Assembly (NCBI GenBank): GCA_018509705.1
Contig: GCA_018509705.1_3630.1
Strand: one strand, 5' to 3'
From: a phage
Length of the DNA stretch: 64,000 nt
Below, piece by piece: positions 1 through 64,000 of the stretch. How positions within the stretch are numbered: the first letter of the stretch is position 1; each line of letters opens with the position of its first letter. The notes under the pieces are model-generated. The model searched no databases and was not told the origin of the DNA. It was given only the letters and a program-made list of their open reading frames with translations. Made by a program: the position numbers and the translations under genes.

Positions 1-178
1 CTCGCCCCTCGTAGGCGAGTGCCAATGAAGGGCCGACACTACCCATAGTAAGTAATAAATTTAAAACATGGTACTTAGGATCTAATATATTCTACATAAG
101 TTAAGTATATGTACTTAGTACCATAAGTACTAGATCTTTTGTTTTTTATTATTTAGTTATTTTAGTTATATTCTTTAT

Positions 179-222
179 GTGTCCGTATCACGGACAGTTA
201 GTGTCCGTATTACGGACAGTTA
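179..222. repeat. Two tandem 22-bp units (GTGTCCGTATCACGGACAGTTA / GTGTCCGTATTACGGACAGTTA), each with a 7-bp-arm palindrome TGTCCGT-N3-ACGGACA
   Basis: Read directly from sequence; operator-like dyad symmetry in non-coding leader. Confidence 0.8.
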
Positions 223-293
223 CTAACCTCTGTTCCAGAGCGAACATAAAACATACGAATCCTTATAGTACAGATATTTAAGTTTTTACTGGT

Positions 294-644
294 CTAACCA
301 GTTGTTGACATTCGAATAACTTCTTCTGGTGGCAAAACTTTGGAAAATGTGCATCTTTTACCTCTCCCTTGTGTGGATATTTCAACCACTCCCGCACATT
401 CTAAAGTTTTAACGCACGCTGCTGCTTTTGTTTTCTTTATTCCAACATCTGCTGCAATTTTCCTTGTGCTGGGTGTGAAGCGTGAACTTCCTCCAAGCTT
501 ATACCAGTTGTGCAGGTAGCAGTATACGATCTTGTCATACAAGTCAAGAACAACAACCTCCCCAGTTGTGTCATTCAAAACTTTTGACATAGATAGTATT
601 TCAAGGGGGACTTTAAGATATAGCAGCTTATCCCCATCTTTCAT
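294..644 (-). CDS. Hypothetical protein, possible helix-turn-helix DNA-binding protein
   Basis: 116-aa ORF; segment TRKIAADVGIKKTKAAACVKTLECAGVVE resembles an HTH/winged-helix recognition region. Confidence 0.4.
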   Translation of the reverse strand: MKDGDKLLYLKVPLEILSMSKVLNDTTGEVVVLDLYDKIVYCYLHNWYKLGGSSRFTPSTRKIAADVGIKKTKAAACVKTLECAGVVEISTQGRGKRCTFSKVLPPEEVIRMSTTG

Positions 645-691
645 ATCTCCTGATTCTCCTTGTGTGGCAATTTTCTTTAAAATAGCAGGGA

Positions 692-1246
692 TTACTCCCC
701 GCTGTCAATAGCAAAACTCATTGCAATACGGTATGCCTCTTCTAATGGTAAGAGTCTCCCCCACACATCCCAACCGACATCAAACTGTCTGCCAAACAAC
801 TGTTGTGTGGTTCCGTGAGCATGACCGAACAGTTGGACTGATCCGTGAGGCTTTCTGTTCCACTTTGCAAACTGGTAATGGCTCATACAGATCAAATTCT
901 TGTTGTGGCGAAGCTCGTAATAATCTACAACCTCATGACCGAACTCTTTCATAATTCTGACAGTCGTCCTTGTGTCATGGTTACCACGAACAAGAATAAT
1001 ATGTCCGTTCAACATATTTAGAACATCTGGGAGCAATTTGTTGATATTCTTATCATTAGTGCACGCAATATCTCCCAAGTGAAACACAGTGTCTGCAGGT
1101 GACACAACAGAGTTCCACTTGGTGATGATTCCCGCATTCATACTGTCAAGATTGTGATCATACTGAGATCTGTGTTTTTGACATGAGTCGAACTCCATGA
1201 CCCGCTGGTGGAGAAAGTGTGTGTCGCTTGTTACAAAGTATTTCAT
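692..1246 (-). CDS. Calcineurin-like metallophosphoesterase (Ser/Thr phosphatase-like)
   Basis: Motifs VTSDTHFLH, HLGDIA and VRGNHD match the metallophosphatase signature; start moved to internal Met (MKYF) to remove overlap with upstream gene. Confidence 0.75.
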   Translation of the reverse strand: MKYFVTSDTHFLHQRVMEFDSCQKHRSQYDHNLDSMNAGIITKWNSVVSPADTVFHLGDIACTNDKNINKLLPDVLNMLNGHIILVRGNHDTRTTVRIMKEFGHEVVDYYELRHNKNLICMSHYQFAKWNRKPHGSVQLFGHAHGTTQQLFGRQFDVGWDVWGRLLPLEEAYRIAMSFAIDSGE

Positions 1247-1253
1247 ACATTCC

Positions 1254-1721
1254 TCATTTAAGTTTAATGCAGTTTTTAAGCTGGCGTTCCATACGATCCA
1301 CAACCCTGTCTGGAACATCATGAATGCTTTTATTACCATGGCGGTTTTCAACCACGATCACGGTATAACTATACCCATGACTGATCGCCATGTCAATATA
1401 TTCTTGCACATATTTTTCTTTTGTAAACGTATTACTTACCACGATACGGTCGTATCCCATACGCATCATATCTTCTACGTTATCTTTGCACCATTTTGCT
1501 GCAAGTGTTACTTTACTTGCATCCCAGTTGTAATTTCCATCATCGTCGTACCAGAACATGTCGTTCTCAAAATGTGGATACAGACCTTCTAAAGATAGCG
1601 CATTTGCCAGTGTTGATTTGCCAGACCCTGGTAGACCACGCACGATATATAGCATTTTAGACATAGTAATCCTCCGTTTTAATTTCAACGATAGTATACC
1701 CAACTGTTTTGTTAATTTCAA
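1254..1721 (-). CDS. P-loop NTPase, polynucleotide-kinase-like
   Basis: Walker A GLPGSGKST near N-terminus; about 150 aa; immediately upstream of the phosphatase on same strand; start may be internal Met (MSKMLYIV). Confidence 0.6.
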   Translation of the reverse strand: MKLTKQLGILSLKLKRRITMSKMLYIVRGLPGSGKSTLANALSLEGLYPHFENDMFWYDDDGNYNWDASKVTLAAKWCKDNVEDMMRMGYDRIVVSNTFTKEKYVQEYIDMAISHGYSYTVIVVENRHGNKSIHDVPDRVVDRMERQLKNCIKLK

Positions 1722-1724
1722 GTG

Positions 1725-1758
1725 TTGACACTAGGTTATTTGTGTGGCAGGATAGACT
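1725..1758 (+). promoter_or_regulatory. Candidate sigma70-type promoter (TTGACA at 1725-1730, weak -10)
   Basis: Exact -35 hexamer upstream of first + strand gene; -10 is poor. Confidence 0.35.
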
Positions 1759-1785
1759 GACAAAATGACAAATGAGGAATGTATA

Positions 1786-2700
1786 ATGAAGTATTTTAAT
1801 GCAGACGACCTAGTTGACAAAGGTCTTGTAACCAGCAGATATTACCCAGATCTTGGGTTAAAGATCTATAAATATGCCAGAAAAGTATTCTACAACAACT
1901 TATGGCATTTGTCTCCTCGATTACTGGAGTGCCGAGGCATTGTTGTCGGTAATGAAGGAAATGTTGTGGCATGGCCCTTCACAAAAGTGTTTAACTTGGG
2001 AGAAAACTCCACCAACCTGCCTGACAATAAGCTTGTGACGGCGGTAGAGAAAAAGAACGGATTCCTTGGTGTGGTGTCATCTCATAAAGGTGAACTATTG
2101 TTCTCAACAACCGGGTCTCTTGATTCTCCATATTGTAACCTTGCAAAGGAAACCATCCAGGAGCAATGCAGTAATTTAGATCTTATCAAGAAGGTTATGG
2201 GCAATGAAAACATGACATTCATGTTTGAAATTTGTCACCCTTCAGATCCGCATATTGTTCAGGAAGATCATGGTGCATATTTGATAGGTTGCAGATATAA
2301 TGATTCTGGAATAATGCTACCAGAAGCAGCTTTAGATGGGATTGCCAAATACCTTGGTGCAAAACGTCCTCACACTGTGCGTGAAATTCCGTTCAGTTAT
2401 GCAAAAGAATTGGCTGCAGAAACAAGAGGTGAAGGGTATATGATTCGTAAGCCTTACTACCCTTATGATCTGCAGCTGAAGATTAAGTCTCCATACTATC
2501 TGGCACGGAAGGCCGTAATGAGGGGTAAAGCTTGGAAGATTTGGGATGATGATATCTTTAAACGTGTTGACGAAGAGTTTTACGGCATGGTAAACTTCAT
2601 TCGTAACAACTACACAGAGGATGTATGGAACTGCCTCCTGGAGCAGGAACGCCGTGAGATACTTGATTACTATTTCCACAACGAGAACTATATGCAATGA
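1786..2700 (+). CDS. Nucleotidyltransferase-superfamily polynucleotide ligase, probably RNA ligase
   Basis: Motif I-like EKKNGF (KxNG), motif IV EGYMIRK, motif V LKIKSP; start set at second ATG (1786) preceded by GAGGA. Confidence 0.5.
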   Translation: MKYFNADDLVDKGLVTSRYYPDLGLKIYKYARKVFYNNLWHLSPRLLECRGIVVGNEGNVVAWPFTKVFNLGENSTNLPDNKLVTAVEKKNGFLGVVSSHKGELLFSTTGSLDSPYCNLAKETIQEQCSNLDLIKKVMGNENMTFMFEICHPSDPHIVQEDHGAYLIGCRYNDSGIMLPEAALDGIAKYLGAKRPHTVREIPFSYAKELAAETRGEGYMIRKPYYPYDLQLKIKSPYYLARKAVMRGKAWKIWDDDIFKRVDEEFYGMVNFIRNNYTEDVWNCLLEQERREILDYYFHNENYMQ

Positions 2701-3047
2701 AGAAGTTGATTGTGTGGCTAGATGACTTGAGAGATCCGTCAAATTATGGGCTCCCAGACGCTATTTGGCTAAAGAATTCCTCCGAGTTTATGGATTTTAT
2801 TAACGATAATAAAAAGCTCTACAGACGCGTTTCTGAGTGGCATATGGACAACGACCTTGGAGAGGTATTCGAAGGGTACGATTGCCTATCCATGTTGGAG
2901 GAAAAGTTTGTATTTGGTAAGCCTCCTGTAGTTGACAACGTGAAGATTTTCGTGCATACTTCTAACCCATCAGCGGCTCGTAAATTCATGCTTGCGACTG
3001 ACTCGTTTAAAAAGTTTGGAATAGAGATTAAACAAAACATCTACTGA
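2697..3047 (+). CDS. Hypothetical protein
   Basis: 116-aa ORF overlapping upstream stop (ATGA coupling); no motif recognised. Confidence 0.45.
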   Translation: MKKLIVWLDDLRDPSNYGLPDAIWLKNSSEFMDFINDNKKLYRRVSEWHMDNDLGEVFEGYDCLSMLEEKFVFGKPPVVDNVKIFVHTSNPSAARKFMLATDSFKKFGIEIKQNIY

Positions 3048-3055
3048 GGACACTT

Positions 3056-3817
3056 ATGCGACGACTGATTGTTATCTCCGGTGCTGGTTTGAGTGCTGAA
3101 TCTGGTATTCCCACTTTCCGATCTGGTAGCACTGCAATGTGGGAGAATTTCAGCATCGATGAGGTGTGCAACATCCACACCTTTGCCAAGAACTACTATA
3201 AGGTGCATGACTTTTACAATGCACGTCGTGTAGCTTTAGGCAGTGTTGAGCCTAACCTTGCACATCTTCGGATCGCTGAGTGGTATTCCCGCTGGTCTGG
3301 TCGTGTGATCAACCTTACCACCAATGTAGATGATTTGCTGGAGCGTGCTGGTGTAAAACATGAAGATATTTTACATGTCCACGGGTATTTGCCAGAAATA
3401 GTCTATGAGGACGATGAAGGAAGTGACGTCATTAAGGACATTGGATACTCTGAGGTAGACGCAGGAAAGTATACCTGGGTTAAGCCTAATGTGGTGTTCT
3501 TCGGAGAAGTAGCTCCGAAGTATACAGACATGTATGACCTGTTGACTTCTCTTACGAGCAATGATATGGTTATCCTTGTAGGGTGCTCCAACACAGTTAT
3601 CAATTTTAACTGGGAGCTATTCCCTGCCTGCAATAAGGGAACCAAACTACTGATCGTTAATAAATACGACTCACAGCATCTAGAGGAGAATGGCATTTCA
3701 CGTAGTGATATTTACCAGTATGAGGATCGCGGCATCCCAGTTTGGTTTAACGGTGCGGTTGATGCCTTCTCTGATAAAACATTCATTGAGACTGTAGAAA
3801 ACTTTATGGAACTTTAA
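3056..3817 (+). CDS. Sir2-family (sirtuin-like) protein lacking the zinc-ribbon cysteines
   Basis: GAGLSAESGIPTFRSG (GAGxSxxSGIPxFR), TTNVDDLLERAG (TQNID-like), HVHG catalytic His, VVFFGE; no CxxC pairs. Confidence 0.75.
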   Translation: MRRLIVISGAGLSAESGIPTFRSGSTAMWENFSIDEVCNIHTFAKNYYKVHDFYNARRVALGSVEPNLAHLRIAEWYSRWSGRVINLTTNVDDLLERAGVKHEDILHVHGYLPEIVYEDDEGSDVIKDIGYSEVDAGKYTWVKPNVVFFGEVAPKYTDMYDLLTSLTSNDMVILVGCSNTVINFNWELFPACNKGTKLLIVNKYDSQHLEENGISRSDIYQYEDRGIPVWFNGAVDAFSDKTFIETVENFMEL

Positions 3818-3830
3818 AAGGAGACCTTTA

Positions 3831-4544
3831 ATGCTGAATACTAAATTAATTGACAACCTGGAAAAACTATCCCAACCTGAAAACTACCTTTGGTCTGCCA
3901 ACTGGGTGGAAAACTGGAACCGTGTGGCAGCTAAAGTGAAAAAATCATACACACCATTCGAATTACAGCTTAGCTTCATTGAGGAAGAGTTCAATGAAGT
4001 TTTGGAAGAGCTGGAGAAAGGTGATGGTGGAGATCACCTGCTAAAAGAGGCCTGCGATCTTCACGTTGTCACAAGTTATGCAGCTTATCTTGTTAATGAC
4101 AATCACGAAAAGTGGTCAAACCTGTTTGATAATCCACGAGGTCTTAAGTTCAAGATCGGTGAGTTCTATGACACACTGATCGCTGCGAAAAACACATCCA
4201 AGCAAAGAGCGTCAGCTTACCGTTTAGCGGAGTTGTCAACAGCTTTGCTGTTCCAGCTTCGCGGCGATGTGTGCGGGATGATGCGTAAGGTTCTCAAATC
4301 GAATGACAGCAAGTTTGCACGGGTCAACCATCTACGGTATTCACACGGTGCCAGTGCAGATATGCCTGCTGAACAACTCATCGAGTTGGAGATTAAAGAT
4401 CTTGAGCGACGCTTTGATGGTCGATATGAAGGTTTTGTTGCTAAGGAAGAATTCTACAACGGTAATAAAGTTATCATATTCCTCGACAGTAAAGGTAAGA
4501 TTATGAAGCCTTCAAGCTTCAAGGATGTAACAGAATATATTTAA
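3831..4544 (+). CDS. MazG-like nucleotide pyrophosphohydrolase (putative)
   Basis: Acidic EEEFNEVLEELEK...EACDLHVV segment resembles the MazG EExxE...D motif. Confidence 0.45.
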   Translation: MLNTKLIDNLEKLSQPENYLWSANWVENWNRVAAKVKKSYTPFELQLSFIEEEFNEVLEELEKGDGGDHLLKEACDLHVVTSYAAYLVNDNHEKWSNLFDNPRGLKFKIGEFYDTLIAAKNTSKQRASAYRLAELSTALLFQLRGDVCGMMRKVLKSNDSKFARVNHLRYSHGASADMPAEQLIELEIKDLERRFDGRYEGFVAKEEFYNGNKVIIFLDSKGKIMKPSSFKDVTEYI

Positions 4545-4550
4545 TAATAT

Positions 4551-4578
4551 AGCCGGGGCGATCCCGGCTTTACTTGTT
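4551..4578 (+). terminator. Rho-independent terminator
   Basis: Hairpin AGCCGGGGCGATCCCGGCT followed by T-rich tract, just after the MazG-like gene. Confidence 0.55.
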
Positions 4579-4608
4579 TCGGAAAGTATGCAAGTGAGGT
4601 AGAAAGTT

Positions 4609-4917
4609 ATGTACAAGCACTCCAGAGATCTTGAAAACGATGCTGTGTTTGGGGATCAGATGAAAGAATTGGTTAAACTTATAGGTAGGATAGAGGATAA
4701 GTTTGACACTAAGATCTACATCGACAGCAAAGTATTCAACCACAAAATATGGACAAATCTGTGTGTTGGACTACATGGAGATAAAGATGTGGTAAATTTA
4801 GTTGTAATTAAGTTCATAGTGTGGCAGAATAAAACTATAAATTATTACGATCCACACCTGCTTGTTTACCCGATAAAAGACCTATTAGAGAAGGAGGACT
4901 GCAATGCCGTTATTTAA
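4609..4917 (+). CDS. Hypothetical protein
   Basis: 102-aa ORF in co-oriented array; no motif recognised. Confidence 0.4.
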   Translation: MYKHSRDLENDAVFGDQMKELVKLIGRIEDKFDTKIYIDSKVFNHKIWTNLCVGLHGDKDVVNLVVIKFIVWQNKTINYYDPHLLVYPIKDLLEKEDCNAVI

Positions 4918-5173
4918 TCTTGCTAAACCTGTAGAAGCACACCAGTTTGACGGAAGCTCTTCATCAGTATCTGATCTGCAACGGTGGATTGATACAGGTG
5001 TGTTTACATCGTCACCTGTTCGGACCAGAGATCTTCGTCGTATGTGTGAGCTTGTAGAGCCGTTTGGTAACCTAGTCTTGTACCAGGGTGATTGGCTTGT
5101 TGATTTTATGGGTGACTGGTTGGTAATGAGTAAAGAAGAGATGTTTAAAATTTTTAAGGAAGAGGTAGAGTAA
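4904..5173 (+). CDS. Hypothetical protein
   Basis: 89-aa ORF; stop overlaps ligase start. Confidence 0.4.
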   Translation: MPLFNLAKPVEAHQFDGSSSSVSDLQRWIDTGVFTSSPVRTRDLRRMCELVEPFGNLVLYQGDWLVDFMGDWLVMSKEEMFKIFKEEVE

Positions 5174-6438
5174 TGCATCAATTCAAAACAACACTTTATG
5201 CTCGCAATAAAGACGGGTCCATCCAGATGTGGAAAGTAGATACAAGCGGCAACGAGGTTATTGTTGTGTTCGGCAGGGTTGGTGGCGCTGTACAATCAAA
5301 AACCACAAAATGTGAAGCCAAAAACATCGGGCGATCCAACGAAACTACAGCAGAAGAACAAGCTGTTTTAGAGGCGCAGTCTAAATGGGAAAAGCAAGTC
5401 CGGCTGGGTTACAAAGAAAATGTCGAAGACCTTGAGGCCATTGACATTTCACCTATGCTGGCGCAAGATGCTTCGAAAAAACCACACGCTATTGTGTATC
5501 CATGCCACCTGCAACACAAACTTGACGGGAACCGTTGCTTTGTCAAATTCGTAGACGGTGTACCTAAATTCATCTCTCGCGGTAACAAAGTGTATGAGCC
5601 GAAAGGTAACATCCTCCGTGAGCTACAAGACCTGCATGAAGAAACAGGCTTTGATGAATTTGATGGGGAGTTCTACATTCACGGTTTACCGTTGCAGAAA
5701 ATAACCTCCCTCGTTAAGAAATGGCGTAGTCTGGAAGACATTGAGAAAGAAATTGATAAGGATTTCATGGCAGACATAAAACGCCGTGAGAAAGCGATCA
5801 AGGCCGGAGAGGAGACATGGAAAGACTTCAACAAGGTTGATCATCCGGTTTATGAAGAACCTGTCCGTGATTCTGATCGGTATGGAGGTTACTGCTCTTA
5901 TGACCTGAAACTGATGGTGTTCGATGTTCCTGATTGCATCCATCGCTGGGAAGATCGGGCCACAAATCTTCAGGAAGTTATTGATTATTGTGAAGTTAAC
6001 CATCTCACAAACGTCGAGGGTGTTCCTTTCAAGATCGCCTACAACGAGGAAGAGGTTCGCAACTCCATCGGACAGTACATGCAGGAAGGTTATGAAGGAT
6101 CTATTATTCGTAACTTCTGTGGCACCTACGAATACGGTCAACGCTCTACTGATCTGCTCAAGTGGAAACTGTTCACCGATGTTGAAGCAAAAGTGATCGG
6201 TGTTGAAAAAGATAAAAACGGGGAAGGTGTTCTTATCTGCGAAGAGAAAGATGGGACACAATGCAAATGCAAAATGAAAGGCACTTTTGCCGTAAGGAAC
6301 TACGAAAAATGCTGCTCATATGTTGGCAAATTTATCACGATAAAATTCCAACAGCGTACGGTGGACGGTGTGCCTCAATTCCCTGTGGGTATCGCATTCC
6401 GCAATCTTAATCCAGAAACTTGGGAGGTGCTGGAATAA
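5173..6438 (+). CDS. ATP-dependent DNA ligase
   Basis: Motif I HKLDGNR (KxDGxR), FDGEFYIHG, EGSIIRN, LKWK. Confidence 0.75.
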   Translation: MHQFKTTLYARNKDGSIQMWKVDTSGNEVIVVFGRVGGAVQSKTTKCEAKNIGRSNETTAEEQAVLEAQSKWEKQVRLGYKENVEDLEAIDISPMLAQDASKKPHAIVYPCHLQHKLDGNRCFVKFVDGVPKFISRGNKVYEPKGNILRELQDLHEETGFDEFDGEFYIHGLPLQKITSLVKKWRSLEDIEKEIDKDFMADIKRREKAIKAGEETWKDFNKVDHPVYEEPVRDSDRYGGYCSYDLKLMVFDVPDCIHRWEDRATNLQEVIDYCEVNHLTNVEGVPFKIAYNEEEVRNSIGQYMQEGYEGSIIRNFCGTYEYGQRSTDLLKWKLFTDVEAKVIGVEKDKNGEGVLICEEKDGTQCKCKMKGTFAVRNYEKCCSYVGKFITIKFQQRTVDGVPQFPVGIAFRNLNPETWEVLE

Positions 6439-6561
6439 TGTAGGAAGGTCTAGTAGGTAACGGTAACCAATTGAATGATGGTTTTCAATTGGCACCTACA
6501 TAACCACACTATGCAGTGTTGTTGATCGGGTTAGTTATGAGTAAACTGGAGAGTATGAAAA

Positions 6562-7050
6562 ATGAAACTTGATAAAAATGTTCAACGAAAAGCTTTCTTG
6601 GATATGATCGCATATTCGGAAGGAACAGATAATGGTAGACAACCTACCAAGGATCGGGGGTACGATGTCATAGTCGGCGGCAAGCTGTTCAGCGATTACA
6701 GCAAGCATCCCGGTGTTTACGTTAAGCTAAATGCTAAACTTACCTCCTCCGCTGCTGGGCGTTACCAGGTTTTGGAGAAGTTTGCTAAACACTACATGAA
6801 ACAGTTAGGATTACCAGATTTTGGCCCTGCCAGTCAGGACAAGATTGCGTTGCAACTGATCCGTGAGTGCAAGGCTCTCGCCGACATTGATGAAGGGCGT
6901 ATTCATCAGGCCATTTATAAATGCCGCAGCCGCTGGGCAAGCTTCCCACCACCGCCAGGGGCTGGAAAGCTGTACAATCAGCGAGCAGAAAGTATAGACA
7001 AGATGCTGGAGATCTTTAAGAGGGCAGGTGGAGTTGTTACAGATGAGTAA
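6562..7050 (+). CDS. Endolysin, lambda R-type lytic transglycosylase
   Basis: Near-colinear similarity to phage lambda R as recalled (QRKAFLDM..SEGTDNGRQ..GYDVIVGG..AGRYQ). Confidence 0.9.
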   Translation: MKLDKNVQRKAFLDMIAYSEGTDNGRQPTKDRGYDVIVGGKLFSDYSKHPGVYVKLNAKLTSSAAGRYQVLEKFAKHYMKQLGLPDFGPASQDKIALQLIRECKALADIDEGRIHQAIYKCRSRWASFPPPPGAGKLYNQRAESIDKMLEIFKRAGGVVTDE

Positions 7051-7723
7051 CGGGATTGACTGGTGGAGTGTCTTTAGATACGATACAGGCACTGGAAGGT
7101 TGTTTTGGAAGTCCCCACCAAAAAACAAACCTCAACTAATGGGAAAGGAGGCTGGATGTACTAACAACGGGTACAGGGATATAGTCTATCGTGGCGTGCA
7201 TTACTACAGGCATAGATTGGTGTGGGAGATGCATTATGGACCAATCCCAGAAGGGTACGAAGTTGATCACATAAAGCCACTTTTCTATTCCGACGGTGTT
7301 GCGGATGATAGGGTAGAAAACCTACAACTGTTAACACCAGAAGAAAATGCAAAAAAGGCGGCAGATGACGGATGCCTGGCACGCAAGATACCTAAATCCA
7401 ATACTGGACATTTGGGTGTATATTTTCATGCTAGATCTGGAAGGTATGCTGCTTTTGGTAAGGTAGGTCATTACTATAAGAAAGACCTAGGAGAATACGA
7501 TACCTTAGAAGAGGCCATTGCTGCTCAAAAGTCTTTTGAAAGTGGCACGTTTGTCAGGGAATATCGTGGACAGCCTTTAGGGAGGGATAAATCTAGAGGT
7601 GTCAGATTTGAAGCAGATAGGGGCAAATGGAAAGTAACTTTCAGAGGAAAAACGCTAGGCAGGTTTGACACCAAAGAGTCTGCTGAAGCGTGTTACGCAA
7701 AGGCTCTTACTGAAAGCTTGTAA
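7043..7723 (+). CDS. HNH homing endonuclease with AP2-like DNA-binding domain
   Basis: HRLVWEMHYGPIPEGYEVDHIKP...NLQLLTPEEN (HNH) plus TGHLGVYFHARSGRYAAFG (AP2-like); start at in-frame ATG 7043. Confidence 0.7.
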   Translation: MSNGIDWWSVFRYDTGTGRLFWKSPPKNKPQLMGKEAGCTNNGYRDIVYRGVHYYRHRLVWEMHYGPIPEGYEVDHIKPLFYSDGVADDRVENLQLLTPEENAKKAADDGCLARKIPKSNTGHLGVYFHARSGRYAAFGKVGHYYKKDLGEYDTLEEAIAAQKSFESGTFVREYRGQPLGRDKSRGVRFEADRGKWKVTFRGKTLGRFDTKESAEACYAKALTESL

Positions 7724-7791
7724 CAGTATCATTGACATAACCACACGGACGTGGTATTGTCACCTCATAAAATGTTTGAGAGGGTTTAACC

Positions 7792-7998
7792 ATGAAAGAT
7801 TTTCTGTTGGCAATTTTGTTCATGGCGGCATGTCTGGCCTGTGGTGTAGTGTTTGCAGGTGAAACAGCGTATCTTGTCGATGTATATCGGGACAATGGTA
7901 AACGTATTTGCCTTTATGAGACAAGCCAAGGTGAGCTCTACGAACTTGTGAAACAAGGAGAGGCAGGTTCCTGCCCTCGTACCCATTTCTTTGAATGA
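7792..7998 (+). CDS. Putative small lipoprotein
   Basis: N-terminal hydrophobic signal with lipobox-like FMAAC/LAC motif; 68 aa. Confidence 0.4.
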   Translation: MKDFLLAILFMAACLACGVVFAGETAYLVDVYRDNGKRICLYETSQGELYELVKQGEAGSCPRTHFFE

Positions 7999-8007
7999 GG
8001 AGGATAC

Positions 8008-8472
8008 GTGGAAGACGGACGTTTAATGAAGTCTGAACGCAGGCTTATTGTGCAACTGATCCCAGAAACAGCTTGGTATAATAACCTCCGAAACGCTGTA
8101 AAGAAGAGTGAGTGGGATAAGATCCGCAAGAAGTGCTATAGAGAAGCCAACTACACCTGTGAGGTGTGCGGCGGTAAAGGCAGCAAACACCCAGTGGAGT
8201 GTCATGAACTTTACACTTTCGAAGAGGGAGTGATCCGGCTTGTCGGACTGATAGCGTTGTGCCCAGATTGTCACACATCGGTGCATCCTGGGTTAGCAAA
8301 TATTCGTGGAAAGTATGCTCAGGCAGTTAATCAGTTGGCTAAGGTGAATAAGATCACCAGAGGTATGGCAGAGGCGTATTACCGAGACTGCTTTGCAGAG
8401 TGGCGCGAGCTTAGTAAAGTTCCAGAATGGAAGACTGACTTTTCGTGGATAGAGGATTACCTTGATGGCTAA
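8008..8472 (+). CDS. HNH endonuclease (zinc-binding)
   Basis: CEVCG...ECHE...CPDCH cysteine/histidine arrangement; GAGGAGGA RBS upstream. Confidence 0.65.
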   Translation: MEDGRLMKSERRLIVQLIPETAWYNNLRNAVKKSEWDKIRKKCYREANYTCEVCGGKGSKHPVECHELYTFEEGVIRLVGLIALCPDCHTSVHPGLANIRGKYAQAVNQLAKVNKITRGMAEAYYRDCFAEWRELSKVPEWKTDFSWIEDYLDG

Positions 8473-8755
8473 GAGATCTGTAAAAGAGAAATTCGATAAG
8501 ACAGCTTTTGTATTCGATACACCTCTGGACGATATCATCAGAGGTATGCAAGCCTTGTATCGGAAGGCTGAATCTGAGCAGTTGTCTGAATCAGAACTTT
8601 ACTGGCTTGGTTGGTGGGAGTTAAACCTGCCTAGAGCTGAAAGTTCTTGTCTGAGAACTGTTAAAACGTGCGCCCAAGAAAACGCTGCACTTGGAATCTA
8701 CCACAAAAGGAAAAGATCAACAAAAAGCTCTCCAAGAAAGACTAAAAAGTCTTGA
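8462..8755 (+). CDS. Hypothetical protein
   Basis: 97-aa ORF; no motif recognised. Confidence 0.35.
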   Translation: MMAKRSVKEKFDKTAFVFDTPLDDIIRGMQALYRKAESEQLSESELYWLGWWELNLPRAESSCLRTVKTCAQENAALGIYHKRKRSTKSSPRKTKKS

Positions 8756-8781
8756 CAAAAGTGTTATTAATCTGATATTAT
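8752..8781 (+). promoter_or_regulatory. Sigma70-type promoter (TTGACA-18-TATTAT)
   Basis: Exact -35 and near-consensus -10 upstream of ORF at 8815. Confidence 0.55.
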
Positions 8782-8814
8782 CGGTCAGATATCTATAAAC
8801 TAGGAGAACTAGAT

Positions 8815-9123
8815 ATGCTTAAAATTTTTATTGTTGAAGATAAAGATATTGTCCAGTTGTATGCAAACGAGAATCATAAAGGTATGATTCTGAAGAAGGC
8901 AAGCAACCTTCATGAAAACACAATTCAACCTGGCGATGTAATTAAGATCTGTGGTTATATGATACCAGACTCCTTGATGAAAATAACCCACCACTGGGGG
9001 TCTAATCCGTTCCTTTTTGAAAAGTATTGGGATGTTGAGTCACTTATTGCAGAGAGTGATGATGCATTCCATTACAGCATCCAACCATCTTGCAGAATAA
9101 CTAACAGGAGGGTCTTTGAGTAG
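8815..9123 (+). CDS. Hypothetical protein
   Basis: 102-aa ORF downstream of promoter with AGGAG RBS. Confidence 0.45.
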   Translation: MLKIFIVEDKDIVQLYANENHKGMILKKASNLHENTIQPGDVIKICGYMIPDSLMKITHHWGSNPFLFEKYWDVESLIAESDDAFHYSIQPSCRITNRRVFE

Positions 9124-10255
9124 AGAATATCCACTTATTGAGTCCATAGATTGTCTGGCTGATCTTCTTGAACCTGACGCTATAGTTTATTATGACTTCG
9201 ATCAGGTTGCATATCAAGCTGCAGCAAGTTGTGAAAAAAGGACAATTGAGGTAACACACAAAGCCTCCGGACGTAAGAAGATGTTTAAAACACGAACAGA
9301 GTTCTGGGGGCGGCAGAAGAACACCGTTGGTGGTTGGTTAAAAGCTGAGAATACCAACCGTGAAGCTGCATGTAAAAAGGCTGGCAAGGAGTTTATTCCG
9401 TGGACACGAGAAGATTTCGATGTCTTGGATATCCAAACCCCTGATCCTGTAGAGAACTGCTTGCACACAATTAAGTGTAAAGCTAATGCAGTCCTTAATT
9501 ATCTCGGTATTCCGGAAGATCGGTGCGTGGGGGTACTTGGAGGCACAGGTAATTTCAGACTAGATCTTCCCATGCCGGAAAGATATAAAGCCAACCGTAA
9601 CAATACTCTTCGACCACTGCTGCTTGGAGATGCAAGACAGTATCTCCAAAAGCAGTATAATGCTCAAGTGATCAACGGTATCGAGGCTGACGACTGGTTA
9701 GCTATCCAGCAATTTGAAGGTTGGAATCACTACCAAAAAACAGGTAAGTTCAACAAGTTTATTATCTCTATTGATAAGGACCAAAGAACACTACCGGGGC
9801 TTGTGTTCGATCCCATGCGAAACGATAAGGGAGATTTTGTAAGAGAAACCCCTATGCTGATCGATAACGGTATGGGGAACATCTTCATGAAGCCTAATGG
9901 AGAGGTTGGTGGTTACGGAATGCTGTTCTTCGGATACCAAATGCTGTGTGGTGACTCTGCTGACAACATCAAGCCGTATCAGGGACTTATCGGTAAGGGT
10001 AAGTTCGGAGATGCCTCAGCATTCTACCTACTGTCTCAGTGCAGCACTCCAAAGGAGATGTGGATGGCTATTATTGATCAGTACAAGAAGTGGTTCCCGA
10101 AAGGTGTTGTTAAGTATACTGACTTCAATGGTATTGATCGTAGAATTTCCGTAGGTCAATGGATGAGTATAATTTTTGACTGTTTGTATATGAAGCGAAC
10201 ATTCAATGATCAAACAAAACTTGTTAACGTTCTTAGAAATGTTGGAGCAATTTGA
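9116..10255 (+). CDS. 5'-3' exonuclease / flap endonuclease-like (RNase H-like)
   Basis: GIEADDWLA matches the GxEADD motif of FEN/5' nucleases; TTG start with AGGAGG RBS. Confidence 0.5.
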   Translation: MSREYPLIESIDCLADLLEPDAIVYYDFDQVAYQAAASCEKRTIEVTHKASGRKKMFKTRTEFWGRQKNTVGGWLKAENTNREAACKKAGKEFIPWTREDFDVLDIQTPDPVENCLHTIKCKANAVLNYLGIPEDRCVGVLGGTGNFRLDLPMPERYKANRNNTLRPLLLGDARQYLQKQYNAQVINGIEADDWLAIQQFEGWNHYQKTGKFNKFIISIDKDQRTLPGLVFDPMRNDKGDFVRETPMLIDNGMGNIFMKPNGEVGGYGMLFFGYQMLCGDSADNIKPYQGLIGKGKFGDASAFYLLSQCSTPKEMWMAIIDQYKKWFPKGVVKYTDFNGIDRRISVGQWMSIIFDCLYMKRTFNDQTKLVNVLRNVGAI

Positions 10256-10587
10256 TGACTAAAAATTCTGTAGATAACGCAATTATGGAAGCTGTTTTTG
10301 AGGATGATCACACAACAGGGACACTTAAAACAAAAAATACATTCGTTGTTGCCACAGGTATGTGGCGGTTGTATGAAGATGACACCATTTCATACATCCT
10401 GTACACGGATGATTACGCAGATGACCGTGTATGGTCTGCTGTTTTAAAAGAGGATTGTGAGCTGATTGAGGGCGAGCGGTTATGCATGTTCACCAGTGTG
10501 GAAACAGATGTTAAGCTTTGCTCTCTCGTATTGTTCAAAGATAAGGCTTATGCTCCTGATGAAGGAGAGGAGGATGAGGAAGCATGA
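10252..10587 (+). CDS. Hypothetical protein
   Basis: 111-aa ORF, acidic C-terminus. Confidence 0.4.
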   Translation: MMTKNSVDNAIMEAVFEDDHTTGTLKTKNTFVVATGMWRLYEDDTISYILYTDDYADDRVWSAVLKEDCELIEGERLCMFTSVETDVKLCSLVLFKDKAYAPDEGEEDEEA

Positions 10588-11213
10588 GAGAGCGTCTATT
10601 ATCCATAGACCAGTCGTTGACACACACAGCTTGCGTTGTATGGGACGATGGAAAGCCTGTTCATAAGGTTGTGTTACGAACTCAAAGCTCATCTGCAAAA
10701 GAGAAGAAACCAGGGACGGTTTCTTTTGCAACAGCTGCTGAGCGTATTGACTGGATCTGCAAACAGGTCAGATATTATATCCACACGCACGGCGTTGACA
10801 CCGTAGTTATGGAAGGGCTTTCCTTTGGATCACGCGGGGATGCCACACGTGAACTGGCTGGGTTGTTTTACGGTCTTGAAGTTATGCTTTGGGATGCCTT
10901 AGCTGATTGTGAAAATGACGGCCTGTTTAAGGTCCACACAGTGACACCAACAACTGCCAAAAAGTTTGCTCGTAGTCATCTTCCTGAGGAACTTGCTTTC
11001 GAGGAGAAGAAAAAGCTTGACAAAAAGACAGGTAAAGAGCATACTGTGAAGAAACCTGTTACGATGGATAAAAAGTTGATGGTTAAGGCCTGCGAAGTAT
11101 CTGAACCTGGGTTCCTAGATGGGGTCAATTTGGTACAAGGTAAGGCCGATCTCGCAGATGCTTATTGGATAGGCAGGGCGCATCTGGAGGGATTATCGCA
11201 AAGCGTAAAATAA
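10584..11213 (+). CDS. RuvC-like Holliday junction resolvase (putative)
   Basis: N-terminal LSIDQSLTHTACVV and VVMEGL resemble RuvC-fold motifs. Confidence 0.4.
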   Translation: MRERLLSIDQSLTHTACVVWDDGKPVHKVVLRTQSSSAKEKKPGTVSFATAAERIDWICKQVRYYIHTHGVDTVVMEGLSFGSRGDATRELAGLFYGLEVMLWDALADCENDGLFKVHTVTPTTAKKFARSHLPEELAFEEKKKLDKKTGKEHTVKKPVTMDKKLMVKACEVSEPGFLDGVNLVQGKADLADAYWIGRAHLEGLSQSVK

Positions 11214-11770
11214 GAAAGAAAGCTGTCAAAGCCCCCGTTCATAACGGGTGGTTAAAAGATTCTAAGGACATAGCCAACTTTCGAAAAGAATTGTCAGAGG
11301 AGCAGGATGGTCTTGATCCGATCTTGTGCGAGCCACTTCGTAAGCCTTGTTTGGATCATGACCATCTGACTGGTCGTTGCAGGGGTGTTTTGTCACAATG
11401 CACTAATACCTTTGAGGGGTATGTGCTTAAATACTGGATGAAATACTGTAACGAGTATACAGATTGCAGTTTATCAGAGGCGTTGCGCCGGATGGCTGAC
11501 TATTTGGAGAAAGACTACAGCGACTTCCCGCTCCACAAAAACTACAGAGATGATATGACAAAGTTCTTGAGGAGATGCTCTAAAGCTACGATCATTGCAC
11601 GAGCAGAATCAGATCTCAATATTGTCATTAATCCAGAGTGCACCAAGCATGAGGCTATTGAGTTCTACATGCAAGAGTTTATAAAGAAAACTGAGGAGAG
11701 AGATTTCTATGGGGATGAAAAAGGTATTCAATCCTTGCGACTCAGTCCTGATCAGGATGAAATACCGTAA
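11165..11770 (+). CDS. Recombination endonuclease VII
   Basis: LDHDHLTGRCRGVLSQCTN matches T4 gp49 motif DHDHxxGxxRGxLCxxCN; start uncertain (TTG, overlaps upstream gene). Confidence 0.8.
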   Translation: MDRQGASGGIIAKRKIRKKAVKAPVHNGWLKDSKDIANFRKELSEEQDGLDPILCEPLRKPCLDHDHLTGRCRGVLSQCTNTFEGYVLKYWMKYCNEYTDCSLSEALRRMADYLEKDYSDFPLHKNYRDDMTKFLRRCSKATIIARAESDLNIVINPECTKHEAIEFYMQEFIKKTEERDFYGDEKGIQSLRLSPDQDEIP

Positions 11771-11942
11771 CTGGAAAGGTGTTGTTGCAGATCGCTGCGT
11801 TACTGAGCCTAATTTATGGTTTGGCTCTACAGAGTATCATAAAGAAGAGCAGTGGTTGATGCGTGCCTTCGATGTAGACAAGGGCGAATATCGTGACTTC
11901 GCTTTAAAAGACATTCTTCAGTTTTACTAAGGAATCTTAACG

Positions 11943-12926
11943 ATGATGACAAAGTTAACTCTTGAGCAAATTTTAACACTAAAGCAACAGGGATACACTA
12001 ATAGACAAATTGCTCGTGAATTTTTAGGCCGTGAGTCACGTGAGAGCTGGATCCGACTACAGCTTAAACGTGCACAAGAGAATATGTCAGAGATTGTAGG
12101 AGAAGCAACGGAGCGCTTCCTTGAAGAGCACAAAGGTGCTAAAGTTTGGGTGTATGATACAGAAACATCCCCAACAAACGGCTGGTTCTTTGGGCACTAT
12201 AAGACCAACATTCAAACCTGTGGTATTGAAGTTATGCCCTATATGCTAACTTTCGCAGGTAAGTGGTTAGACAGCCCTAGTGTGGTTGACTGCGCTCTTC
12301 CCGATTACAAAATGTGGGATGAGGATATTCACAATGATCTCGAATTGATTCAGGATTTGTGGTATTATCTGGATAAATGTGATGTCGCAGTAGCCCACAA
12401 TTCAGGTTTTGACTGTGGGTGGGCCAACCAACGATTTGCATTTCACGGGTTGCCTCCAACAAGCCCCTACAAAGAGGTTGACACCCTTAAAATGATCAAG
12501 AAGGCATTCCGTTTGAATGCAAACACTTTGGAGTATGCATGCAAATACTTCCAACTTGCCCGACAGAAACTAATTGACCACACATTTGAAATGTGGATCA
12601 AGTGTGTTCACGGTGATCTTGAGGCGTTTAAACAGATGCGGGAGTACAATGTTGGTGATATCCTATCTCTGGAAGGCCTGTATTTGCTGGCTCGACCGTT
12701 TGCTAAGCAGCACCCCAACATGTCATTGTACTACCAGGACGAGGAGCCAAAAGTTCGTTGCCCACGCTGTGGTGGAGAACACCTTCACGAGGAAGAAGCT
12801 TTGGCGTATACTCAATTGAGTGCATTTAAAACATACCGCTGCGAAGGTTGTGGATCTGTTGTTCGTGATCGTAACAACATCCGTACCAGAGAAGAAATGA
12901 AAAACACCCTGATTCAGATAATCTAA
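11943..12926 (+). CDS. DnaQ-like 3'-5' exonuclease with N-terminal HTH and C-terminal zinc ribbon
   Basis: Exo I VYDTETSP, Exo II AHNSGFD, Exo III YNVGDI; CPRCG...CEGCG. Confidence 0.6.
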   Translation: MMTKLTLEQILTLKQQGYTNRQIAREFLGRESRESWIRLQLKRAQENMSEIVGEATERFLEEHKGAKVWVYDTETSPTNGWFFGHYKTNIQTCGIEVMPYMLTFAGKWLDSPSVVDCALPDYKMWDEDIHNDLELIQDLWYYLDKCDVAVAHNSGFDCGWANQRFAFHGLPPTSPYKEVDTLKMIKKAFRLNANTLEYACKYFQLARQKLIDHTFEMWIKCVHGDLEAFKQMREYNVGDILSLEGLYLLARPFAKQHPNMSLYYQDEEPKVRCPRCGGEHLHEEEALAYTQLSAFKTYRCEGCGSVVRDRNNIRTREEMKNTLIQII

Positions 12927-12941
12927 CAATTATAGGGAGGC

Positions 12942-13778
12942 TTGCGCCTCCCTTTTCCTTTTGGAGGCACTTTGAGCAAGAAAGAGTCCAACGACAAATA
13001 TTACACAAACCCTGAGTATGCAGAATATCTTGTTGGTAAAGTAAAAGATAAGTATGGGAATTGTGCATACGTTGAGCCTTCTGCTGGAAGGGGTTCTTTT
13101 TCAAAACTATTTTCAGAGATACTGTCGTACGATTTAGTACCAGATCCTGAATTTGAAGGACCAACACCGTGCATTCAGGCAAACTTCTTGGAGGTGCATC
13201 CCAAGGCAGATGTCTTCATAGGTAACCCACCATTTGGCAAGAATTCATCCTTAGCTTGCAAATTCTTTAACCATTGTGCATCATTGCTAGAGATTGGAGG
13301 AGCTATAGCCTTCATCTTGCCACGGACATTTGAAAAAATATTTTTTGCAAACAAACTGGACATGTCGATGCATCTTGTCTACAGCGAAAGGTGCCCTAAG
13401 AACTCGTTTTTACTTAATGGCAAACCTTATGACGTGCCATGTGTTTTCCAAATTTGGGAGAAAAAGGCGTGCAATAGGGATCCTGTAGAGGTTGGAGAGA
13501 ATAAGTTATTTTCTTTTAGCACACCAGATGACTACGACTTCTGTGTAAGACGTGTTGGGTATAATGCTGGAAAAGTACTGGGGGATGATGATCCAAAATC
13601 TGAAGAATCTACATATTTCATAAAATCTTTAGTTGACGGTGTTGACAGAGTGTTTGCTGAATGCTATTCTTCTTTTCAAGAAGAAGCAGGTAAGACTGCT
13701 GGAATGAAGAGTATAGGCAAGAAAGAACTACAATACATTTTGGAGACCAGGTATGATCAAAAGCATAGATTTGACTAA
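12942..13778 (+). CDS. DNA N6-adenine methyltransferase
   Basis: Motif I-like EPSAGRGSF and motif IV FIGNPPFG. Confidence 0.7.
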   Translation: MRLPFPFGGTLSKKESNDKYYTNPEYAEYLVGKVKDKYGNCAYVEPSAGRGSFSKLFSEILSYDLVPDPEFEGPTPCIQANFLEVHPKADVFIGNPPFGKNSSLACKFFNHCASLLEIGGAIAFILPRTFEKIFFANKLDMSMHLVYSERCPKNSFLLNGKPYDVPCVFQIWEKKACNRDPVEVGENKLFSFSTPDDYDFCVRRVGYNAGKVLGDDDPKSEESTYFIKSLVDGVDRVFAECYSSFQEEAGKTAGMKSIGKKELQYILETRYDQKHRFD

Positions 13779-14211
13779 AGAACTTACTGATGCAAAAGCT
13801 TTTGGTGAGACAGCGGTACAAAGGGGGCAGGCGATGGGACTGGCACTACCTTTCGTCTTAAAAGAGCACTTTACCGATTTTCAACTTATCAAGGGTGATA
13901 AGGGAATGCTTATCCTGGAGCATAAGTTGAGTAAGAAACGCTATAAAGTTGTTTTTAATTCTAAAGCTCCAACAAAACTGGGATTCAGAACTTACAATCT
14001 TAACCCATCCTACACTAAGGGTGTTGGAAGGGTAGAACAACAGCATTTCAGTGCCAGAGCTTCTTTAGCCCCTTTGATGCTAAATTTCTCAGGGGTGGCT
14101 TTAGGATACCTTGATAAGAAAAGAGTTCTTCATGTCCGTTTCACAGACTTTGTAACGCTTTTAGCTAACAACGAGGTTGATGAAAAGGGACGTGTAAAAA
14201 CAAACTTCTAA
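13753..14211 (+). CDS. Hypothetical protein
   Basis: 152-aa ORF directly after methyltransferase. Confidence 0.4.
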   Translation: MIKSIDLTKELTDAKAFGETAVQRGQAMGLALPFVLKEHFTDFQLIKGDKGMLILEHKLSKKRYKVVFNSKAPTKLGFRTYNLNPSYTKGVGRVEQQHFSARASLAPLMLNFSGVALGYLDKKRVLHVRFTDFVTLLANNEVDEKGRVKTNF

Positions 14212-14226
14212 TAACGCATAGTATGA

Positions 14227-14430
14227 TTGGAGGCCACAATGACACTAAAGTTAACAATTCCAGACAGCTTTTCAGAAAACTTTATCCCAGAAATGATGGG
14301 TAAGATGCGATCATTGCTTGATCAGATTGAGGAAGCTGTTTGGGAAGACGATGCTGTAGTGGCTAACGAGCTGGTAGATAAGTGTAAAAGTATTATTGAT
14401 GCAGTTGAAGAATACCACGGAGGTTTTTGA
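14227..14430 (+). CDS. Hypothetical protein
   Basis: 67-aa acidic ORF with GGAGG RBS. Confidence 0.4.
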   Translation: MEATMTLKLTIPDSFSENFIPEMMGKMRSLLDQIEEAVWEDDAVVANELVDKCKSIIDAVEEYHGGF

Positions 14431-15044
14431 TGGATATTATTGTTCTTAACGCCCCACCTAGCAGTGGCAAGGATCACATTGCAGATCTCTTGTTGGAAGC
14501 TATTCCTAACTCACACCACCGTGAGGTTAAGGAAATGCTCTTCAGTGTGGCAATTAAGGCAGCTGGTGTAACCCCTCAACTCTGGAGTGCACTTTATGAC
14601 CGCCACTACAAGGAAGAGCCTTGCCCTTTCTTAATGATGGACGGCAAGCATGTTTCTCCGCGAGAATGGATGATCCATTGTAGTGAAAATCTGATTAAAC
14701 CTATCTTTGGTGAAGATGCTTTCGGTAAAGCCGCAGTCGCATCTTTGAAGAAAGATTTCCCTGAAGGTAAAGGGGTTGTTGTTTACTCCGATGGTGGATT
14801 CAAAGAGGAGCTGGCATGCCTTAGTGAGTACGCATACAGCACAGGTGGAGATCTGTTGTTGTTCCGTATTCACCGTGTCGGATATGACTGGGGAAATGAT
14901 TCCAGAACCTATCTAAGTCTGGAAAAGAACGGAATAAAAGGGATTGAGTTTGATGTTGTAAACCCTGAAGGTGCACCTTGGGAATGTGCATCGGAGATTG
15001 TGTGCAAGTATATTGATGCTAAAGAGGCCCAAGAAGAATGTTAA
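14427..15044 (+). CDS. dNMP kinase-like P-loop kinase (putative)
   Basis: N-terminal IIVLNAPPSSGKDHIADLL resembles T4 gene 1 dNMP kinase N-terminus. Confidence 0.4.
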   Translation: MMDIIVLNAPPSSGKDHIADLLLEAIPNSHHREVKEMLFSVAIKAAGVTPQLWSALYDRHYKEEPCPFLMMDGKHVSPREWMIHCSENLIKPIFGEDAFGKAAVASLKKDFPEGKGVVVYSDGGFKEELACLSEYAYSTGGDLLLFRIHRVGYDWGNDSRTYLSLEKNGIKGIEFDVVNPEGAPWECASEIVCKYIDAKEAQEEC

Positions 15045-15631
15045 TCGGAATTGATGTAGATTTGACACTGGTAGATTCAGGAACAGCATGGTGGGAGTGG
15101 TTGGAGCGTTTGTATGGTCCAGCCAGTAAGACAGTCGCTAAACCTTCTAACGGGCTGATGTATTACGATCTGTCAAAGTATTGGCCTGATCGCCCCAAAG
15201 AAAACATCATAGGGCCTTTTGATTTCTGGAGTGACCCGTTCCTTTACGACTTTCTTAAGCCTGAAGAGGGGGCTATTGAGGTTATGAAAGATTTGGTGGC
15301 TCGTGGTCACAAGCTTGCGTTTATCTCGGTATGCAAGAAAGGTCACCTTGCATCTAAATCAAGGTTCTTAAAGCGTTGGACCAGTGATTTTATGGATCTG
15401 GACGATCACACCCAGGGCCACGGATTCTACGCCACACATTTCAAAGGGAATGTGGCTGTAGATGTTATAATTGACGACAGGCATGAATACCTGAACCAAT
15501 TCGCTTCACGACCTGAAGTTATTAAAATCCTAAAAGATACGCCTTATGAGCAATTCGAGGAGTTAAAGGTCAGTATTGACTATACCGCTAATAGCTGGTA
15601 TAAAATAGGAAAGTTTTTAGAAGGTATTTGA
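15038..15631 (+). CDS. HAD-superfamily phosphatase (5'-nucleotidase-like)
   Basis: N-terminal IGIDVDLTL (DxDxT motif I). Confidence 0.5.
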   Translation: MLIGIDVDLTLVDSGTAWWEWLERLYGPASKTVAKPSNGLMYYDLSKYWPDRPKENIIGPFDFWSDPFLYDFLKPEEGAIEVMKDLVARGHKLAFISVCKKGHLASKSRFLKRWTSDFMDLDDHTQGHGFYATHFKGNVAVDVIIDDRHEYLNQFASRPEVIKILKDTPYEQFEELKVSIDYTANSWYKIGKFLEGI

Positions 15632-15632
15632 A

Positions 15633-15833
15633 ATGGGCAGATGTTCTAAAGGTGGCGATCCTGTAGTCAGATACGGAGACTGGCTAGAGGTATATAATCT
15701 GGAGGGAAAGCTAGTGTATGCTTCCAGGATCACCCAGGATATGTGCTCTGATATGTTTAACAGGTACCTTGCATTTAAGGCCAACATAAACCCAGACGAA
15801 ATTTCCAAAATTAAAACAAGGAGAGCTAAATAA
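15633..15833 (+). CDS. Hypothetical protein
   Basis: 66-aa ORF. Confidence 0.35.
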   Translation: MGRCSKGGDPVVRYGDWLEVYNLEGKLVYASRITQDMCSDMFNRYLAFKANINPDEISKIKTRRAK

Positions 15834-16816
15834 TGCTAAAACTGTGCACTGCAAAGATTATTGCTGACAGCATTTCCGAGAAAGGTAAGTGTATAACCAC
15901 TTTTGAGCTAGAGTATCCTAGAATCATTCACTCTGAACTCATGACACACCGAGTTTTCAGCAGAAACGCCATGTCCTCTCGTGCAGTACCTGTTAACAAA
16001 ATGCTGCAGCAGGTTATGGAAAATCCTGCAATGCCAGTTCGTTTTGGTGTAAACCAGCGAGGTATGGAGGATGGTGGCGATCACGATCAGAAGATCCGTG
16101 TAGAGTATACTGATCTTGAGTTCTCTCCTGAAGAGTTCTGGAAAGAAGCTGCCAAAAATGCAGCCTGGCACGCTGAGAAGTTTGCTCTTGCTGGATACCA
16201 TAAGCAGGTGTGTAACCGCTTAGTAGAGCCGTTTCAGCGCATGAAAACAGTTGTAACAAGCACCGAGTGGAATAATTTTTTCCACCTCCGTTGCTGGCAC
16301 GATGCAGATCCTACGATTCAGATGTTGGCTAATTGTATGTGGGAGGCTATGACTAATAGCACTCCTGAAATCCTTAAACCTGGTCAATGGCACACCCCAT
16401 ATGTAGAGCACATTTATTTGGACGGTGAGTTTAACTATGCTGTACGGGATGCAGAAGGAAAGCTCTGCGTTCTCAATACTGAAGAAGCTCTATCTATTAG
16501 TGCGAGCTGTTGTGCACAAGTATCTTATCGCAATATTGACAGCACGTTTGAAAAGGCAGACAATGTGGCTAAAAAATTGATTGGTGGGGATCGTATTCAT
16601 GCAAGCCCTTACGAGCACCAGGCAACACCTATGGATCACGATAACGCAATGGAACGTTTAAACTACTACCTGTCTTCATGTGAGATCACACAAGACATCA
16701 GTACTTGGCAGGAAGGTGTAACCCATCAAGACCGTGATGGTAAATTCTGGTCTGCTAACTTTTGTGGGTGGGTTCAGCACAGACAACTGCTTAATAACCA
16801 CTTCGTGAAAGGTTAA
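15833..16816 (+). CDS. thyX: ThyX-family flavin-dependent thymidylate synthase (or related pyrimidine-modifying enzyme)
   Basis: MTHRVFSRNAMSSR fits the ThyX signature RHRxxSxNxxSxR with T for first R; protein is longer (327 aa) than typical ThyX. Confidence 0.55.
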   Translation: MLKLCTAKIIADSISEKGKCITTFELEYPRIIHSELMTHRVFSRNAMSSRAVPVNKMLQQVMENPAMPVRFGVNQRGMEDGGDHDQKIRVEYTDLEFSPEEFWKEAAKNAAWHAEKFALAGYHKQVCNRLVEPFQRMKTVVTSTEWNNFFHLRCWHDADPTIQMLANCMWEAMTNSTPEILKPGQWHTPYVEHIYLDGEFNYAVRDAEGKLCVLNTEEALSISASCCAQVSYRNIDSTFEKADNVAKKLIGGDRIHASPYEHQATPMDHDNAMERLNYYLSSCEITQDISTWQEGVTHQDRDGKFWSANFCGWVQHRQLLNNHFVKG

Positions 16817-16845
16817 TCCTATCACAGCGATAGGTAACTTTTGTG

Positions 16846-16874
16846 TTGACTAATAGTATTAGATAATCTATAAT
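16846..16874 (+). promoter_or_regulatory. Sigma70-type promoter (TTGACT-17-TATAAT)
   Basis: Near-perfect consensus read directly. Confidence 0.65.
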
Positions 16875-16875
16875 A

Positions 16876-17376
16876 ATGGCTCACTTTGTTAGTGAGCCAG
16901 AAATGGAGACAGATATGAGTAATGTTATGATTCCTAAAAAGACATTTATTTCAGTTACTTTGGATTTCCTATCTACCGTTCCCGGGTTTAACGTTCGCAC
17001 ACGAAACGGTCTCCGAGCTGCACTCTTTGCCGTAGGGTTTGATTTAAAAAGTATTGATGTTCTTCGTGGAAAAAACGTTCGATGCAAAAATAAGCCAACA
17101 CATTATCGAAAGGCAGATGTATTTGCTGGTGTTATGCGTGCAGACTTTAGATACCCGCAAATGTATAACGGTGTAGATATTTTAGATGTAGATAAAGCAC
17201 CTGGTGAGGCAATGCTTGTTCAAGATCTTCCGTATGATATTCCTGTAGAGGATCGTGTTAATGTAAGAAAGTATACAAAACAATCTGAAAAGGCTGAAGA
17301 TATTCATATTGTTGATGAACCTTTCAATTTTGAAGATCTGCATCGCCTGGAAAAATTATTCGGTATTGAAAGCTAA
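16876..17376 (+). CDS. Hypothetical protein (start probably downstream, near 16915)
   Basis: 166-aa ORF; ORF begins immediately after -10 box so true start is likely a later Met. Confidence 0.4.
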   Translation: MAHFVSEPEMETDMSNVMIPKKTFISVTLDFLSTVPGFNVRTRNGLRAALFAVGFDLKSIDVLRGKNVRCKNKPTHYRKADVFAGVMRADFRYPQMYNGVDILDVDKAPGEAMLVQDLPYDIPVEDRVNVRKYTKQSEKAEDIHIVDEPFNFEDLHRLEKLFGIES

Positions 17377-17386
17377 GGTGGTGAAG

Positions 17387-17617
17387 ATGAGTCATAACTC
17401 CAAGTGGAAGGATCTTGGTTTTGCAAGTCGGGCAGAATATGTTGGTTGGCTTTGGTTCAACGGTCTGACAAACGATATTAAAATGTATGATGATGTTTAT
17501 TATGACGAGTATACAGGTAAAATTATAAATATCTCTGTAGAAGAGGATACCTTTATCCAGCAAGATACTGATACCTGCCTTGATAAATACGTTAATGAAG
17601 TGGAGGAAGCAAATTGA
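17387..17617 (+). CDS. Hypothetical protein
   Basis: Internal ATG with AAGGTGGTG RBS; track ORF 17309 overlaps upstream gene. Confidence 0.4.
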   Translation: MSHNSKWKDLGFASRAEYVGWLWFNGLTNDIKMYDDVYYDEYTGKIINISVEEDTFIQQDTDTCLDKYVNEVEEAN

Positions 17618-19929
17618 TCACCAAGGTAATTAAAAGTAACGGATGTGAAGTGGCATTCGATCCAGAACGTTTAAATAAGGCAGCTATTTTCGGTGACGAC
17701 GGTAACGGCAATTGGTCACATATTGCACTAGATGCATACAAACGACTGTATGATGGATGTACAACCAAAGAAGTTAACCAAGCTATCATAGACTCCTGTG
17801 TTAGCCGTAAAGACGAAGCACATTCTCGTATGGCTGGTCGTGTTCTTATTGGTCAGATTTATAAAGAGGCTTTTGGAGGGTTTACAAAGATCCCTTCCTT
17901 ACCATCATTTTACAATACCATGGTTGAGAAAGGGTATTGGGAGGATATGGGTTATAGCTTTACCGAGCTAAACACTTTAGACGCTGTTATTGACCACAGT
18001 AAAGATCTCGGTTATGGCTATGCAGTCCTTAAACAGTTTCGCGACAAATACGGGATCAAGGATACTCTTAAAGACACCCTGTTTGAATCCCCCCAGATGA
18101 TGTTTATGGGGATAGCAATGGCTGTCATGAAGAATATGCCGAAAGAACGTCGTATCAACGATGTTGTAAAATTATACACTTATCTGTCCGACTTAAAGAT
18201 CAATGCCCCGACACCGTACTTAAACGGGCTGCGCACAGGTAAGACAGGGTATGCATCTTGTTGTGTAATAAAAGCTGACGATACAGCAAAATCTATTGGT
18301 GTGGCACGTGAAGTTGCGTACACAATGACGGTTAACCAAGCAGGTATCGGCTACTACTTATCCTCAAGATCTGCAGGCGATGGTGTTCGTGGTAACACTA
18401 TTAAACATATGGGTAAGATTCCATATTATCGAGGTATTGATGCTGGTGTTAAGGAGAACAGACAACAATCACGTGGCGGTTCTGCAACAGTATCATTCCT
18501 TGCACTGGACCCGCAGATTGATGAGCTAATCCGTTTGAGAAACCCTATGACTGTTGCTTCAAAAAGAATCAACACCATGGACTACTCCATCGGTATTAAT
18601 AGGTCGTTTATCAACCGTGTGGCTAAGAATTTAGATTGGATGCTTGTTTCTTATAAGCACGCTCCTCAACTGCATGAGGGTATCTTCACCATGTCTATGG
18701 AGGAGTTTGATGCAGAGGTTGATCGTATTGCTAAAGATGACAGTATTCCTAAAACATGGATCCGAGCCAGAGATCTTGCTGTTGAACTGATCACGCAGCG
18801 TACTGAGGTGGGAAGGCTGTATGTATACTGGACAGATGAGATGAATAGACATACACCTTTTAAAGATGTGATCTATTCAAGTAACCTGTGTGCAGAAATA
18901 GCCCTCCCTACAAAAGGCTATTCAGATATGCGTAATATCTTCAAGTACGATGCTGATGATGGAGAGGTTGCATTGTGCTTCCTGTCATCTCTTGTAGCTG
19001 GAAGGGTTACTCCAGAGGAGTATGAGGATGTTGCATACTACACGGTGCTTATGATTGACAATGTTATGGAAATCATGACATATCCGTATGAAAATATGGA
19101 AAGCACAGTTAAAAAACGCAGATCCATCGGGGTTGGCCTTACCAATGTTGCACATTTTATTGCCAGCCACAAGGTTACTTACGGGTCTCCTGAAAGTAAA
19201 CAGCTCGTTCACGATCTTGCAGAACTTCACAGCTACAGCTTGCATAAGGCAAGTTTACGGTTGGCAAAAGAGCGTGGTGTCTGCGAGTGGATGCATAAAA
19301 CAAAATATCCAGAAGGTTGGTTACCAATCGACACCTATAACAAAGAGGTCGATAGCGTGGTGAAAGATCCTTCTCTTAAGCAGGATTGGGAAGGGTTACG
19401 TAAAGAAATCATTGAAAATGGTGGGCTACGTAATAGCGTTCTTGAAGCATATATGCCTAATGAAAGCTCTTCGCTGGCAACAAACACCACTAACGGGGTC
19501 TATCCTGTCCGTGAGCACATTATCTTTAAAAAGTCGCCACAAGGGCAGGTGCTGTTTATCGTTCCTGACTATGATGAGTTGAAAGAGTATTACACTTCGG
19601 CTTGGGACGTTGATACTAACGACATGATCGATATGTATGCTGTGATTCAAAAATTCACAGGTCAGGCAATCAGCGCGGATTTATACATAGACTACACCAA
19701 GTTGAAAGATGGTAAAATTTCAATGAAGGAGCAGCTAGGTTACCTTATCCGTGCCACTAAATTCGGGATGAAGACATGGTATTATTTAAACTCCCGGGTT
19801 GGTGCTGGTGACTCCTTGGCAGAGGAACTTCATGCCAAGAAACAGGCTGAAGATGAAACCAGAAAGAACTATCCTTTGATTGCAGATAGTTCAGTTGAAG
19901 ATCAGTATTGCGAAAGTTGTGCACTATAA
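17614..19929 (+). CDS. nrdA: Ribonucleotide reductase class Ia large subunit
   Basis: 771 aa; N-terminal ATP-cone (VIKSNGCEVAFDPERL), C-terminal CESCAL redox pair. Confidence 0.9.
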   Translation: MITKVIKSNGCEVAFDPERLNKAAIFGDDGNGNWSHIALDAYKRLYDGCTTKEVNQAIIDSCVSRKDEAHSRMAGRVLIGQIYKEAFGGFTKIPSLPSFYNTMVEKGYWEDMGYSFTELNTLDAVIDHSKDLGYGYAVLKQFRDKYGIKDTLKDTLFESPQMMFMGIAMAVMKNMPKERRINDVVKLYTYLSDLKINAPTPYLNGLRTGKTGYASCCVIKADDTAKSIGVAREVAYTMTVNQAGIGYYLSSRSAGDGVRGNTIKHMGKIPYYRGIDAGVKENRQQSRGGSATVSFLALDPQIDELIRLRNPMTVASKRINTMDYSIGINRSFINRVAKNLDWMLVSYKHAPQLHEGIFTMSMEEFDAEVDRIAKDDSIPKTWIRARDLAVELITQRTEVGRLYVYWTDEMNRHTPFKDVIYSSNLCAEIALPTKGYSDMRNIFKYDADDGEVALCFLSSLVAGRVTPEEYEDVAYYTVLMIDNVMEIMTYPYENMESTVKKRRSIGVGLTNVAHFIASHKVTYGSPESKQLVHDLAELHSYSLHKASLRLAKERGVCEWMHKTKYPEGWLPIDTYNKEVDSVVKDPSLKQDWEGLRKEIIENGGLRNSVLEAYMPNESSSLATNTTNGVYPVREHIIFKKSPQGQVLFIVPDYDELKEYYTSAWDVDTNDMIDMYAVIQKFTGQAISADLYIDYTKLKDGKISMKEQLGYLIRATKFGMKTWYYLNSRVGAGDSLAEELHAKKQAEDETRKNYPLIADSSVEDQYCESCAL

Positions 19930-19936
19930 TTTTAAA

Positions 19937-19956
19937 GGGGCTTCGGCCCCATTTTA
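19937..19956 (+). terminator. Rho-independent terminator
   Basis: GGGGCTTCGGCCCC hairpin followed by ATTTT after nrdA. Confidence 0.5.
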
Positions 19957-19968
19957 GAGGTTAGAATA

Positions 19969-21057
19969 ATGGCTGTATTTAATGCTGAGAACACCGCTCA
20001 TAAAACTGGTGACTATCCGCTGTTTCTAGGACAGCAAATGGGTATGTACGACTCTATCAACAAAAAATATCCACAACTGTTTGAACTGTACAAAAAACAA
20101 AAAGAACAAGATTGGGCAGAGGATGAAGTGGATTTGTCGCAATCTATTTCAGATTTTGTAACATGCTCAAAGTCAACTTATGACGTGATGGTGCAGACCT
20201 TGATGTGGCAATGGGAGGCTGATAGCGTTGCGGCAAGATCGATCATCTGCCTCTTTTCACCATTCATCACTAATAGTGAGCTTTTCACCCTATTGATGAA
20301 ACAGTCGGAGATTGAAGTTCTTCACGCACTAACTTACTCAGAGATTGTTAGACAATGCCTCCCCAATGCCCGTGAGATTATAGAAGAGATCCAGGAAAAC
20401 CAAAACGTTCTGAGCAGATCCGGCGTTATTGTCAAATACATGCAGGAACTCGAGGTTATTGGTGCAAAATACCGACTGGATCCTTCTAGTGTTGAAGAAG
20501 ATGTTGTGCGGAAATGCATTCTTAGAGCGCTTTTTGCACTTTTGGCTCTGGAAAGTATTGAGTTTATTGCAAGTTTTGCATGCACTTTCGCAGTGGCTGA
20601 ACAGGGTATCTTTGTTCAGGTGGCGCAGCTTGTTCAAAAAATCATGCTTGACGAAATGCTACATTCGAAAGGTGATTTTGCCATCATTGATATCCTGCTT
20701 AACGATCCCGCATGGGAGAAAAGCTTCCTTGAGATAAAGGGAGAGTTAAAAGAGATTCTTGATGAAGTACGAACCAAGGAGTACGGTTGGAGCGACTATA
20801 TTTTCAGCGAAGGAAGAGCGATTATAGGTCTTAACTCACCGTTGCTTAAAGAATGGGTTGACTATAACTGTTCACCGATTTATGATTACTACGACATCGA
20901 CAAAGACTTTGTGCCGCCAACAAAGGACCCGCTACCGTTTATGCAGGTGTGGATGAAACCTTCATTGCAACAGACGGCGAACCAAGAAATGTCGAACACT
21001 GACTACCGCGTCAACACAACTGTTAACGACGCTGAAGAAGAAATTTGGGAGTTTTAA
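19969..21057 (+). CDS. nrdB: Ribonucleotide reductase class Ia small subunit
   Basis: 362 aa, immediately downstream of nrdA; assigned from position and size, no motif cited. Confidence 0.8.
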   Translation: MAVFNAENTAHKTGDYPLFLGQQMGMYDSINKKYPQLFELYKKQKEQDWAEDEVDLSQSISDFVTCSKSTYDVMVQTLMWQWEADSVAARSIICLFSPFITNSELFTLLMKQSEIEVLHALTYSEIVRQCLPNAREIIEEIQENQNVLSRSGVIVKYMQELEVIGAKYRLDPSSVEEDVVRKCILRALFALLALESIEFIASFACTFAVAEQGIFVQVAQLVQKIMLDEMLHSKGDFAIIDILLNDPAWEKSFLEIKGELKEILDEVRTKEYGWSDYIFSEGRAIIGLNSPLLKEWVDYNCSPIYDYYDIDKDFVPPTKDPLPFMQVWMKPSLQQTANQEMSNTDYRVNTTVNDAEEEIWEF

Positions 21058-21060
21058 TAT

Positions 21061-21339
21061 ATGAGCTGTGAAAAATCTTTTTTCTTTATTATTTACGGTA
21101 AAGATAACTGCCCACATTGTGTCAGAGCAAAAGAATTTGCAATCAGCAAAGGTCTGCCTTTTGTATATAAGACACTTGGCGAGGGATACACAAAAGAAGA
21201 GCTTATTGAGAAGTGTAGCCCAATCGTGCCCAGAACGTTGCCGCAGATCTTCTTAGAAAGCAATCTTGAAAGTGTCCATATAGGCGGTGCCGACGATTTC
21301 ATCTCTTTTGTTAAGAATGGTTTTGGAGAGAAAAAGTGA
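21061..21339 (+). CDS. Glutaredoxin/NrdH-like redoxin
   Basis: CPHC active site in YGKDNCPHCVRAKEF; 92 aa. Confidence 0.7.
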   Translation: MSCEKSFFFIIYGKDNCPHCVRAKEFAISKGLPFVYKTLGEGYTKEELIEKCSPIVPRTLPQIFLESNLESVHIGGADDFISFVKNGFGEKK

Positions 21340-22199
21340 AAGTTGTAAAACGGGACGGTAGAGAAGAGTTCTATAACGGAATTAAGGTGATCAAGGCGGC
21401 AGAGTCCGCCTTACTTGAGTCTGGACATACTGAAGAAGAAGCTTACCGGATCGCCTGCGCGGTTAATGAAGTTGTTGCTAACAATCTACCAACCGACCAG
21501 TGCACGATCTCTGTAAAAAATATCCATATCCTTGTTGAAGACGCTCTTATGGATATGGGTTTAAAATGTGCAGCCAGAGAATACATCCAGTATAGGCAGA
21601 CAAGAGATAATAACAGAGAGGCAGGTGGAAAACTGCTTGCAGATATTAGTGGCTTCTTGGATCGCACTTGTGATGAATTTACAAAAGAAAACGCAAATAA
21701 GCCTACCAATCATGTACACACTCATCGTGACCTGCTTGCAGGCATTCTTAGCAAACACCTTGCATCAACACAGATCCTGCCAGACCGTGTCTCTGAAGAG
21801 CACAATAAAGGCTTCATCCATGTGCATGATCTTGACTACTTGATCAGTCCGTTAACAAACTGTTGTTTGGTAAATTATCCAGATATGCTGGAAAACGGAT
21901 TCAACATTGGTAACGCTCATGTCAGTAAGCCGAAGTCAATAGGGGTTGCAACAACAATCCTTAGCCAAATCTCTAGTGCGGTAGCTAGTGCTCAATATGG
22001 TGGTCAGACTATGAGCCATATTGATCATTATCTGGCACAGTATGCTGAAGCAACCTATGAGAAGAACCTTAAATTTTGCCAGGAACATTGGTTGCCAGAT
22101 GCTGAGACTGTTGCAATGCAAATGACAGATAAAGACGTATTTGACAGCATGCAGACTTTGCTCTATCAAATCAATACGTTAACTTCTGTCAACGGTTAA
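21336..22199 (+). CDS. nrdD: Anaerobic ribonucleoside-triphosphate reductase, exon 1 (3' boundary approximate)
   Basis: N-terminal ATP-cone MKVVKRDGREEFYNG; frame ends in stop followed by structured non-coding RNA-like sequence. Confidence 0.75.
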   Translation: MKVVKRDGREEFYNGIKVIKAAESALLESGHTEEEAYRIACAVNEVVANNLPTDQCTISVKNIHILVEDALMDMGLKCAAREYIQYRQTRDNNREAGGKLLADISGFLDRTCDEFTKENANKPTNHVHTHRDLLAGILSKHLASTQILPDRVSEEHNKGFIHVHDLDYLISPLTNCCLVNYPDMLENGFNIGNAHVSKPKSIGVATTILSQISSAVASAQYGGQTMSHIDHYLAQYAEATYEKNLKFCQEHWLPDAETVAMQMTDKDVFDSMQTLLYQINTLTSVNG

Positions 22200-22507
22200 C
22201 AAACTGGCCGTTTTAAAACTCTGCTAACCTCAGTATGAGGGGTCAGCTGATCGCTGGCTAACGGGGAACGCTAAGGCGAAAGCTATGCCAATCCCGTGAC
22301 TAGCTTCACAAGGAGTGAGGCGGTTGTAACGACTAACCTTTTGGTGTAGGGATTATGGAAGATTCCGAAACGCAGAGGTCTGATTAAGAATCACACGGTG
22401 TGATTTCAGGCAAGAGATAGTCTGGCCTTGTGGAAACATAAGGGTGGGGACCGCAAACCCCTTTTATCACATTAAGTTTAGGTCTGGACACCTCAGTATT
22501 TGGTAGA
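22200..22507 (+). ncRNA. Putative group I intron 1 in nrdD (boundaries approximate)
   Basis: About 300 nt without ORF between nrdD fragments; AAGAGATAGTC at 22412-22422 matches the group I S element consensus as recalled; GTTGTAACGACTAA resembles the R element. Confidence 0.55.
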
Positions 22508-22762
22508 ATGATTACCAAAAACTACTTGAAAGTCCACAAAATGGGTCTTGGTGAAGAACGTATCACACCTGTGTTCCCTAAAGTGCTGTTCTTCCTAGAA
22601 GAGGGTGTCAACATGAACCCTGGAGATCCTAACTATGATTTGAAACGATTAGCTTTGGAATGCTCTGCAGAGCGGATTTATCCTGACTTTGTTTCTGTTC
22701 CACTAAATCGTAAAGTGACAGGATCGACAGATGGCAAAGTAACGAGCATGGGTAAACTATAA
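22508..22762 (+). CDS. nrdD: Anaerobic ribonucleotide reductase, exon 2 (boundaries approximate)
   Basis: 84-aa ORF in a different frame between two intron-like regions; assigned by position only, not by NrdD motif. Confidence 0.5.
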   Translation: MITKNYLKVHKMGLGEERITPVFPKVLFFLEEGVNMNPGDPNYDLKRLALECSAERIYPDFVSVPLNRKVTGSTDGKVTSMGKL

Positions 22763-23500
22763 CTGCTCATGTAAAATCTATCTAAACGGGGAAACTCCAG
22801 AACGGACAATCCCGTGCTAAACGTAACAGAACTCCTGACCAAGAGGAGTCCTGAAATGAGAAAACAAATTCGTGATTTTGAAGGTTATGAAATTGACGAG
22901 ATGGGCAATGTTTATTGCACCCGCTACGAAAATGAAAGAATTATTCATTCGTGGGAAGAGATAAACACAGGTTACCGTCTTGTTAGGATACGCAAGAACA
23001 AAAAGACTGTTTGCCTAAGGGTTCACAGACTTGTTGCTGAATCGTTCTTACCAAATCCAGACAATTTACCCTATGTTAAGCACAAAGGGGACAACAGGAA
23101 AGATAACAGTGTATACAACCTTGAGTGGGGAGCTTGCCCAGACAATACGCAAGAAGGATACAACAACAACTGTTATGCTTTTTACACAAAATGCCACGGT
23201 GTGAAAGCCACCAACAAATTAACTGGTGAGGTTTTCCACTTTAAAAGTCTGAGATGTTGTGCTGATGTTTTAGGAGTGGATAGAAAAAGAATATCTGCTA
23301 TCCTGAAACGTGGTGCGCCTAATAACTATGATTACGAGTTCTGTTACGAAATGCCTAACGACTAACCGTGATGAATGTAGCGGTGTAGGGTGTAAGCCGA
23401 TGACACTCGAAATGGTAGACACACTAAGTGTGAAGATATAGTCTGATCTGCATGGGAACATGCAGCAGCACGTAAAGGTGCGGGGGTGGACTTGCGAACC
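22763..23500 (+). mobile_element. Putative group I intron 2 in nrdD carrying a homing endonuclease ORF (boundaries approximate)
   Basis: AAGATATAGTC at 23433-23443 is an exact match to the S element consensus as recalled; HNH ORF embedded. Confidence 0.6.
22856..23365 (+). CDS. HNH homing endonuclease (intron-encoded)
   Basis: VHRLVAESF...VKHKGDNRKDNSVYNLEW (HNH_3-like) plus N-terminal EGYEIDEMGNVY motif; ATG at 22856 with AGGAG RBS. Confidence 0.7.
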   Translation: MRKQIRDFEGYEIDEMGNVYCTRYENERIIHSWEEINTGYRLVRIRKNKKTVCLRVHRLVAESFLPNPDNLPYVKHKGDNRKDNSVYNLEWGACPDNTQEGYNNNCYAFYTKCHGVKATNKLTGEVFHFKSLRCCADVLGVDRKRISAILKRGAPNNYDYEFCYEMPND

Positions 23501-24478
23501 ACCCTGAACATAATGTGTAGAAGTTTCTTATCGAAATATAGCGACCCTGTAACAGGCGAGGAGAAATACCTTGGCAGATTTAACTTAGGCGTTGTTAGCC
23601 TTAACCTGCCAATGATTGCGGCAAAAGCTAAAACGGAAGGTGTTGATTTCTTTGCAGTTCTTGACGAATACCTGGATCTTGCATACGAGGCTCACCTTGT
23701 AAGGGTTAACCGTCTAAAAGGAACAAAGGCAGGGCAGAACCCTATCATGTGGTGTGAAGGCGCTCTTGCTCGCCTGGATCCTGAAGAGAGTATTGATAAA
23801 CTCTTCTATGACGGGTACGCTTCCATCAGTATTGGGTATATTGGTGTGTATGAAACCTGTCAGATTTTGGGCAGGGAGGGTGACAAGGCTTTAGCTCTTG
23901 GAATACTACAGCACATGAGAGATGCTTGTGAGCGATACAAGAAGGAAAGTAGACTAGCGTTTAGCTTGTACGGCACTCCTTCTGAGAGTCTATGCTATAA
24001 AGCTGCAACCTGTCTGGATCGTGAATATCCTGAAGTGTTGAAGCACGAGCATGAATATCTCACCAACAGTTTCCATCAGCCAGTATGGATCAATAGCTCT
24101 CCTTTTGATAAGTGGGAGTATGAAGAAGGTTTTGCTATGATATCCTCTGGTGGCAACATCGGATACGTAGAGACACCAAATCTGAAAAACAACTTAGATG
24201 CTTTGGAAGCTCTTGTTGATTTCGGATATAAACACATTATGTATTTTGGTATCAACCAGCCTGTGGATAAATGTCTTAAGTGTGGTTTCTCTGGTGAGTT
24301 CAGTGCAACAGCTAAAGGGTTCTGCTGCCCTGCGTGCGGATGCCACGATGAACAATATATCTCAGTGATCCGAAGAGTGTCTGGATACCTTTCCAGTCCT
24401 AACTCCCGTCCTTACAATAAAGGTAAGCAAGCGGAAGTTATAGAACGGGTTAAGCACTACGGAAGTTGTGGTTGCTGA
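23486..24478 (+). CDS. nrdD: Anaerobic ribonucleotide reductase, exon 3 (5' boundary approximate)
   Basis: Conserved CRSFL and GRFNLGVVSLNLP region, C-terminal zinc site CLKCG...CPACG and glycyl radical motif RRVSGYL. Confidence 0.85.
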   Translation: MDLRTTLNIMCRSFLSKYSDPVTGEEKYLGRFNLGVVSLNLPMIAAKAKTEGVDFFAVLDEYLDLAYEAHLVRVNRLKGTKAGQNPIMWCEGALARLDPEESIDKLFYDGYASISIGYIGVYETCQILGREGDKALALGILQHMRDACERYKKESRLAFSLYGTPSESLCYKAATCLDREYPEVLKHEHEYLTNSFHQPVWINSSPFDKWEYEEGFAMISSGGNIGYVETPNLKNNLDALEALVDFGYKHIMYFGINQPVDKCLKCGFSGEFSATAKGFCCPACGCHDEQYISVIRRVSGYLSSPNSRPYNKGKQAEVIERVKHYGSCGC

Positions 24479-24544
24479 TACTTGACAAAAGCCACAAGGA
24501 TGTGGCACCCTTAGTTCAAAGACGAGAACTAAGAGGATTCAGCA

Positions 24545-25705
24545 GTGAGAAAACTTACAACCGAAGATTTTATAGAGGGGGCGAAAGCAGTTCATGGTGA
24601 TAAATATGATTATTCCAAAGTCAAATATGTGGGTGCACACACCAAGATTGTAATTATATGCCCTGAGCATGGAGAATTTAAGAAAACTCTTGGAGATCAC
24701 CTCCGTAAAAAACAGGGTTGCCCAAAATGTCAGATTGAAGCAGAAAGAGCGGCTTCTGCTGAAAAATTTAAAGCGGAGGCCGAGGCTAAGTATAATTATA
24801 AATATGATTACTCTAAGGTAGAGTATGTAAATGCTAAAACTAAAGTTGTGATTGTTTGTCCTGTTCACGGCGAGTTTGAGCAAAAGCCTGATAACCATCT
24901 CCGCGAGGGGGGTTGCCGTAAGTGTGGAGGAACTGAGAGAAAGACTACTGAAGAGTGGATCGCTGAGGCAAAAGCGCTTCATGGCGATAAGTATGATTAC
25001 TCTCTTGTAAATTATAAAACCGGTAATGATAAAGTGGAGATAATCTGTAATACATGTGGTGCTCACTTCCCACAAAGACCTCATGACCATGCACCAAGTG
25101 GAAAAGGTTGCCCCGAGTGCGGGAAGAAGAAGGTGGCCGAGGTTAGTAGGAAGACGCAGAGAAAGAAAGCATCTGAGGTAGCTAAAAGGTTTGAGGCAAG
25201 AGCCAGAGCTATCCATAAAGATAAATACGATTATTCCAGGGTGGAATATGTTAATAGGGAGACAGAGGTCACTATCATCTGTCCGATTCACGGGGAGTTC
25301 ACACAAAAACCGTTTGTCCACATCAACCAAAAAGCTGGCTGTCAAAAATGTGCTAAAGTCGGCTTCTTATCTCATGAACATGGTAGCCTTTATATCATGG
25401 TTGACGATCTGGAAGTACCAACTATGATGAAAATTGGTGTGAGTGTCCGGGTAGATGAACGAAGAAAAGATGTGTTAAAAAGAGCTAAAAAAGCTGGTGC
25501 TAGATTCTCTGATCTACATGTTATAAAAACTTGGGAAGGAACAACAGACGACATGCAAACTTTAGAAAAAGCTATGCACCAAGCCTTGAGCCAATACAAA
25601 ATCAACTTCACAGAGAAGTTTGATGGCTGTCGAGAGTTCTTCTACTACAGACCGGAGGTGTTCAGCATAGTGGAAGCAGCGTATAAAGAGATCTGCGGTA
25701 AATGA
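24545..25705 (+). CDS. T5orf172/GIY-YIG-like domain protein with four N-terminal tandem Cys/His repeat modules
   Basis: Four repeats of about 60 aa (KYDYSKV.YV...TK..I.CP.HGEF.QKP..H...GC.KC); C-terminal KIGVS...E..H..L...REFF pattern. Confidence 0.55.
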   Translation: MRKLTTEDFIEGAKAVHGDKYDYSKVKYVGAHTKIVIICPEHGEFKKTLGDHLRKKQGCPKCQIEAERAASAEKFKAEAEAKYNYKYDYSKVEYVNAKTKVVIVCPVHGEFEQKPDNHLREGGCRKCGGTERKTTEEWIAEAKALHGDKYDYSLVNYKTGNDKVEIICNTCGAHFPQRPHDHAPSGKGCPECGKKKVAEVSRKTQRKKASEVAKRFEARARAIHKDKYDYSRVEYVNRETEVTIICPIHGEFTQKPFVHINQKAGCQKCAKVGFLSHEHGSLYIMVDDLEVPTMMKIGVSVRVDERRKDVLKRAKKAGARFSDLHVIKTWEGTTDDMQTLEKAMHQALSQYKINFTEKFDGCREFFYYRPEVFSIVEAAYKEICGK

Positions 25706-25757
25706 TCGTAGAAAGATACACACATCTTAAACATGCTATAAACTAAGGAGGTACAGT

Positions 25758-25874
25758 ATGTCTAAAGGTATTTCTAAAATTTGCAAGTGTGGTTGTCGTT
25801 GCAATCTTCGTTGGTGCAAGGCACTAGATGATTTTATTTGGCATTGCCCTAAATGTGATACGGAGTATCTATGA
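25758..25874 (+). CDS. Small Cys-rich zinc-ribbon-like peptide (38 aa)
   Basis: Hand-translated MSKGISKICKCGCRCNLRWCKALDDFIWHCPKCDTEYL; strong RBS AAGGAGG; stop overlaps nrdG start. Confidence 0.5.
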   Translation: MSKGISKICKCGCRCNLRWCKALDDFIWHCPKCDTEYL

Positions 25875-26344
25875 ACATTGTCGGATACACAGAAATATCT
25901 TACACAGAAGGGCCAGGTATTAGAACTGCCTTGTGGGTATCTGGGTGCCCACACGCTTGCCCTGGTTGCTTTAATCAGGCATTTTGGTCAAAAGATAAGG
26001 GGAGGGAGTTCACTGAAGAAGATTTGCAAAAAATCTTGTCAGATTTAGATAACCCGTCTGTGTGCGGTATCTCTCTGCTGGGTGGAGAACCCTTAGCATA
26101 CTATAATGAGCCAGATATTATTAGCCTGATGGAGAAAATTAAGGAAAAATTTGGTGACAAGAAAACTATTCTTGTATATACTGGGTTCACATTTAACCAT
26201 ATCTCTAGTGATGTTCTTAAACTGGCTGATATCATCATTGACGGTAAGTATGTAAAAGATTTACCAACCAAGAAACCGTTCCGAGGCAGTGATAATCAAA
26301 GAATGTTTAAAAAAGTATCAGGCGGTTGGGTTCAGGTAGACTAG
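25871..26344 (+). CDS. nrdG: Anaerobic ribonucleotide reductase activating protein (radical SAM)
   Basis: CPHACPGC radical-SAM cysteine motif; 157 aa. Confidence 0.85.
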   Translation: MNIVGYTEISYTEGPGIRTALWVSGCPHACPGCFNQAFWSKDKGREFTEEDLQKILSDLDNPSVCGISLLGGEPLAYYNEPDIISLMEKIKEKFGDKKTILVYTGFTFNHISSDVLKLADIIIDGKYVKDLPTKKPFRGSDNQRMFKKVSGGWVQVD

Positions 26345-26347
26345 TTG

Positions 26348-26377
26348 TTGACAAAGCTTTGTTTAGATAGGTATAAT
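26348..26377 (+). promoter_or_regulatory. Sigma70-type promoter (TTGACA-18-TATAAT)
   Basis: Consensus hexamers read directly. Confidence 0.65.
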
Positions 26378-26408
26378 TATCGTAAAATGAAAGCAGAGGA
26401 GGTGCCAA

Positions 26409-26522
26409 ATGGCTAAAAAAGCCTTGAAGAAGGCGTACAAGAAAGAGATTGCGCTTGAGCTTAAGAAAAAACACAAGCGTGAAAAGAAACATCATGAGGA
26501 TGAAGAGGGGGTGCAACAGTGA
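26409..26522 (+). CDS. Small highly basic peptide (37 aa)
   Basis: Hand-translated MAKKALKKAYKKEIALELKKKHKREKKHHEDEEGVQQ; GAGGAGG RBS. Confidence 0.35.
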   Translation: MAKKALKKAYKKEIALELKKKHKREKKHHEDEEGVQQ

Positions 26523-26869
26523 CACAAGAACGTATCGATTTGGCTAATAAGTTTGTAGATCTCATTTTGCCACGGTTAGTTACTCAACATGCAGACGCTA
26601 TTTCTACTAATCTTGATGGCTTACGCCTAATGCTGAATCGCACAGATGATCCTCGTATTCGAGCTGATTTAGAAGCCTCTGCCAACAAACTGGAAAAGTT
26701 CTTGCAAGTAGATACGCAAGAAGCCTTACACAAGATTATGGTGGAAGGTTTCTCTAAAGAATTTACCATTAAAGAGCTTAAGGAGCTGATCCACCAAGAA
26801 GAGATGAATATCCGAGTTCAGGCTGTTGCAAGCAGCATGGAAGCGGCTATTGAAAAACTGTTGCAGTAA
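26519..26869 (+). CDS. Hypothetical protein
   Basis: 116-aa ORF. Confidence 0.4.
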   Translation: MTQERIDLANKFVDLILPRLVTQHADAISTNLDGLRLMLNRTDDPRIRADLEASANKLEKFLQVDTQEALHKIMVEGFSKEFTIKELKELIHQEEMNIRVQAVASSMEAAIEKLLQ

Positions 26870-26907
26870 AAGTACTTGGCACATCTCAATCTGAAAGGAG
26901 TACCAAC

Positions 26908-27696
26908 ATGGGTCGAGCTAAAGAAACAAAACGCATGCGTGATGAAGCTAGAGAGGCTCGCAAATCTGATCGCCTGCGTAAGGCTGCTGAGAAATTTGCT
27001 GACGAACGAGAGCACACCGCTCCAGCTCTCCGACCGATGAATAAAAAGCAGCAAAAGTATCTTGATTATCTAGGGTCGCGTAAGATTATTATTGTAAACG
27101 GTGTGTTTGGATCCGGTAAGACATTCATGGCATCTGCATATGCAGGTGATCTTCTGCGTAAGAATGAGATTGATAAGATCATTGTTGCACGTCCTTATGT
27201 ACAGACCGGAAAATCAAGCGGATACAAACCGGGAACGTCAATGCAGAAGCTTTGGCCTTACCTTCGCAGTATGATGGACACTATTTGTCGTCGTGTTGGC
27301 AAAGGTGCTTTTGCCGCAATGCTGGGAGATGGTCAGAACAGCCGTATCGAGATTTGTGAAGTTGAAAGCATTCGTGGTCGTAGTTTCGATGAGCGATGCT
27401 TTGTCCTGATTGACGAGGCACAGCAAACTAACCCTGAAGAAATGTTGTCAATTATCACAAGGATCTCTGATCAGGCCACACTTGTAATTATGGGAGATAA
27501 TAGCCAACGCGACATCCCTGGTAAATCTGGCCTTGCATGGGTGACGGATTTCTTTACTCGTCATCCAGATCCTGAGGTTGGAATGATCAGCTTTGATAGT
27601 CCAGACGATGTCGTTCGTTCTGGGTTGGGTCGTCAGATTGCACTCAATCTTATTGAGGATCGTGCAAATCATATTTGGACCCCTGTTTCCGAGTAA
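26908..27696 (+). CDS. phoH: PhoH-like ATPase
   Basis: Walker A GVFGSGKT; 262 aa. Confidence 0.8.
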   Translation: MGRAKETKRMRDEAREARKSDRLRKAAEKFADEREHTAPALRPMNKKQQKYLDYLGSRKIIIVNGVFGSGKTFMASAYAGDLLRKNEIDKIIVARPYVQTGKSSGYKPGTSMQKLWPYLRSMMDTICRRVGKGAFAAMLGDGQNSRIEICEVESIRGRSFDERCFVLIDEAQQTNPEEMLSIITRISDQATLVIMGDNSQRDIPGKSGLAWVTDFFTRHPDPEVGMISFDSPDDVVRSGLGRQIALNLIEDRANHIWTPVSE

Positions 27697-27740
27697 TACA
27701 GAAGGGTGGTTATTCCACCCTTAAATGTCTAAAACAGTTG

Positions 27741-27769
27741 TTGACAAACAGGTGAGCTTTAGATACTAT
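27741..27769 (+). promoter_or_regulatory. Sigma70-type promoter (TTGACA-17-TACTAT)
   Basis: Read directly; lies inside the track ORF, implying a later start codon. Confidence 0.45.
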
Positions 27770-27799
27770 TATTGGACAAAACAAGGAGAAGGGCACAGT

Positions 27800-28111
27800 A
27801 TGGCTACAATACAAGAGAGACTGAATAAAATATACTGCCTGTTTGTCTATAACGGTGAGACAATTTTGGCAAATAAAGGATCCAAGAATGTGTGGACCAA
27901 GGATAGTGGTGGTAATATAATCAACTTAGCGTTGCTACGTGAGCGCCGACACAGATTCTTTACCGAGTCTCGGATTATTGAAAGCAGCACCTGCTACAGA
28001 ACAGGCGATAAAGTGATTGTTGACAATGATACGTGGTATGTGGTAGACTGGCAATCATTGAGCTGTGATGCTTCTGACAATCGTAAGTATTCCATAGTGA
28101 TTGCTAAATAA
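27800..28111 (+). CDS. Hypothetical protein
   Basis: Start reset to ATG 27800 with AAGGAGAAGGG RBS. Confidence 0.45.
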   Translation: MATIQERLNKIYCLFVYNGETILANKGSKNVWTKDSGGNIINLALLRERRHRFFTESRIIESSTCYRTGDKVIVDNDTWYVVDWQSLSCDASDNRKYSIVIAK

Positions 28112-28171
28112 AGGTAAATGTGAATCAGGTTTAAATAAACAGCTTTCAACTTCCAATATTAAGGATTTCTC

Positions 28172-29221
28172 ATGAATTTAACATATCGCAGCACCATGGT
28201 ACACGGCATGAAAGAAAAACAGAACGGTTTCGAACCTATGAGTAATAAAATGTTCGGTATGCCGGGTGGTATTATGGAAACATACAGCTACCCAACACCA
28301 GTTGTTGACCACGTTCTTTATATCGACGATTTGGAAGACTTACAAGATCATATGTCTCGTCTGCAGACGATCCGTATGGCTCAGCCGGAAGAAAGCATTC
28401 GGGTGATCATCAATAGCCCTGGGGGTTGCGTGCACATTGCAATGGCTTATCTGCAGGCATTCCGCGAGTCTCAGGCAAGCGTTGTTGCACATGCTGAAGG
28501 GATGTGCTGCTCTGCTGGAACAATCTTATGGCTTGGTTGCAAAGAACGTACTGTGGCTCCGGACACAGAATTTATGTTCCACTACTATCAAGGTGGCACT
28601 TATGGTAACGGTGTGAACATGAATACTCAGGTCAGCTACTGGAAAAAACGTTTTGAACGCCTGATCGAAAAATACTACGGTGGGGTGCTGACAGAAGATG
28701 AGATCGCATCCATCACAGCTGGCGGTGAAGTGTGGTTAGATGGAGAAGAGCTGGCATCTAGAACTGGTGCTATCATTCTGGACGATGAAAACATTCAGCG
28801 CATTCAGAATGGACAGAAACCGAAAAAGCTTTTGGCAAAAAGTGATGAAGAAGGTGTGCTAGGCGAAGCAGGCCTGCCAGAGATTCACCAATGCACATCT
28901 CTGGACGAGCTGGTTCATGCTGTTGAGTCTGCAAAAGCAAATGGTATGAAAGATGATGTTCACACTGTGTTCCTGAATCTGCAGATGGAAAGTGGCGAGA
29001 CCGTCCGGATCGCCCTGGGTGAAATTACTTCAGAAGATCTGCAGCGATTCTCTGTCGTCGAACTTCAGGATATTCTGTCTCAATTGAAGACTACTCTGAA
29101 CGGCGGTGAAGAGGTTAAGGTGAAAGACAAGACCCGCAAGCGTCTGATGGACAATATCATTAAAACAGCAAAAGAGCTCAATGAAAAAATCCTGGGTGCA
29201 GGAATTGTCGAAGAAGCTTAA
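28172..29221 (+). CDS. ClpP-like serine protease with C-terminal extension
   Basis: VIINSPGG, GMCCSAG (Ser), FMFHYYQGG (His) resemble ClpP; about 150 aa of extra acidic/coiled C-terminal sequence. Confidence 0.6.
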   Translation: MNLTYRSTMVHGMKEKQNGFEPMSNKMFGMPGGIMETYSYPTPVVDHVLYIDDLEDLQDHMSRLQTIRMAQPEESIRVIINSPGGCVHIAMAYLQAFRESQASVVAHAEGMCCSAGTILWLGCKERTVAPDTEFMFHYYQGGTYGNGVNMNTQVSYWKKRFERLIEKYYGGVLTEDEIASITAGGEVWLDGEELASRTGAIILDDENIQRIQNGQKPKKLLAKSDEEGVLGEAGLPEIHQCTSLDELVHAVESAKANGMKDDVHTVFLNLQMESGETVRIALGEITSEDLQRFSVVELQDILSQLKTTLNGGEEVKVKDKTRKRLMDNIIKTAKELNEKILGAGIVEEA

Positions 29222-29233
29222 ACATTAATTCTA

Positions 29234-29257
29234 AAGCCCTCTTCGGAGGGCTTTTAT
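29234..29257 (+). terminator. Rho-independent terminator
   Basis: AAGCCCTCTTCGGAGGGCTT hairpin plus T-tract. Confidence 0.6.
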
Positions 29258-29272
29258 GATCTGGAGATTTGC

Positions 29273-29806
29273 ATGACTTGTGCTAGAAAACCTGATGAAC
29301 AACGTAACGCATACGATGAGTATGTGACACCGGAGTGGTGTGCAGAAGGGCTGTATGACCTTATTCCGTTCCCAGAGGGCTGGACCTACTTAGAGCCTTG
29401 CAGGAATAGTGCCTCAGGTGTGTTCTACTCCCGTATGCCGTTAGGATCTGCATGGGGAGAAATCCAAGAAGGTGTTGACTATCTGAATACAGAATACAAC
29501 CATGTTGACTGTATTATCACCAACCCACCATACAGTTTGGCTCGTGAGTTTGTAGACAAGGCGTTGAAAGATGCTGACGTAGTTATTATGCTTTTGCGTC
29601 TTAATTTTCTGGAAAGCAAAGCCAGATTTGAATGGTGGCTTGATAATGCACCTACCACTGTGATCACAATATCTAAGCGTCCATCTTTTCAATCAAATGG
29701 CAGAACTGACGGGCAAGCATATGCATATTTTGTGTGGGATAAGAAAAACCGTTTAGGCTTGCCGCCATTTATGTGGTTGGCACCACCAGAGGTAGACCTG
29801 AAATGA
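29273..29806 (+). CDS. Small DNA methyltransferase (NPPY motif)
   Basis: ITNPPYSL catalytic motif IV; 177 aa. Confidence 0.65.
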   Translation: MTCARKPDEQRNAYDEYVTPEWCAEGLYDLIPFPEGWTYLEPCRNSASGVFYSRMPLGSAWGEIQEGVDYLNTEYNHVDCIITNPPYSLAREFVDKALKDADVVIMLLRLNFLESKARFEWWLDNAPTTVITISKRPSFQSNGRTDGQAYAYFVWDKKNRLGLPPFMWLAPPEVDLK

Positions 29807-30087
29807 AAATGAGTGCTAAGGACAAATTACACCAGTTAGCGCTAAAACGTCCTGTAACGCTCCCTGACGAGCTTAACTCCATTTATGATGCGATTGTAGG
29901 GGAGATACAAAATAAAGCGTTAGCAGGCTTTCTGGGGTGCGGATTTTCGATAAATCTACCCTCGCATCTCTCAGATTACTTCCCGCACATTGTTGGAGAT
30001 TTAAGGGCAGGAGGTCTGCAGGTAGATGTTGTTGGCATCTCCCCAGAGAAAAATAATACGGTTGCCTACTTGACAGTAACCTGGTAG
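29803..30087 (+). CDS. Hypothetical protein
   Basis: ATGA overlap with methyltransferase stop. Confidence 0.4.
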   Translation: MKMSAKDKLHQLALKRPVTLPDELNSIYDAIVGEIQNKALAGFLGCGFSINLPSHLSDYFPHIVGDLRAGGLQVDVVGISPEKNNTVAYLTVTW

Positions 30088-30124
30088 TTGTGTATTGTTG
30101 TTTTCAACAAGAGGGGGGTCATTT

Positions 30125-30364
30125 ATGTACAAGTCATTTTCAATCTACTCAAGACAGGCGAAACACTACACAGAGATCCTGATCACTCAGAAAAAATCTG
30201 TGGAAGGTGAGTGGGAATATCACCATAAAATGTTGCGTCCAGACTGGGTTTTTGATAGACTTATTGCTATGATCCCTCTCGGAGAAGTATACCCTCTGAC
30301 AGCCCATCGCGATGCTTGGGATTTAATTGATTACATAGATTCATTTAAGGAGCCTAGATTATGA
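30125..30364 (+). CDS. Hypothetical protein
   Basis: Internal ATG with GAGGGGGG RBS. Confidence 0.4.
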   Translation: MYKSFSIYSRQAKHYTEILITQKKSVEGEWEYHHKMLRPDWVFDRLIAMIPLGEVYPLTAHRDAWDLIDYIDSFKEPRL

Positions 30365-30762
30365 AGATTGAGATTACTAAAGAAGGTAAGAAAGTGTCCG
30401 GCAACTATGCAACAGTAATTCGGGATTTAATGTTTGAAGCCACCAAGATCGGTACATCTAAAGTTGGTCAAACTGTTAGTGTGCAAAGTAATATCGCCAC
30501 AGGAGAGAAGGTATTCATTGTGGTCAAAGGGCAGGATCCTGTGGAAGGAACAGTGGGCCGAGGAGGTTACCTGTGCATTTCTGAAGAGCCTCGTATGCTA
30601 GTGGCTGACTCCGCTACTATAGGTGGGAAACGTGTGTGCGAGGCGGATGAGGTAATGATTATCCAGCCTGTTGACCCAGATGATCCAGCAACTTGGATGG
30701 TAGGAAATGAAATCTTCTCTTTAGAAGAGTTATCCTTCCCAGCCCCGCGCTCTGTTCAGTAA
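30361..30762 (+). CDS. Hypothetical protein (MKIEI-start small protein)
   Basis: 133-aa ORF; N-terminus similar to family A paralogs. Confidence 0.45.
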   Translation: MKIEITKEGKKVSGNYATVIRDLMFEATKIGTSKVGQTVSVQSNIATGEKVFIVVKGQDPVEGTVGRGGYLCISEEPRMLVADSATIGGKRVCEADEVMIIQPVDPDDPATWMVGNEIFSLEELSFPAPRSVQ

Positions 30763-30801
30763 TAATTTATCTTACCAGGGACGGTAGAAGCAGGAGGTAG
30801 C

Positions 30802-31035
30802 ATGAAAGTTAAATTTCTTACAGATTTAGGGTACCCTTCCTTGGTTGACTGTGTTGGTAAAATTGTGGAAGCAAAACGGCTATCTGCAAACGAGAATGTT
30901 GTCCTGGTTAAAGGGAAGGATTTACTAGCTGCAGGTGCAGAGTCTGGCAGGATCTCTCCTGATTATATGTATTACCTATCTTTAAGTAATCTGCCAGAGC
31001 GAGGCGGTAAAGGCCTTGAAGTTGTGGAGGAGTGA
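30802..31035 (+). CDS. Small paralog family A member
   Basis: MKVKFL start, DLLAAGA motif, ends LEVVEE; AGGAGG RBS. Confidence 0.55.
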   Translation: MKVKFLTDLGYPSLVDCVGKIVEAKRLSANENVVLVKGKDLLAAGAESGRISPDYMYYLSLSNLPERGGKGLEVVEE

Positions 31036-31565
31036 CAGGTATGCTTCTGATTAACTGGGAAGACCTCTATGGGGACAAAGACCCTGTTGCGTTTGTTGAT
31101 CGTAGGTGGAGATACACTGAAGAACAACTGGCGGCAAAAAATTTAACTGCAAAACGCAGAAAGATCATCCAGTGCAAGTACAAATACGCACAGTTTGCTG
31201 CAAAAGTGTCTCCACAAATCGAGAGCTTTGTGCTTAAATTGTATGACGAGTACCTCAAATTCAAATTGGATTTTGTACAGGTGTACCGTGCACAGGTACG
31301 ACCAGATACCAACATATGTAGATGGAAGGTTGTTTGTGACGGTAAAGATTTGCCGCTCAGCTTGACAATTGAGTGGCGTTATGGGTATCATGAGTGTGGT
31401 CTGTATGATATTTGGGATGTCATTGTAGATCCTGCTAAGCATCTGAACACAGAGGAGCTGGAATATATCAATAAGGTTATTCTCGATATGTTTTTCAGCT
31501 ACACCCATGAAAACTCTGAGAAAGAACGGGATAATTTTCTTGACACCCTCAGCTGCCATTTGTAG
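31032..31565 (+). CDS. Hypothetical protein
   Basis: 177-aa ORF. Confidence 0.45.
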   Translation: MTGMLLINWEDLYGDKDPVAFVDRRWRYTEEQLAAKNLTAKRRKIIQCKYKYAQFAAKVSPQIESFVLKLYDEYLKFKLDFVQVYRAQVRPDTNICRWKVVCDGKDLPLSLTIEWRYGYHECGLYDIWDVIVDPAKHLNTEELEYINKVILDMFFSYTHENSEKERDNFLDTLSCHL

Positions 31566-31568
31566 TAT
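31540..31568 (+). promoter_or_regulatory. Sigma70-type promoter (TTGACA-17-TAGTAT)
   Basis: Read directly at 3' end of upstream ORF. Confidence 0.55.
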
Positions 31569-31595
31569 ACAATTTAACCTACAAAGGGAGGACCA

Positions 31596-31832
31596 ATGAG
31601 TATAAATGTTGTGCTAATAGGTTACCTGGTAATGTCCGTTATAACAGCGGTATTCTTGACAGGTGTATGCATCGTGTCCAGACGAAGGGTGAAGTTTGAT
31701 GATTTTATCACCATCATCACTGCTGCACCTTTTTGGCCTGTTGTTATCTTCATCGTGATAATGTGCCTGGTTGATTACTACAAGAATATCCGTAAGGAGA
31801 AAAAGGAGGGTAGGGATGGAGACCGCACCTAA
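31596..31832 (+). CDS. Small membrane protein (two hydrophobic segments)
   Basis: Two hydrophobic stretches of about 20 aa each. Confidence 0.45.
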   Translation: MSINVVLIGYLVMSVITAVFLTGVCIVSRRRVKFDDFITIITAAPFWPVVIFIVIMCLVDYYKNIRKEKKEGRDGDRT

Positions 31833-31968
31833 AACTGTTTATACTGTTCTTAAAGAGATTGCGTTCTACGCAGATCTTAGCCAGGCACCTTTATGGGAAA
31901 AGAGCATGTATTTAAAATGGTGCGTTAATTTAGGGAGGCCTTCCAGTGTTTCAAGCCATGTTTATTGA
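31816..31968 (+). CDS. Hypothetical small protein
   Basis: ATG with AAAGGAGGG RBS inside track ORF 31771. Confidence 0.35.
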   Translation: METAPKTVYTVLKEIAFYADLSQAPLWEKSMYLKWCVNLGRPSSVSSHVY

Positions 31969-32051
31969 GATGCTATCTGGGGTATTGTTACTGGTAGCCA
32001 TCTTAGGTGGTGCAGTTCTGATGTATAACTATCTTGAAAAAGGAGACAGCA

Positions 32052-32237
32052 ATGGTAAAAAATAAATCTTTAGAGCAGGCTGAAAACCTTCTCCACGAGC
32101 TGGTAAAGGAGTGGAAAGTTGAATACTCAGATTTTAATGCACGAGAGGGTGAAGATTATTGGCCTACTGAGCGCTCCGAGGGTGAATGGTATCAAGATTT
32201 TATAGAGTGGTTATATCAGACGTGCGATGAGGGGTGA
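32052..32237 (+). CDS. Hypothetical protein
   Basis: ATG with AAAGGAGA RBS. Confidence 0.4.
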   Translation: MVKNKSLEQAENLLHELVKEWKVEYSDFNAREGEDYWPTERSEGEWYQDFIEWLYQTCDEG

Positions 32238-32707
32238 CGATGTTTGTTAAATATGTAAAAACGTGCCTCAACAGCCTTGGCAGAGAGCATTGGTACACCT
32301 TGCTTGAAAAAGGAGAAATTTTAACAAAATCTGGAAAGATAACTTTGATACCTCTTGATAGTAAAGGTAAAGACCCGTCACGACTTGTTATAGATGATTA
32401 CGTTACAGGTGTGACGTTCGAGGTCTCTGTGGAGAGGTTAATACGCAGAGCTGGCGGCCCTTATGACCGAAGAGAGTATGTTTTCGATTCCGTTACAGAG
32501 ATGGGGGAGCATCCGTCTTTAATGTTCAGGATGGTAATCAGAGATATGAGGTCATCTATAGATAGGATCGTAAAGGACATTAAGGAACCTTTTAGAGTAA
32601 AAGTTAAGAAGTTTTTCGATTCTAAGATTAACATACTCGCCGTTGCACTAGGTGTAGTTCAACTTCTGTTAATTTTGCACTATTTTGAACTACTATTTAA
32701 GTGGTAG
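32234..32707 (+). CDS. Hypothetical protein with C-terminal transmembrane segment
   Basis: 157-aa ORF, hydrophobic C-terminus. Confidence 0.45.
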   Translation: MTMFVKYVKTCLNSLGREHWYTLLEKGEILTKSGKITLIPLDSKGKDPSRLVIDDYVTGVTFEVSVERLIRRAGGPYDRREYVFDSVTEMGEHPSLMFRMVIRDMRSSIDRIVKDIKEPFRVKVKKFFDSKINILAVALGVVQLLLILHYFELLFKW

Positions 32708-32766
32708 TTGAGATATGGCACAAAGGATGTGCCATAGTGAAATAAACTAAGAAAGAGGTAGAGAGA

Positions 32767-33114
32767 ATGCCAAAGATTAAAACGTTATTACTGTGGGTAG
32801 CTGTTTTAGCTTTTATAGGGTACTGGACTTGGGAAACTGAATTAAAAGATATCGGATATACCAGTCTTGAGAGCAAGGCGTGCATTGGCATAACCGATGC
32901 GTTCAGGCAAAATGCTATGGATCACGAATGTGTTGATGCAGATATAGATGAGAAACTGTCTAAGGACAAAGATTTTTACCATGGGCATGCTTTACTTGAT
33001 AGTGGTGACACTGTAGAGTTCTGGTCGTGGTTTCGTGAAGATGGAACAATAAAAACAGCAGTAAAGATCTCTAACAAAGAGTTAATGCTGTTGCAGCAAA
33101 AGGAGGCTCAATGA
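32767..33114 (+). CDS. Hypothetical protein with N-terminal signal/TM segment
   Basis: Hydrophobic N-terminus LLLWVAVLAFIGYW. Confidence 0.45.
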   Translation: MPKIKTLLLWVAVLAFIGYWTWETELKDIGYTSLESKACIGITDAFRQNAMDHECVDADIDEKLSKDKDFYHGHALLDSGDTVEFWSWFREDGTIKTAVKISNKELMLLQQKEAQ

Positions 33115-33398
33115 TCTGGATATCCTATGCTGATGGCACCATGCTGTATACTGCAGGTACCAGATATGAAGTTCAGGAGAACGATAAAAAATTTATCGTA
33201 AAAACATTTGACAAGGACGACAACCTTTTGCTAGAATTGACTTCCAAAGTTGGAGAGGTATCCAATATCCAGTTGGATTGTGGTCATAAAGATAATCCAC
33301 TCAAAAAACCTGGAGTAGGTAAGGCTTCAGAAGAACGTCTGTCTCGTATTGCAGAAAGCGTTTCTCCCCAAAAATCTAAGAAGAGGACTAGAAAATGA
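33111..33398 (+). CDS. Hypothetical protein
   Basis: 95-aa ORF, stop/start overlap. Confidence 0.4.
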   Translation: MIWISYADGTMLYTAGTRYEVQENDKKFIVKTFDKDDNLLLELTSKVGEVSNIQLDCGHKDNPLKKPGVGKASEERLSRIAESVSPQKSKKRTRK

Positions 33399-33589
33399 AA
33401 AACTTACGTTTTAACACTTATTACTACAACACATTGAATGATTTGTATTATATTGTTCGAAGTAAAAGTCCTGAAACAGTCCTATTCTGCCGCGAACCTT
33501 TCAAAGGGGAGGAAGTAGAGTCTGAGATGAATGTTAGCCAGATCACCTCTTTGTTGCTCTCAGGCGCAATGGAAGAAGCAATATTCTAA
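33395..33589 (+). CDS. Hypothetical protein
   Basis: 64-aa ORF. Confidence 0.35.
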   Translation: MKNLRFNTYYYNTLNDLYYIVRSKSPETVLFCREPFKGEEVESEMNVSQITSLLLSGAMEEAIF

Positions 33590-33607
33590 ACCAGGCGGGA
33601 GGGTTTT

Positions 33608-33793
33608 ATGAAGCACTATTGCCTGTCTGGTAGAATGGGTGCAGATTGTGATTGGGTTTTCTTAAAACTTGTCAGCATTCGAGAGTTCATCCCAGAGGAA
33701 GAGCAAGAAAGCGAGCTGATGTCATGGATCAACCACTACGGTAACACTTTTCGGCATGTTAAGGTAGAAGAGTTGCCAAGCGAGGCTGATTGA
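33608..33793 (+). CDS. Hypothetical protein
   Basis: 61-aa ORF. Confidence 0.35.
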   Translation: MKHYCLSGRMGADCDWVFLKLVSIREFIPEEEQESELMSWINHYGNTFRHVKVEELPSEAD

Positions 33794-33795
33794 CT

Positions 33796-33885
33796 ATGAT
33801 TGCATCAATATTAACGTTTATGGGTGGCGTGGCATTCGGATTCATTGTTTGCCTGTTTATAGTGATTATGTCTATGCGAGGCTGA
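33796..33885 (+). CDS. Small hydrophobic peptide (29 aa)
   Basis: Hand-translated MIASILTFMGGVAFGFIVCLFIVIMSMRG; single TM helix. Confidence 0.35.
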   Translation: MIASILTFMGGVAFGFIVCLFIVIMSMRG

Positions 33886-33888
33886 ATT

Positions 33889-34185
33889 ATGAAACTTTTT
33901 GAGTGGTTTAAAAAGTTTAAATATAAAGCTGTAGCCATCGTGCCGTGGTCCATTCAGTGGGTTGATGAAGGTGGTCTACCGATACCTGGTGACAAAGATA
34001 CTGGGTACTGGATTATGATGGAGAACGGGTTTGGAAAGCGAAAGTATACGTGCACAAACTCTACTCGATCTGCACTTAATAGAGTACCTGGTTACAAACT
34101 TATGGTTGTGTGGAAAATGTCAGGCGTGCCTCCAGCCAATGCTCAATTTCTTACTGACAATCCGACCACGGTAGAGGGAGATTGA
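33889..34185 (+). CDS. Hypothetical protein
   Basis: 98-aa ORF. Confidence 0.4.
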   Translation: MKLFEWFKKFKYKAVAIVPWSIQWVDEGGLPIPGDKDTGYWIMMENGFGKRKYTCTNSTRSALNRVPGYKLMVVWKMSGVPPANAQFLTDNPTTVEGD

Positions 34186-34469
34186 TAATGAAAAAGATTA
34201 ACAGTAGTGAAGTAGAGTTTAAACTTGTCGGAAAAGGCACTTACTGGGAAGTTCGTCAAAAGGTATATTTGTTCGGTCTTATTCCCTACTGGTCTAAATT
34301 CTACTGGGGAGCTAACGAGTTGGGAAGATACGCCACCAAATCAATGGCACTTATTGGTATAGCAGAGTACATTGCAGCCCGAGACAGGGTTGGAACCACT
34401 TATTACTACACTGCTGACGATATTCGTAACAGTGTTTACGTCCCACAACCGCCTGAGGGAGACCGTTGA
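34182..34469 (+). CDS. Hypothetical protein
   Basis: 95-aa ORF. Confidence 0.4.
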   Translation: MIMKKINSSEVEFKLVGKGTYWEVRQKVYLFGLIPYWSKFYWGANELGRYATKSMALIGIAEYIAARDRVGTTYYYTADDIRNSVYVPQPPEGDR

Positions 34470-34693
34470 TGAAAGTTAAAGTTTTAGATTCAAGCTTCTA
34501 TATTGGTCAGGAGCCCTTAGTGGGGAAAGTGTTTACCGCTATCCCTAACGAAGATTATCCTGACCTTTTAAAAATAAAAGGTGCAGATCTTATTGCCGCT
34601 GGTGCATCTCAGGACTGCTTTGACAGTCAGTGGACCTACAACTTTGCCCTTGGTGAGGATGTAGAGATAGTGGAGGACGATCATGAAGGTTAA
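34469..34693 (+). CDS. Small paralog family A member
   Basis: MKVKVL start, DLIAAGA motif, VEIVED end. Confidence 0.55.
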   Translation: MKVKVLDSSFYIGQEPLVGKVFTAIPNEDYPDLLKIKGADLIAAGASQDCFDSQWTYNFALGEDVEIVEDDHEG

Positions 34694-34937
34694 AATTCTT
34701 GATTCTAACGTCTACTTGGGACAATCCTTCCTGAAGGGAAAGGTCGTTCCTGCGGTATACTTTGAAGGGTTGCCGTGGGATGATCCTGTGCGGCAACATC
34801 ACAGTTATGTAGGCCACAACGTGGTGTTTATCTTGGGATCAGACCTGATCGCTGCTGGTGCACCGGAATATTATTTCGGGGAAGAGTCCTATTATGCCTT
34901 TGGGGCAGGGTCAGATGCAGATATTGTAGAGCTGTGA
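34683..34937 (+). CDS. Small paralog family A member
   Basis: MKVKIL start, DLIAAGA motif, ADIVEL end. Confidence 0.55.
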   Translation: MKVKILDSNVYLGQSFLKGKVVPAVYFEGLPWDDPVRQHHSYVGHNVVFILGSDLIAAGAPEYYFGEESYYAFGAGSDADIVEL

Positions 34938-35348
34938 TTGGTAACCGTTGTGAAAAATAAACTGTTCAAAGTTACAATGAAAATTCGCGGAGCTTGGAGC
35001 GTAAAGCAAGGGCGTATCCCAGAATTTGAGAAAGACTTCTACGTAGTCTCCACCTCGGAGGAGGCTGCATGCTGGCAGGCTGGCTATGCCTATGCAAGAA
35101 CCTGGTACGAAGGATACCAGACCGGGGGATATGACGGAGAAATTATCAGCAAAGGTGTGGAAGAAATTAATGTGTTGACAAGTGAAAAAGTTTTTGTTAT
35201 AGTGCACCCAGATTCTAGAGTGAAGCATTACTGGAATGCCAGAACAAAAACTTGGACACCGTTTGCAGATTCTGCTACACCACTTTTAAACCAGAAAGCT
35301 CTTGACTCTGTCCCGAGCTATGGGGTTGTTGAAGAAAAGCTAAACTGA
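34938..35348 (+). CDS. Paralog family B member
   Basis: C-terminal HPDSRVKHYWNARTKTWTP resembles HPHSNIAYYWDVLNNEWTP of ORF 37155. Confidence 0.45.
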   Translation: MVTVVKNKLFKVTMKIRGAWSVKQGRIPEFEKDFYVVSTSEEAACWQAGYAYARTWYEGYQTGGYDGEIISKGVEEINVLTSEKVFVIVHPDSRVKHYWNARTKTWTPFADSATPLLNQKALDSVPSYGVVEEKLN

Positions 35349-35365
35349 AACGGTGAGGTACTAAC

Positions 35366-35656
35366 ATGATGGATTTAGTTCTAGACACTGATAACACCGG
35401 AGCGTTTAAAAAGGATGGTGTAACAAGCGTTGACCAATCATTCCCTGCCAAGATTGACTCAAAATGGACCTACAAGTTTGATGGAGAGATCTTCGCAAAT
35501 GATGAGAAGGTTGTAGATGCTGCAGCCATTTTGAACGCTCTAGGGTACGACCCTGTGAATTCTTTGATCAAGGATCCTGTTGAGTTTGCAGAGTATGTTC
35601 GAAAAATGGCAGATCTTGCTGTGGATATTTTAAAAACTATCGACAACAATCTGTAA
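35366..35656 (+). CDS. Hypothetical protein
   Basis: 96-aa ORF. Confidence 0.4.
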   Translation: MMDLVLDTDNTGAFKKDGVTSVDQSFPAKIDSKWTYKFDGEIFANDEKVVDAAAILNALGYDPVNSLIKDPVEFAEYVRKMADLAVDILKTIDNNL

Positions 35657-35662
35657 AAACTG

Positions 35663-35691
35663 TTGACACAACGCTTCAGATTTAGTATCAT
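35663..35691 (+). promoter_or_regulatory. Sigma70-type promoter (TTGACA, -10 TATCAT)
   Basis: Read directly; followed by a GC hairpin in the leader. Confidence 0.5.
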
Positions 35692-35738
35692 TGTTTTCAA
35701 AGAGGGTTTGGTTCCCTCTTCTTTAAAAGGAACACGTT

Positions 35739-36056
35739 ATGCAAATTGAAATCACTGGCAACGTAGAAATCACTGAAGGTATGGTGTCTTTCATTTCCCA
35801 CAAAATGTCTAAGCTGGAGCGTTTGCATCCCTCTGCCAACTATGCACGTGTGAGTGTAAAAGTTGAAAATGATCACCAGGAAGTTATGGCGTTCATTTTT
35901 GACAATTCTGGAAAAGAAGTTATTGCCAAAGCTAAAGGCAGTGATGCTTACGAGGCAACTGACCGTATGGTAGATGTTGCAGCACGTCAACTGGCTAAAT
36001 GCGGTGGAAAGAAAGGTAAGGGGAAAGGCAAAGTAAAGATTGACTTTAGAGAATGA
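35739..36056 (+). CDS. Hypothetical protein
   Basis: 105-aa ORF, Lys/Gly-rich C-terminus. Confidence 0.4.
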   Translation: MQIEITGNVEITEGMVSFISHKMSKLERLHPSANYARVSVKVENDHQEVMAFIFDNSGKEVIAKAKGSDAYEATDRMVDVAARQLAKCGGKKGKGKGKVKIDFRE

Positions 36057-36193
36057 GGTGCTACAATGGGTGTGATCAAGAAATTAGTCCCAAATGTAGA
36101 GATTGCATGCTTTGAAATTATGTTTGCAATCGCAGTTGTAGTTAATGTGTTAGGTTACGGCTATTAATATCAAATAATTGAGGAGACCTCTAA

Positions 36194-36463
36194 ATGAAAA
36201 TTAAATTATTCAAAACTGAGCTGGCAGACAAAAACTGTGGACTGGTTGAAGGTATGATTGTCGAAGCACAACCAGTTGACTATATGAAGGTGGTTCGTGA
36301 TGCCCTGGGTGAAGGTTTTGATCTGATGGAGCCAGCTCTGCGAGAAGATGTTATCGAGATGGCTAAAAAGCACACACCTGAAGGCATGGTGGTGTTTGTT
36401 GCACCGGGTAACGGAGAAGAGTTGATTGTAACTCCGGATGTGTATGAGATTGTAGAGGAATAA
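36194..36463 (+). CDS. Small paralog family A member
   Basis: MKIKLF start, YEIVEE end. Confidence 0.55.
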   Translation: MKIKLFKTELADKNCGLVEGMIVEAQPVDYMKVVRDALGEGFDLMEPALREDVIEMAKKHTPEGMVVFVAPGNGEELIVTPDVYEIVEE

Positions 36464-36554
36464 TCCTGCTTGGATTAGCATACTTCCTCGATAAGGAAGG
36501 TTTGTAATTATTTGTGGGAAAGGAATCCCAATCTCTTACCAGAGGTGATACTAT

Positions 36555-36818
36555 ATGATTGTTTATTTTAAAACTTCAGGTGGATACCCTGATTCTCAAA
36601 GCTTGATCGGAAAAACGTGCACAGCATACTCACCTCTTGATGAGGAGGTAGGCGATATTCTACGAAATATGTATCGGATTGATCCTCAAGAAGCTTTTGA
36701 TCAAAACCTTGTATTTGTCAAGGGCTCAGACATGAAGTCTTTGGGAGCATTCCCTGAAGCAGATGATGATGCCGTTTATTCGTTCATGACCCCTTTTGAA
36801 GCTATGGTTGTTGGGTGA
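36555..36818 (+). CDS. Small paralog family A member (divergent)
   Basis: Similar size and layout to neighbours. Confidence 0.4.
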   Translation: MIVYFKTSGGYPDSQSLIGKTCTAYSPLDEEVGDILRNMYRIDPQEAFDQNLVFVKGSDMKSLGAFPEADDDAVYSFMTPFEAMVVG

Positions 36819-36822
36819 TAAT

Positions 36823-37155
36823 ATGAAAGTACGCTTTATTGGTGAAACAATTCCTGTGCATCTCCGGTCGCCTGAGGATTCTGCAGATCTTGCATCTCAA
36901 AAGGCGAGAGGTTATGATAAGAAAGTAACCTCAACTGATGTAGTGCTTGAGGCTACTAGTCTACCTGACCCTGCTGCATTCTTTAATCATTATGGGTACT
37001 ATTTCAGCAATCTGATGAATATCGGTGAGCTTGTGTTTATTAGTGGTGGAGAGATTGTTAGCAAGCTTGGCGGCGATCCGGATGTCTTTCATGAAACCTG
37101 TCCTTTTGCATTTGTGGTAGGTTCAGATGTGGAAGTTATTGAGGAGGTGCGGTAA
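36823..37155 (+). CDS. Small paralog family A member
   Basis: MKVRFIG start, VEVIEEVR end. Confidence 0.5.
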   Translation: MKVRFIGETIPVHLRSPEDSADLASQKARGYDKKVTSTDVVLEATSLPDPAAFFNHYGYYFSNLMNIGELVFISGGEIVSKLGGDPDVFHETCPFAFVVGSDVEVIEEVR

Positions 37156-37550
37156 TGGTAAGCCTATACCGTGTTGAGTATAGCTCAGATACTGTATACA
37201 ACGTAAGAAGCAAAGATCGCAGCGACAGAGTGCAAGAAATGTATGTTCTTGCCGACAGTCCGTTATCTGCAGCGTTCAAGGCAGGGGCTCTTGCATCTCG
37301 TTGGAAATTTGAAGGCGGATCTTTCTATGAAGAAACCCTTGAAGATTCTGTTGTTATTTCTTCTGTAGAGGTTTCAGATGACTACGAAGGGAAAAAGTTC
37401 GTAATGCGGCACCCACACAGCAACATTGCGTACTACTGGGATGTTCTGAACAACGAGTGGACCCCAGATCTTCAGAAGGCTACTGTGCTAACACCGTTTT
37501 TGGCAGATAAGTTCCCACCAGAAGGTAATTTATCCGCACTGTTTCAGTAA
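37155..37550 (+). CDS. Paralog family B member
   Basis: Shares HP.S..YW...W.P block with ORF 34938. Confidence 0.45.
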   Translation: MVSLYRVEYSSDTVYNVRSKDRSDRVQEMYVLADSPLSAAFKAGALASRWKFEGGSFYEETLEDSVVISSVEVSDDYEGKKFVMRHPHSNIAYYWDVLNNEWTPDLQKATVLTPFLADKFPPEGNLSALFQ

Positions 37551-37568
37551 TTTTCTTGCACACAGGTG

Positions 37569-37597
37569 TTGACAACGCCAACCCTGTGTGAAATAAT
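37569..37597 (+). promoter_or_regulatory. Sigma70-type promoter with flanking inverted repeat (CACAGG...CCTGTG)
   Basis: TTGACA at 37569-37574 bracketed by dyad symmetry. Confidence 0.45.
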
Positions 37598-37629
37598 ACC
37601 TTCATCTTAACAAGACAGGAGACCGATTG

Positions 37630-37887
37630 ATGAAGATTAAATTGAAAAACCTTGAAACGGCAGAGATTCAGGACGGTGTTGATTTCCGTTCTAAAGATGG
37701 TGACATCTTAGAGGTAAATATTCCAACCTACGAGCTGATTAAAGGTTTTGGCAACGTTCAGGAAGAGGATATTACAGAAATTCTTATGATGTTGATTCTT
37801 GACGGAACTGTGTTTGTAGGTGAAGGTGAGAACGCTATTGCAATCCCAGGCCATTTTTATGAAGTAGTTGACGAAGAGGTGCTGTAA
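37630..37887 (+). CDS. Small paralog family A member
   Basis: MKIKLKNL start, YEVVDEEVL end. Confidence 0.55.
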   Translation: MKIKLKNLETAEIQDGVDFRSKDGDILEVNIPTYELIKGFGNVQEEDITEILMMLILDGTVFVGEGENAIAIPGHFYEVVDEEVL

Positions 37888-38238
37888 ATGAAAGTAGAAA
37901 TTACTGGTTTTGATGTTAATGTGGTTCCGGAAGATATTTTAGCTAAACTTCCGGAAGGTTTTGGTAACGGTGTTGTGGTGGATGCTGTTCCTCCTACTAA
38001 AGACATTCTGCTGCAGTATGGTGTAGCAGAGGAAGATGTCGATAAAGTTCTTACAATGATGGCAATCAATCGTGTTGTCGTTGTTAAAGGTCTCGATAAT
38101 TTTGAGAGTGATCCACTGATTATTCGTGGAGATGACTACAAAATCATCGATAATGAAGGCCAAGAGTTCTATGAGCCTTGTGCAGAAGATATTCTTAACT
38201 TATTACTGGAAGCAGGCACCGAAGAGGAGGACGAATAA
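37888..38238 (+). CDS. Small paralog family A member
   Basis: MKVEITGF start, acidic C-terminus. Confidence 0.5.
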   Translation: MKVEITGFDVNVVPEDILAKLPEGFGNGVVVDAVPPTKDILLQYGVAEEDVDKVLTMMAINRVVVVKGLDNFESDPLIIRGDDYKIIDNEGQEFYEPCAEDILNLLLEAGTEEEDE

Positions 38239-38567
38239 TGAAGATTGACCCGTTACTGAAGGCTCGTGCAGAAAAAGCGTACACCATTAAGTTGACCAAC
38301 TTGGTTCCTACTTGTCATCCGGATGTAGGTTGGCCCGAAGGTTTGGTGGAGGGAACTGTAACAGCTGCATACCTTCCTAACATCAAATACCTCATGGAAA
38401 TCTTGGAGCTGGATGAGGAAACGGCAGAAGAGTTCCAGTTGGACATGAAACAAAGTGGGACTCTGGTTATTCACGGGTGGTACAATACTAAAGATGCAGA
38501 AGACCCTCTGGTAACTTCTAATCTGGCATATGAAATCTTAGGGCCTTTGAACCTGGAGGAAGACTAA
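38238..38567 (+). CDS. Small paralog family A member (divergent)
   Basis: MKID start, acidic C-terminus, translationally coupled. Confidence 0.4.
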   Translation: MKIDPLLKARAEKAYTIKLTNLVPTCHPDVGWPEGLVEGTVTAAYLPNIKYLMEILELDEETAEEFQLDMKQSGTLVIHGWYNTKDAEDPLVTSNLAYEILGPLNLEED

Positions 38568-38854
38568 TGAAAGATCTGGTTAAGATTAAGATTAAAGATA
38601 CCAATGGAGAACTCAGCCATTTTGGAATTAATGATGGTGACGAGCTGATCGCACACCTGCCTACCAAGGAGGTTGTAAGCAAAGCAGTTGCCGGAGAAGA
38701 AGCTGCAATGCAGGCTGCAGGTGTGGATGAAAACTATGTAGCTATGTGCATGTGCCGAGATCAGGTTGTTCTGTATAAAGCGTATCGACCAAACGGAGCC
38801 ACGGAGTGGCTTGTATTCCGACCCGAAGGATATGAAATCTTAGAGGCACTATGA
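38567..38854 (+). CDS. Small paralog family A member
   Basis: KIKIKD near start, YEILEAL end. Confidence 0.45.
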   Translation: MKDLVKIKIKDTNGELSHFGINDGDELIAHLPTKEVVSKAVAGEEAAMQAAGVDENYVAMCMCRDQVVLYKAYRPNGATEWLVFRPEGYEILEAL

Positions 38855-38943
38855 TAAATCTTGCCAAGGTTGCAACGGCACTGTTAATTATTTGCTGGTC
38901 AGTAACCTTAACACTGTGTCTTGTATTTCAGTGAGGTGCTTGT

Positions 38944-39207
38944 ATGAACATCCTGATGTGGGTTATAGCAGTGGCGTTTGTTGCATGTTTTTGCTGCTGG
39001 GTTGCGGTGAGGATTTCTGTAGCTACCCTTCGGAAGTTGGGGTTCTCAGAATGGGATATTAATATCCTTTCTTTTCGCAATGAAACAATCTCAGCCGCCC
39101 TGCTTTGTAAGAAATTTAAGTGGGAACCTTGTGAGGTCATGAGCTATCTAAGAACAGGCGATATCCCTGAAAGATTTAAAAAAGTTCTTGACGGCAAGGA
39201 TAAATGA
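38944..39207 (+). CDS. Small membrane protein
   Basis: N-terminal TM helix WVIAVAFVACFCCWVAV. Confidence 0.45.
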   Translation: MNILMWVIAVAFVACFCCWVAVRISVATLRKLGFSEWDINILSFRNETISAALLCKKFKWEPCEVMSYLRTGDIPERFKKVLDGKDK

Positions 39208-39362
39208 CAGTATAGTGACTAACAAGAGGTGAGGGGTGACTGATTTTACTGAAGCTTTAATGACGGCCTTGTCTGTTTTAGCGCTATCGGTGTGTTTTGG
39301 GGCGTTATTCACATCTCTGGTTAAAGTTTTACATACAGTATTATTACCCAAGGAGCGCAGTA

Positions 39363-39614
39363 ATGACGAAGATTGACTTGAATGCTGGTGATCATGTTGT
39401 TGTCAAATGCGTTGGAGATTATCTTGGATTCACAATCGGCAATACTTACGAGGCGGTAGTGGCGAAGGTTTATCATGATAAAGTCCTCAGTCTTGTATTT
39501 GACTGTGATGATGACGGAGATGACCGTTACGTCTGTGAGGTGCTGGCTCGTGACGATAGTGAAGACCAGAAATTCCTGGTTATTGAACTGAACGGTATTT
39601 TTGTAGAACGTTAA
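39363..39614 (+). CDS. Hypothetical protein
   Basis: ATG with AAGGAG RBS inside track ORF 39297. Confidence 0.4.
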   Translation: MTKIDLNAGDHVVVKCVGDYLGFTIGNTYEAVVAKVYHDKVLSLVFDCDDDGDDRYVCEVLARDDSEDQKFLVIELNGIFVER

Positions 39615-39642
39615 TTTAAAACAACATAAGGAGACTCTTACT

Positions 39643-39948
39643 ATGGCTAAATCTAAAGTTGAACTGTTCACCTCTCTTCCTTCTGACACTGCAGAACGTG
39701 ATCGCCTTCGCAAAACAATTGAAGAACTGGTGGAACTCCAGCTTCAGATTAAAGATTTGAAAGATGCCATCAAGGATATCATTCTTGTTGAGAAGCAGGA
39801 TCATCTGTATTCTCCTAAATTCATCAAATCTCTGGTGGCTACCGAGTTCGATATTCGCTATGAGGCTGAAAAACGTCGCGCTAAAATCGAAGAAGAGGTT
39901 GAGCACATGTCTGAGGCAGACATTCTGTTCAAACGCTCTGTAGAATAA
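39643..39948 (+). CDS. Hypothetical coiled-coil protein
   Basis: 101 aa, charged heptad-like sequence; strong RBS; followed by strong terminator. Confidence 0.5.
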   Translation: MAKSKVELFTSLPSDTAERDRLRKTIEELVELQLQIKDLKDAIKDIILVEKQDHLYSPKFIKSLVATEFDIRYEAEKRRAKIEEEVEHMSEADILFKRSVE

Positions 39949-39953
39949 TGACA

Positions 39954-39980
39954 AAGAGGGGGGCTTGGGCCCCTCTTTTT
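39954..39980 (+). terminator. Rho-independent terminator
   Basis: AAGAGGGGGGCTTGGGCCCCTCTT hairpin plus TTT. Confidence 0.65.
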
Positions 39981-40003
39981 ACTATCTATGAAGGAGATTT
40001 GAG

Positions 40004-40330
40004 ATGGGTATACCGATTACTGTAAAAGAGCTAAATGAACGTGATGCAGGTGGTCTATGGCCTGCACGAAAAATCCGCTGCGTCTATATGAAAGAGAATC
40101 TTGAACATCTTGATCAACAGATAAAGGTCGGCGATATTTTCGAGGTCTTCTATTCCAATCGGCGCAACTGGGAAACCATTCAGCCTTCTGGTTTTGTTCT
40201 TGCCAAACTTGACACTGGAGAAGTGATTATCCCTGGGTTGGATATTGTCTTCGAAATTATCCAGGAGTGGGATCCGGATAAGATTAGATACGAAGAATTA
40301 TTCGGTAAAGGTATTATCAAACCTGTGTGA
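40004..40330 (+). CDS. Hypothetical protein
   Basis: 108-aa ORF with GAAGGAGA RBS. Confidence 0.45.
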   Translation: MGIPITVKELNERDAGGLWPARKIRCVYMKENLEHLDQQIKVGDIFEVFYSNRRNWETIQPSGFVLAKLDTGEVIIPGLDIVFEIIQEWDPDKIRYEELFGKGIIKPV

Positions 40331-40338
40331 GGTGGATT

Positions 40339-40638
40339 ATGTCTACAAAGGCGGCTAAATACTCCTATATGCCATCAACCTCTGCAGAGGTAGACTTTAG
40401 TTTCGATGTGTTTCCACTGTTTGAGGTGGTTCTGGCATACCCAACAATACTATCTACTCCTGAATCACTTGTGCCTGTTAAGTTGCAGAACGCTATGCAT
40501 TCTATGCACTACAACAATAAATGTAGGCACAGATGGTGTCAGGACGAGGAGAGAGATTTGGATAGTTTGAGAGATTTTGACAGTCACCTTTTGACACCTT
40601 TCAGCTACTCCAACCTTGATAAGCCTTCATGGGTATAG
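40339..40638 (+). CDS. Hypothetical protein
   Basis: Start reset to ATG 40339 with GAGGTGG RBS. Confidence 0.4.
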   Translation: MSTKAAKYSYMPSTSAEVDFSFDVFPLFEVVLAYPTILSTPESLVPVKLQNAMHSMHYNNKCRHRWCQDEERDLDSLRDFDSHLLTPFSYSNLDKPSWV

Positions 40639-40663
40639 CAAAATATCAAATTTAAGACACCTA

Positions 40664-40690
40664 GGACGCTCTGTGGCGTCCTTTTCTTTA
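40664..40690 (+). terminator. Rho-independent terminator
   Basis: AGGACGCTCTGTGGCGTCCT hairpin plus T-tract. Confidence 0.6.
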
Positions 40691-40851
40691 TATGGTGCAC
40701 GATTGCATACCTTGGACAAATAATCTCGTTACAGAGCGTTTAAGGACGGTCTACAAACAAATCTCTCTTTCGAGCGTAGCGAGAACGCACGTCCGTTTTG
40801 ACCCAAATCACCATACGCTCGGATTTTAACCAAACCCTCGCGGCGTTTCTG

Positions 40852-40880
40852 TTGACACATTACCGCTCCAGTGATAGTAT
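40852..40880 (+). promoter_or_regulatory. Sigma70-type promoter (TTGACA-17-TAGTAT)
   Basis: Read directly. Confidence 0.55.
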
Positions 40881-40912
40881 CCACACATAGTTTGTAGAAT
40901 ATGGAGTACACA

Positions 40913-41002
40913 ATGAGAACATTGTCCGAAGTTTTAGTGGTGATCCTGATGATTATTACGTCCATAGCGGCTGTTGCCGGAATACTCACGGGTGGAACAT
41001 GA
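40913..41002 (+). CDS. Small hydrophobic peptide (29 aa)
   Basis: Hand-translated MRTLSEVLVVILMIITSIAAVAGILTGGT; GGAG RBS; ATGA overlap with next ORF. Confidence 0.4.
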   Translation: MRTLSEVLVVILMIITSIAAVAGILTGGT

Positions 41003-41211
41003 TCAACACACATGCATCTGAAGAGACATCCGAAGGAGTGACCATATGTCCCTTGGCTGATCCAGTGAAAGAGGAAAACTTCGATTCTGAAGATTCTCCA
41101 TCTTCGCTCCAGGTAGATCCTGAGGCTGATGATCTAACGTGGGAAGACATCGTAGACATCTGGTTCTCTATTATGCCTGAGCACGAAGAGTTCAGGGGTG
41201 GTAGACTATGA
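40999..41211 (+). CDS. Small highly acidic protein
   Basis: 70 aa rich in D/E. Confidence 0.4.
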   Translation: MINTHASEETSEGVTICPLADPVKEENFDSEDSPSSLQVDPEADDLTWEDIVDIWFSIMPEHEEFRGGRL

Positions 41212-41332
41212 AGCACCGAGCCCACACAGGTTCCTCATGCTAAAGCATGGCCTGAAGAGGCAAACGTGCATAATTCCAGTGCATTGGAACGTATAAAACC
41301 CAGTTCACACTCTCATTTCCAGAGGAGATTTC

Positions 41333-41548
41333 ATGAAGATAGAAATATTTGGTGGAGCTGACAACACTCGTGGCCTGATTTACCTTGAGTTCGATGAATC
41401 ATACCTGCCAGAGGTGTTAAATATGGACTCTGTTGCTGATGCTTTGGGAGTAAGTCCTAAAGATCTCTACTCTGGTGCTGAGATTGATGGTTGGGAGGAG
41501 ACCATGAACATTGATTTCAGTGAAGTAGGTGATGAACCACTGGACTGA
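41333..41548 (+). CDS. Small acidic protein (family A-like start MKIEIF)
   Basis: 71 aa; AGAGGAGA RBS. Confidence 0.45.
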   Translation: MKIEIFGGADNTRGLIYLEFDESYLPEVLNMDSVADALGVSPKDLYSGAEIDGWEETMNIDFSEVGDEPLD

Positions 41549-43034
41549 CACACAATTAGCTACCCGGCTAAAGTGCTGGGAGCACCTATAACACATCTTT
41601 CAACTAAATTTCCCACCACCACAATCACTTACCTCCCACACATGACTGTTTGCTTGTTTAGTGAGCAGTCATGCCTTGACATTCTTGCCTATCCTGATAA
41701 AATTAAGTTCTTCTCTTTTCTTTTACCGAGTAATTCGGGTTTTCTGTTCTCTTCGGTTTGAAGGGGGTATGGAGATACACCTGAGTGAACAGGGTGAACA
41801 ACCGAACCATTGGCTATGGCATTAGCATGGCGAAGCGGACGGGTGACGAAAGAGGGGCCGGAGGACACCAGTCACTGCCATATGATATATGGGTGATAAC
41901 CTGAAGAATCTGAATAAGTGTTTAAGTACCAGTCAGAGGAAAAGGTGAATGGTAGCTGAAGGGGAGGGGGGTTTCTTGTATCTTTAATTTGTATATTATG
42001 TATACACTTGTAAACCAATTTCATCTGAATCTGTTTACCACACAAAGTGGATAGAGACAAATATTACCTATTAAACTTGAATTATTTATAGAAAATACCA
42101 CAACACCACTTAAGTCTTTGATTTTACACACAAATCCTGCAGATATTCAACCTCCATATTTAACATACTTGTAACATATTCCATACTCTACCTGCCTGAT
42201 CAATTTCCCCAACTACATCCCCCATATTTTCCCTGTCTGTACTACCCCTGCCCCGCCGGGAGTCCCGTCATATCTGGCTTTCCAGCAAATATCACACCCA
42301 CAAATATCATTGCCTGAAGAGGGTTTCATCCCATAATACCTGCCTTGCCTGAAGAGGGTTTCATACGCCACGTAAATTTTTTAATTGACCCCTCCCCGCC
42401 GCCGGAAAGGTTGGCTTTTCTCGCACAGACCTGAAGAGTCAGCCAGAAATATCTGAATAGGCCCAATTCTACCCCGATTTTGACCTGACCTACAGGAGCG
42501 CTGCCCTGTCAGGAGCCGTAGCGACTGGAGTGCTGCCAGGCGGACGAAATGGGAATACTTCTCATTCTTATAACAATTCTCAAATATCGAGGCAGTGAGG
42601 CAAATTAATAGGCCAGGCCGTTCACACAGTGGCACAACATTTGCAACCTATCCTGTGGGGATGAATGAGAATACCTATCATTGTGAGAACCATTATCATT
42701 ACGGGCAATTTAACATAATACCCATTATGCGCACCACTGGCGATACATACAGGGATTGATAACATGGGTTACTGTTTACGCACATAACAATTATATTTCT
42801 TACCATTTGTGTGGGATATAGTTAGCAGCCGATAGATTAGATATTAACCTGCAGACTTCTGACCGTCCAGACGTCTAAACGCCCACACACCAAGGATTAT
42901 ACATACACTCCTGAATGTAAACAGGGCCGCAAAAATGCTACCATACAAGCTTGTAAATTTTTCATGCAGCACTTGACAAAGAGGAGAAAAACTTGTCTGA
43001 CATAATGTGACCTAACTGACACAACATGACACTT

Positions 43035-43121
43035 TTACACACCTATTAGTTTACACACTGGATTGTTTACATTCCTGATTGTTCACATGCTAACCATTTA
43101 CATGATTGACTGTTTACACAC
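43035..43121. repeat. Six phased iteron-like repeats of TTTACA/TGTTTACA at about 16-bp spacing
   Basis: Copies begin near 43035, 43050, 43066, 43082, 43099, 43112. Confidence 0.6.
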
Positions 43122-43130
43122 CGATAATCA

Positions 43131-43394
43131 GCCATGCCATTCGTTTGCATGACAATAATTATACATGACAATAATCGCACTGATTATAATTAGCATGACA
43201 TAATATAAAAGCAGGGCAACTATTAGCAGATCTATAGTTGCCTTGCTTGTCATGTCATGATTAACTAAATACAAGGCAACTATGATCTGATTAATAGTTT
43301 GCAGACAAACTATCACGGGGGTGATGGTTACTGCTTTTATATTATGTCGCGACTCCGTCGCGCCATGCCATTCGTTTGCATAGTTGCCTTATTG
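43131..43394. repeat. Composite dyad region: 20-bp direct repeat GCCATGCCATTCGTTTGCAT (43131-43150, 43362-43381) framing an 18-bp inverted repeat and multiple GCAACTAT sites
   Basis: Inverted arms GACATAATATAAAAGCAG (43197-43214) and CTGCTTTTATATTATGTC (43331-43348); GCAACTAT in both orientations. Confidence 0.7.
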
Positions 43395-43991
43395 TTACAG
43401 ATAAAATAATTGTATTGTTAATTATTTCTTATCTTTCTATTAGTCATCTAATGATTTCAGTTAATATAGTAACGTACAGTAAACATTAGACGACTAAAGA
43501 TTTCTCTGCTTATGGTAACCTAACGTGACAATTCCAGACTGTTTACGAAAAATGTTGACACCTGGGCCGATTTATGTTATGCAGTTTACACGAATAATTA
43601 TTTTATGCAGGTATTGACTATTCCGTTATTCTATGGTTGGAATAAATGCTTAGCAGGCTATAGAATGGCGAGCGTACGTAAATTCTGAGATCTGGCGGCT
43701 ATAGTTATACTCGATTTTTCACGTAGAAAACGCTTTTGTAGTTATGTAAGTGTATGACTTATAAAGATTTTTAGTTGTTGACAAGCTATTGAAGATATGC
43801 ATCAGGTTAAATTTTGTGCAAATGCTGCATTATGTGCAATTTTGGAAGGAAAAACGTGTAAAAATGGCCCTGCTACCACACAATGAAAAATTATGCAATA
43901 GTTATTTTATATGTATGTTTGTACAGTGGGGTTAATTGCTGGCTTGTTGATTATTCCATTTGCCAGGCGGGGCCATTTGTGGTAGGAAAAG

Positions 43992-44022
43992 AGGAGACAA
44001 AAAGAAAGGGGCTTTAAGCCCC
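43992..44022 (-). terminator. Rho-independent terminator for the leftward gene block
   Basis: GGGGCTTTAAGCCCC hairpin followed on the - strand by TTTCTTTTT. Confidence 0.55.
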
Positions 44023-44042
44023 TGACCGTGCACCTTGTTGTA

Positions 44043-44306
44043 TTATTTGTTGCTCATCCAGTTTTCCCAAGCTGCCTGATAATCTGCCTCACTACGGCGG
44101 ATCTCTTCTTGCTCTTCAAGGCGGATCTCTTCTTCCAGGTACCCCAAGATGTCAGCCTTTTTGGTCTGGCGTAACATCCAATCATCTTTTTTACGAGTGA
44201 AGATCTTATAAGCTTTCTCGCAAACCTCTTTTTTGCTACCTTTCTGGACTTCAAGAATTCTGTAGGCCATGTACTGAACTAATTTAAGCTGATCCAGACG
44301 TTTCAT
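44043..44306 (-). CDS. Hypothetical protein
   Basis: Start reset to internal ATG with AAGAGGAAA RBS; charged 87-aa product. Confidence 0.45.
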   Translation of the reverse strand: MKRLDQLKLVQYMAYRILEVQKGSKKEVCEKAYKIFTRKKDDWMLRQTKKADILGYLEEEIRLEEQEEIRRSEADYQAAWENWMSNK

Positions 44307-44367
44307 GATGTTTTCCTCTTTATGTGGTCCTGGTTTAGTGGGCCTTTTGGCCCGTGTCATTATCTTA

Positions 44368-44640
44368 TTACTTATGGCGGCAGAATTCAAGTGTTTTTAA
44401 TTGATAATCTTCCTCAGCCTGGAGTACGACCGCCTCGATCATTTCGTTGGCATTGTTAAAGCCATAACCTTTAGCGAACTCATCCGCGCCACCTTCGTGA
44501 TCATGTTCTGCGTTCATCGCTTCCACAAAATGGAATTCCAAATTGTTGAGGTAGGGGCTTGATGTGCCGTCTTCTTTTTCGATGAGATCCCAAATAGCAT
44601 TAAAACGTGATTCGACTTCTTGATTAATCCAGCTTGACAT
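44368..44640 (-). CDS. Hypothetical protein
   Basis: 90-aa ORF with AGGAGAGAGG RBS. Confidence 0.45.
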   Translation of the reverse strand: MSSWINQEVESRFNAIWDLIEKEDGTSSPYLNNLEFHFVEAMNAEHDHEGGADEFAKGYGFNNANEMIEAVVLQAEEDYQLKTLEFCRHK

Positions 44641-44851
44641 AGTGTTTTCCTCTCTCCTGGTTATTGTGTGGGCACTTTTGCCCCTTCAAGATAAATGTTA
44701 CCCCACCCCATGGCAGATGTCAACGGTTTTTATAGTTCTTATATGACAGGCAGGCCCGGTGATTGTCTCCACCCGTCGCCAGGTGCCTGCCGTGAAACAA
44801 GTATAACAAAAAACAGGACCATTGCAAGCCCTGTTTTGTAGTTTATAAGGA

Positions 44852-45043
44852 TTATATTTTTTCGCCTATGTAGTCCGGTCGGTTTTTCTCTGTCATGCGC
44901 TTGAGCAATTCTTGCATGTTGCTTATGGCTTGCAGTGTATCCCCTTCCAGACTTGAATCAACATAATCAGGATCGTCTATAACCTTTCTATGATTATGAT
45001 AACGCAGTACCGCCAATACCTTTCTAACTTGTTCGATATTCAT
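44852..45043 (-). CDS. Hypothetical protein
   Basis: 63-aa ORF. Confidence 0.35.
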   Translation of the reverse strand: MNIEQVRKVLAVLRYHNHRKVIDDPDYVDSSLEGDTLQAISNMQELLKRMTEKNRPDYIGEKI

Positions 45044-45055
45044 TTTTATCGCTCT

Positions 45056-45190
45056 TTAAAACAAGGTGCCAACCGTTCCCAATAGATCACTGACTACCAG
45101 GACAATACTGATCAGCACATACCTAACCATAAGGGGAAAGAGCGCCAGCGATCCAGCCACAATCCCCAAGGTGATGATTATCTTTCTCAT
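45056..45190 (-). CDS. Small hydrophobic peptide (44 aa)
   Basis: Hand-translated MRKIIITLGIVAGSLALFPLMVRYVLISIVLVVSDLLGTVGTLF; start 2 nt after upstream stop. Confidence 0.35.
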   Translation of the reverse strand: MRKIIITLGIVAGSLALFPLMVRYVLISIVLVVSDLLGTVGTLF

Positions 45191-45192
45191 GG

Positions 45193-45477
45193 TTAACGGT
45201 TTACGTAAGCTTTACCGTTTACGGTGATGGGCAGATCTTCCAGGTCTGGATCTTCCTTAAGGTCGCGAGCAAGCTCACCGCACCGGATACCCTCGAATCC
45301 GTAGTACTCTGTTGTGCCGTCATTAAAAGTTTTAGCGGCAAGGCATAAGCGATAAGTAACCCAGATTTGATTGACGGCATGGATATCCGTTAGATTAACC
45401 TCTTTTGCCAGCTCTTTAGCCATTACAGGCGCATTAAGTCCAACAACCAGGGCAACTACTGCGATCATCTTTTTCAT
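45193..45477 (-). CDS. Secreted/periplasmic protein with signal peptide
   Basis: N-terminal MKKMIAVVALVVGLNAPVMA; AAAGAGG RBS. Confidence 0.5.
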   Translation of the reverse strand: MKKMIAVVALVVGLNAPVMAKELAKEVNLTDIHAVNQIWVTYRLCLAAKTFNDGTTEYYGFEGIRCGELARDLKEDPDLEDLPITVNGKAYVNR

Positions 45478-45568
45478 TGTGTCTAGCCTCTTTCTGCTAC
45501 GTTTAAGGCGGCGGTAACCGCCTGTTTATGATTTATTGGTTAATTTTCAGGTATCGCTATAAATTAAA

Positions 45569-45793
45569 CTATGCTGTACGCTCAACTATAACAACGGTTT
45601 GAGGGATCTCACCTTCCACCACTATCAAGGCCTTTTTCTGCGTGATGGATATCTTTACCCGTTGCAGCGTGGCGGTGAAGTCTTTCATTTCGTCACGTGG
45701 TGTTTTAGTGCAATGCCAGATCTCAGGCTTACCTATTTGCAAGCCGCGTAAAAATTCTGTTTTACCTGTCTTATTCGTGATCATTTGATTCAC
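45569..45793 (-). CDS. Hypothetical protein
   Basis: 74-aa ORF. Confidence 0.4.
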   Translation of the reverse strand: MNQMITNKTGKTEFLRGLQIGKPEIWHCTKTPRDEMKDFTATLQRVKISITQKKALIVVEGEIPQTVVIVERTA

Positions 45794-45794
45794 C

Positions 45795-45899
45795 TTAACC
45801 GATACCGTGGGAAGATAGGATCATGTTAGCCATAGTTGCAACCACTCCAACCGATAATGCCAGGCCAACTACTACAACCGTGAAAATTTTCTCTAACAT
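45795..45899 (-). CDS. Small hydrophobic peptide (34 aa)
   Basis: Internal Met of track ORF with GAGGG RBS; single TM helix. Confidence 0.35.
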   Translation of the reverse strand: MLEKIFTVVVVGLALSVGVVATMANMILSSHGIG

Positions 45900-45982
45900 G
45901 ATTCTACCCTCATTAATGGGCGTTGCCTTATTGCCCCGCCCTACGAAATACAGTCTATCAAGTAATAAACTATTGTCAAGAT

Positions 45983-46120
45983 TTATTTTACTTCCCAAAC
46001 GGAAAATTCACTACCTGGCGGAATCATCTTTTTAATCTTGTTTGCTGCTGCTACCAGATCCACGGCTTGTACTGTAATAATATAACCAATTGTCGAGGCT
46101 GTTGCGTTGAAAGTTTTCAT
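45983..46120 (-). CDS. Small protein (45 aa)
   Basis: Hand-translated MKTFNATASTIGYIITVQAVDLVAAANKIKKMIPPGSEFSVWEVK; GAGGG RBS. Confidence 0.35.
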   Translation of the reverse strand: MKTFNATASTIGYIITVQAVDLVAAANKIKKMIPPGSEFSVWEVK

Positions 46121-46457
46121 TAAATTACCCTCATTAATGGCGGGAAGTATTCCCGCGCTATGTAGTACACTTTACCAGATTGTTGACTGTTGTCAAACTA
46201 TTTTAACGATAATCATCATATGCTTTATTGACCTGGCGAATATAACATTCAAAAGCTAGATCAATAGATTTATATTCACGGATATATTCACCATAGGAAA
46301 CCACATACATTTCTATAGCTTCCTCATATGCGAGGAGAATAGAATCTAAGCCTACGATCTCAGTCTTTGCAATAATAGCCATGATTTTTATCCTCTTTGT
46401 GGTTGGTGGGGCTTGTTGCCCCCTTTGATTTATATTCTACAGTCTTATAAGGTCATG

Positions 46458-46691
46458 TCAACTATTTTCAAAAAATTTTTCTGCTGTAATATTTTTCCCG
46501 GTAGGGTTCGCTACTTTCAAAATTTTATCATGCACTGGACGCCCAAAAGAATAAGCGCCGTACACAGTGCACCAATAATCGCCGTCAGGCTGTACTATTA
46601 CAGCCGCATAGGGTACGCCTTTTTCGTTTTTGCTGACAAAATAGATCACGTTGCCATTAATAGCCTCGGCGCGTTTAATTTGTTCCATCAT
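46458..46691 (-). CDS. Hypothetical protein
   Basis: 77-aa ORF with AGAGAGG RBS preceded by GC hairpin. Confidence 0.45.
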   Translation of the reverse strand: MMEQIKRAEAINGNVIYFVSKNEKGVPYAAVIVQPDGDYWCTVYGAYSFGRPVHDKILKVANPTGKNITAEKFFENS

Positions 46692-46747
46692 GATGATTTG
46701 CCTCTCTTTATTTTCATAATTGGGGGGCCTTTTCGGCCCCGCCAGGT

Positions 46748-47032
46748 TTATTTATTGATAGCGTGCAGCGGGAAAGGTACGCCAGGTTGATAGATAACTT
46801 TTACAACCTCATCAGAGCAAAAGAAATTACAAAATTCACCCTGATAAGCCTCATCCTCTTTTAATTCTTCATCAACATACTGGAAAAAGTAGTCAATGCT
46901 TGGATAATCCTGACCGGGATTATATTCAACCATGGTTAATAACAATTCTTGATCATTCCGTATGATATGCATACCAGCTTTTAAGTATTTGGCTTCCATT
47001 TCTACTACATCGCCAACGGTAACAATAGCCAT
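46748..47032 (-). CDS. Hypothetical protein
   Basis: 94-aa ORF. Confidence 0.45.
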   Translation of the reverse strand: MAIVTVGDVVEMEAKYLKAGMHIIRNDQELLLTMVEYNPGQDYPSIDYFFQYVDEELKEDEAYQGEFCNFFCSDEVVKVIYQPGVPFPLHAINK

Positions 47033-47169
47033 GGTTTTAACTCCTATCTATCCGGTTAATGATTGGAGGCCTCACCGCCCCCCGACACCCTTTATTATCC
47101 ATATTGTAGGACTTGATGCAAGTACTTCTTTAAAAATTTTTTAAGCGCCTTGGGGGCCGCTGTAACGCC

Positions 47170-47200
47170 AAAATAATAAAGGCTATGCAACCGCATAGCC
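47170..47200 (-). terminator. Rho-independent terminator (- strand)
   Basis: GGCTATGCAACCGCATAGCC hairpin followed on - strand by T-rich tract. Confidence 0.5.
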
Positions 47201-47238
47201 TTTATGTGATTATATCGCTGCAGGCCCTGCCAGGGGCC

Positions 47239-47589
47239 TTATTTTGCATTCTTTCCTATATTGCCGCTACGGTACCAGCGTTTACGGTGAAAATGGTAAT
47301 AATCACCATCGGCATTAAACATCAGATGATTTTCAATAACCAGCTTACGAAGGTGGGCCGGATCTTGTTCCATTCTTGCCAGATTCTGGCGGCTGTTACG
47401 TAAGCGGATAAATTCTATATTCAGGCCGTTGATTGCAGCATGGATGTCAAAGTAACCACCTTTGAGACGTTCACGCATGGCGTTAAGCTCAACACAATAT
47501 ACAGATTTCTCACAAATCAAGGTATTAGCCAGGGCGCGGACCTGGGCAAGAGGGTTAAGCTCATTAAGGTAATATAGTTTTACTTTCAT
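47239..47589 (-). CDS. Hypothetical protein
   Basis: 116-aa ORF. Confidence 0.45.
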   Translation of the reverse strand: MKVKLYYLNELNPLAQVRALANTLICEKSVYCVELNAMRERLKGGYFDIHAAINGLNIEFIRLRNSRQNLARMEQDPAHLRKLVIENHLMFNADGDYYHFHRKRWYRSGNIGKNAK

Positions 47590-47606
47590 AAAATCACCTG
47601 CTGAAA

Positions 47607-47927
47607 TTAGTTTGAGAAAACATCGTTCACAATAGCGATCACAATGCCGCCCACCTTGTCACGGTCAACAATGCACAAATCACCATAGATCATGTGGTAG
47701 TCTGGATGATCTTTGACGGAATAGTCGATAAGTGTTTTCTTGTCATCCAGCTTACTAACTTCCATTCTCATAACGATATGAGAATCATCAAAGGCATTAT
47801 TCCGAAAAGTCATAACCTGACCGCCAGGGCACCCGGTGATTTCCACCTCCACGCCGTCTACGATCTGACCATCAAAGAAATAAAGATTATTAGCCTGGAT
47901 AAACATGATCATTACTCCTTTTTGCAC
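47607..47927 (-). CDS. Hypothetical protein
   Basis: 106-aa ORF. Confidence 0.45.
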   Translation of the reverse strand: MQKGVMIMFIQANNLYFFDGQIVDGVEVEITGCPGGQVMTFRNNAFDDSHIVMRMEVSKLDDKKTLIDYSVKDHPDYHMIYGDLCIVDRDKVGGIVIAIVNDVFSN

Positions 47928-47950
47928 TGATTATTTTAACAGGGTTTAAA

Positions 47951-47994
47951 TTTACTTTATTGATGGCCCTGGAGTCAAGGCCATCTAAAAATAA
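47951..47994 (-). promoter_or_regulatory. 44-bp conserved element, copy 1 (palindrome GATGGCC-N10-GGCCATC containing a - strand TTGACT)
   Basis: Near-identical to copies at 51667 and 52288; sits just upstream of a - strand gene. Confidence 0.55.
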
Positions 47995-47997
47995 ATT

Positions 47998-48198
47998 TTA
48001 CAGGCCTACAATCTCTTTAATTCGTTTTACTGCTGCCTCAGCGCCTTGAGGGTAAAAATTATGGTAACCAATCACGCGAGTGATACTAATCGCCGTTTGA
48101 TGATCTTCATAATCACCTTTAAAGATTTCTTGACCGTCAATCAGCACGGCAATTTTTTCTTCTTTTTTGAAGTTAATAACGCGGATATTGTTGCTCAT
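47998..48198 (-). CDS. Hypothetical protein
   Basis: 66-aa ORF with AAGGAGA RBS. Confidence 0.4.
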   Translation of the reverse strand: MSNNIRVINFKKEEKIAVLIDGQEIFKGDYEDHQTAISITRVIGYHNFYPQGAEAAVKRIKEIVGL

Positions 48199-48339
48199 TT
48201 TGTTTCTCCTTTTGGAACTTTGTCTATGCGGTGGGGAGTGTCTCCCCGTTGATTGTTATTATCCATATTCTGGATCGGATTGCAACACTCAGGGAGAAAA
48301 AAATTTGAAAAGTTAGGCCCCCATGATCGGGGGCCGTTC

Positions 48340-48459
48340 TTAGTTACTTACAGCGATAAAGTACATCCCTACGCCTAGCAATATTTCAAGGGCGATAATC
48401 TCAAGCCATACCATAACGCGGCGCACCTTATCGGTGCATGGCTTATCCTTGGTTGTCAT
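48340..48459 (-). CDS. Small hydrophobic peptide (39 aa)
   Basis: Hand-translated MTTKDKPCTDKVRRVMVWLEIIALEILLGVGMYFIAVSN; GGGGAG RBS. Confidence 0.35.
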   Translation of the reverse strand: MTTKDKPCTDKVRRVMVWLEIIALEILLGVGMYFIAVSN

Positions 48460-48625
48460 CGTCTCCCCCTTTCCTTCTGGTAGTAGTGACGCGATCTACA
48501 ATGGCCCCCAGGAGTCCTATCACGACACACACCACAAGAAAAATTATCTCCGCTGTTGTTCGATCCATTGTTATAAAATTCCTCAAGATCAGGCCTGAAA
48601 ATAAAGCGTTCGTTATTGAATCCAT
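48443..48625 (-). CDS. Small membrane protein
   Basis: 60-aa ORF with TM segment IIFLVVCVVIGLLGAIV. Confidence 0.35.
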   Translation of the reverse strand: MDSITNALFSGLILRNFITMDRTTAEIIFLVVCVVIGLLGAIVDRVTTTRRKGGDDDNQG

Positions 48626-48678
48626 CCCGCCAGGCGGCTGGCTTCAAATCTTCACTAAAGGGGTTAATTAACGTGGCA

Positions 48679-49083
48679 TTATTTAAACGGCTGGTCCACA
48701 TATTTTCTATTCCTCTCAAATAGGCGATCCGCCTCAGTTAAACAAATCTCATGGGCGTGATCTCTGGTTTTAGCTTCATCGAAAACCTGTTGTGCAAGGC
48801 TGCAACGTAGGGAGACTGGAAGATCACTATAATAGGCGTTGACAAACGTTTGAGCGTCGTACAGGTCTGAAAATACTTTACCCTTTCTATTATTCCCCTT
48901 GTCAACAATTGCAAGGATAACCAATACAATAGTTGCAACCACCCCCAGGAAAATAGATATAATAAACCATAAAAAGGCGGATCTTCCCATCTTGCCAGCG
49001 ATCCAGGCGTTAAACAAGGCAACCAATACAGCCAAAATAATAAATTCCATTCTATGTACCTCTTTTACAGTTCTGATTAACAA
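48679..49083 (-). CDS. Membrane protein (two TM helices); start uncertain
   Basis: Hydrophobic segments FIILAVLVALFNAWIA and FLWFIISIFLGVVATIVLVILAIV. Confidence 0.45.
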   Translation of the reverse strand: MLIRTVKEVHRMEFIILAVLVALFNAWIAGKMGRSAFLWFIISIFLGVVATIVLVILAIVDKGNNRKGKVFSDLYDAQTFVNAYYSDLPVSLRCSLAQQVFDEAKTRDHAHEICLTEADRLFERNRKYVDQPFK

Positions 49084-49114
49084 TAAGGCGGCAAATATGC
49101 CGCCTGCTACCTGA

Positions 49115-49495
49115 TTAAAAATTATCGCCGTAAATCTTTCCGCTTTCTACCCATACCACCACGCGAGGCATACTATCCCACACGTCTTGTTTTAGATTGA
49201 GCGCGTGCAATTCTTCGGTGGTGCTCATACCGGGCACGGGCTGATTGTATACTGCAAAACGACCGCCTGCATAATCATAGGCCAGGGTTAAATCACACTG
49301 GATCATCTTTTTGATCATGGCATTAAGCATGGCGTTAGCCGCATATTGATCACGTTTTAAAGGCAACTCTTTGATTAGTTTGCGATAGTTTTCGATATGG
49401 TCGCACACTGTTTCACGAGGAAGATCTTTCATATCTTCACGGAATGTAACCAGGTTAAACATAACGGTGTCAATAGCCTTGGTAGTGTTTTTCAT
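49115..49495 (-). CDS. Hypothetical protein
   Basis: 126-aa ORF with AAGAGGA RBS. Confidence 0.45.
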   Translation of the reverse strand: MKNTTKAIDTVMFNLVTFREDMKDLPRETVCDHIENYRKLIKELPLKRDQYAANAMLNAMIKKMIQCDLTLAYDYAGGRFAVYNQPVPGMSTTEELHALNLKQDVWDSMPRVVVWVESGKIYGDNF

Positions 49496-49585
49496 GATGT
49501 TATCCTCTTTGTTTTGTGTTGGGGCAAACGTCTTGCCACCTTGAGTTTTAATATAGCAGGTTTTTAGGTTATTGCAACACTTTAT

Positions 49586-49963
49586 TTATGAAAAAGTCAT
49601 CTCACCATATTCATCGACATCAAACCGCCAATCATTGGCCTCGATAAGGCCGATCAGGTTTTCTGCGGTGAACTGTTCTAGATAGGCCTCCTCCAGGTCT
49701 ACGTAAACCTTGCGGGATAGCTCCCGTACCGTCTCGGTGATCAGTTCTTCCAGGTCTTCCACTTTGTTTTCTTGTTTGGCGGTCAGATCTAGCCAAGTGG
49801 TATCAATGTACCCGCTTACAGTGTTTTCATGGCTGTAATGGCTGTACTTGTCGCGTTCAACACTGGCTGATAACTCGCCATCGTGCATTGTGCCGAACAA
49901 GTGACGAATTGATCGGAACTTGGTCAGGGCCTTTACTTTACGCAAAAATTTTTCTAAATCCAC
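49586..49963 (-). CDS. Hypothetical protein
   Basis: 125-aa acidic ORF. Confidence 0.45.
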   Translation of the reverse strand: MDLEKFLRKVKALTKFRSIRHLFGTMHDGELSASVERDKYSHYSHENTVSGYIDTTWLDLTAKQENKVEDLEELITETVRELSRKVYVDLEEAYLEQFTAENLIGLIEANDWRFDVDEYGEMTFS

Positions 49964-50020
49964 GTTTTCAGCACTGATTGACGCGCCGTCACCCTGGCAC
50001 CAAAAGCCTGACCAATGTAC

Positions 50021-50209
50021 TTAGGTATCTTCAAGGCCATACTCTGGAAAAACATATTCTTTATAGTATTCAATTACACTTTCTGCAAAAAAGTTATCCC
50101 CGCTGTGTTCTTCTCTTTCGCGGACCATTTCAACGGCTTTTTCTTTTTGTTCGTCGGTCAGCACGTCGAAAGATAAATTGTAACCTGCGGTAATGTTAAC
50201 GGTGGTCAT
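50021..50209 (-). CDS. Hypothetical protein
   Basis: 62-aa ORF downstream of promoter and leader hairpin. Confidence 0.45.
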   Translation of the reverse strand: MTTVNITAGYNLSFDVLTDEQKEKAVEMVREREEHSGDNFFAESVIEYYKEYVFPEYGLEDT

Positions 50210-50266
50210 GATATTTTCTCCTATTTTCTTTGTTAGTGGCGGGAAGTTTTCCCGCCTGTGTGTTTA

Positions 50267-50294
50267 AGTATACTTATTGAGGCTTACTTGTCAA
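50267..50294 (-). promoter_or_regulatory. Sigma70-type promoter on - strand (TTGACA-16-TATACT)
   Basis: Read directly on reverse complement. Confidence 0.55.
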
Positions 50295-50544
50295 CACTAT
50301 TTTTTAAATTATTGTGGCGCAAAATGTTTAAAATCTCCTCAACGTCATCAACACGGCGGCAATTTTTAAACGCTACCAATTGCCCCATGATTTTAATCAC
50401 TGGGCGGCCTTGCCAGTGCCCCTGAAGAAAGCGCGCCCTGACTTTATCGGTGGAACTATCACGCCACCAAATAGCCTTGTTGTTGCAGTAGTAAAAATTA
50501 TTCAGGATAACATCAACTTTATCAAAATTTTTTAATTTACGCAT
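50284..50544 (-). CDS. Hypothetical protein
   Basis: 86-aa ORF. Confidence 0.4.
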   Translation of the reverse strand: MRKLKNFDKVDVILNNFYYCNNKAIWWRDSSTDKVRARFLQGHWQGRPVIKIMGQLVAFKNCRRVDDVEEILNILRHNNLKNSVDK

Positions 50545-50762
50545 GGCGTTTACTCCTTTCTCTCTTTGATGTGGTTAGTATAGCTAACCTGTTGACGATG
50601 TCAATGATATTTTTAACGCCATGAAACGGCCCTGGGCGATGTTTTCAGGTTAAAGGGGGCGATTGCATAGGTGGGGGCCTTTTTGGCGCTTACAGGGCCA
50701 ACCAGGGGCGCTATTCGTAGGATAGAAATAAAAAGCCCCGCACAATGGCGGGGCGTTGGTTG

Positions 50763-50984
50763 TTATTTGTCTTTATGGCGGTATCGTTCTGCCTGTCGTT
50801 CACGTTCCAAAAGTAGGCCGGGCAATTTACGATCATAATGATTACGCCAGATCTTCCCAAACCTTTTTGGCTTATTCAGTTTATTGTTACGCTGGCGGCG
50901 TTCTGGCAGCTCTTCGGAATCATGAGGGCGCTTTACAATTTTCTCGAAATTAATTTTCATATATTCCCCCCTTGCTAACTTCAA
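50763..50984 (-). CDS. Small highly basic protein
   Basis: 73 aa rich in R/K. Confidence 0.4.
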   Translation of the reverse strand: MKLARGEYMKINFEKIVKRPHDSEELPERRQRNNKLNKPKRFGKIWRNHYDRKLPGLLLERERQAERYRHKDK

Positions 50985-51303
50985 TATTGGCCTGAATAGC
51001 CCGGATACGGCGCTTTATAACTTCCTGATCTGTGTGGTCGTATCCCCAAAAGTCTACAATTTTTGCGCCCCCCGCCTCCAGGCGGTATAGTGTTTCCTGC
51101 ATTTTGTAAGCCGGGATCGGTCGCGGTGTTACTTGGTCACCTTCTTTATTTTTATACTTTATAATATAATCTTCGTTATCGTTGAATGCCCAAAATGGAT
51201 ATTCTGCAAGGGCGGTACTTCCTCTTTCCTTTTTATCCTGGATCTTATTTACAATTAAAGCCGTAGCAATAGCGCCAATAATAAAACTTGCCCCGCTGAT
51301 CAT
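50950..51303 (-). CDS. Hypothetical protein with N-terminal TM segment
   Basis: 117-aa ORF; hydrophobic N-terminus. Confidence 0.45.
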   Translation of the reverse strand: MISGASFIIGAIATALIVNKIQDKKERGSTALAEYPFWAFNDNEDYIIKYKNKEGDQVTPRPIPAYKMQETLYRLEAGGAKIVDFWGYDHTDQEVIKRRIRAIQANIEVSKGGIYEN

Positions 51304-51377
51304 GTACTTTCTCCTTTCATGGTGTTAATAAATTATCTTTATAGATGGCCCTGCAACCAGGACCACCGAAAAAATAA

Positions 51378-51623
51378 CTATTTCACAATGCCTACAAAAC
51401 AGATCCCGCCTTCACCTATATAAGCAATATCGGTCACTTTATAACTTGTCAAGATCTGCTTATTTAGTTCATTAATAAAATCGGTCATTGCGTTGGTGTA
51501 GTTGTCTTCCGTGTCTAAGGCATAATCCCAGGTGTACACCTTTTTACGTCCGAAGCCTTTTACCATGATACGGGCGCTTTTGGTGTTGGTAGGGGCATAA
51601 TATTTGGTGATTAGTGCTGCCAT
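51378..51623 (-). CDS. Hypothetical protein
   Basis: 81-aa ORF downstream of element copy 2. Confidence 0.45.
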   Translation of the reverse strand: MAALITKYYAPTNTKSARIMVKGFGRKKVYTWDYALDTEDNYTNAMTDFINELNKQILTSYKVTDIAYIGEGGICFVGIVK

Positions 51624-51666
51624 GGTTTTAACTCCTATGCATTAGTTCAGTGTTAACAGTATAAAG

Positions 51667-51710
51667 TTTACTTTATTGATGGCCCTGGTGTCAAGGCCAT
51701 CTAAAAATAA
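51667..51710 (-). promoter_or_regulatory. 44-bp conserved element, copy 2
   Basis: TTTACTTTATTGATGGCCCTGGTGTCAAGGCCATCTAAAAATAA. Confidence 0.55.
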
Positions 51711-51712
51711 GC

Positions 51713-52054
51713 TTACTCGTTTTCTTCCAGCTCCGCAAGCTCTTCTTTTGCTTCTTCTAACTCTGTCTGTAATTCCTGGTATTCTTCATCGTCCTCAATA
51801 TCCAGGCTGTCGATGTAGTCGCTAAATCCGCAGCGGTAAGCGATAGGATCTAGCTCCTTGAGGATACGCGACGGAAGAAAAGAAATGTTTCCGATCATAA
51901 TTTCGCCGTAGATCTCGTCTAACCATTCATCATAGTTTTCGTCGTACTTGTCCTCGTCGATTTCAAAGTTATCGATCTTATTCTCAAGGTCTGCGATCTG
52001 TTTTTTCAGTTCAGCGATCTGCATAGCTTTTTCTGAGGCGGTCATAGTAGTCAT
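51713..52054 (-). CDS. Highly acidic coiled-coil protein
   Basis: 113 aa, D/E-rich with heptad-like spacing. Confidence 0.45.
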   Translation of the reverse strand: MTTMTASEKAMQIAELKKQIADLENKIDNFEIDEDKYDENYDEWLDEIYGEIMIGNISFLPSRILKELDPIAYRCGFSDYIDSLDIEDDEEYQELQTELEEAKEELAELEENE

Positions 52055-52105
52055 GGTGTTTTTCTCCTTTTGTGTGTTCTGGGAAGTTTTCCCGTTTATG
52101 TGCTT

Positions 52106-52133
52106 ATTATATCGATTTAAGTTAGCTTGTCAA
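52106..52133 (-). promoter_or_regulatory. Sigma70-type promoter on - strand (TTGACA-16-TATAAT)
   Basis: Read directly on reverse complement. Confidence 0.55.
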
Positions 52134-52253
52134 TTAAAAGTTTAAGAAAAATTTTGCGACACCGTTGGCGCTACCCATCAACATTTGCGCCAGGATGTAC
52201 CCAATGATGCAAACGATGATGGTTACCTTTGTGTGCTGGCGTGTAGTGCTCAT
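52134..52253 (-). CDS. Small hydrophobic peptide (39 aa)
   Basis: Hand-translated MSTTRQHTKVTIIVCIIGYILAQMLMGSANGVAKFFLNF; AAAGGAGG RBS. Confidence 0.4.
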   Translation of the reverse strand: MSTTRQHTKVTIIVCIIGYILAQMLMGSANGVAKFFLNF

Positions 52254-52287
52254 CTTTAAGCCTCCTTTTCCGCTCAACTGTGGTTAG

Positions 52288-52331
52288 TTTACTTTATTGA
52301 TGGCCCTGGTGTCAAGGCCATCTAAAAATAA
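52288..52331 (-). promoter_or_regulatory. 44-bp conserved element, copy 3
   Basis: Identical core to copy 2. Confidence 0.55.
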
Positions 52332-52333
52332 AC

Positions 52334-52729
52334 TCAATAAGTTTTTAGTACTTTCCCGTCCAATCTGTCAAGCTGGATCTCGATAGCTGCAGAAAACCTA
52401 TTGTAAACCACATCGCCCAGGGAGTCCAGCCAATCTATGACGTTATATACCTGCTCTTTATTCTTGCAAGTCCGGATCCGTTTCATTACGTAAGACGGAT
52501 CAATATTAGCGCTCTCGTTGTTGTGGTCCTGCGCCTGGCCTGCTGCGCTAGTTATAGATTTTACAACCACCTGAAAGGGCTTTAAGGTGCCTTTTGCGTT
52601 CATCTCACGCGCTTTTGCGGCGCGGTTGTTATATGTTACACAACGGCGGCAAATGTTGACCAAATGCATATCAATAATTTTTTCATCGTTTGCCAGTTCG
52701 TTCATGATGCGGCGTACGTTCTTGTTCAT
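52334..52729 (-). CDS. Hypothetical protein
   Basis: 131-aa ORF. Confidence 0.45.
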   Translation of the reverse strand: MNKNVRRIMNELANDEKIIDMHLVNICRRCVTYNNRAAKAREMNAKGTLKPFQVVVKSITSAAGQAQDHNNESANIDPSYVMKRIRTCKNKEQVYNVIDWLDSLGDVVYNRFSAAIEIQLDRLDGKVLKTY

Positions 52730-52811
52730 GATCTTTTTCCTTTGTGCTGGCGGGAAACATTCCCGCCTTTTGTGTCTAGTTTACTTAAATTTTGCAGCGT
52801 GTCAATGATTT

Positions 52812-53210
52812 TTATTCGTGGGCGCATGTTACAATGTGTTTTTTATAGCCCAGGTGGTCAGCAAGTGCCGACAAAAACTCTTCTTCGTAGATCCAGCCGT
52901 CGGCAGTGATCCCCATAGCATTTAATGCGCTCTCAAGTGCTGCGTTAGCTTTATCGTAACCGTGACCGCTCGCCTTGCCGCCAGTATAACCGTACTTATT
53001 GTTCTTGTTGTCGTGAATCCAAAACACGCAGTAGTGAGTGTTCCCGCTGGCGGCGGCATAATACCGGATCTCAGCTACTTCGTGCAAATTATTGTCATCG
53101 TCCAGGCCCACCAGATTATAAGCCTTGTAAAATCCACGATCACGGCGGCAGTTCTTGACATCAGAAAAAGAAAAGTCCGCATTATCAAAATTAAAGGTAG
53201 TGGTTTTCAT
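52812..53210 (-). CDS. Hypothetical protein
   Basis: 132-aa ORF. Confidence 0.45.
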   Translation of the reverse strand: MKTTTFNFDNADFSFSDVKNCRRDRGFYKAYNLVGLDDDNNLHEVAEIRYYAAASGNTHYCVFWIHDNKNNKYGYTGGKASGHGYDKANAALESALNAMGITADGWIYEEEFLSALADHLGYKKHIVTCAHE

Positions 53211-53274
53211 GATTTTATCCTCTTAGTGTCTTTTGTGTTTTTAGTGTATTTGGTGTCGGACTATATGTCAATAC

Positions 53275-53472
53275 TTATTTTTTATTAAACCAGTGGTTGA
53301 TCTGTCCTTTTGTCAGGGCGCAACGATTAAGCTGTTGCCGGGTATAGCTCTGACCGCGACGGAATTTATAAAGGCCTTGCCCGTTGTTGATGGTTACGTC
53401 CACCTGGCAAACCATTTGATCGGTGACCACCTGGCGAGTGTTGCGACGTACTTTGATCCCGTATGCGTTCAT
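53275..53472 (-). CDS. Small basic protein
   Basis: Start reset to internal Met with AAGAGGA RBS because a promoter overlaps the track start. Confidence 0.4.
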   Translation of the reverse strand: MNAYGIKVRRNTRQVVTDQMVCQVDVTINNGQGLYKFRRGQSYTRQQLNRCALTKGQINHWFNKK

Positions 53473-53522
53473 AAATTTATCCTCTTTACTGGTTAGTGCG
53501 GTGTTGTTCACCTTGTAGGGTA

Positions 53523-53550
53523 ATAATACCATGATTAACCTTGTTGTCAA
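53523..53550 (-). promoter_or_regulatory. Sigma70-type promoter on - strand (TTGACA-16-TATTAT)
   Basis: Read directly on reverse complement. Confidence 0.5.
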
Positions 53551-53837
53551 CGATTATTTTAAATTATTTTTATGATAGAATCCACCTGCCGCCCCCGCCA
53601 GGTTAACCACCATTTTTTCGTACTCTTCTTTATGTTCCCGCGCTTCTGTATCATTAATCACTACATTTCCCAGGTGAGTAGCATTACCTTTCATTTTTGT
53701 ACCTCCTCTTCAATTGTTTACCCTACAGCATGGGCCTACCAGGTTTGCAAGATTTCACCCTCTCCCACCTGGTCAGTTAGGTCCTGCCAGGTTGCAACGG
53801 TTAGCGCATCAGGTTAGAAAAATTTTTTGAAAAGGTG

Positions 53838-53866
53838 TTGACAGCGGCCCCGCCAGGGGGCACAAT
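53838..53866 (+). promoter_or_regulatory. Sigma70-type promoter on + strand inside the - strand block (TTGACA-17-CACAAT)
   Basis: Exact -35; no + strand ORF downstream. Confidence 0.4.
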
Positions 53867-54293
53867 ATACCTATCGAAAGGACGGCAGGCACCGGTGACG
53901 GGGGAGACAACCACCGGGGATGGGCGCTGCATAAAATGAGAACGGTTATCATTATCATTTAAAAATTTATGCAAAAAATCCTTGCCTTCTTTGTCCTGTG
54001 TGATACTATAATAACAAGCCGGGGCAACAGGGGCCGGGAGACAATCACCGGGCCTGCCCGTTATTCTGCAAACGAGAATGATTATCATTCAAAATTCTAA
54101 ATGAGAACTCCTCGCATTTAATAAATTTAATTAGCATGCTAATTACCCTCCGTAACAATTTCCTATAAAACAGTATCCCATAAAATATTCCCATATAGAA
54201 ATTTTAAAAATCCATTTCTGAAAACGAAAAATCGATTTCGTCCCCAAAAATTTCAGGTCGAGAGCTGGAACGATTTCCAGAAAATCCGATTCA

Positions 54294-54389
54294 GAAAACG
54301 AAAAACAGATCGAGTACTTGGAAATTTATCGAGAAAAATTTTCAGAAAATTCAATCTTTGAAACGAAAAACAGATCGAGTACTTGGAAA
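54294..54389. repeat. 30-bp direct repeat GAAAACGAAAAACAGATCGAGTACTTGGAAA (two near-identical copies 65 bp apart; degenerate third copy near 54219)
   Basis: Read directly in 1-kb non-coding island. Confidence 0.75.
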
Positions 54390-54694
54390 GCTGTACCGCA
54401 ACTTCAAGATAGTGGCTGGATTATTGCCATAAAAGGCCAAGGGCGAGTGGGAAAGTTCTGGTAGAAGGGTGTGAGCATACGCGGAAAATCTGGAATGGTA
54501 GCCCGGAATATGACGCAAACGATAGGATGAGTGGTTCAGCTCATCGTGTCTACCCTGAAAAATCCATTTTAGTTTTCGATCCGTTTTCTGATTTTCTAAG
54601 AATTTTAAAATATCTGGCCTGGTGAAATATCAAAAAGGAGGAAATCCATTTTAGAAATCCCCCTTATACTTGATATGCCAGAAATTTTCAAGTA

Positions 54695-55024
54695 TCAGCT
54701 ATCTTTGTTTTTAGGTTTATACATGCGGAGAGGTATAGTCTTTGTAACATTCCACTTCCTCAACCCTTCCCAGCTCCAATTGTGGGCGTGGTATCCGGTT
54801 ATGCATGCACTGCTAGAGTGATCGTAAGCATAAGAGAACGCTAAGCGCACCAGGTGAGGCCAGTCCTTCCACGGTTGTGGCCCGTAAGCTTTTCTCCAAC
54901 ACCGACACAAACTAAATGTCTCAAGGATAGGAAGGATAACAAACCCATACACTGTAACCAAAATAGTCAGTGCAATGATTGTCAGGAACACATACCCTGC
55001 AGTTGAAATGATGATCTCTGTCAT
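54695..55024 (-). CDS. Membrane protein
   Basis: N-terminal hydrophobic segments (IIISTAGYVFLTIIALTILVTVYGFVILPI). Confidence 0.45.
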   Translation of the reverse strand: MTEIIISTAGYVFLTIIALTILVTVYGFVILPILETFSLCRCWRKAYGPQPWKDWPHLVRLAFSYAYDHSSSACITGYHAHNWSWEGLRKWNVTKTIPLRMYKPKNKDS

Positions 55025-55218
55025 TTGTCGTCCCCTTTCTTACGGATATAAATGTGAGAACCTGCCTGTATATAAATTTCTCGACCATCTTCTGCAAAGA
55101 TGTGGAATACACGATCACCTTCGTACTCGATACGAGATATCTTCATGATTGTCTTTCCACCTGGGATGCGGATCTCGTCTCCCACAGCGATGTTCCATGC
55201 AGATTTAAGCTTAAACAT
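55021..55218 (-). CDS. Hypothetical protein
   Basis: Start reset to internal Met with AAGGAGGG RBS. Confidence 0.4.
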   Translation of the reverse strand: MFKLKSAWNIAVGDEIRIPGGKTIMKISRIEYEGDRVFHIFAEDGREIYIQAGSHIYIRKKGDDK

Positions 55219-55456
55219 CCGCACCCTCCTTTGGGAACTCGAATTCTGGCATAGCCATATACGCCACAACAGGGTTGTAATCAAAGTAGAAATGACCGTT
55301 AATTATCCCAGTTTTGTGAGCATAGTCACCAGATCCTGCAAGAACAACCTCGCAAACTCCGAAATCCACCTTGCCATTCTCATCTGCCATGGCTACAATA
55401 TACTTTCCTAGAGGCATGTTTTTAACGCCGTCTACAAATGTCCACCCTTTGTTCAT
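55211..55456 (-). CDS. Hypothetical protein
   Basis: 81-aa ORF. Confidence 0.4.
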   Translation of the reverse strand: MNKGWTFVDGVKNMPLGKYIVAMADENGKVDFGVCEVVLAGSGDYAHKTGIINGHFYFDYNPVVAYMAMPEFEFPKEGADV

Positions 55457-55477
55457 AACTTTATCTCCTGGACTTTC

Positions 55478-55810
55478 TTAAGGTAACCAGTAAACAATTT
55501 CGCCTTTCAGTTCCATGTCGTTACCGACATAGATTTTCCAGCCATCCATTTTAGCCACTGCAGGAGTGAAGTCCGTAGAACCACTAACCTCTTTCCAAGT
55601 CCCGTAGTCAGGTTGCCAGATATAGAATCCACCTTCCTTGTCCCATGCTCCATATACCACATCGAGCAGGTTGCCCATTGCAACAATAGTGGGCCGTGGG
55701 AATAATACATCTACAGATGCGCCACAATTTCGGGTAGATTTTAAATTACAATCCCAAAAGATGTCTGCCAGTGTAGCGGCAATAGCTTTACGTCTTTCTA
55801 ATGTTACCAT
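55478..55810 (-). CDS. Hypothetical protein
   Basis: 110-aa ORF. Confidence 0.45.
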   Translation of the reverse strand: MVTLERRKAIAATLADIFWDCNLKSTRNCGASVDVLFPRPTIVAMGNLLDVVYGAWDKEGGFYIWQPDYGTWKEVSGSTDFTPAVAKMDGWKIYVGNDMELKGEIVYWLP

Positions 55811-55817
55811 ATCATAC

Positions 55818-56009
55818 TCACTTGTTGTTAATAAGTTCTAAAACTTTCTGTCTTACTTTGTCAAGGTCTGTTGATTCAAAAACTGTGCGATATTCCCAAC
55901 TTTGCCCATAGGAGTGACTGCAATCCCCGTAGCACCATTGCTCAATTTGATAGTATTCAAGGAACGGGTGCTGTCTAACTATGATACCATCCCGGTTAAA
56001 AATTACCAT
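55818..56009 (-). CDS. Hypothetical protein
   Basis: 63-aa ORF. Confidence 0.35.
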   Translation of the reverse strand: MVIFNRDGIIVRQHPFLEYYQIEQWCYGDCSHSYGQSWEYRTVFESTDLDKVRQKVLELINNK

Positions 56010-56072
56010 AATACATCGCTCTCTGTTAGTTTATGCGTATATTATACACTGCAGTTTTCAGATGTCAACCTC

Positions 56073-56267
56073 TTACAGATTGCTCCAGTACAATCGGCAT
56101 TTACATTTTGGGCAATGAGGTTCTTTTATGTAATAACCGTCAGTCTTTGGAACACTTTTTGGTGCAGTTTTAATATTGTACCTGGTAAAACATCGGAAGC
56201 AGGTTACCTCTCCGATCTGTTGATCGTTAATCCACTCGCCAGAGTAAAGCTCTTTCTTGTTTCTCAT
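56073..56267 (-). CDS. Small zinc-ribbon-like protein
   Basis: CFRC...CPKCKC cysteine pairs; start reset to internal Met. Confidence 0.4.
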   Translation of the reverse strand: MRNKKELYSGEWINDQQIGEVTCFRCFTRYNIKTAPKSVPKTDGYYIKEPHCPKCKCRLYWSNL

Positions 56268-56518
56268 AATTCTCTTCAAAATCCTCTGCAATCTTATACC
56301 AAAATCTCCAGCCAGAAAGCACACGGGAACACTTTGAGGATTGAATCTTTACTTGGCTCGGAAGTTCTTTTTCCGTATGGTAGGTAGAAATACCCTCCTG
56401 CAGATTCGAATATAGCTCCTTCGGTTGTATCTACCACAGCAAGAATTAAGATTTTAGTCTCCACAGTGCTCCCCTCTCTTAGTTGTTGTGGTGACTATAC
56501 CATCTCAAAAACCAGCTG

Positions 56519-57076
56519 TCAACACTTTTTGTACTCCACCACGATAATATCCATATCAAAAGTGGCAAGGTTAATAACGTCCTCTACGTGCTCCCACTTC
56601 AAACCGCCTATGCCGCACCCGATCTTAGGGATGTAGAATGGTAAAGTCGATCCACTGAATACCTCATTGACTAGCTCAAAGCCTTTCAGGATTGAGAAAT
56701 ATTCAGCATTAGGTCCTGGGTAGAACTGAGTATACAGATTGATTCCGTAGACAATACCTCTCGGAGATAAGTGCTCCCATCGGGAGAACGCACCCAGTTT
56801 ACTTAGGCAACCATGTCTGGTCTCTTTGTCAGCTGCCAATGCTTGAGGGAACTCACGGGTAATCTGTTTTGCTATCCCCTTGCCCATTGTGTGGAAGCAG
56901 TTACAACCGTGGATCAGGTGACCAGCACCACTCTTAAAAAGGGAGATTAAATCTCCCTCTACAGTATCAATAATCACGGTATTCCAGCTCCTCTTCTGCA
57001 ATTTCCAAAAACTCATCCCAACCCTGTGGCATATTTGAGTTGCCGAAGTGGCTTTCGTAGTAGAGATTTTTACCAC
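56519..57076 (-). CDS. Macro-domain protein (ADP-ribose binding/processing), putative
   Basis: HGCNCFHTMGKGIAKQI resembles the macro NAAN..GGG motif; PKIGCGIGGL resembles the glycine-rich phosphate-binding loop. Confidence 0.5.
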   Translation of the reverse strand: MVKISTTKATSATQICHRVGMSFWKLQKRSWNTVIIDTVEGDLISLFKSGAGHLIHGCNCFHTMGKGIAKQITREFPQALAADKETRHGCLSKLGAFSRWEHLSPRGIVYGINLYTQFYPGPNAEYFSILKGFELVNEVFSGSTLPFYIPKIGCGIGGLKWEHVEDVINLATFDMDIIVVEYKKC

Positions 57077-57392
57077 TTGGAAGGTAGAAATCTGTTACCT
57101 CATAGAATCCACAATCGTCGCACTCACCTTCTTCAAACTTGGCCTCAACCTTAATACCGAGGAAGGTGAAAAGTTTATGGATATCTTCAGTTTCGAACTC
57201 CCAGTGAATGTTGTTTTCCGCATCGGTGTAGAACTGGATCAGCAGACCATTGTCCAGTTTACCAAAATACTCTGTGAAGTAACTTCCTTCCCAGAAATCT
57301 TTATGACAAATAATATCCATGCGTTTGCCCATAATAATGGTGTGAGCGTTTTGGGCATCGTCACGAATCAGTTTTGGCATTTCATAGATCAT
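56967..57392 (-). CDS. Hypothetical protein
   Basis: 141-aa ORF overlapping downstream gene start. Confidence 0.4.
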   Translation of the reverse strand: MIYEMPKLIRDDAQNAHTIIMGKRMDIICHKDFWEGSYFTEYFGKLDNGLLIQFYTDAENNIHWEFETEDIHKLFTFLGIKVEAKFEEGECDDCGFYEVTDFYLPSGKNLYYESHFGNSNMPQGWDEFLEIAEEELEYRDY

Positions 57393-57457
57393 CTTAGTTC
57401 TCCGGGTTCAACAGGTGGTGCTACAGGAAGATCATAAAACATGGCTATCACAGTCTC

Positions 57458-57655
57458 TTACACAGGAATTGCTTCAAATAGACCGTTATCTATACCGTCC
57501 TTCAGATAGAGATTATATTCTATATCGGTATCTGTATAAAGGGCAGCATCCAGCATTCTATCTGTGAGTCCATCCATCGGGTGGAGAAACCACCACCCAC
57601 GCCAGTCAAAGTAACAGCCTGGTGCATCTTCTCTTACACGGATTCGATAAATCAT
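57458..57655 (-). CDS. Hypothetical protein
   Basis: 65-aa ORF. Confidence 0.35.
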   Translation of the reverse strand: MIYRIRVREDAPGCYFDWRGWWFLHPMDGLTDRMLDAALYTDTDIEYNLYLKDGIDNGLFEAIPV

Positions 57656-57751
57656 GGGCAGTGGCCTCCTGTTAGTTATACATCCCAGTTTTCTTCGTTC
57701 ATCACGTCCTCCCGTTCTATGAAGTTATAATTGCACACCTTTCAACCTGTG

Positions 57752-58168
57752 TCAACAGAAAACTTCAACAAATTCTTCCACAGTTTTAATGTCGTGGGAA
57801 AAAGGTTTACGGCTATAACGGGCAATAGCACTATCAACCACCGCCCGGTACTCCAAATCTTCAGAATATTTCATGAAGCATTGCAGCGTCTCTGGGCAGA
57901 TAGCTAAATAGCTCCACCACCCCTCTTCAGATTGGTAGTCGAATCCCATACTCTCCAACCATGAAGCATATACGCCTGCACCCTCAAGCCAGTGAGTATT
58001 TTCATCCAGAAACTTGTTAATAGACATGTGAGCTTCTAAGCATTTATCCAGCTCTTTTCCGTTAACCAGCCACGCACTGACCATGGCGCATCCAAGGTCT
58101 ACAGATTGAGTTGACAGGTTGTATTGGTCATAGTTCTCAGGTTTAACAATGATATCTTCTAATGTCAT
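57752..58168 (-). CDS. Hypothetical protein
   Basis: 138-aa ORF. Confidence 0.45.
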   Translation of the reverse strand: MTLEDIIVKPENYDQYNLSTQSVDLGCAMVSAWLVNGKELDKCLEAHMSINKFLDENTHWLEGAGVYASWLESMGFDYQSEEGWWSYLAICPETLQCFMKYSEDLEYRAVVDSAIARYSRKPFSHDIKTVEEFVEVFC

Positions 58169-58229
58169 TTTTCAGATCTCCTTATACAAAAAGCCCCACC
58201 CTTTCGGGCAGGGCTATGTTAGTTATGTG

Positions 58230-58808
58230 TTAAAAGTATTCATAGAAGTATCCATCTGGAGCTGGAATTTTTTCATGAATGTAGTAACCAATATATATTC
58301 CAGTTTCTCTGCTACAAGAGTTGTGGGATACCCATTCTTTAAGAACGTTACCATTCATGTCCAACCTCCTTACATTTTTGCACCGTCTACCGCTGGTGCT
58401 TCTATGTAACAGAATATCCTCTGTCTGCTTGTCTTTATTTTCTCCCCAAGTCGTTAAACGGATATTATCAAAAGAGTACCCTTTGAAATCATCTATCCTG
58501 TCGCAAGAAGGCTTTTTCCTTTTGTCGTATCCGCTGGCTACCCACTGATCATACAACTCTTTGTAACCGTTTAGGTATAGCCACTCCTTAAACTCTTTTT
58601 TGGTGTAAGTCGGAGGAGGGTGACCTCTTTGCTTGCTGTTGCACTTTTGAGCCTTGTACAACACACGTATTACACCTTTTTCTGAAGAGTCTTTAGCAAA
58701 TTGGTCAGCCTCCCTGCTGGCCTTCTTGCAACACTCTTTGCACGTTGATTTGTTACTGGTGTAGAAGTCGGAGGCCTCCTTGTCCTCTCCACAACGTTTG
58801 CATTTCAT
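58230..58808 (-). CDS. Zinc-ribbon protein, possibly a nuclease/homing-endonuclease-like protein
   Basis: N-terminal CKRCG...CKECC; no clear catalytic motif identified. Confidence 0.3.
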   Translation of the reverse strand: MKCKRCGEDKEASDFYTSNKSTCKECCKKASREADQFAKDSSEKGVIRVLYKAQKCNSKQRGHPPPTYTKKEFKEWLYLNGYKELYDQWVASGYDKRKKPSCDRIDDFKGYSFDNIRLTTWGENKDKQTEDILLHRSTSGRRCKNVRRLDMNGNVLKEWVSHNSCSRETGIYIGYYIHEKIPAPDGYFYEYF

Positions 58809-58816
58809 AACTGACC

Positions 58817-60043
58817 TCAGAAAGGGATCGAGTCATCGAACTCATACTGTGCTGGATTCTGGCCCATCGGGTCATCTTCCTCGTCATTTACAGGAGGAGC
58901 GTCTACAGTGTTTTGCTGTGGAGCGGCTTCCTGTTTGGCAGTTTGAGGTTCTTGATGGTCAGTTGACCCAGCCCCGTTCTTGATCCAATCGTACAACGGC
59001 TCAGCCAGATTAGTCAAGACATCTTTTGCTTCTGTAGTAATTGCCACTGCAAAATCATCAACTTTCGTTTTCTTGTCAATACGGCGACAAGCGTTCAACA
59101 CCGCATTACCGACACTGGCACCCACTTCATCTTCAGTTCGGTTGGTGGCTTGAGCATACTCTTTCTTAAGCTCAATGGTGACTACGTGCAGTGTTTTAGC
59201 CATGCCTAGTGGGTCGTCTACCTTAAACCCGCGATCCAGGATGATTTGCAACGCATTGATGCTATGCCCCGTTTCCACACCGATAGGGTCGTAAGAGGAT
59301 TTACGCTTGCCACCAGAGCCTTGAGTGCCGTTCTCTGCCTTAGGAGGATAGGCCTTGAAACCACTGATAATGTTTCCGGTGTCTTTGTCAACAATGGCTG
59401 CAACACGACCACCTACCACCAGGTCTTTAAGCTGCTCATCAGTGACAACCATAGCACCTTCGCCAATCTTGTGGTCATTAACAGTAACCACGTTGCCAAC
59501 AATCTGAGTCACATCACCATAGATGCGTAAAACGTCCTGATTGGCATTCTGCTGAGGTTTCTGCTTCTGGCCTTGTGATTGTGCACCTTGTTGCTGTTTT
59601 TGCTGCTGAGTCGCTGCTGGAGCCTCTCCTGCACCCAGCTTAACCATCTTAGCCAGTGAGCCTTTGTAATAGGTCTTACCGTTATGCTCGTTTGCCTTCA
59701 AAGGGATATTTACGATCCATCCTGGCGTTACGGTTTCCCACTTGTCATCAATCTTAACAGAGACAGAGTCTTGATGACCCGGTTTAAGCAGTTTATCACC
59801 CATGCTGATCCAGACTTCTTCACCACCTTGAAGCAGGTTATCAGAGGAATCCAGTTCAGAAATCAGTAAAGAGATGGTGTGGCTGGATTCAATTTTCTTA
59901 CCTTGCCACACAGTGGTTTTAATACCTGTTGTAGGATCAGCACCTTTGATAGGCTTGATGCTGACACGTTTAATCATGCCGTGAGCCAGTAAAACAGTTT
60001 CACGCGGATTCATCGGGTTAGCGAATTGTTGAATAACGCTCAT
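58817..60043 (-). CDS. Putative single-stranded DNA-binding protein
   Basis: C-terminal acidic tail ending DDSIPF resembles SSB tip DDDIPF; central Q-rich linker; 408 aa. Confidence 0.4.
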   Translation of the reverse strand: MSVIQQFANPMNPRETVLLAHGMIKRVSIKPIKGADPTTGIKTTVWQGKKIESSHTISLLISELDSSDNLLQGGEEVWISMGDKLLKPGHQDSVSVKIDDKWETVTPGWIVNIPLKANEHNGKTYYKGSLAKMVKLGAGEAPAATQQQKQQQGAQSQGQKQKPQQNANQDVLRIYGDVTQIVGNVVTVNDHKIGEGAMVVTDEQLKDLVVGGRVAAIVDKDTGNIISGFKAYPPKAENGTQGSGGKRKSSYDPIGVETGHSINALQIILDRGFKVDDPLGMAKTLHVVTIELKKEYAQATNRTEDEVGASVGNAVLNACRRIDKKTKVDDFAVAITTEAKDVLTNLAEPLYDWIKNGAGSTDHQEPQTAKQEAAPQQNTVDAPPVNDEEDDPMGQNPAQYEFDDSIPF

Positions 60044-60408
60044 TATTTGTCTCCTTGTTCTTCGTTAGTGTTTGCCGTGTGTGCAAACCCTGCTTGAATT
60101 AATTTGTCCTGAACTTGAGCCAACAGCCCCATTGCAAAACTTGTGGTCCCAGAGAGGGCCATCAGCATATCTCGTTGTTGAGCTACCCAACCTAAGGCAT
60201 AGTCCAAACGACGATATTTTTCTTCTTCACGCAGAGCTTGAAATAATTGTTCAGCCTCTGGTTGTTGTGTGAGCTCCTGAAGTCTTCCCATGAAAGAAGA
60301 AAGCACTAGCAGAAGAGACACTTGATCTTTACTTAACCCTAAGAAAAATTCTTGAGGTTGTTCTTGCTCGTTCATCGCAACCGACGCTTGATCGTTCATT
60401 TGTTCCAT
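60043..60408 (-). CDS. Hypothetical protein
   Basis: 121-aa ORF, stop/start overlap with SSB-like gene. Confidence 0.45.
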   Translation of the reverse strand: MEQMNDQASVAMNEQEQPQEFFLGLSKDQVSLLLVLSSFMGRLQELTQQPEAEQLFQALREEEKYRRLDYALGWVAQQRDMLMALSGTTSFAMGLLAQVQDKLIQAGFAHTANTNEEQGDK

Positions 60409-60491
60409 TATGGAATCTCCGATTTTATTTGAACAACATAGAAGGAGACACTATTTTAGCATCCCCTTCTGCAAATTACAATAGGTATTTG

Positions 60492-60737
60492 TTAGCCAAT
60501 CACTTCGAAAGTTCCCCAATTCCCGTCCAGCAGGCAGGTGATCGGATCCCCATCGTCGTCAAAGATTTCAAAGTTTTCAGCATCCAGGATGTGGCCCTCG
60601 AACACAATACTTTCGTCGCCACCACCAGAAATAACAGCGTATTCCTTACCTTGAGTCAAGTTTTGACACCCTTTGCCACCAAAACCTACTTCAACACAAC
60701 GTACTTTCTGTCCTGCGCGAGCAACTACTTCAGTCAT
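60492..60737 (-). CDS. Hypothetical protein
   Basis: 81-aa ORF. Confidence 0.4.
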   Translation of the reverse strand: MTEVVARAGQKVRCVEVGFGGKGCQNLTQGKEYAVISGGGDESIVFEGHILDAENFEIFDDDGDPITCLLDGNWGTFEVIG

Positions 60738-60754
60738 CTTAAGGTCTCCTGATA

Positions 60755-61075
60755 TTAATCGTCAAGTTCAAAATAGATTTTAACAGCTTCATCAAAGATT
60801 GGAATCCCAATGTTGTTGATAAGCTGCCAAACTACCATATCTTTACCTGGATCTGGGAGAATGTCAACCTTTCTCCATGCGCTGTATATCCAGTTCGGAC
60901 CACCTTCTGCACTAACTGGCAGATTTTCACCAGCCTCCTGCAGATACTTATACAGCAAAAGATATTCTGGATACTCTAGAACACTGTCCTCTGTAGTATA
61001 TAGCAGTTCACGGTATACTTTTAAGAACCCTGCTGGGGTAATGTTTTCAGTCTTCATTTGCCGCTTCTCCTGCAT
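60755..61075 (-). CDS. Hypothetical protein
   Basis: 106-aa ORF. Confidence 0.45.
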   Translation of the reverse strand: MQEKRQMKTENITPAGFLKVYRELLYTTEDSVLEYPEYLLLYKYLQEAGENLPVSAEGGPNWIYSAWRKVDILPDPGKDMVVWQLINNIGIPIFDEAVKIYFELDD

Positions 61076-61439
61076 TCATCAGGTCTGCCATAGCGTCACC
61101 TACGAAGAGAACAACCACATCGTTGACAGCGTCAGCATCATCTTTATTGACGTTGCTGAATTTAGGACACACCGCAATGATCATATAGACACCGTTACCA
61201 ACCTGAACTGTCCGTGTGGTGCACATCATGGCGGTATTTGTGCCTTCTTTGAAGGCGAAGCCTTGAAGACGCTCCTCTAAAGTGTTACCGGTAGATTTCA
61301 GAAGCGCCAGCTCGTCCAAGGCATAGATGATATCTCCGGAAGTTAGTGTTGCCTTGCCATCAGACACCATAATAACTCCATCAGTACCGTCAAGCTTAGA
61401 GGCTTCAAAGATATCAATATCCCAAATATTTTTCATCAC
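61047..61439 (-). CDS. Hypothetical protein
   Basis: 130-aa ORF. Confidence 0.45.
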   Translation of the reverse strand: MMKNIWDIDIFEASKLDGTDGVIMVSDGKATLTSGDIIYALDELALLKSTGNTLEERLQGFAFKEGTNTAMMCTTRTVQVGNGVYMIIAVCPKFSNVNKDDADAVNDVVVLFVGDAMADLMNAGEAANED

Positions 61440-61756
61440 GCTTCCTCGTCGTCTAAAGAGTTGAAGATTTCACCGAAGTATTCTAAGACTTCTAGCTCCC
61501 GTGTGGTGCAGAAAACACAGTCACCGTTGTCATCCTCGATAACGGCCTCTTTACCCAGCACATCTACTTCAAGTTTATCGTTCAACAGGACAGCCCCTGT
61601 GTAAACTTTGTCGGCTGTGCAGTCCCGAAAAGCAGAGTCTTTCTCCAGATAGTCTGGCTTAACCTTGGCTTTAATTCGTTGGTATTGTTTGGTCATTGCT
61701 GTGGTCCCCTTTCGTTTTGATAGGGCCATTATATTAGGCCCCATCACTGTTGTCAA
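61436..61756 (-). CDS. Hypothetical protein (AFRDCT paralog)
   Basis: Shares AF[RK]DCT block and Cys spacing with ORF 61760. Confidence 0.45.
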   Translation of the reverse strand: MTTVMGPNIMALSKRKGTTAMTKQYQRIKAKVKPDYLEKDSAFRDCTADKVYTGAVLLNDKLEVDVLGKEAVIEDDNGDCVFCTTRELEVLEYFGEIFNSLDDEEA

Positions 61757-61759
61757 GTA

Positions 61760-62014
61760 TTAATGTTCAGGTTTTACAAAAACTACTTCATTAACAGTGC
61801 ACCATACAGAGTCTCCTTCATCATCTTTAAAGGTAAGGCACTGTGCTGAGTTTTCCAGCTCATCGATCTCTTCTTGTGATAAAGGGGCCCCTTCTTCCAG
61901 GAGGGCTTTTACCAGAGGGTTCTCACAAAACTCTGCTTCATAAATTGCACCGACTGTGCAATCTTTAAAAGCTCGGTCATTTGCAACGCATTCTGACTTC
62001 AAAGTAATTTTCAT
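61760..62014 (-). CDS. Hypothetical protein (AFKDCT paralog)
   Basis: Paralog of ORF 61436. Confidence 0.45.
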   Translation of the reverse strand: MKITLKSECVANDRAFKDCTVGAIYEAEFCENPLVKALLEEGAPLSQEEIDELENSAQCLTFKDDEGDSVWCTVNEVVFVKPEH

Positions 62015-62090
62015 CTTAGCAGTCTCCTTAGTTATTTAAAAATCAACACTCTGTTTGTGCGAAGCATCTTATATCTAATCTTACTTCTTG

Positions 62091-62489
62091 TCAATGGCTA
62101 TTTTCAATCAGCCACACAGGGTCTAGGTAAATTTGTTGGCGTGTTGCCCAATGACAAACTTCATTGTACATCTGAATCTCTTTGTCAGTCAGTTCACGAA
62201 TAGGCTCATCTATACCCTCATTTTTGTGGTAATCCCAGTCGGCATCGATTTCCCACAACCATGACTTGTTGTCACCACGCTTACGCACACAGAAGTCACC
62301 GGGACGGCCTGCCAATGCATTTAAGAACTCGTTCTCCGCTCGCTCCTGAAGAATACTAAGGAGCAAAACGTTGGAGCATGACCGTAAAATATGCTTCAGC
62401 TCACAATCATCAATCTCAACTTCAATACGTTGTTTGACTGTGTGGGTACCTTTTACTAACATCCTACCTCCTCTAAACGAACTCTGCAA
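62091..62489 (-). CDS. Hypothetical protein
   Basis: 132-aa ORF. Confidence 0.45.
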   Translation of the reverse strand: MQSSFRGGRMLVKGTHTVKQRIEVEIDDCELKHILRSCSNVLLLSILQERAENEFLNALAGRPGDFCVRKRGDNKSWLWEIDADWDYHKNEGIDEPIRELTDKEIQMYNEVCHWATRQQIYLDPVWLIENSH

Positions 62490-62667
62490 GAGTTGTGTTG
62501 TTCACTGCACCGCAGTAAATGGAGTATCCCAGCCCATTAGAGTGCAGAAACCACGGCGTGCCGAAATTATCTTTCACGTAGACATCACCGTTGTTTGTAA
62601 AGGGCCAATATTCTTCCCCAAGGGTAAAATACCTATTCATACCTTCAGCAAGATACTTTACTTTCAT
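62473..62667 (-). CDS. Small paralog family C member
   Basis: KDNFGTPWFLHSNG motif. Confidence 0.4.
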   Translation of the reverse strand: MKVKYLAEGMNRYFTLGEEYWPFTNNGDVYVKDNFGTPWFLHSNGLGYSIYCGAVNNTTLAEFV

Positions 62668-62891
62668 AGGTCCTCTTCAACAACTACAAACTTGGCAAGC
62701 AAAGTGGTTCCGTAGATATGATACTCACCGTTTGCCAGGTGAGAGATATACCAGGCAACCCCTTCCTCGTCTTTAATCATTTTGTTTGCACGAGCTTTAT
62801 CGTAATAAACCTCGTAGGTCTTTCCTTCTTTAAAGAATGACAGGTCTGTCATCTTTTCTTCTACAAAGGTAGCTTTAACCAAAGTCGTCAT
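62664..62891 (-). CDS. Small paralog family C member
   Basis: KDEEGVAWYISHLANG motif. Confidence 0.4.
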   Translation of the reverse strand: MTTLVKATFVEEKMTDLSFFKEGKTYEVYYDKARANKMIKDEEGVAWYISHLANGEYHIYGTTLLAKFVVVEEDL

Positions 62892-63262
62892 TGATCGGTC
62901 TCCTTCTTGTTAAGTCTGAATACTGCAATAATAGCATTCCCAAGGTGCAGTGTCAAGTCATTTCCAAGATACCACAGCATCCCACGGTCATCTTTAATGA
63001 AAGGGTAACAATCTGGTGCCTTCCAGACATTGTACACTTTCCCAACCTGAAAGAAATCAGGCCCTGTTGGGATTTTGGTGCCAGGCCACACTTGAGATAC
63101 CTGAACACACTCCACCTGCATAATAACAGGAATGGTCATGGATGTAAATGTTTTTGTTGGCTCTACTACCATAAAAGTCTCCTCTTTGCTCAACAGCACC
63201 TCCCTGTGCTGATAGTTTACATTAGTGACAATCACCCCAGTTACGACCACACAAGTATTCAC
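62888..63262 (-). CDS. Small paralog family C member
   Basis: KDDRGMLWYLGNDL motif. Confidence 0.4.
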   Translation of the reverse strand: MNTCVVVTGVIVTNVNYQHREVLLSKEETFMVVEPTKTFTSMTIPVIMQVECVQVSQVWPGTKIPTGPDFFQVGKVYNVWKAPDCYPFIKDDRGMLWYLGNDLTLHLGNAIIAVFRLNKKETDQ

Positions 63263-64000
63263 CTGTGATCTGGAACGGGACTCCCATCATTTTAGAAGCT
63301 TGCCAGAAGCAATGCACCACCATTTCACCCACAGGGCTCCAGATAAGTTCAAGCTTTCCGTCATCGTTCAGGATAGGATCGTACACCGTGTTTCCGTCTC
63401 TGTCAACCACTTCGTTTCCGTCCTCATCCTTGCGTGCCTTTTTGTACTTATGACCGTCGAACACATGAAGTTTGGCTTCCTGCTCTGCCTTAAATGCTTC
63501 CAGTTCTTCAATTGTGTCGAAGGTGTACACAGTCTTATACTTCGGTGTGTCAGGCACTTGAAGCTGATATTCGTCATGGTAATAGATAATACGACGGACA
63601 CCTTCATCGTACCACCCACGCTTCACCATTTGGTGGTGCATGAGTATCCCAACTAAGTCACACAGCGATGCACCACCATTTTGTTGGTATGCATTAAGTA
63701 AAGAGTGTTTAGATCGGGTCCAGATAGCATGACCATCAAAAGAGTAGATAAACTTCTTACCTGTTGCTTCCCAGAATTTCTCCAGATCCTCTTTGCGCCC
63801 CTTAAGACCGGGGTTGGCATCCCAAAGTGCATCGATCACCCTTTGCCCCAACTCTGGGGAGATATCCAGCATATCTGCAACTTTATCTTTTTGTGCCCCG
63901 TACATAACCCCATACGTGATAGGTTTACCGTCGTTACGAGACACCTCTCTGCCTGCTACTTTTGTATATGCCTCAGCATTGTTTTGGTGTGCGTCTCCGT
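63222..64000 (-). CDS. DNA polymerase I-like (family A) polymerase, C-terminal part; 5' end lies beyond window
   Basis: R.DGKPITYGVMYGA (motif B-like) and YYHDEYQL (motif C HDE); ORF is open to the window edge. Confidence 0.65.
   Translation of the reverse strand, partial: GDAHQNNAEAYTKVAGREVSRNDGKPITYGVMYGAQKDKVADMLDISPELGQRVIDALWDANPGLKGRKEDLEKFWEATGKKFIYSFDGHAIWTRSKHSLLNAYQQNGGASLCDLVGILMHHQMVKRGWYDEGVRRIIYYHDEYQLQVPDTPKYKTVYTFDTIEELEAFKAEQEAKLHVFDGHKYKKARKDEDGNEVVDRDGNTVYDPILNDDGKLELIWSPVGEMVVHCFWQASKMMGVPFQITGEYLCGRNWGDCH

Follow-up and report, generated by a model that had tools for sequence, protein, structure and literature searches.

An rV5-like Vequintavirus that infects E. coli carries a cluster of 12 small, closely packed genes belonging to three duplicated families, A1 (n = 5), A2 (n = 5), and B (n = 2), all within the 64,000-nt stretch of phage DNA analyzed here (the window). 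Its best explanation, which we hold with moderate confidence, is that acidic SH3-like barrels, together with B copies, expanded specifically in the rV5-like Vequintavirus lineage and serve as a repertoire of factors for infecting particular host strains.

Gene content of the array

All ORFs listed in an earlier note on this DNA are present on the + strand where it placed them, and the array's ORFs are real and conserved (dN/dS 0.02–0.18). The same note had proposed one family A of at least ten members. From 30802 through 38567, ten of its ORFs are indeed paralogous, but they split five plus five instead of forming a single family; neither HMMs nor an hhalign comparison of the cores connected all members by significant similarity other than around the start codon. 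The A1 and A2 proteins are acidic (pI 4.05–5.4, net charge −1 to −20). Family A1 comprises:

30802..31035, + strand: 77 aa, apart from the main cluster; ortholog bas54_0166, 100% identical
34469..34693, + strand: 74 aa, minimal domain form, modelled; ortholog bas54_0159
34683..34937, + strand: 84 aa, 10-residue insert between strands 2 and 3; ortholog bas54_0158
36555..36818, + strand: 87 aa, helical insert, opens the second A1-A1-B block; ortholog bas54_0152
36823..37155, + strand: 110 aa, largest A1 insert; ortholog bas54_0151

Pairwise BLASTP E-values within A1 ranged between 4e-15 and 6e-2. When each member was left out of the HMM, it was recovered as the best non-training match among the 581 ORFs of the window, with E-values of 2e-19 to 8e-6 (30802, 1.2e-8; 34683, 1.2e-15; 36555, 8e-6; 36823, 7.5e-6). 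Genes 34469 and 34683 overlap by 11 nt, and their products match each other by BLASTP at 3.6e-15; the best partner of 36823 is 34683 (hhalign P = 8e-7). The motif DLIAAGA, which the earlier note saw in several ORFs, is confined to A1, being exact in 34469 and 34683, DLLAAGA in 30802, and degenerate in 36555 and 36823. Family A2 comprises:

36194..36463, + strand: 89 aa, the A2 protein nearest A1; ortholog bas54_0153
37630..37887, + strand: 85 aa, modelled; ortholog bas54_0149
37888..38238, + strand: 116 aa, acidic C-terminal extension; ortholog bas54_0148
38238..38567, + strand: 109 aa, N-terminal extension; ortholog bas54_0147
38567..38854, + strand: 95 aa; ortholog bas54_0146

Pairwise BLASTP similarity was weaker in A2 than in A1 (8e-6 to 0.5). 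Again, every omitted member was the best non-training match among the 581 ORFs, with E-values of 7e-8 to 2e-3 (36194, 1.9e-3; 37888, whose product has a net charge of −20, 7e-8; 38238, 1e-4; 38567, 3.4e-5). Orthologs of 36194 are named Ribosomal_S30AE/sigma-54 modulation factor in several GenBank records, a name without support here, 36194 having no Pfam match at E ≤ 1. The two B genes, and three ORFs in or near the array that are not counted among its members, are:

34938..35348, + strand: family B, 136 aa from TTG; phrog_7379 at 6e-74; ortholog bas54_0157
37155..37550, + strand: family B, 131 aa; phrog_7379 at 2e-66; ortholog bas54_0150
35366..35656, + strand: 96-aa ORF with a short A1-like segment (DSKWTYKF), not a full member
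35739..36056, + strand: ribosome hibernation factor, inside the array but outside A1/A2; Pfam Ribosomal_S30AE at 1.8e-12, above the gathering score
41333..41548, + strand: 71-aa acidic ORF, membership unsupported

The pairing of 34938 with 37155 was borne out (BLASTP 5.8e-11, 28% identity over 112 residues, both matching phrog_7379 over their full length), and the B protein is unrelated to the barrel families. Some records annotate the start of 34938 as ATG at 34977. ORF 37155 is at least 97.7% identical in 30 sampled of 119 records, and at ≥99% in 106 of the 119. ORF 35366 matched the 34469 profile (hhalign P = 6e-5 to 2e-4), and a 27-nt direct repeat (34620–34646 and 35454–35480, 78% identity) lies in the two genes. 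Within the array, PF02482 matched 35739 only. The inclusion of 41333 in the array found no support: it was missed by all HMMs, and its full-length hhalign match to A2 (P = 0.0037, rank 2 among non-members) is not significant because 277 ORFs were tested.

Further copies of A1, A2, or B were found neither elsewhere in the window nor in the remainder of a 98.9%-identical genome. Every array gene has a PHROG match at ∼5e-32 or lower, to phrog_5009 (the A1 core), 13920, 13661, 11868, 12359, 12155, 12457, 12794, or 7379 (B), all of "unknown function." Phrog_5009 already unites 30802, 34469, and 34683, which match it over their full length at 8e-36 (30802) to 5e-32. However, it matches 36555 at 1.2e-4 only and 36823 not at all, and the five A2 genes are kept in separate families. 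Because these genes are left unjoined, the five-plus-five structure and the SH3-like fold assignment are absent from PHROGs.

Outside Vequintavirus, A1 is part of a wider unannotated phage family of ∼65–80 aa proteins from temperate phages of Enterobacterales and from metagenomes (37 representatives at E ≤ 1e-3 among 1.84 billion proteins; 84 clusters in a second search), with the consensus MKVKLLNDGGY..G...VGKVVEA....I.G.ELI.AGA...F....Y.F..G.E.EI[IV]EE. These relatives share length, motifs, and an end-to-end HMM alignment with the A1 proteins of the array. They are mostly single genes in accessory or early regions, whether flanked by the Q antiterminator and lysis genes, close to RecT and integrase, or within a replication module; one locus has two copies, whereas five occur in Vequintavirus only. 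A few of these proteins combine two or three domains in a single fused chain (P0104, P0105, and P0121).

Predicted fold and the relationship of A1 to A2

AlphaFold models were obtained for two of the ten proteins, 34469 for A1 (pLDDT 88.8) and 37630 for A2 (pLDDT 88.5). Both are predicted as five antiparallel strands in a small barrel with the SH3 strand order, and the top-ranked structural matches of both, of uncertain significance, are SH3, KOW, and PsaE domains; the Pfam HMMs for SH3, KOW, and Tudor gave no match at E ≤ 1 for any of the ten A1/A2 proteins. The strand order is that of SH3-like barrels in general (SH3, KOW, PsaE, and Tudor-type), and length variation is concentrated at the position of the n-Src loop, where the insert between strands 2 and 3 measures from zero to ∼35 residues or consists of two helices in A2. 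In classical SH3 domains, the n-Src loop helps set ligand specificity. The shared scaffold suggested by the earlier note thus holds as a common predicted fold, modelled for one member per family, but after trimming of both ends the sequences give weak grounds for deriving A1 and A2 from one ancestor.

It is quite possible, although we lean the other way, that A1 and A2 are two unrelated families which resemble each other through ends shaped by translation (lysine-rich, A-rich codons after the ATG and a Shine-Dalgarno sequence in the Glu-Glu tail) and through a very common small β-barrel fold. No single scaffold would then have diversified tenfold. Neither the A1 nor the A2 HMM detects the other family (nor 41333 or 30361), a first hhalign run gave a probability of just 1.6%, and PHROGs, itself a remote-homology clustering, holds the A2 members in five separate families. 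The MK[IV]K-type start that had been taken as common to the members is present, but it is undiagnostic because 15 of 33 regional ORFs begin with MK and the unrelated hibernation factor starts with MQIEIT (compare MKVEIT of 37888). The acidic C-terminal ends are real, and at most junctions their Glu codons (GAG/GAA) are the Shine-Dalgarno sequence of the next gene; the ribosome-binding site with its start-codon context is a DNA repeat in itself (family D1). When the first six residues and the C-terminal strand and tail were cut, the hhalign comparison of the cores gave P = 0.13, a similarity reached by 6 of 150 column shuffles. Against this stands the full-length comparison (P = 0.0025), whose colinear score of 21.7 exceeded all 200 column shuffles (maximum 17.0), and the alignment that remains between the trimmed cores pairs strands 2 and 3 each with its counterpart. 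In addition, 36194 scores best against the A1 profile among proteins outside A1 (full length, P = 0.005), its hhalign match to 30802 (P = 3e-3) equals most pairs within A2, and the two families are physically interleaved.

Coupling, promoter-like sites, and conservation

The tight packing with overlapping or abutting stop and start codons was confirmed: at eight junctions, the gap lies between −11 and +4, and in the coupled genes the Shine-Dalgarno site lies inside the upstream coding sequence. Promoter-like sites numbered 49, compared with 35.7 ± 5.2 in shuffled sequence; of the 16 strongest, 15 are on the + strand. The array genes are probably transcribed early by the host RNA polymerase from such sigma-70-type sites, as judged from consensus matches. 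The signals concerned are:

35663..35691, + strand: sigma-70-like site before the hibernation factor gene, TTGACA-17-TATCAT, 11/12, consensus match only
36040..36067, + strand: sigma-70-like site before 36194, TTGACT-16-TACAAT with extended −10 TG, 10/12
36483..36499, + strand: terminator-like hairpin after 36194, consensus match only
37569..37597, + strand: sigma-70-like site in the 79-nt gap before four coupled A2 genes, TTGACA-17-AATAAT with TG, 11/12

Across the genus, dN/dS was 0.04–0.18 for the A genes and 0.02–0.04 for the B genes. Each paralog is therefore under strong purifying selection, and rapid diversification was not seen. The array is syntenic and stable throughout the genus.

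Strain-specific requirement and possible functions

Phenotypes were read from the published transposon sequencing (Tn-seq) of the near-identical phage Bas54 (MaxBurger), whose orthologs of the array genes are 94.6–100% identical, on E. coli K-12 and the clinical isolate CFE311 (the supplementary sheet used is labelled CFE303, and its command line names the 311 library). On K-12, all 12 genes were classified as "Non-essential" or, for bas54_0151–0153, "Intermediate." On CFE311, insertions were lost completely from bas54_0152 (36555; mean counts 142 to 0, log2FC −7.2), bas54_0151 (36823; 71 to 0, −6.2), and bas54_0150 (37155; 108 to 0, −6.8), and were depleted from bas54_0157 (34938; −2.14), with an adjusted p of 0 in each case. 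These four genes behave as conditionally essential, that is, dispensable on K-12 and required elsewhere. The other eight of the 12 do not, having no significant phenotype on either strain; the depletion of bas54_0153 falls short of significance. Around the promoter-like site at 37569..37597, insertions on CFE311 were neutral in the downstream genes and lost in the upstream ones.

The block 36555-36823-37155 is hence needed only on the clinical strain, a pattern consistent with factors for infecting particular hosts or for counter-defence; dependence on CFE311 could instead reflect physiology or receptor-related differences, not immunity. The array shares its gene block with a validated counter-defence gene, bas54_0140, which lies 1.5 kb downstream (window 40339–40638) and is reported to act against DS-28 of CFE311. 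The earlier suggestion of a host-takeover or anti-defence repertoire receives real, if indirect, support from the Tn-seq losses in three genes and the depletion in one, but not from the eight without significant phenotype. Searches of Pfam, NCBIfam, and PDB sequences revealed no homology of array members to characterized anti-defence families (Ocr, ArdA, Acr, and similar). Large lytic phages carry clusters of small genes with early accessory or anti-defence roles, as in the early regions of T4 and T5 and in anti-CRISPR loci. Like these, the array genes are short, acidic, closely packed, dispensable on a laboratory host, and conditionally required elsewhere; in contrast to them, the array consists of repeated paralogs, not unrelated genes, and is stable across the genus, not variable.

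Most likely, the array encodes acidic accessory factors that are made early, bind proteins, and serve the infection of particular hosts. Its products would be small acidic proteins of the cytoplasm that share an SH3-like β-barrel of five strands as their scaffold, with B copies between them, and the paralogs would keep the barrel core and vary chiefly in the loop that joins strands 2 and 3. Because the core is kept and a specificity-type loop varied, we infer that each paralog binds a different protein, with its own partner from the host (or the phage). The set may then be a repertoire for infecting particular host strains, whose products most plausibly inhibit anti-phage defences that vary between strains, and in which the trio 36555-36823-37155 would act as one functional module. 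The second B copy (34938) contributes on CFE311 as well.

Two other explanations appear unlikely. The barrels could be general host-takeover factors that, like KOW, Tudor, or ribosomal-protein SH3 barrels, dock on conserved host machinery (RNA polymerase, ribosome, and proteases) and redirect gene expression together with the phage hibernation factor, without a role in counter-defence. The hibernation factor gene within the array, the genes for a ClpP-like protease and PhoH upstream, and the not fully neutral bas54_0151–0153 on K-12 are in line with this. Yet K-12 and CFE311 do not differ in conserved machinery while the strong phenotype is strain-specific, the strong acidity speaks against KOW- or Sm-type binding of nucleic acids, and the hibernation factor is neutral on both strains. 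Equally improbable in our view is that the paralogs are largely redundant, with each barrel protein doing little on its own, and only B activity matters. If insertions in the upstream A1 genes have polar effects on the coupled B gene, loss of B could by itself account for the three-gene phenotype: 36823 and 37155 share 1 nt, and the Shine-Dalgarno sequence lies inside 36823; the first block shows depletion of B (bas54_0157) but not of its two upstream A1 genes; and the seven barrel genes other than bas54_0151–0153 are not depleted on either strain. The same first block, however, speaks against general polarity, since its upstream A1 insertions are neutral despite the depletion of B. Also, the transposon lacks a terminator, and its authors report tolerated insertions upstream of essential genes; they argue against widespread polarity, while leaving local effects possible, including within the block bas54_0152–0150. 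Finally, the dN/dS values across the genus show that selection maintains each of the barrel genes.

As a narrower and more speculative form of the counter-defence reading, to which we assign a low probability, the three proteins of an A1-A1-B trio would make up a counter-defence module complete in itself, which arose twice by block duplication (34469-34683-34938 and 36555-36823-37155) and in which two different barrels and B form a complex that neutralizes a strain-specific E. coli immune system. If so, the barrels would work as hetero-oligomers more broadly, which would explain both the fused chains of two or three repeats in other phages and the translational coupling of the array genes.

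Two families of five and a pair

The ORFs that the earlier note had gathered into one family of at least ten small paralogs and a second pair are all present in the window. When the 33 ORFs of the region were compared all against all by BLASTP, they fell into smaller groups (all on the + strand, named by start coordinate):

30802, 34469, 34683, 36555, 36823 (+): family A1, linked at E values of 4e-15 to 6e-2
36194, 37630, 37888, 38567 (+), linked mutually, and 38238 (+), linked weakly: family A2
34938, 37155 (+): pair B, linked at 5.8e-11

When a profile built from four members of a family and their orthologs was searched against the 581 ORFs of the window, the member left out was each time the first match outside the training set (2e-19 to 8e-6 for A1, 7e-8 to 2e-3 for A2). 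The A1 and A2 profiles did not detect each other, and neither found 41333 or 30361. The proposed membership of 41333 was not upheld, its hhalign match to A2 (P = 0.0037) not being significant for 277 ORFs tested. No further copies of A1, A2, or B turned up in the window or in the other 100 kb of a genome that is 98.9% identical. Thus, the paralogy stands, not as one family of at least ten, but as two families of five plus one pair. The B profile is unrelated to those of A1 (P = 0.41) and A2 (P = 0.79), and sequence searches of Pfam, NCBIfam, and PDB returned nothing informative for any of the three. PHROGs already groups three of the A1 genes and the B pair, as of unknown function.

The end motifs on which the single family had been based are weak evidence of kinship. 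The N-terminal motif is poorly discriminating, as 15 of the 33 ORFs in this region begin with MK; the ribosome hibernation factor at 35739 (a confirmed Ribosomal_S30AE protein) starts with MQIEIT, resembling MKVEIT of 37888, and the ribosome-binding site together with the first codons forms a short DNA repeat ahead of 37630, 38238, and 39360. As for the acidic C-terminal end, its Glu-Glu codons (GAGGAG, GAAGAGG, GGAGGA) double at most junctions as the Shine-Dalgarno sequence of the next gene, whose start at these junctions lies −11 to +4 nt from the stop codon. Aligned by hhalign over their full length, the enriched A1 and A2 profiles were colinear (P = 0.0025), with a score of 21.7 that exceeded those of all 200 column shuffles (maximum 17.0). 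Once six residues at the N-terminus and the final strand plus tail had been cut away, P was 0.13 and the score was reached by 6 of 150 shuffles; in the trimmed alignment, G-x-h-h-x-A is matched to strand 2 and h-V-h-h-x-G to strand 3. That A1 and A2 share an origin is moderately probable, the alternative being that the two families are unrelated.

The models of 34469 (A1) and 37630 (A2), one protein from each family, are SH3-like five-stranded barrels, and from them this fold is assigned to the ten A1 and A2 proteins. Among 48,164 chains searched, 27 were common to the 60 best matches of each model, and a BFVD search recovered the same fold in small uncharacterized proteins of T4-like and other phages. 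The A1 members 34683, 36555, and 36823 have their extra residues at one common position, between strands 2 and 3.

Conditional requirement for one A1-A1-B block

Transposon-insertion sequencing of the closely related phage Bas54 (MaxBurger) was reported in a 2025 HIDEN-SEQ preprint (doi 10.1101/2025.11.20.689424), and the Bas54 orthologs are 94.6–100% identical to the proteins of the window. On K-12, the twelve genes were classified as 'Non-essential', except for the orthologs of 36823, 36555, and 36194, which were 'Intermediate'. Mean counts on K-12 were compared with those on the clinical isolate CFE311; five genes are listed, and the remaining seven array genes were unchanged.

Array genes in the comparison of K-12 with CFE311 (gene; Bas54 ortholog; mean counts, K-12 to CFE311; log2FC; adjusted p)
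36555 (A1); bas54_0152; 142 to 0; −7.2; 0
36823 (A1); bas54_0151; 71 to 0; −6.2; 0
37155 (B); bas54_0150; 108 to 0; −6.8; 0
34938 (B); bas54_0157; 256 to 57; −2.14; 0
36194 (A2); bas54_0153; 142 to 20; −2.8; not significant

In supplementary file 9 (sheets S6 and S7), the comparison sheet is titled K-12 versus CFE303, its command line naming the '311' library. In this sheet, bas54_0063 and bas54_0140 are depleted, as the preprint text states for CFE311, and the sheet that follows carries identical numbers in the rows compared. Sheet S6 thus appears to duplicate the CFE311 comparison, and that for CFE303 seems to be missing from the stored file. In the preprint text and supplementary files searched, no discussion of bas54_0150, 0151, 0152, or 0157 was found. 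Those texts do report that bas54_0140 is needed against the predicted DS-28 defence system of CFE311; its ortholog lies in the same gene block:

40339-40638 (+): bas54_0140 ortholog, 99 aa, 98% identical; not a member of A1, A2, or B

That one A1-A1-B block (36555-36823-37155) is needed in a strain-specific way makes host-specific infection factors, most plausibly inhibitors of variable immunity, the best reading of the array, held with slightly better than even confidence. The earlier note had proposed a host-takeover or anti-defence repertoire, and a general takeover of the host through conserved machinery is the rival at this level. It might also be that B is the sole active component and that the A1 phenotypes are polar. 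Such an effect is conceivable locally, in the coupled 36823/37155 pair; in the first block (34469-34683-34938), however, insertions in the A1 genes were neutral while B (34938) was depleted, the transposon lacks a terminator, and the preprint authors argue against general polarity. A role as virion proteins was rejected because the genes tolerate insertions; the accessible rV5 virion mass-spectrometry text names gp133.

In the most likely mechanism, the A1 and A2 proteins are small, acidic, cytoplasmic β-barrels, probably synthesized early from σ70-type promoters, which are represented by consensus sites: 49 promoter-like sites versus 35.7 ± 5.2 expected, the strongest σ70-type ones in the gaps before 35739, 36194, and 37630. 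Within operons, the genes are translationally coupled. Because loops flanking the binding groove set specificity in SH3-type domains, the variable loop between strands 2 and 3 may, by analogy, provide each paralog with its own partner.

The locus and its neighbours

Many rV5-like Escherichia phages (genus Vequintavirus), among them vB_EcoM_HdK5 and CarlMeissner, match the 8.5-kb interval at 98–99% identity; in their records, nearly all array genes are 'hypothetical protein', with a ribosome hibernation factor mid-array. The array ends a long + strand block, with genes for PhoH-like and ClpP-like proteins and an N6-adenine methyltransferase upstream, and is followed by ∼2 kb of non-coding DNA.

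29273-29806 (+): N6-adenine methyltransferase, 177 aa, with D69, D79, and T83 just before the NPPY motif
31032-31565 (+): ORF overlapping the stop codon of A1 gene 30802
35366-35656 (+): ORF with a 27-nt stretch 78% identical to the DSQWTYNF-coding part of 34469
35739-36056 (+): phage-encoded ribosome hibernation factor inside the array (Ribosomal_S30AE, PF02482, 1.8e-12)
36194-36463 (+): A2 gene whose orthologs are called 'sigma 54 modulation factor' in several GenBank records

The methyltransferase is probably the trigger gene of retrons Asa1 and Squ1, because D69, D79, and T83 are the positions at which, according to PMC12548924, Bas51 escapers of these retrons are mutated. The same escapers are described there as also mutated in a 'putative glycosidase', which is probably 31032. 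ORF 35366, which matches the profile of 34469 (hhalign P = 6e-5 to 2e-4), could be a leftover or a recombined piece of an A1 gene, fused to a helical C-terminal part. The Bas54 ortholog of the hibernation factor is non-essential on K-12 and neutral on CFE311 (10.1101/2025.11.20.689424). Since 36194 has no Pfam match, the name given to it seems to have been taken over from the annotation of the gene next to it.

MaxBurger lacks six ORFs, from 32234 to 33889, one of which the records of some relatives label a virion structural protein; the stretch compared, 32234-34185, is a variable segment within an otherwise fixed gene order. Between oppositely transcribed blocks, ∼2 kb without long ORFs (41600-43700) contain many short direct and inverted repeats, such as AAGCAGGGCAACTAT and its complement at 43206-43397. 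An Rfam scan of 29–44.5 kb, which covers this region, gave no match, and the corresponding region of Bas54 tolerates no transposon insertions, according to the preprint (10.1101/2025.11.20.689424). Eighteen records titled 'Campylobacter phage' (host C. jejuni) are 95–100% identical to E. coli rV5-like phages, which points to phages in that submission set that are mislabelled or contaminants.

Age, distribution, and significance of the families

Gene order and content of the array are identical in five Vequintavirus genomes up to 8% apart, and dN/dS is low (0.04–0.18 for the barrel genes, 0.02–0.04 for B, neighbours being similar). Rapid diversification and copy-number flux are thereby ruled out; synteny and low dN/dS point to paralogs that are old and individually maintained, not to a fast-changing array. 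Variation of array size among relatives came down to one fusion of two adjacent A1 genes: in a 133-kb contig, a 70-aa hybrid takes the place of 34469 and 34683, its junction lying at the DLIAAGA codons, where a near-identical 12-nt stretch is common to both genes. The order A1-A1-B occurs twice, and across the blocks the genes in second place, 34683 and 36823, match each other best (P = 8e-7), which suggests an ancient duplication of the block. Nucleotide repeats between the two blocks were confined to short matches, and the rV5 genome paper makes no mention of paralogs or duplications.

Searches with tblastn against phage records (36194 and 37155 as queries) found neither A2 nor B outside Vequintavirus, and no A1, A2, or B was found in Seunavirus, Mydovirus, or Certrevirus in the syntenic region that follows the ClpP-like gene. 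A1 is part of a broader family for which there is no Pfam or NCBIfam model, with 37 representatives at E ≤ 1e-3 among 1.84 billion proteins and 84 clusters in a second search. Its members (65–80 aa) have the same motifs end to end, and where context was read they were single-copy, in one case double:

E. coli prophages and mEp021-like phages: between the Q antiterminator and lysis genes
Morganella prophage: between RecT/YqaJ and integrase
A replication module
A 143-kb phage contig

A few proteins contain two or three A1 domains in tandem within one chain (P0104, P0105, P0121). In the set comprising these, P0094, and P0089, the domain has four partial matches in a protein of 4,388 aa that carries YDG and MBG domains, and P0089 is chimeric, joining a DUF7399 N-terminus to the C-terminal half of 38238.

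The array is one more of the small accessory gene clusters that large lytic phages carry, not a system of a new kind, and its fold class is already known. New are the five-plus-five-plus-two structure, the model-based fold assignment, the wider A1 family as delineated by sequence, the explanation of the end motifs, and the link to an unremarked conditional-essentiality phenotype. Phages of the rV5 type are in wide use against pathogenic E. coli, and for most of their genes no function is, to our knowledge, known. Here, twelve 'hypothetical' genes resolve into three families, ten of the genes with a predicted fold. The second block is dispensable or 'Intermediate' on K-12 and indispensable on the uropathogenic isolate CFE311, a strain-specific phenotype that offers a direct way to find a new phage factor together with the host barrier it is paired with. 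With A1, a widespread, unannotated family of small phage proteins is now defined that could be named and screened.

Follow-up and report, generated by a model that had tools for sequence, protein, structure and literature searches.

The small and strongly acidic proteins encoded in a 64,000-nucleotide stretch of phage DNA (the whole stretch that was analysed, henceforth the window) raise the question of what such proteins do for the phage, and in particular whether they imitate DNA and so inhibit restriction enzymes or other DNA-binding host factors, as a preliminary description of the sequence had proposed. The window is that of a Vequintavirus (rV5-like) coliphage and shows ~96% identity to E. 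coli myoviruses of this genus (MaxBurger/Bas54, ime, naswa and Alma among others). Its + strand gene block, which runs to 41548, contains RNA ligase, DNA ligase, exonucleases, ribonucleotide reductase and similar genes followed by small unknown genes, and the - strand block starting at ~44043 includes the DNA polymerase gene. These blocks agree with the layout described for rV5, which has four transcription units, one of which ('82-163') terminates at the corresponding place and adjoins a stretch drawn as 'non-coding' (PMC3606486). Two of the acidic proteins (ORF1 and ORF2) are encoded at the end of the replication and nucleotide-metabolism unit, and the third (ORF3) within the DNA polymerase block. 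About 18 GenBank records (MG0656xx, 'Campylobacter phage ...', UNVERIFIED and labelled Campylobacter jejuni) are 87–100% identical to E. coli Vequintaviruses over the region of ORF1 and ORF2, and their host labels are probably wrong or due to contamination.

All three ORFs are present where they had been described, and computation of their charge and isoelectric point gave pI values of 3.2–3.5 and net charges of -15 to -27:

ORF1, 40999..41211, + strand: 70 aa, 19 D/E against 3 K/R, pI 3.5, net charge about -16
ORF2, 41333..41548, + strand: 71 aa, 18 D/E against 3 K/R, pI 3.2, net charge -15
ORF3, 51713..52054, - strand: 113 aa, 36 D/E against 9 K/R, pI 3.5, net charge -27

The strong D/E-richness claimed for them is fully borne out, as they occupy ranks 1 to 3 by net negative charge per residue (0.21–0.24, with D+E at 25–32%) among the 129 non-overlapping ORFs of the window, for which the median composition is 14% D+E vs 12% K+R. 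They therefore have the small, strongly negative profile (pI about 3–5) expected of a DNA mimic, and this profile is the sole positive evidence for mimicry, but it does not discriminate. A pI below 4.5 is found in 28 of the 129 ORFs (about a fifth), so that being acidic says little, by itself, about what a protein does. No paralogy was found among ORF1, ORF2 and ORF3. Elsewhere, other small acidic ORFs of the + strand block are weakly paralogous in pairs (37630-37887 with 37888-38238 and 39363-39614 with 10255-10587; BLASTP E = 6e-6 and 3e-4), which suggests local duplication of small acidic genes.

Comparison with known families gave no mechanism. Searches of ORF1–ORF3 against Pfam, PHROGs, NCBIfam and all PDB chains (E up to 1; the chain set includes Ocr, ArdA, Gam, gp5.9 and Arn) returned only members of their own families or coiled-coil noise. 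Each is a full-length member of a PHROG (ORF1 of 16356, 3e-49; ORF2 of 12108, 2e-46; ORF3 of 9294, 2e-53), and the ORF3 family has relatives in PHROGs 9396 and 37123; all five are annotated as 'unknown function', hence membership says nothing about how they act. Ocr (T7 gp0.3), a DNA-mimic inhibitor of type I restriction-modification (R-M) and of BREX, is likewise small and extremely acidic, but no homology to it was detected in the four collections. ArdA, which stands for the anti-restriction mimics of plasmids and transposons, is also acidic and acts early on entry into a new host, but at about 165 aa and with an elongated three-domain fold it differs from ORF1–ORF3 in size and architecture, and no homology to it was found in Pfam, NCBIfam or the PDB chain sequences. 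That a very small, acidic and helical protein can be a DNA mimic is shown by gp5.9 of T7, which inhibits RecBCD. It is close to ORF1 and ORF2 in size, and like them acidic and helix-rich, but no sequence match to it emerged from the search of all PDB chains. In short, sequence and profile similarity to known mimics is absent in all of these collections, which argues against mimicry. The literature searched contained no transcriptome or functional study of the three genes, and the main text of the rV5 virion proteomics study names no product from their gene range.

The elements considered here, those around ORF1 and ORF2 with ORF3 added, are the following:

40663..40682, + strand: hairpin and T-run resembling a terminator; phages Gotham and Murica have a terminator annotated at this site
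40852..40880, + strand: predicted sigma70-type promoter with an extended -10 (TTGACA-17-TGaTAGTAT), 10 of 12 matches, TG present
40913..41002, + strand: 29-aa hydrophobic ORF, MRTLSEVLVVILMIITSIAAVAGILTGGT, with a GGAG Shine-Dalgarno sequence and a stop codon overlapping the ORF1 start (ATGA)
40999..41115, + strand: N-terminal half of ORF1 (residues 1-39), an acidic S/E/T/P-rich tail, length-variable and evolutionarily unconstrained
41116..41211, + strand: C-terminal segment of ORF1 (residues 40-70), DPEADDLTWEDIVDIWFSIMPEHEEFRGGRL, conserved
41333..41548, + strand: ORF2, a 71-aa acidic protein with a conserved GGAG Shine-Dalgarno sequence, conserved over its whole length
51713..52054, - strand: ORF3, an acidic protein of 113 aa with no relation to ORF1 or ORF2, whose phage family is very large and uncharacterised

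The hairpin closes the upstream run of small genes, and what lies downstream is therefore a separate unit. To follow its evolution we aligned a 1.1-kb region from 14 genomes (the window and 13 relatives, 74–98% identity). Both hexamers of the promoter are conserved in 13 of the 14, and a promoter at the same site was independently predicted in the annotation of phage Gotham; in rV5 itself, the only promoters reported are sigma70-like, 11 of them with extended -10 elements (PMC3606486). The cassette would thus be driven by a host-type promoter, a property that it would share with ocr and that is compatible with a mimic acting on host defences. The 29-aa ORF that comes first behaves as a coding sequence, with a pN/pS of 0.11 in frame vs 0.5–2.9 out of frame, and is intact in 11 of the 14 genomes. 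It probably encodes a single transmembrane helix and is coupled translationally to ORF1. The same mini-ORF is disrupted in the other three genomes and goes unannotated in many records. Promoter, Shine-Dalgarno sequences and ATGA start-stop coupling are all conserved, and the 121 nt separating ORF1 from ORF2 are without coding signal. An ORF annotated in the spacer region of MaxBurger (41198-41296) was considered as a gene and rejected, its variable sites being spread evenly over the codon positions (11/9/10). Each of the 118 phage records with ORF1 also has ORF2 and vice versa, all belong to Vequintavirus, and no relatives of either were detectable outside this genus. Taken together, the pattern of conservation indicates that ORF1, ORF2 and the putative 29-aa membrane peptide form a small accessory cassette restricted to Vequintavirus.

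The three might be annotation artefacts, i.e. acidic stretches of mis-called or non-functional frames, and the preliminary description had itself named mis-called acidic linkers as the outcome that would undo its proposal. For the beginning of ORF1 this suspicion is partly justified. Over residues 1-39 the variable sites are distributed 18/18/20 over the three codon positions and pN/pS is about 0.6 in every frame, so this half evolves neutrally, and with indels, the whole ORF1 coding region ranging from 177 to 216 nt across relatives. Annotators differ on where ORF1 starts, and a +2 frameshift lies near its 5' end in two relatives, MaxBurger (L002, 3516-3714) and L003 (an IMG/VR contig). In MaxBurger, an ATA-to-ATG change following an AAGGAG motif creates a new Shine-Dalgarno and start codon for a 55-aa form that contains the conserved C-terminal part. 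This change appears to compensate for the frameshift by restoring expression of the conserved C-terminus.

The rest of ORF1 evolves very differently. Within residues 40-70, 22 of the 31 positions are invariant among 27 homologs and the other 9 are at least 90% conserved, variable sites fall 5/3/16 by codon position and pN/pS is about 0.08, i.e. strong purifying selection. Since the C-terminus is constrained and the N-terminus is not, these 31 residues are likely the functional unit of ORF1, and the N-terminal tail, probably disordered, seems expendable although it holds much of the acidity of the protein. Both points weigh against an Ocr-like role, because much of the charge that suggested mimicry sits in an unconstrained tail and because ORF1, unlike Ocr, is conserved over only 31 residues. 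An amphipathic helix was considered for the C-terminus and rejected, as its hydrophobic moment was no better than that of shuffled sequence. ORF2 is under strong purifying selection along its whole length (variable sites 10/5/31; pN/pS 0.17 in frame vs >1 out of frame). Its homologs form 21 clusters of 86–99% identity, and it is free of indels in 12 of the 13 relatives; the divergent L004 has an altered C-terminus, and in L005 it is cut by the contig end. The AF2 model of ORF2 is of low confidence (pLDDT 48, from a 15-sequence alignment). Frame-specific selection and conserved ribosome-binding sites in ORF2 and in the ORF1 C-terminus, together with the thousands of homologs and confident predicted fold of ORF3 (see below), already refute the artefact explanation for ORF2, ORF3 and ORF1 residues 40-70. 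These are real genes and not chance ORFs, the suspicion holding in part for the ORF1 N-terminus, and for the proteins as a whole it is hardly credible.

Downstream of ORF2, an ORF-poor stretch of 2.5 kb (41550-44040) separates the two convergent gene blocks and corresponds to the one drawn as 'non-coding' in the rV5 paper (PMC3606486). It contains two conserved blocks without codon periodicity, at 41700-42150 (3–7% variable sites) and at 43200-43650 (5–7%), to be compared with 16–20% variable sites in the flanking coding DNA. A promoter with an extended -10 (TTGACA-16-TGaTAAAAT, 41676-41703), itself highly conserved, marks the start of the first block; behind it come a T-rich leader that does not vary and a hairpin (41726-41738). 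Among 120 phage records, 101 have this block at 95–99% identity, and it is hardly ever annotated. A structured RNA was considered for it and rejected, with no match in Rfam and folding z-scores of -0.25 (+ strand) and +0.58 (- strand). The candidates for it are a non-coding RNA, an origin of replication and a packaging or regulatory site. Inside the second block lies a repeat cluster (43131-43397) with an 18-nt perfect inverted repeat (43197-43214 / 43331-43348), a 15-nt hairpin (43209-43223 / 43234-43248), a 34-nt direct repeat (43206 and 43266) and a 20-nt perfect direct repeat (43131 and 43362), which by its arrangement looks like an origin or operator array.

ORF3 is a different matter. 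It has homologs down to 40% identity, and an exhaustive profile search collected 3,853 representative clusters, 1,742 of them at E <= 1e-10. What the family shares is a core of ~40 residues (Y-D-x-x-L-D-E ... S-R-x-L-K-E-L-D-P-I-A-Y-R-C-G-F-S-D-Y) between variable helices. The AlphaFold2 model is confident (pLDDT 91) and has a long helix at either terminus, the two being separated by two short helices and a beta-hairpin. The predicted shape is an antiparallel coiled-coil hairpin or stalk, formed by the terminal helices, with a small alpha/beta head on it in which the conserved motif lies. Foldseek comparison of the model with the PDB gave no significant match; the best was prefoldin beta (TM 0.43, E = 2.4) and not Ocr, so an Ocr-like fold was not found, nor did any known mimic match in fold. 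The BFVD matches were all uncharacterised proteins, from Pseudomonas, Clavibacter, Gordonia and Pseudoalteromonas phages. Across 130 diverse members, net charge per residue has a median of -0.24, and of -0.39 in the C-terminal arm, whose sequence is unconserved; this estimate comes from the top profile hits and is biased towards acidic arms. Charge retained while the arm sequences drift is compatible with a mimic.

So is the position of the family in other phages. Its members in T7-like podoviruses (Lepni01 gene 4, HTVC109P gp03 and RS8pmA ORF6) are found among the early genes and precede the gene for RNA polymerase or primase, which recalls the pre-RNAP early position of ocr in T7. The core also appears tandemly duplicated in metagenomic proteins of 300–560 aa (P0205, P0206, P0216, P0227 and P0165). 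A Pfam scan of these fusion proteins gave no informative partner domain, and the gene neighbourhoods of distant ORF3 relatives offered no conserved informative neighbour. Whether ORF2 could be a divergent homolog of the ORF3 core, in a register seen by eye, was also considered and rejected; hhalign recovered the same register at a probability of 0.3% (E = 0.19), and ORF2 obtained no score against a 168-sequence HMM of the ORF3 family with filters off.

The same evidence bears on another explanation, namely that the proteins serve the phage's own processes as acidic chaperones or scaffolds, or as regulators of replication or transcription proteins; for ORF3, a coiled coil with a head could suit an assembly helper of the prefoldin or gp57A type. 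The genomic positions of ORF1 and ORF2 at the end of the replication and nucleotide-metabolism unit and of ORF3 in the DNA polymerase block fit this idea, as does the top-ranked fold match to prefoldin beta, although this match is not significant. The ORF3 core is conserved across phages of marine, Pseudomonas and actinobacterial hosts, and such a spread over very different hosts fits a phage-internal or universal target better than a host-specific one. On the other hand, ORF1 and ORF2 do not extend beyond a single genus, a distribution more usual for accessory than for core functions, and the podovirus genes of the ORF3 family lie in the early pre-RNAP region, away from the morphogenesis genes. 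We consider a role inside the phage's own machinery unlikely, if worth keeping in view.

Published plating data provide a phenotype against which inhibition of type I restriction can be judged. The BASEL text describes the Vequintavirinae as 'exceptionally susceptible' to R-M systems (PMC8594841). According to the raw data of the same study, EcoKI restricts lambda and Bas01 by about 1e4 to 1e5-fold (lambda vir, 5 EcoKI sites, EOP 2.4e-5; Bas01, 3 sites, EOP 1.9e-4), yet the Vequintaviruses Bas53-56, with 11–15 EcoKI sites, plate with an EOP of 0.1–0.75, mostly 0.1–0.6 (PMC8594841). This set includes Bas54, a close relative of the window. Among the S5 Table rows listed, Vequintaviruses have 9–15 EcoKI sites, and on the type IB system EcoCFT_I their EOP is about 0.2–1.4, with one outlier at 4.7 (PMC8594841). 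The same phages plate at about 1e-3 to 1e-4 on EcoRI and at or below the detection limit on EcoRV and the type III system EcoCFT_II, with rare EcoRV plaques at ~1e-6 to 1e-7 (PMC8594841). Vequintaviruses thus escape EcoKI and EcoCFT_I despite their many EcoKI sites, yet suffer from type II and III systems. Such near-insensitivity to type I R-M would fit the phenotype expected of an Ocr-like inhibitor, and this type I-specific escape resembles that of Ocr-carrying phages. The window itself holds 7 EcoKI sites against 6.95 expected by chance and therefore shows no site avoidance, a point on the side of an inhibitor. Sites of the EcoAI/EcoCFT_I type (GAGN7GTCA) are somewhat depleted in the window (2 vs 6.9 expected, sd 2.9).

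The phenotype is, however, shared with a phage that lacks these genes. The BASEL authors find type I systems weak against the majority of phages and account for the type I escape only by the rarity of sites, and the phi92-like phages Bas60-62, with 12–14 EcoKI sites, have an EOP of 0.1–0.7 (PMC8594841). For Bas61 we confirmed 12 EcoKI sites in the genome, with an EOP on EcoKI of 0.1–0.36, and found no homologs of ORF1–ORF3 anywhere in it (tblastn with E up to 10 and profile HMMs; positive controls worked). Bas61 escapes without them, and equally well, a further difference from the Ocr case; therefore the phi92-like lineage does not need these genes for its escape. This does not settle the matter, as the Dam-like, N6-adenine and Dcm-like methyltransferases encoded by Bas61 could give it protection of their own.

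With these data in hand, the proposal that at least one of ORF1–ORF3 is a DNA mimic, its carboxylates imitating the DNA backbone so as to block type I restriction enzymes, or else RecBCD, BREX or a nucleoid protein, can be weighed as a whole. It draws on the charge of the three proteins, the host-type promoter of the cassette, the charge retention and ocr-like location of the ORF3 family, and the type I escape of Vequintaviruses at sites that are not avoided. It is opposed by the absence of resemblance to known mimics, by the equal escape of Bas61 (with its own adenine methyltransferases), by the general weakness of type I systems against most phages (PMC8594841) and by the 28 comparably acidic ORFs of the window. 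We regard it as quite improbable.

The explanation that we favour, to which we would give an even chance, makes all three small accessory proteins that bind to a partner from the host or the phage, which is what small accessory phage proteins usually do. We infer early expression and action by protein binding. ORF1 and ORF2, expressed from the host-type promoter, would bind stoichiometrically to, and modulate, a host or phage protein with a basic or hydrophobic surface for docking. In ORF1 the active part would be the invariant C-terminal segment of 31 residues, in which an acidic stretch surrounds a hydrophobic-aromatic core (IVDIWFSIM), the acidic N-terminal half of the protein being a dispensable tail, whereas ORF2 would act as a compact unit of 71 residues. 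ORF3 would be a separate case; since its family lies among the early genes of podoviruses, our best guess for it is an early part in host takeover or counter-defence. DNA mimicry is one possible mechanism for binders of this kind, but nothing beyond acidity marks ORF1–ORF3 as mimics. A bolder version, in which the ORF3 family, with its apparently new coiled-coil-plus-head fold, is a widespread and unrecognised nucleic-acid mimic used in counter-defence or host takeover, and/or the ORF1/ORF2 cassette is the factor behind the near-immunity to type I systems, seems improbable to us.

Two points nevertheless deserve experiments, namely how rV5-like phages escape type I systems and what the ORF3 family does. 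The practical value of the analysis is a short list of constructs for an anti-defence screen, namely ORF1 residues 40-70, ORF2, and ORF3 with its core. Should any of them prove to inhibit type I restriction, or some other defence that binds DNA, a new anti-defence family would be added to those known, and in the case of ORF3 this family would span phages of many hosts. Such inhibition would also explain how rV5-like phages, popular candidates for therapy and biocontrol, can ignore EcoKI-type systems while being very vulnerable to those of types II and III.

Follow-up and report, generated by a model that had tools for sequence, protein, structure and literature searches.

Gene content and layout of the junction

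The window analyzed here, a stretch of 64,000 nucleotides of phage DNA, belongs to a Vequintavirus (an rV5-like myovirus). Two gene blocks converge within it on an interval of about 2.5 kb (positions 41550 to 44040), which is matched by 122 phage records at 90 to 98% identity by megablast and 84.6 to 98% by blastn. As a search of IMG/VR for relatives with a flanking 71-amino-acid protein returned only 3 loci, an annotated phage collection was used instead. The 2013 rV5 genome paper drew a gray "non-coding" box at the junction without comment. Our literature search found no description of the anatomy of such a junction in rV5-like phages and no transcriptomic or functional study of the region.

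The initial annotation described the interval as a gap between convergent gene blocks with no convincing open reading frame (ORF). Both points hold: the blocks do converge on the junction, with genes for small hypothetical proteins nearest to it, and the longest ORF inside 41550 to 44040 has 84 codons' worth of amino acids (84 aa). In an alignment of 20 genomes, codon periodicity is absent throughout 41633 to 44032, where the best phase holds 34 to 47% of the variable sites; in the flanking gene at 41333 to 41482, by contrast, 21 of 30 variable sites fall in one phase. Hidden small genes were rejected on this lack of periodicity and on the complete disagreement among annotators, who place from 0 to about 16 ORFs here. 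In some records, the junction carries as many as 16 spurious small genes. A tRNA scan over the whole window gave no match. The 64-kb window holds no terminase gene, and its large ORFs encode a ligase, ribonucleotide reductases, a Clp-like protease, and similar proteins.

Nearly all of the elements listed in the initial annotation were found where it had placed them. The exceptions are two supposed plus-strand promoters: TTGACA is present at 43555 and 43778, but the promoter scan paired neither with an acceptable −10 element. The outer parts of the interval comprise the following features:

41550 to 42538, unstranded: right-end unique noncoding DNA, 989 bp long, leading up to the terminal repeat of the right genome end
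41633 to 41982, unstranded: most conserved block of the junction (mean conservation, 0.98 to 0.999; 82 to 98% of columns invariant)
41676 to 41703, + strand: near-consensus sigma-70 promoter (TTGACA, 16 nt, TGaTAAAAT), reading toward the terminal repeat
42100 to 42415, + strand: C-rich tract with CCTGAAG repeats, AAATATCA repeats, and a C-run hairpin
42428 to 42458, + strand: nearly invariant block GACCTGAAGAGTCAGCCAGAAATATCTGAA, with a few single-genome substitutions among 20 aligned genomes
43382 to 44006, unstranded: AT-rich conserved spacer (GC, 0.32 to 0.36) between the palindrome and the minus-block terminator
44007 to 44023, − strand: intrinsic terminator of the leftward gene block, AGGGGCTTAAAGCCCCT followed by a T run

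The terminator, which the initial annotation had placed at the right edge of the interval, reads from 44023 to 44007, and a terminator is annotated at the equivalent place in phages Alma, HdK5, Murica, and PVP-SE1. The adjoining spacer shows no coding periodicity, with conservation of 0.92 to 0.99.

A direct terminal repeat and its boundaries

The center of the interval contains a direct terminal repeat (DTR) and the sites that delimit it (a slash marks the boundary):

42483 to 42532, unstranded: hypervariable indel hotspot just outside the left DTR boundary (mean conservation, 0.57; 36% gaps)
42527 to 42557, unstranded: left terminus site GGAGYGCTGCCA/GGCGGACGRAATGGGAATA, with the left end of the genome beginning at 42539
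42539 to 42997, unstranded: DTR of 459 bp (positions 1 to 459 of HdK5, equal to its last 459 bases)
42698 to 42749, unstranded: DTR-internal core ATTTAACATAATACnCnTTATnCGCACCAC, conserved over three genera (by blast)
42972 to 43006, unstranded: right terminus site CTTGACAAAGAGGAGAAAAACTTGTC/TGACATAAT, with the right end of the genome at 42997

Positions 1 to 459 of HdK5 are identical to its positions 138870 to 139328 (100% over 459 bp, in direct orientation), and both copies map to 42539 to 42997 of the window. Mature virion DNA would be linear, starting at 42539 and ending at 42997, and the 459 bp between these positions would therefore occur at both ends; the window contains the repeat once because assembly collapses the two terminal copies. 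In EdH4 and HdK5, terminal redundancies of 458 bp have been reported, with the ends placed where most PacBio reads "ended abruptly" (Korf 2019). The repeat is covered over at least 80% of its length in 118 of 120 records, at 92 to 98% identity, and nearly all of the matches listed are about 459 bp long. Across the 20-genome alignment its conservation is 0.93 to 0.98, without gaps or indels. A terminal repeat had been overlooked in the initial annotation.

Besides HdK5, five GenBank records from several laboratories start or end exactly at one of the two boundaries, although some depositors may have oriented their records to HdK5 and the six records are therefore possibly not independent measurements. 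HdK5, bov11CS3, and bov25_3 start at the equivalent of 42539; HdK5, ECP2303, and ECP2309 end at the equivalent of 42997, where EcoIv14a_Aya starts in reverse complement. The left terminus motif is invariant in 20 genomes save for two degenerate positions and one substitution each in rV5 and Mangalyan, and the right motif is kept in 20 of 20 genomes with isolated substitutions only. For close relatives, the read stops in HdK5 and EdH4 and the ends of the six records thus point to fixed, sequence-specific genome ends, with an uncertainty of a base or two in the exact cut positions.

The DNA on both sides of the repeat behaves differently: the hotspot lies outside the left boundary, and the 235 bp to the right of the DTR are hypervariable (conservation, 0.63 to 0.85). 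In both places, the variable stretches are made up of repeated copies of the sequence that adjoins the cut on its outer side. On the left, the hotspot in the window is a duplicated cut-site half-motif, ACWGGAGYGCTGCC (42492 to 42505 and 42524 to 42537). The half-motif is present twice in the window and once in rV5 and HdK5, and Alma, A142, JEP1, and CM1 carry other insertions.

Repeat arrays and the palindromic module

To the right of the DTR lie repeat arrays and a palindromic module:

42998 to 43033, + strand: array a, TGACAY units with a period of 9 to 11 bp, four in the window (read from the sequence)
43034 to 43121, + strand: array b, (ACTR)TTYACR units with a 16-bp period, six in the window (the iterons of the initial annotation)
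43131 to 43381, unstranded: module with the same 20-bp direct repeat, GCCATGCCATTCGTTTGCAT, on either side (43131 to 43150 and 43362 to 43381)
43197 to 43348, unstranded: nested palindromic element, an 18-bp perfect outer stem around a long imperfect hairpin

Array a begins at the first base outside the DTR, and relatives have roughly three to eight units (by eye). The six iterons of array b are TTYACA units at 43034, 43050, 43066, 43082, 43097, and 43113, spaced by 16, 16, 16, 15, and 16 bp. The phased pattern gives four matches, versus 0.10 expected, and four were reached in none of 100 shuffles. Copy number varies from zero to six strict TTYACA units per genome, with none in CM1, PDX, or bov11, and reaches about 10 units by eye when TTCACG and TTTACG variants are included. 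Relatives thus do not share an iteron set of constant sequence, number, and spacing. Within the interval, conservation is lowest in the iterons, a point overlooked in the initial annotation, and no column of the main iteron bin (43033 to 43082) is invariant. Tandem Repeats Finder returned nothing because the arrays are too short and too degenerate.

Besides the palindrome, the module holds three TGACAATAAT units (array c), at 43150, 43166, and 43196. Its 20-bp direct repeats (starting at 43131 and 43362) and 18-bp inverted repeat, both noted in the initial annotation, were recovered, the latter as a perfect match between 43197 to 43214 and 43331 to 43348. Inside the outer stem, the imperfect hairpin is built from GCAACTAT and ATAGTTGC sites, with a short GC hairpin besides at 43308 to 43329. 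The GCAACTAT sites do occur in both orientations: four of the seven copies in the 64-kb window fall in 43216 to 43387, two per strand. We rejected CCTGAAGAG as a dispersed, strand-biased regulatory motif, its occurrences outside the junction being Pro-Glu-Glu codons inside genes; only the local cluster in noncoding DNA is meaningful.

The palindrome folds far better than shuffled sequences, with z scores of −10.8 for plus-strand RNA, −11.1 for minus-strand RNA, and −10.6 for DNA; equal folding on both strands is as expected of a DNA palindrome. In phage FV3, one copy of the 20-bp repeat is found with nothing between the two positions, so that the palindrome and array c are gone. FV3 is viable without the module, which is therefore dispensable. 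In rV5 and A147, a 33-nt insertion is tolerated in the apical region of the palindrome.

Right-end unique DNA

The right-end unique DNA runs from the stop codon of the last plus-strand gene (41548) to the DTR start, and homologous gene-free stretches occur in KPP-1 and PVP-SE1. Its most conserved block (41633 to 41982) is conserved above the adjacent coding gene. The promoter at 41676 to 41703 was the best of the scan, with 11 of 12 positions plus the TG of an extended −10 element, in a bin that is 99% conserved; the initial annotation had missed it. Promoters likewise placed and facing the DTR are predicted in PVP-SE1 (1466 to 1494) and KPP-1 (3196 to 3224).

The C-rich tract, put at about 42100 to 42360 in the initial annotation, is evident as a GC skew of −0.42 over 42000 to 42399. 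The duplicated repeat reported there is a 20-mer, TTGCCTGAAGAGGGTTTCAT, at 42310 and 42345 (100% identical). CCTGAAG repeats lie at 42313 and 42348 within the tract, with further copies at 41900 and 42430; the AAATATCA repeats lie at 42287 and 42302, and the C-run hairpin lies at 42390 to 42415. Clusters of CTGAAG and C runs also precede the DTR in KPP-1 and PVP-SE1. The first 17 nt of the GACCTGAAGAGTCAGCCAGAAATATCTGAA block are common to KPP-1 with one mismatch (GACCTGAAGTGTCAGCC, L011 3199 to 3215).

Conservation in sister genera

The repeat can be traced beyond the genus, in Mydovirus and Seunavirus, even though blastn detects no overall similarity between the window and these sister genera. 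KPP-1 (Mydovirus) has a 514-bp DTR, established from doubled read coverage and a PhageTerm "T7-type" call (PMC9862379). The record of phage DP has an annotated 514-bp repeat_region, and DP ends and KP12 starts at the same DTR-start base. Two boundary motifs are common to the window and KPP-1: GTGCT..A/GRCGGAC on the left and, on the right, CTTGACAR, a purine run, and TTGTS/. The form GTGCTA/GACGGAC stands at the DTR start of KPP-1 (measured) and PVP-SE1 (predicted). The right motif stands at the DTR end of KPP-1 and recurs in PVP-SE1 and BME3. BME3 (phi92-like), considered as a fourth lineage, was used for shared motifs only; about 855 bp are tandemly duplicated in its record, with Ns, and its annotated "DTR-L" is off the boundary motifs. 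In PVP-SE1 (Seunavirus), both motifs occur about 515 bp apart within a 2.24-kb gene-free convergent gap, and we predict an unannotated DTR of about 515 bp in this reference phage.

The DTR core has 75 to 86% identity by blast to 3722 to 3772 of KPP-1 and 2128 to 2162 of PVP-SE1, at collinear offsets from the left end. A Fur-box-like palindrome, TGAGAACCATTATCA, lies just upstream of the core at 42684 to 42698. Two of the three window matches to the Fur-box-like pattern (TGATAATnATTATCA; a 7-1-7 palindrome with at most two mismatches) lie in the junction, with 0.44 expected per 64 kb. The KPP-1 and PVP-SE1 junctions have five each versus about 0.04 expected, and five were reached in none of 200 shuffles. 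Elements with the same architecture as the nested palindrome are present in KPP-1 (z = −11.5) and PVP-SE1 (z = −12.4), and two of two outer-stem substitutions between these phages are compensated. Array b was not found in KPP-1 or PVP-SE1; the arrays, being absent from the sister genera, are therefore no universal part of the mechanism. A 101-aa protein (39643 to 39948) was rejected as a junction marker in other genera, as it is not syntenic and lies 35 kb from the KPP-1 DTR.

Given these comparisons, 41550 to 44040 is very probably the concatemer junction of an rV5-like phage, i.e., the site of its physical genome ends, a conclusion that for the phage of the window rests on relatives that are 94 to 98% identical. 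A terminus and packaging role for the junction is supported. Of the functions offered in the initial annotation, a packaging or terminase recognition site agrees with these results: the physical ends of relatives map inside the interval (42539 and 42997), and the boundary sequences are invariant within the genus and recognizable in two other genera. The interval is clearly not unconserved filler devoid of a packaging signal in relatives, the outcome that the initial annotation had named as speaking against its proposal.

Alternative explanations

The initial annotation also offered an origin of replication, which we consider unlikely although several features fit it. An initiator, either a phage protein or host DnaA, would occupy the phased iterons, AT-rich DNA would unwind, and the palindrome or a promoter transcript would prime synthesis. 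The iteron array exceeds chance expectation, AT-rich stretches lie at 43150 to 43200 and 43400 to 43800 (GC, 0.32 to 0.36), the palindrome at 43197 to 43348 is strong, and a near-consensus promoter has no gene to express. An origin could moreover coexist with a terminus function, as with the secondary origins of T7 at phiOL and phiOR. There are also DnaA-box-like units, one perfect (TTTTACACA) and three others with one mismatch, and relatives carry TTATCCACG; however, the relaxed DnaA-box pattern has 201 hits in the window and is too permissive for a DnaA-box reading of the iterons to be informative. The variation in iteron number, from none to six strict units (about 10 by eye), among phages otherwise about 95% identical, the absence of the array from KPP-1 and PVP-SE1, and the deletion of the palindrome and array c in FV3 all argue against an origin, as does the lack of an ORF able to encode an initiator in or beside the region (no coding signal within 2.5 kb). 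The cumulative GC skew turns at the junction, as in the rV5 paper, but the turn coincides with the switch in transcription direction, which is what the rV5 authors concluded.

A cluster of structured noncoding RNAs, in which the conserved blocks and nested inverted repeats would be RNA genes expressed from weak promoters, seems very improbable. It would explain why 43190 to 43355 folds far better than shuffled sequence, why pairing is kept through compensated changes between genera, why the strong promoter at 41676 has no ORF downstream, and why the block at 41633 to 41982 is conserved above the neighboring gene. Yet the 283 nt after that promoter (41708 to 41990) show no RNA structure signal on either strand (z = −0.4 and −0.1 versus shuffled sequence), and a structured RNA downstream of it was rejected on these scores. 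The palindrome folds alike on both strands and has, in the promoter scan, no promoter-like site immediately upstream; FV3 is viable without it, and complementarity would also be kept if one protein bound two inverted sites. Rfam 15 gave no match at gathering score over the 64 kb and, within the region at E < 5, two chance-level microRNA matches (E of about 3). The RNA option of the initial annotation thus lacks support on three counts: no Rfam family, a conserved block no more folded than shuffled sequence, and a palindrome equal on both strands. We give just as little credence to the module at 43131 to 43381 being an inserted palindromic element, small and mobile or selfish, with no link to genome-end function. 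Identical 20-bp direct repeats on both sides, terminal inverted repeats, and a precise absence in FV3 with one repeat kept, like an empty site, are what such an insertion would leave. Recombination between the two repeats explains the FV3 loss equally well, however, and gaps of 46 and 13 bp separate the direct from the inverted repeats. The 64-kb window has no clustered second copy, the other GCAACTAT sites being isolated, and three genera share the architecture and relative position, followed by the same CGCGCCA-type sequence. Least credible to us is headful (pac) packaging with circular permutation, under which the apparent repeat would reflect how records are assembled or oriented, and the region would hold a pac site at most, or nothing to do with the ends. 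PhageTerm did call four bovine vequintaviruses "circular permutated" (PMC8407724) and BpE1AUH "headful, partial circular permutation" (PMC13211470). Against this, the bov11CS3 record, in its version 2, opens precisely on the left boundary, long reads stopped abruptly at fixed points in HdK5 and EdH4, and KPP-1 coverage is doubled over exactly the homologous segment. The boundaries are identical across laboratories despite differing conventions (one or two repeat copies, either orientation), and their sequences are conserved across three genera, which a headful mechanism would not require.

Proposed mechanism and significance

Taking the junction as the site of the genome ends, we propose that it is where unit genomes would join in replication and be cut apart at packaging. 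By analogy with T7 and T3, terminase would recognize sequences flanking the repeat and nick opposite strands at the two conserved boundary motifs. DNA synthesis would duplicate the one repeat copy of the concatemer, as in the T7 model (PMC10438801), so that each packaged genome would have one copy per end. The arrays outside each boundary may be reiterated half-sites for a putative DNA-binding protein, with the terminase small subunit as the likeliest candidate, and the palindromic module may be an accessory, nonessential DNA-structure element. The function of the promoter is likewise suggested by analogy. A bolder version, which we think has a small chance of being right, is that the palindrome and the reiterated half-sites together form an undescribed terminus-processing device. 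Structured DNA, acting as a primer site, a primase-loading site, or a cruciform, would then help to regenerate the second repeat copy, host factors such as Fur or DnaA would be drawn to the genome ends via the Fur-box-like and DnaA-box-like repeats, and the hypervariable arrays would be by-products of repeated nicking and strand-displacement synthesis.

A terminal repeat would account for the gray box of the rV5 paper. Most Vequintavirinae records begin at an arbitrary point and contain the repeat only once. The base-exact terminus motifs can be used to reorient and complete well over a hundred of them. Vequintaviruses are common in coliphage cocktails and in the BASEL collection, and correct ends matter for genome rebooting and synthetic assembly; they also matter for judging generalized transduction risk because fixed-end packagers are safer than headful ones. 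The making of short exact terminal repeats has been studied mainly in T7 and T3. The boundary motifs, variable arrays, and dispensable palindrome offer a ready mutant set for studying it in large myoviruses.

Comparison with known systems

The closest counterparts are the repeats of other Vequintavirinae (514 bp in KPP-1 and DP and 458 bp in HdK5 and EdH4), which are homologous to that of the window. They share the boundary motifs, a collinear core, convergent gene blocks, and a palindrome downstream; the sister genera differ in being without arrays a to c and in having more Fur-box-like palindromes. The papers on these repeats give length alone.

The order of elements, from phased direct repeats through AT-rich DNA to a palindrome, resembles that of the lambda origin. 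The lambda iterons, however, are part of the initiator gene and constant in number, whereas the junction has no initiator gene close by, its iteron count can vary freely, and its module can be lost. Phage T5 offers another likeness, a gene-poor zone rich in repeats and palindromes close to the end of a DTR phage genome: its terminal region has a repeat-rich "injection stop signal," reported with DnaA-box-like sequences. The T5 repeat is about 10 kb long and full of genes, with the injection stop signal inside it, and we know of no report of two-step DNA entry for vequintaviruses.

With T7 and T3, whose concatemer junctions carry SRL/SRR repeat arrays and phiOL/phiOR promoters, the junction shares a short, exact direct terminal repeat, fixed ends, and a single copy between unit genomes; in T7, each junction has one repeat copy and the second is synthesized (PMC10438801). 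In the T7 sequence, about 12 CCTAAAG units spaced 13 bp apart directly follow the 160-bp repeat, and here a phased array likewise comes right after the left-end repeat, with TGACAY units (9 to 11 bp) and then TTYACR units (16 bp). T7 phiOR is directed at the right repeat from about 550 bp before it, much as the promoter here stands several hundred base pairs before the right-hand repeat and faces it. In the T7 system, RNA polymerase pausing at the junction starts maturation (PMC3276506). The rV5-like phage, a 137-kb myovirus, has no phage RNA polymerase, so its inward-facing promoter would be of the host sigma-70 type. It differs from T7 also in the length of its repeat (459 versus 160 bp), in a gene-free 2.5-kb junction with a large conserved palindrome, in having no sequence similarity, and in its terminal gene blocks, both of which read outward, whereas the T7 early genes read inward from the left end. 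The kind of feature is already known, as in T7, and the details of this junction appear to be new.

Genome ends of related phages

A total of 122 phage records match the 2.5-kb interval at 41550-44040, with identities of 90-98% in megablast and 84.6-98% in blastn searches; every one is an rV5-like myovirus (genus Vequintavirus). Several GenBank records start or end inside it. The record of the relative HdK5 starts at the equivalent of 42539 and ends at that of 42997, and its first 459 bases are identical to its last 459. Korf et al. (2019) described HdK5 and EdH4 as having "short terminal redundancies of 458 bp," with the ends placed where most PacBio reads "ended abruptly." We used the 459-bp direct terminal repeat (DTR) alone as a query for further records ending at a boundary. 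The left boundary is the record start in bov11CS3 and bov25_3, the right boundary is the record end in ECP2303 and ECP2309, and EcoIv14a_Aya starts at the right boundary in the reverse complement. Among the matches listed, nearly all cover the whole 459 bp over 457-460 bp. Since the genome ends of relatives lie inside the interval, the window reads through a concatemer junction; the interval is such a junction of the short-DTR type, a known kind of feature. In both terminal gene blocks, transcription runs outward, in the direction of the genome ends.

Parts of the concatemer junction
41550-42538: right-end unique DNA
42539-42997: DTR (terminal repeat and record ends of HdK5)
42998-44040: left-end unique DNA

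The rV5 genome paper (2013) drew the same place as a grey box labeled "non-coding" with genes 163 and 164 on either side, and its sole remark was that the AT/GC skew shifts there together with the transcription direction. Our literature searches found no later paper on the content of the region. The repeat is already known for the genus from one sentence in a survey paper; the junction anatomy, the cut-site motifs shared across genera, and the prediction for PVP-SE1 (below) appear to be new and are of moderate interest.

Some records are unusual. The assembly of Shigella phage CM1 (MK962749) has a second DTR copy inserted after the equivalent of 42647, in the order DTR, first 66 nt of array a (below), DTR, with the copies meeting at an ACTGGA microhomology; the arrangement reflects either a genuine tandem duplication of this region or an assembly artifact. 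The match to I29 spans ∼3.1 kb with two matching places and may resemble CM1. About 19 UNVERIFIED records titled "Campylobacter phage" (MG0656xx; host given as C. jejuni) share 85-94% identity with E. coli vequintaviruses over the junction and are probably mislabeled or contaminant coliphages.

Coding status and neighboring genes

Conservation and codon phase were evaluated on an alignment of 20 vequintavirus loci. As the initial annotation had it, no open reading frame (ORF) spans the interval; the longest within it encodes 84 amino acids. In the last gene of the plus block, 21 of 30 variable sites share one codon phase, and across 41633-44032 no codon periodicity was found in 150-bp bins, all of which were flat (34-47%). 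The interval is noncoding. Neither of the two TTGACA hexamers proposed as plus-strand promoters has an acceptable −10 element in a promoter scan. A far better match had been overlooked at 41676-41703 (TTGACA, 16 nt, TGaTAAAAT), and the block that holds this strong promoter (41633-41982) is more conserved than the neighboring gene. The C-rich tract, its duplicated short sequence (a 20-mer), the clustered GCAACTAT sites, and the terminator of the minus block all lie where they had been placed.

In 11 of the 20 genomes, an additional 420-nt gene lies between the junction and a 264-nt gene (between 44040 and 44043 of the window, which lacks it). This gene is rV5 ORF164 (3204-3623 of the rV5 locus) and is annotated in Murica as "contains Rel homology domain." A 101-amino-acid protein encoded at 39643-39948 (plus strand), with ≥99% identity in 115 records, is called a transcriptional regulator or double-stranded DNA (dsDNA)-binding protein in some annotations and is a candidate DNA-binding factor. 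Its homologues occur throughout the Vequintavirinae (42-60% identity) but lack synteny with the junction, the KPP-1 gene being 35 kb from the DTR. Elsewhere, the ORF at 23486-24478 (plus strand) matches NrdD, the anaerobic ribonucleotide reductase, only in its C-terminal part (profile positions 263-562). Next comes a T5orf172/DUF723 protein at 24545-25705 (plus strand); the arrangement suggests that 23486-25705 may be an nrdD gene split by a homing-endonuclease-like insert.

Boundaries and flanking arrays

Across the 20 loci, the DTR is conserved (0.93-0.98) and free of indels. Written with a slash at the boundary, the sequence is GGAGYGCTGCCA/GGCGGACGRAATGGGAATA on the left and CTTGACAAAGAGGAGAAAAACTTGTC/TGACA on the right, and substitutions in either are only isolated. 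The highest variability of the region is in the DNA directly outside each boundary. To the left, indels concentrate at 42483-42532, a stretch built from duplicated copies of the half-site ACWGGAGYGCTGCC (two in the window and one each in rV5 and HdK5). To the right, 42998-43232 holds three arrays whose copy number varies between genomes.

Arrays within 42998-43232
Array a: TGACAY units with a period of 9-11 bp, beginning at the first base past the DTR
Array b: TTYACA iterons with a 16-bp period
Array c: TGACAATAAT or AACAAG units, every 15-16 bp

The six phased iterons described earlier are present in array b, and the phased pattern occurs 4 times (0.10 expected). Strict matches number 0 to 6 per genome, with ∼10 units discernible by eye when TTCACG and TTTACG variants are included.

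The palindromic module

The 20-bp direct repeats that bracket 43131-43381 and the 18-bp inverted repeat between them are likewise where they had been reported. The sequence at 43197-43348 has a perfect 18-bp stem on the outside, within which are a long hairpin, made of GCAACTAT and ATAGTTGC sites, and a short GC hairpin. Its folding is strong as plus-strand RNA (z = −10.8), minus-strand RNA (z = −11.1), and DNA (z = −10.6). FV3 (JQ031132) is a natural deletion: it has one copy of the direct repeat and exactly lacks the intervening DNA (the equivalent of 43151-43381), that is, array c and the palindrome. A viable phage can thus do without the module, whose loss is most simply explained by recombination between the direct repeats. 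In rV5 and A147, 33 nt are inserted into the apical part of the palindrome. The outer arms differ in sequence between Vequintavirus, Mydovirus, and Seunavirus while remaining perfectly complementary; between KPP-1 and PVP-SE1, 2 of 2 outer-stem substitutions are compensated and no pairs are broken. Separately, 12 of the 20 genomes (including rV5, Murica, PDX, and CM1) have an additional GC hairpin inserted after 43194, just before the palindrome (GGTGACCtttGGTCACC, then CCTTCGGGTGTTTCT); it resembles a plus-strand terminator and is absent from the window.

Sister genera

The Mydovirus KPP-1 has a 514-bp DTR, reported from doubled coverage and a PhageTerm "T7-type" call (PMC9862379), in a gene-poor gap of ∼1.8 kb with convergent blocks on either side. 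The KP12 record starts at the KPP-1 DTR start base, and that of phage DP, in which a 514-bp repeat is annotated, ends there. Although blastn shows no overall similarity between KPP-1 and the window, the boundaries match (in KPP-1: left, GTGCTA/GACGGAC; right, CTTGACAAGGAGAGAGAATTGTGT/TTAGC). In PVP-SE1, the reference Seunavirus, both boundary motifs occur ∼515 bp apart in a 2.24-kb gene-free convergent gap, and from these motifs we predict an unannotated DTR at GU070616 ∼117218-117732 (∼1919-2433 of the extracted locus, L028). The three genera share a collinear DTR-internal core (ATTTAACATAATACnCnTTATnCGCACCAC) and, ahead of the repeat, clustered CTGAAG motifs and C-runs as well as a sigma-70-like promoter directed toward the repeat; beyond it, each has a multihairpin palindrome (KPP-1, z = −11.5; PVP-SE1, z = −12.4).

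Further elements were noted in these junctions. Right of the palindrome, a block of ∼290 bp (4468-4758 of the KPP-1 locus, L011; ∼2990-3280 of L028) is ∼89% identical between Mydovirus and Seunavirus, far above the remaining junction, in phages of Klebsiella, Salmonella, and Cronobacter. Fur-box-like 7-1-7 palindromes (TGATAATnATTATCA) occur at 42684-42698 and 43181-43195 in the window and are enriched in the junctions of KPP-1 (five, L011 3916-4658) and PVP-SE1 (five, L028 2307-3421), with ∼0.04 expected in each; in both phages, one of them is a hairpin of the palindromic element. They are also found in the phi92-like phage BME3 (PP239276), which has a perfect TGATAATGATTATCA. The BME3 record termini look unreliable: the record end is a tandem duplication of ∼855 bp with Ns, and whereas a TTGACAAG...TTGTG motif marks the end of the repeat in Vequintavirinae, the annotated "DTR-L" (342 bp) terminates elsewhere.

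Alternative explanations

The initial annotation described the interval correctly and offered three readings, of which the packaging or terminus reading stood, with the genome ends of relatives inside the interval. A replication origin, which could coexist with a terminus, seems unlikely to us: the iterons vary in number, are absent in the sister genera, have no initiator gene adjoining them, and themselves adjoin a module that can be lost. The proposal of a cluster of structured RNAs did not hold up and is very improbable, as Rfam gives no family match at gathering score, the z-scores of the conserved block count against it, and the palindrome folds symmetrically on both strands. Two PhageTerm reports (PMC8407724 and PMC13211470) point to headful packaging; the ends seen in long reads, the doubled coverage, and the conservation of the boundaries contradict it, and we give it marginally less credence still.

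Proposed mechanism and comparison with T7

For the preferred reading, a terminus with a short DTR, the positions and the conservation are what we observed, and the enzymology is inferred. Most likely, terminase would recognize the sequences flanking the repeat and nick at the two conserved motifs; copying of the repeat would provide each daughter end with one. Half-sites reiterated beyond the boundaries may be binding sites or by-products of processing, and the palindrome may act as an accessory DNA-structure element.

The comparison with T7 was made on the T7 sequence itself. There, ∼12 CCTAAAG units spaced 13 bp apart directly follow a 160-bp repeat; phiOL is located just within the left end, and phiOR lies ∼550 bp ahead of the right repeat and is directed toward it. 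The concatemer holds a single repeat copy, the second being synthesized (PMC10438801), and maturation starts through RNA polymerase pausing at the junction (PMC3276506). The window follows the same plan as T7, but its sequence is unrelated and its promoter is of the host type.
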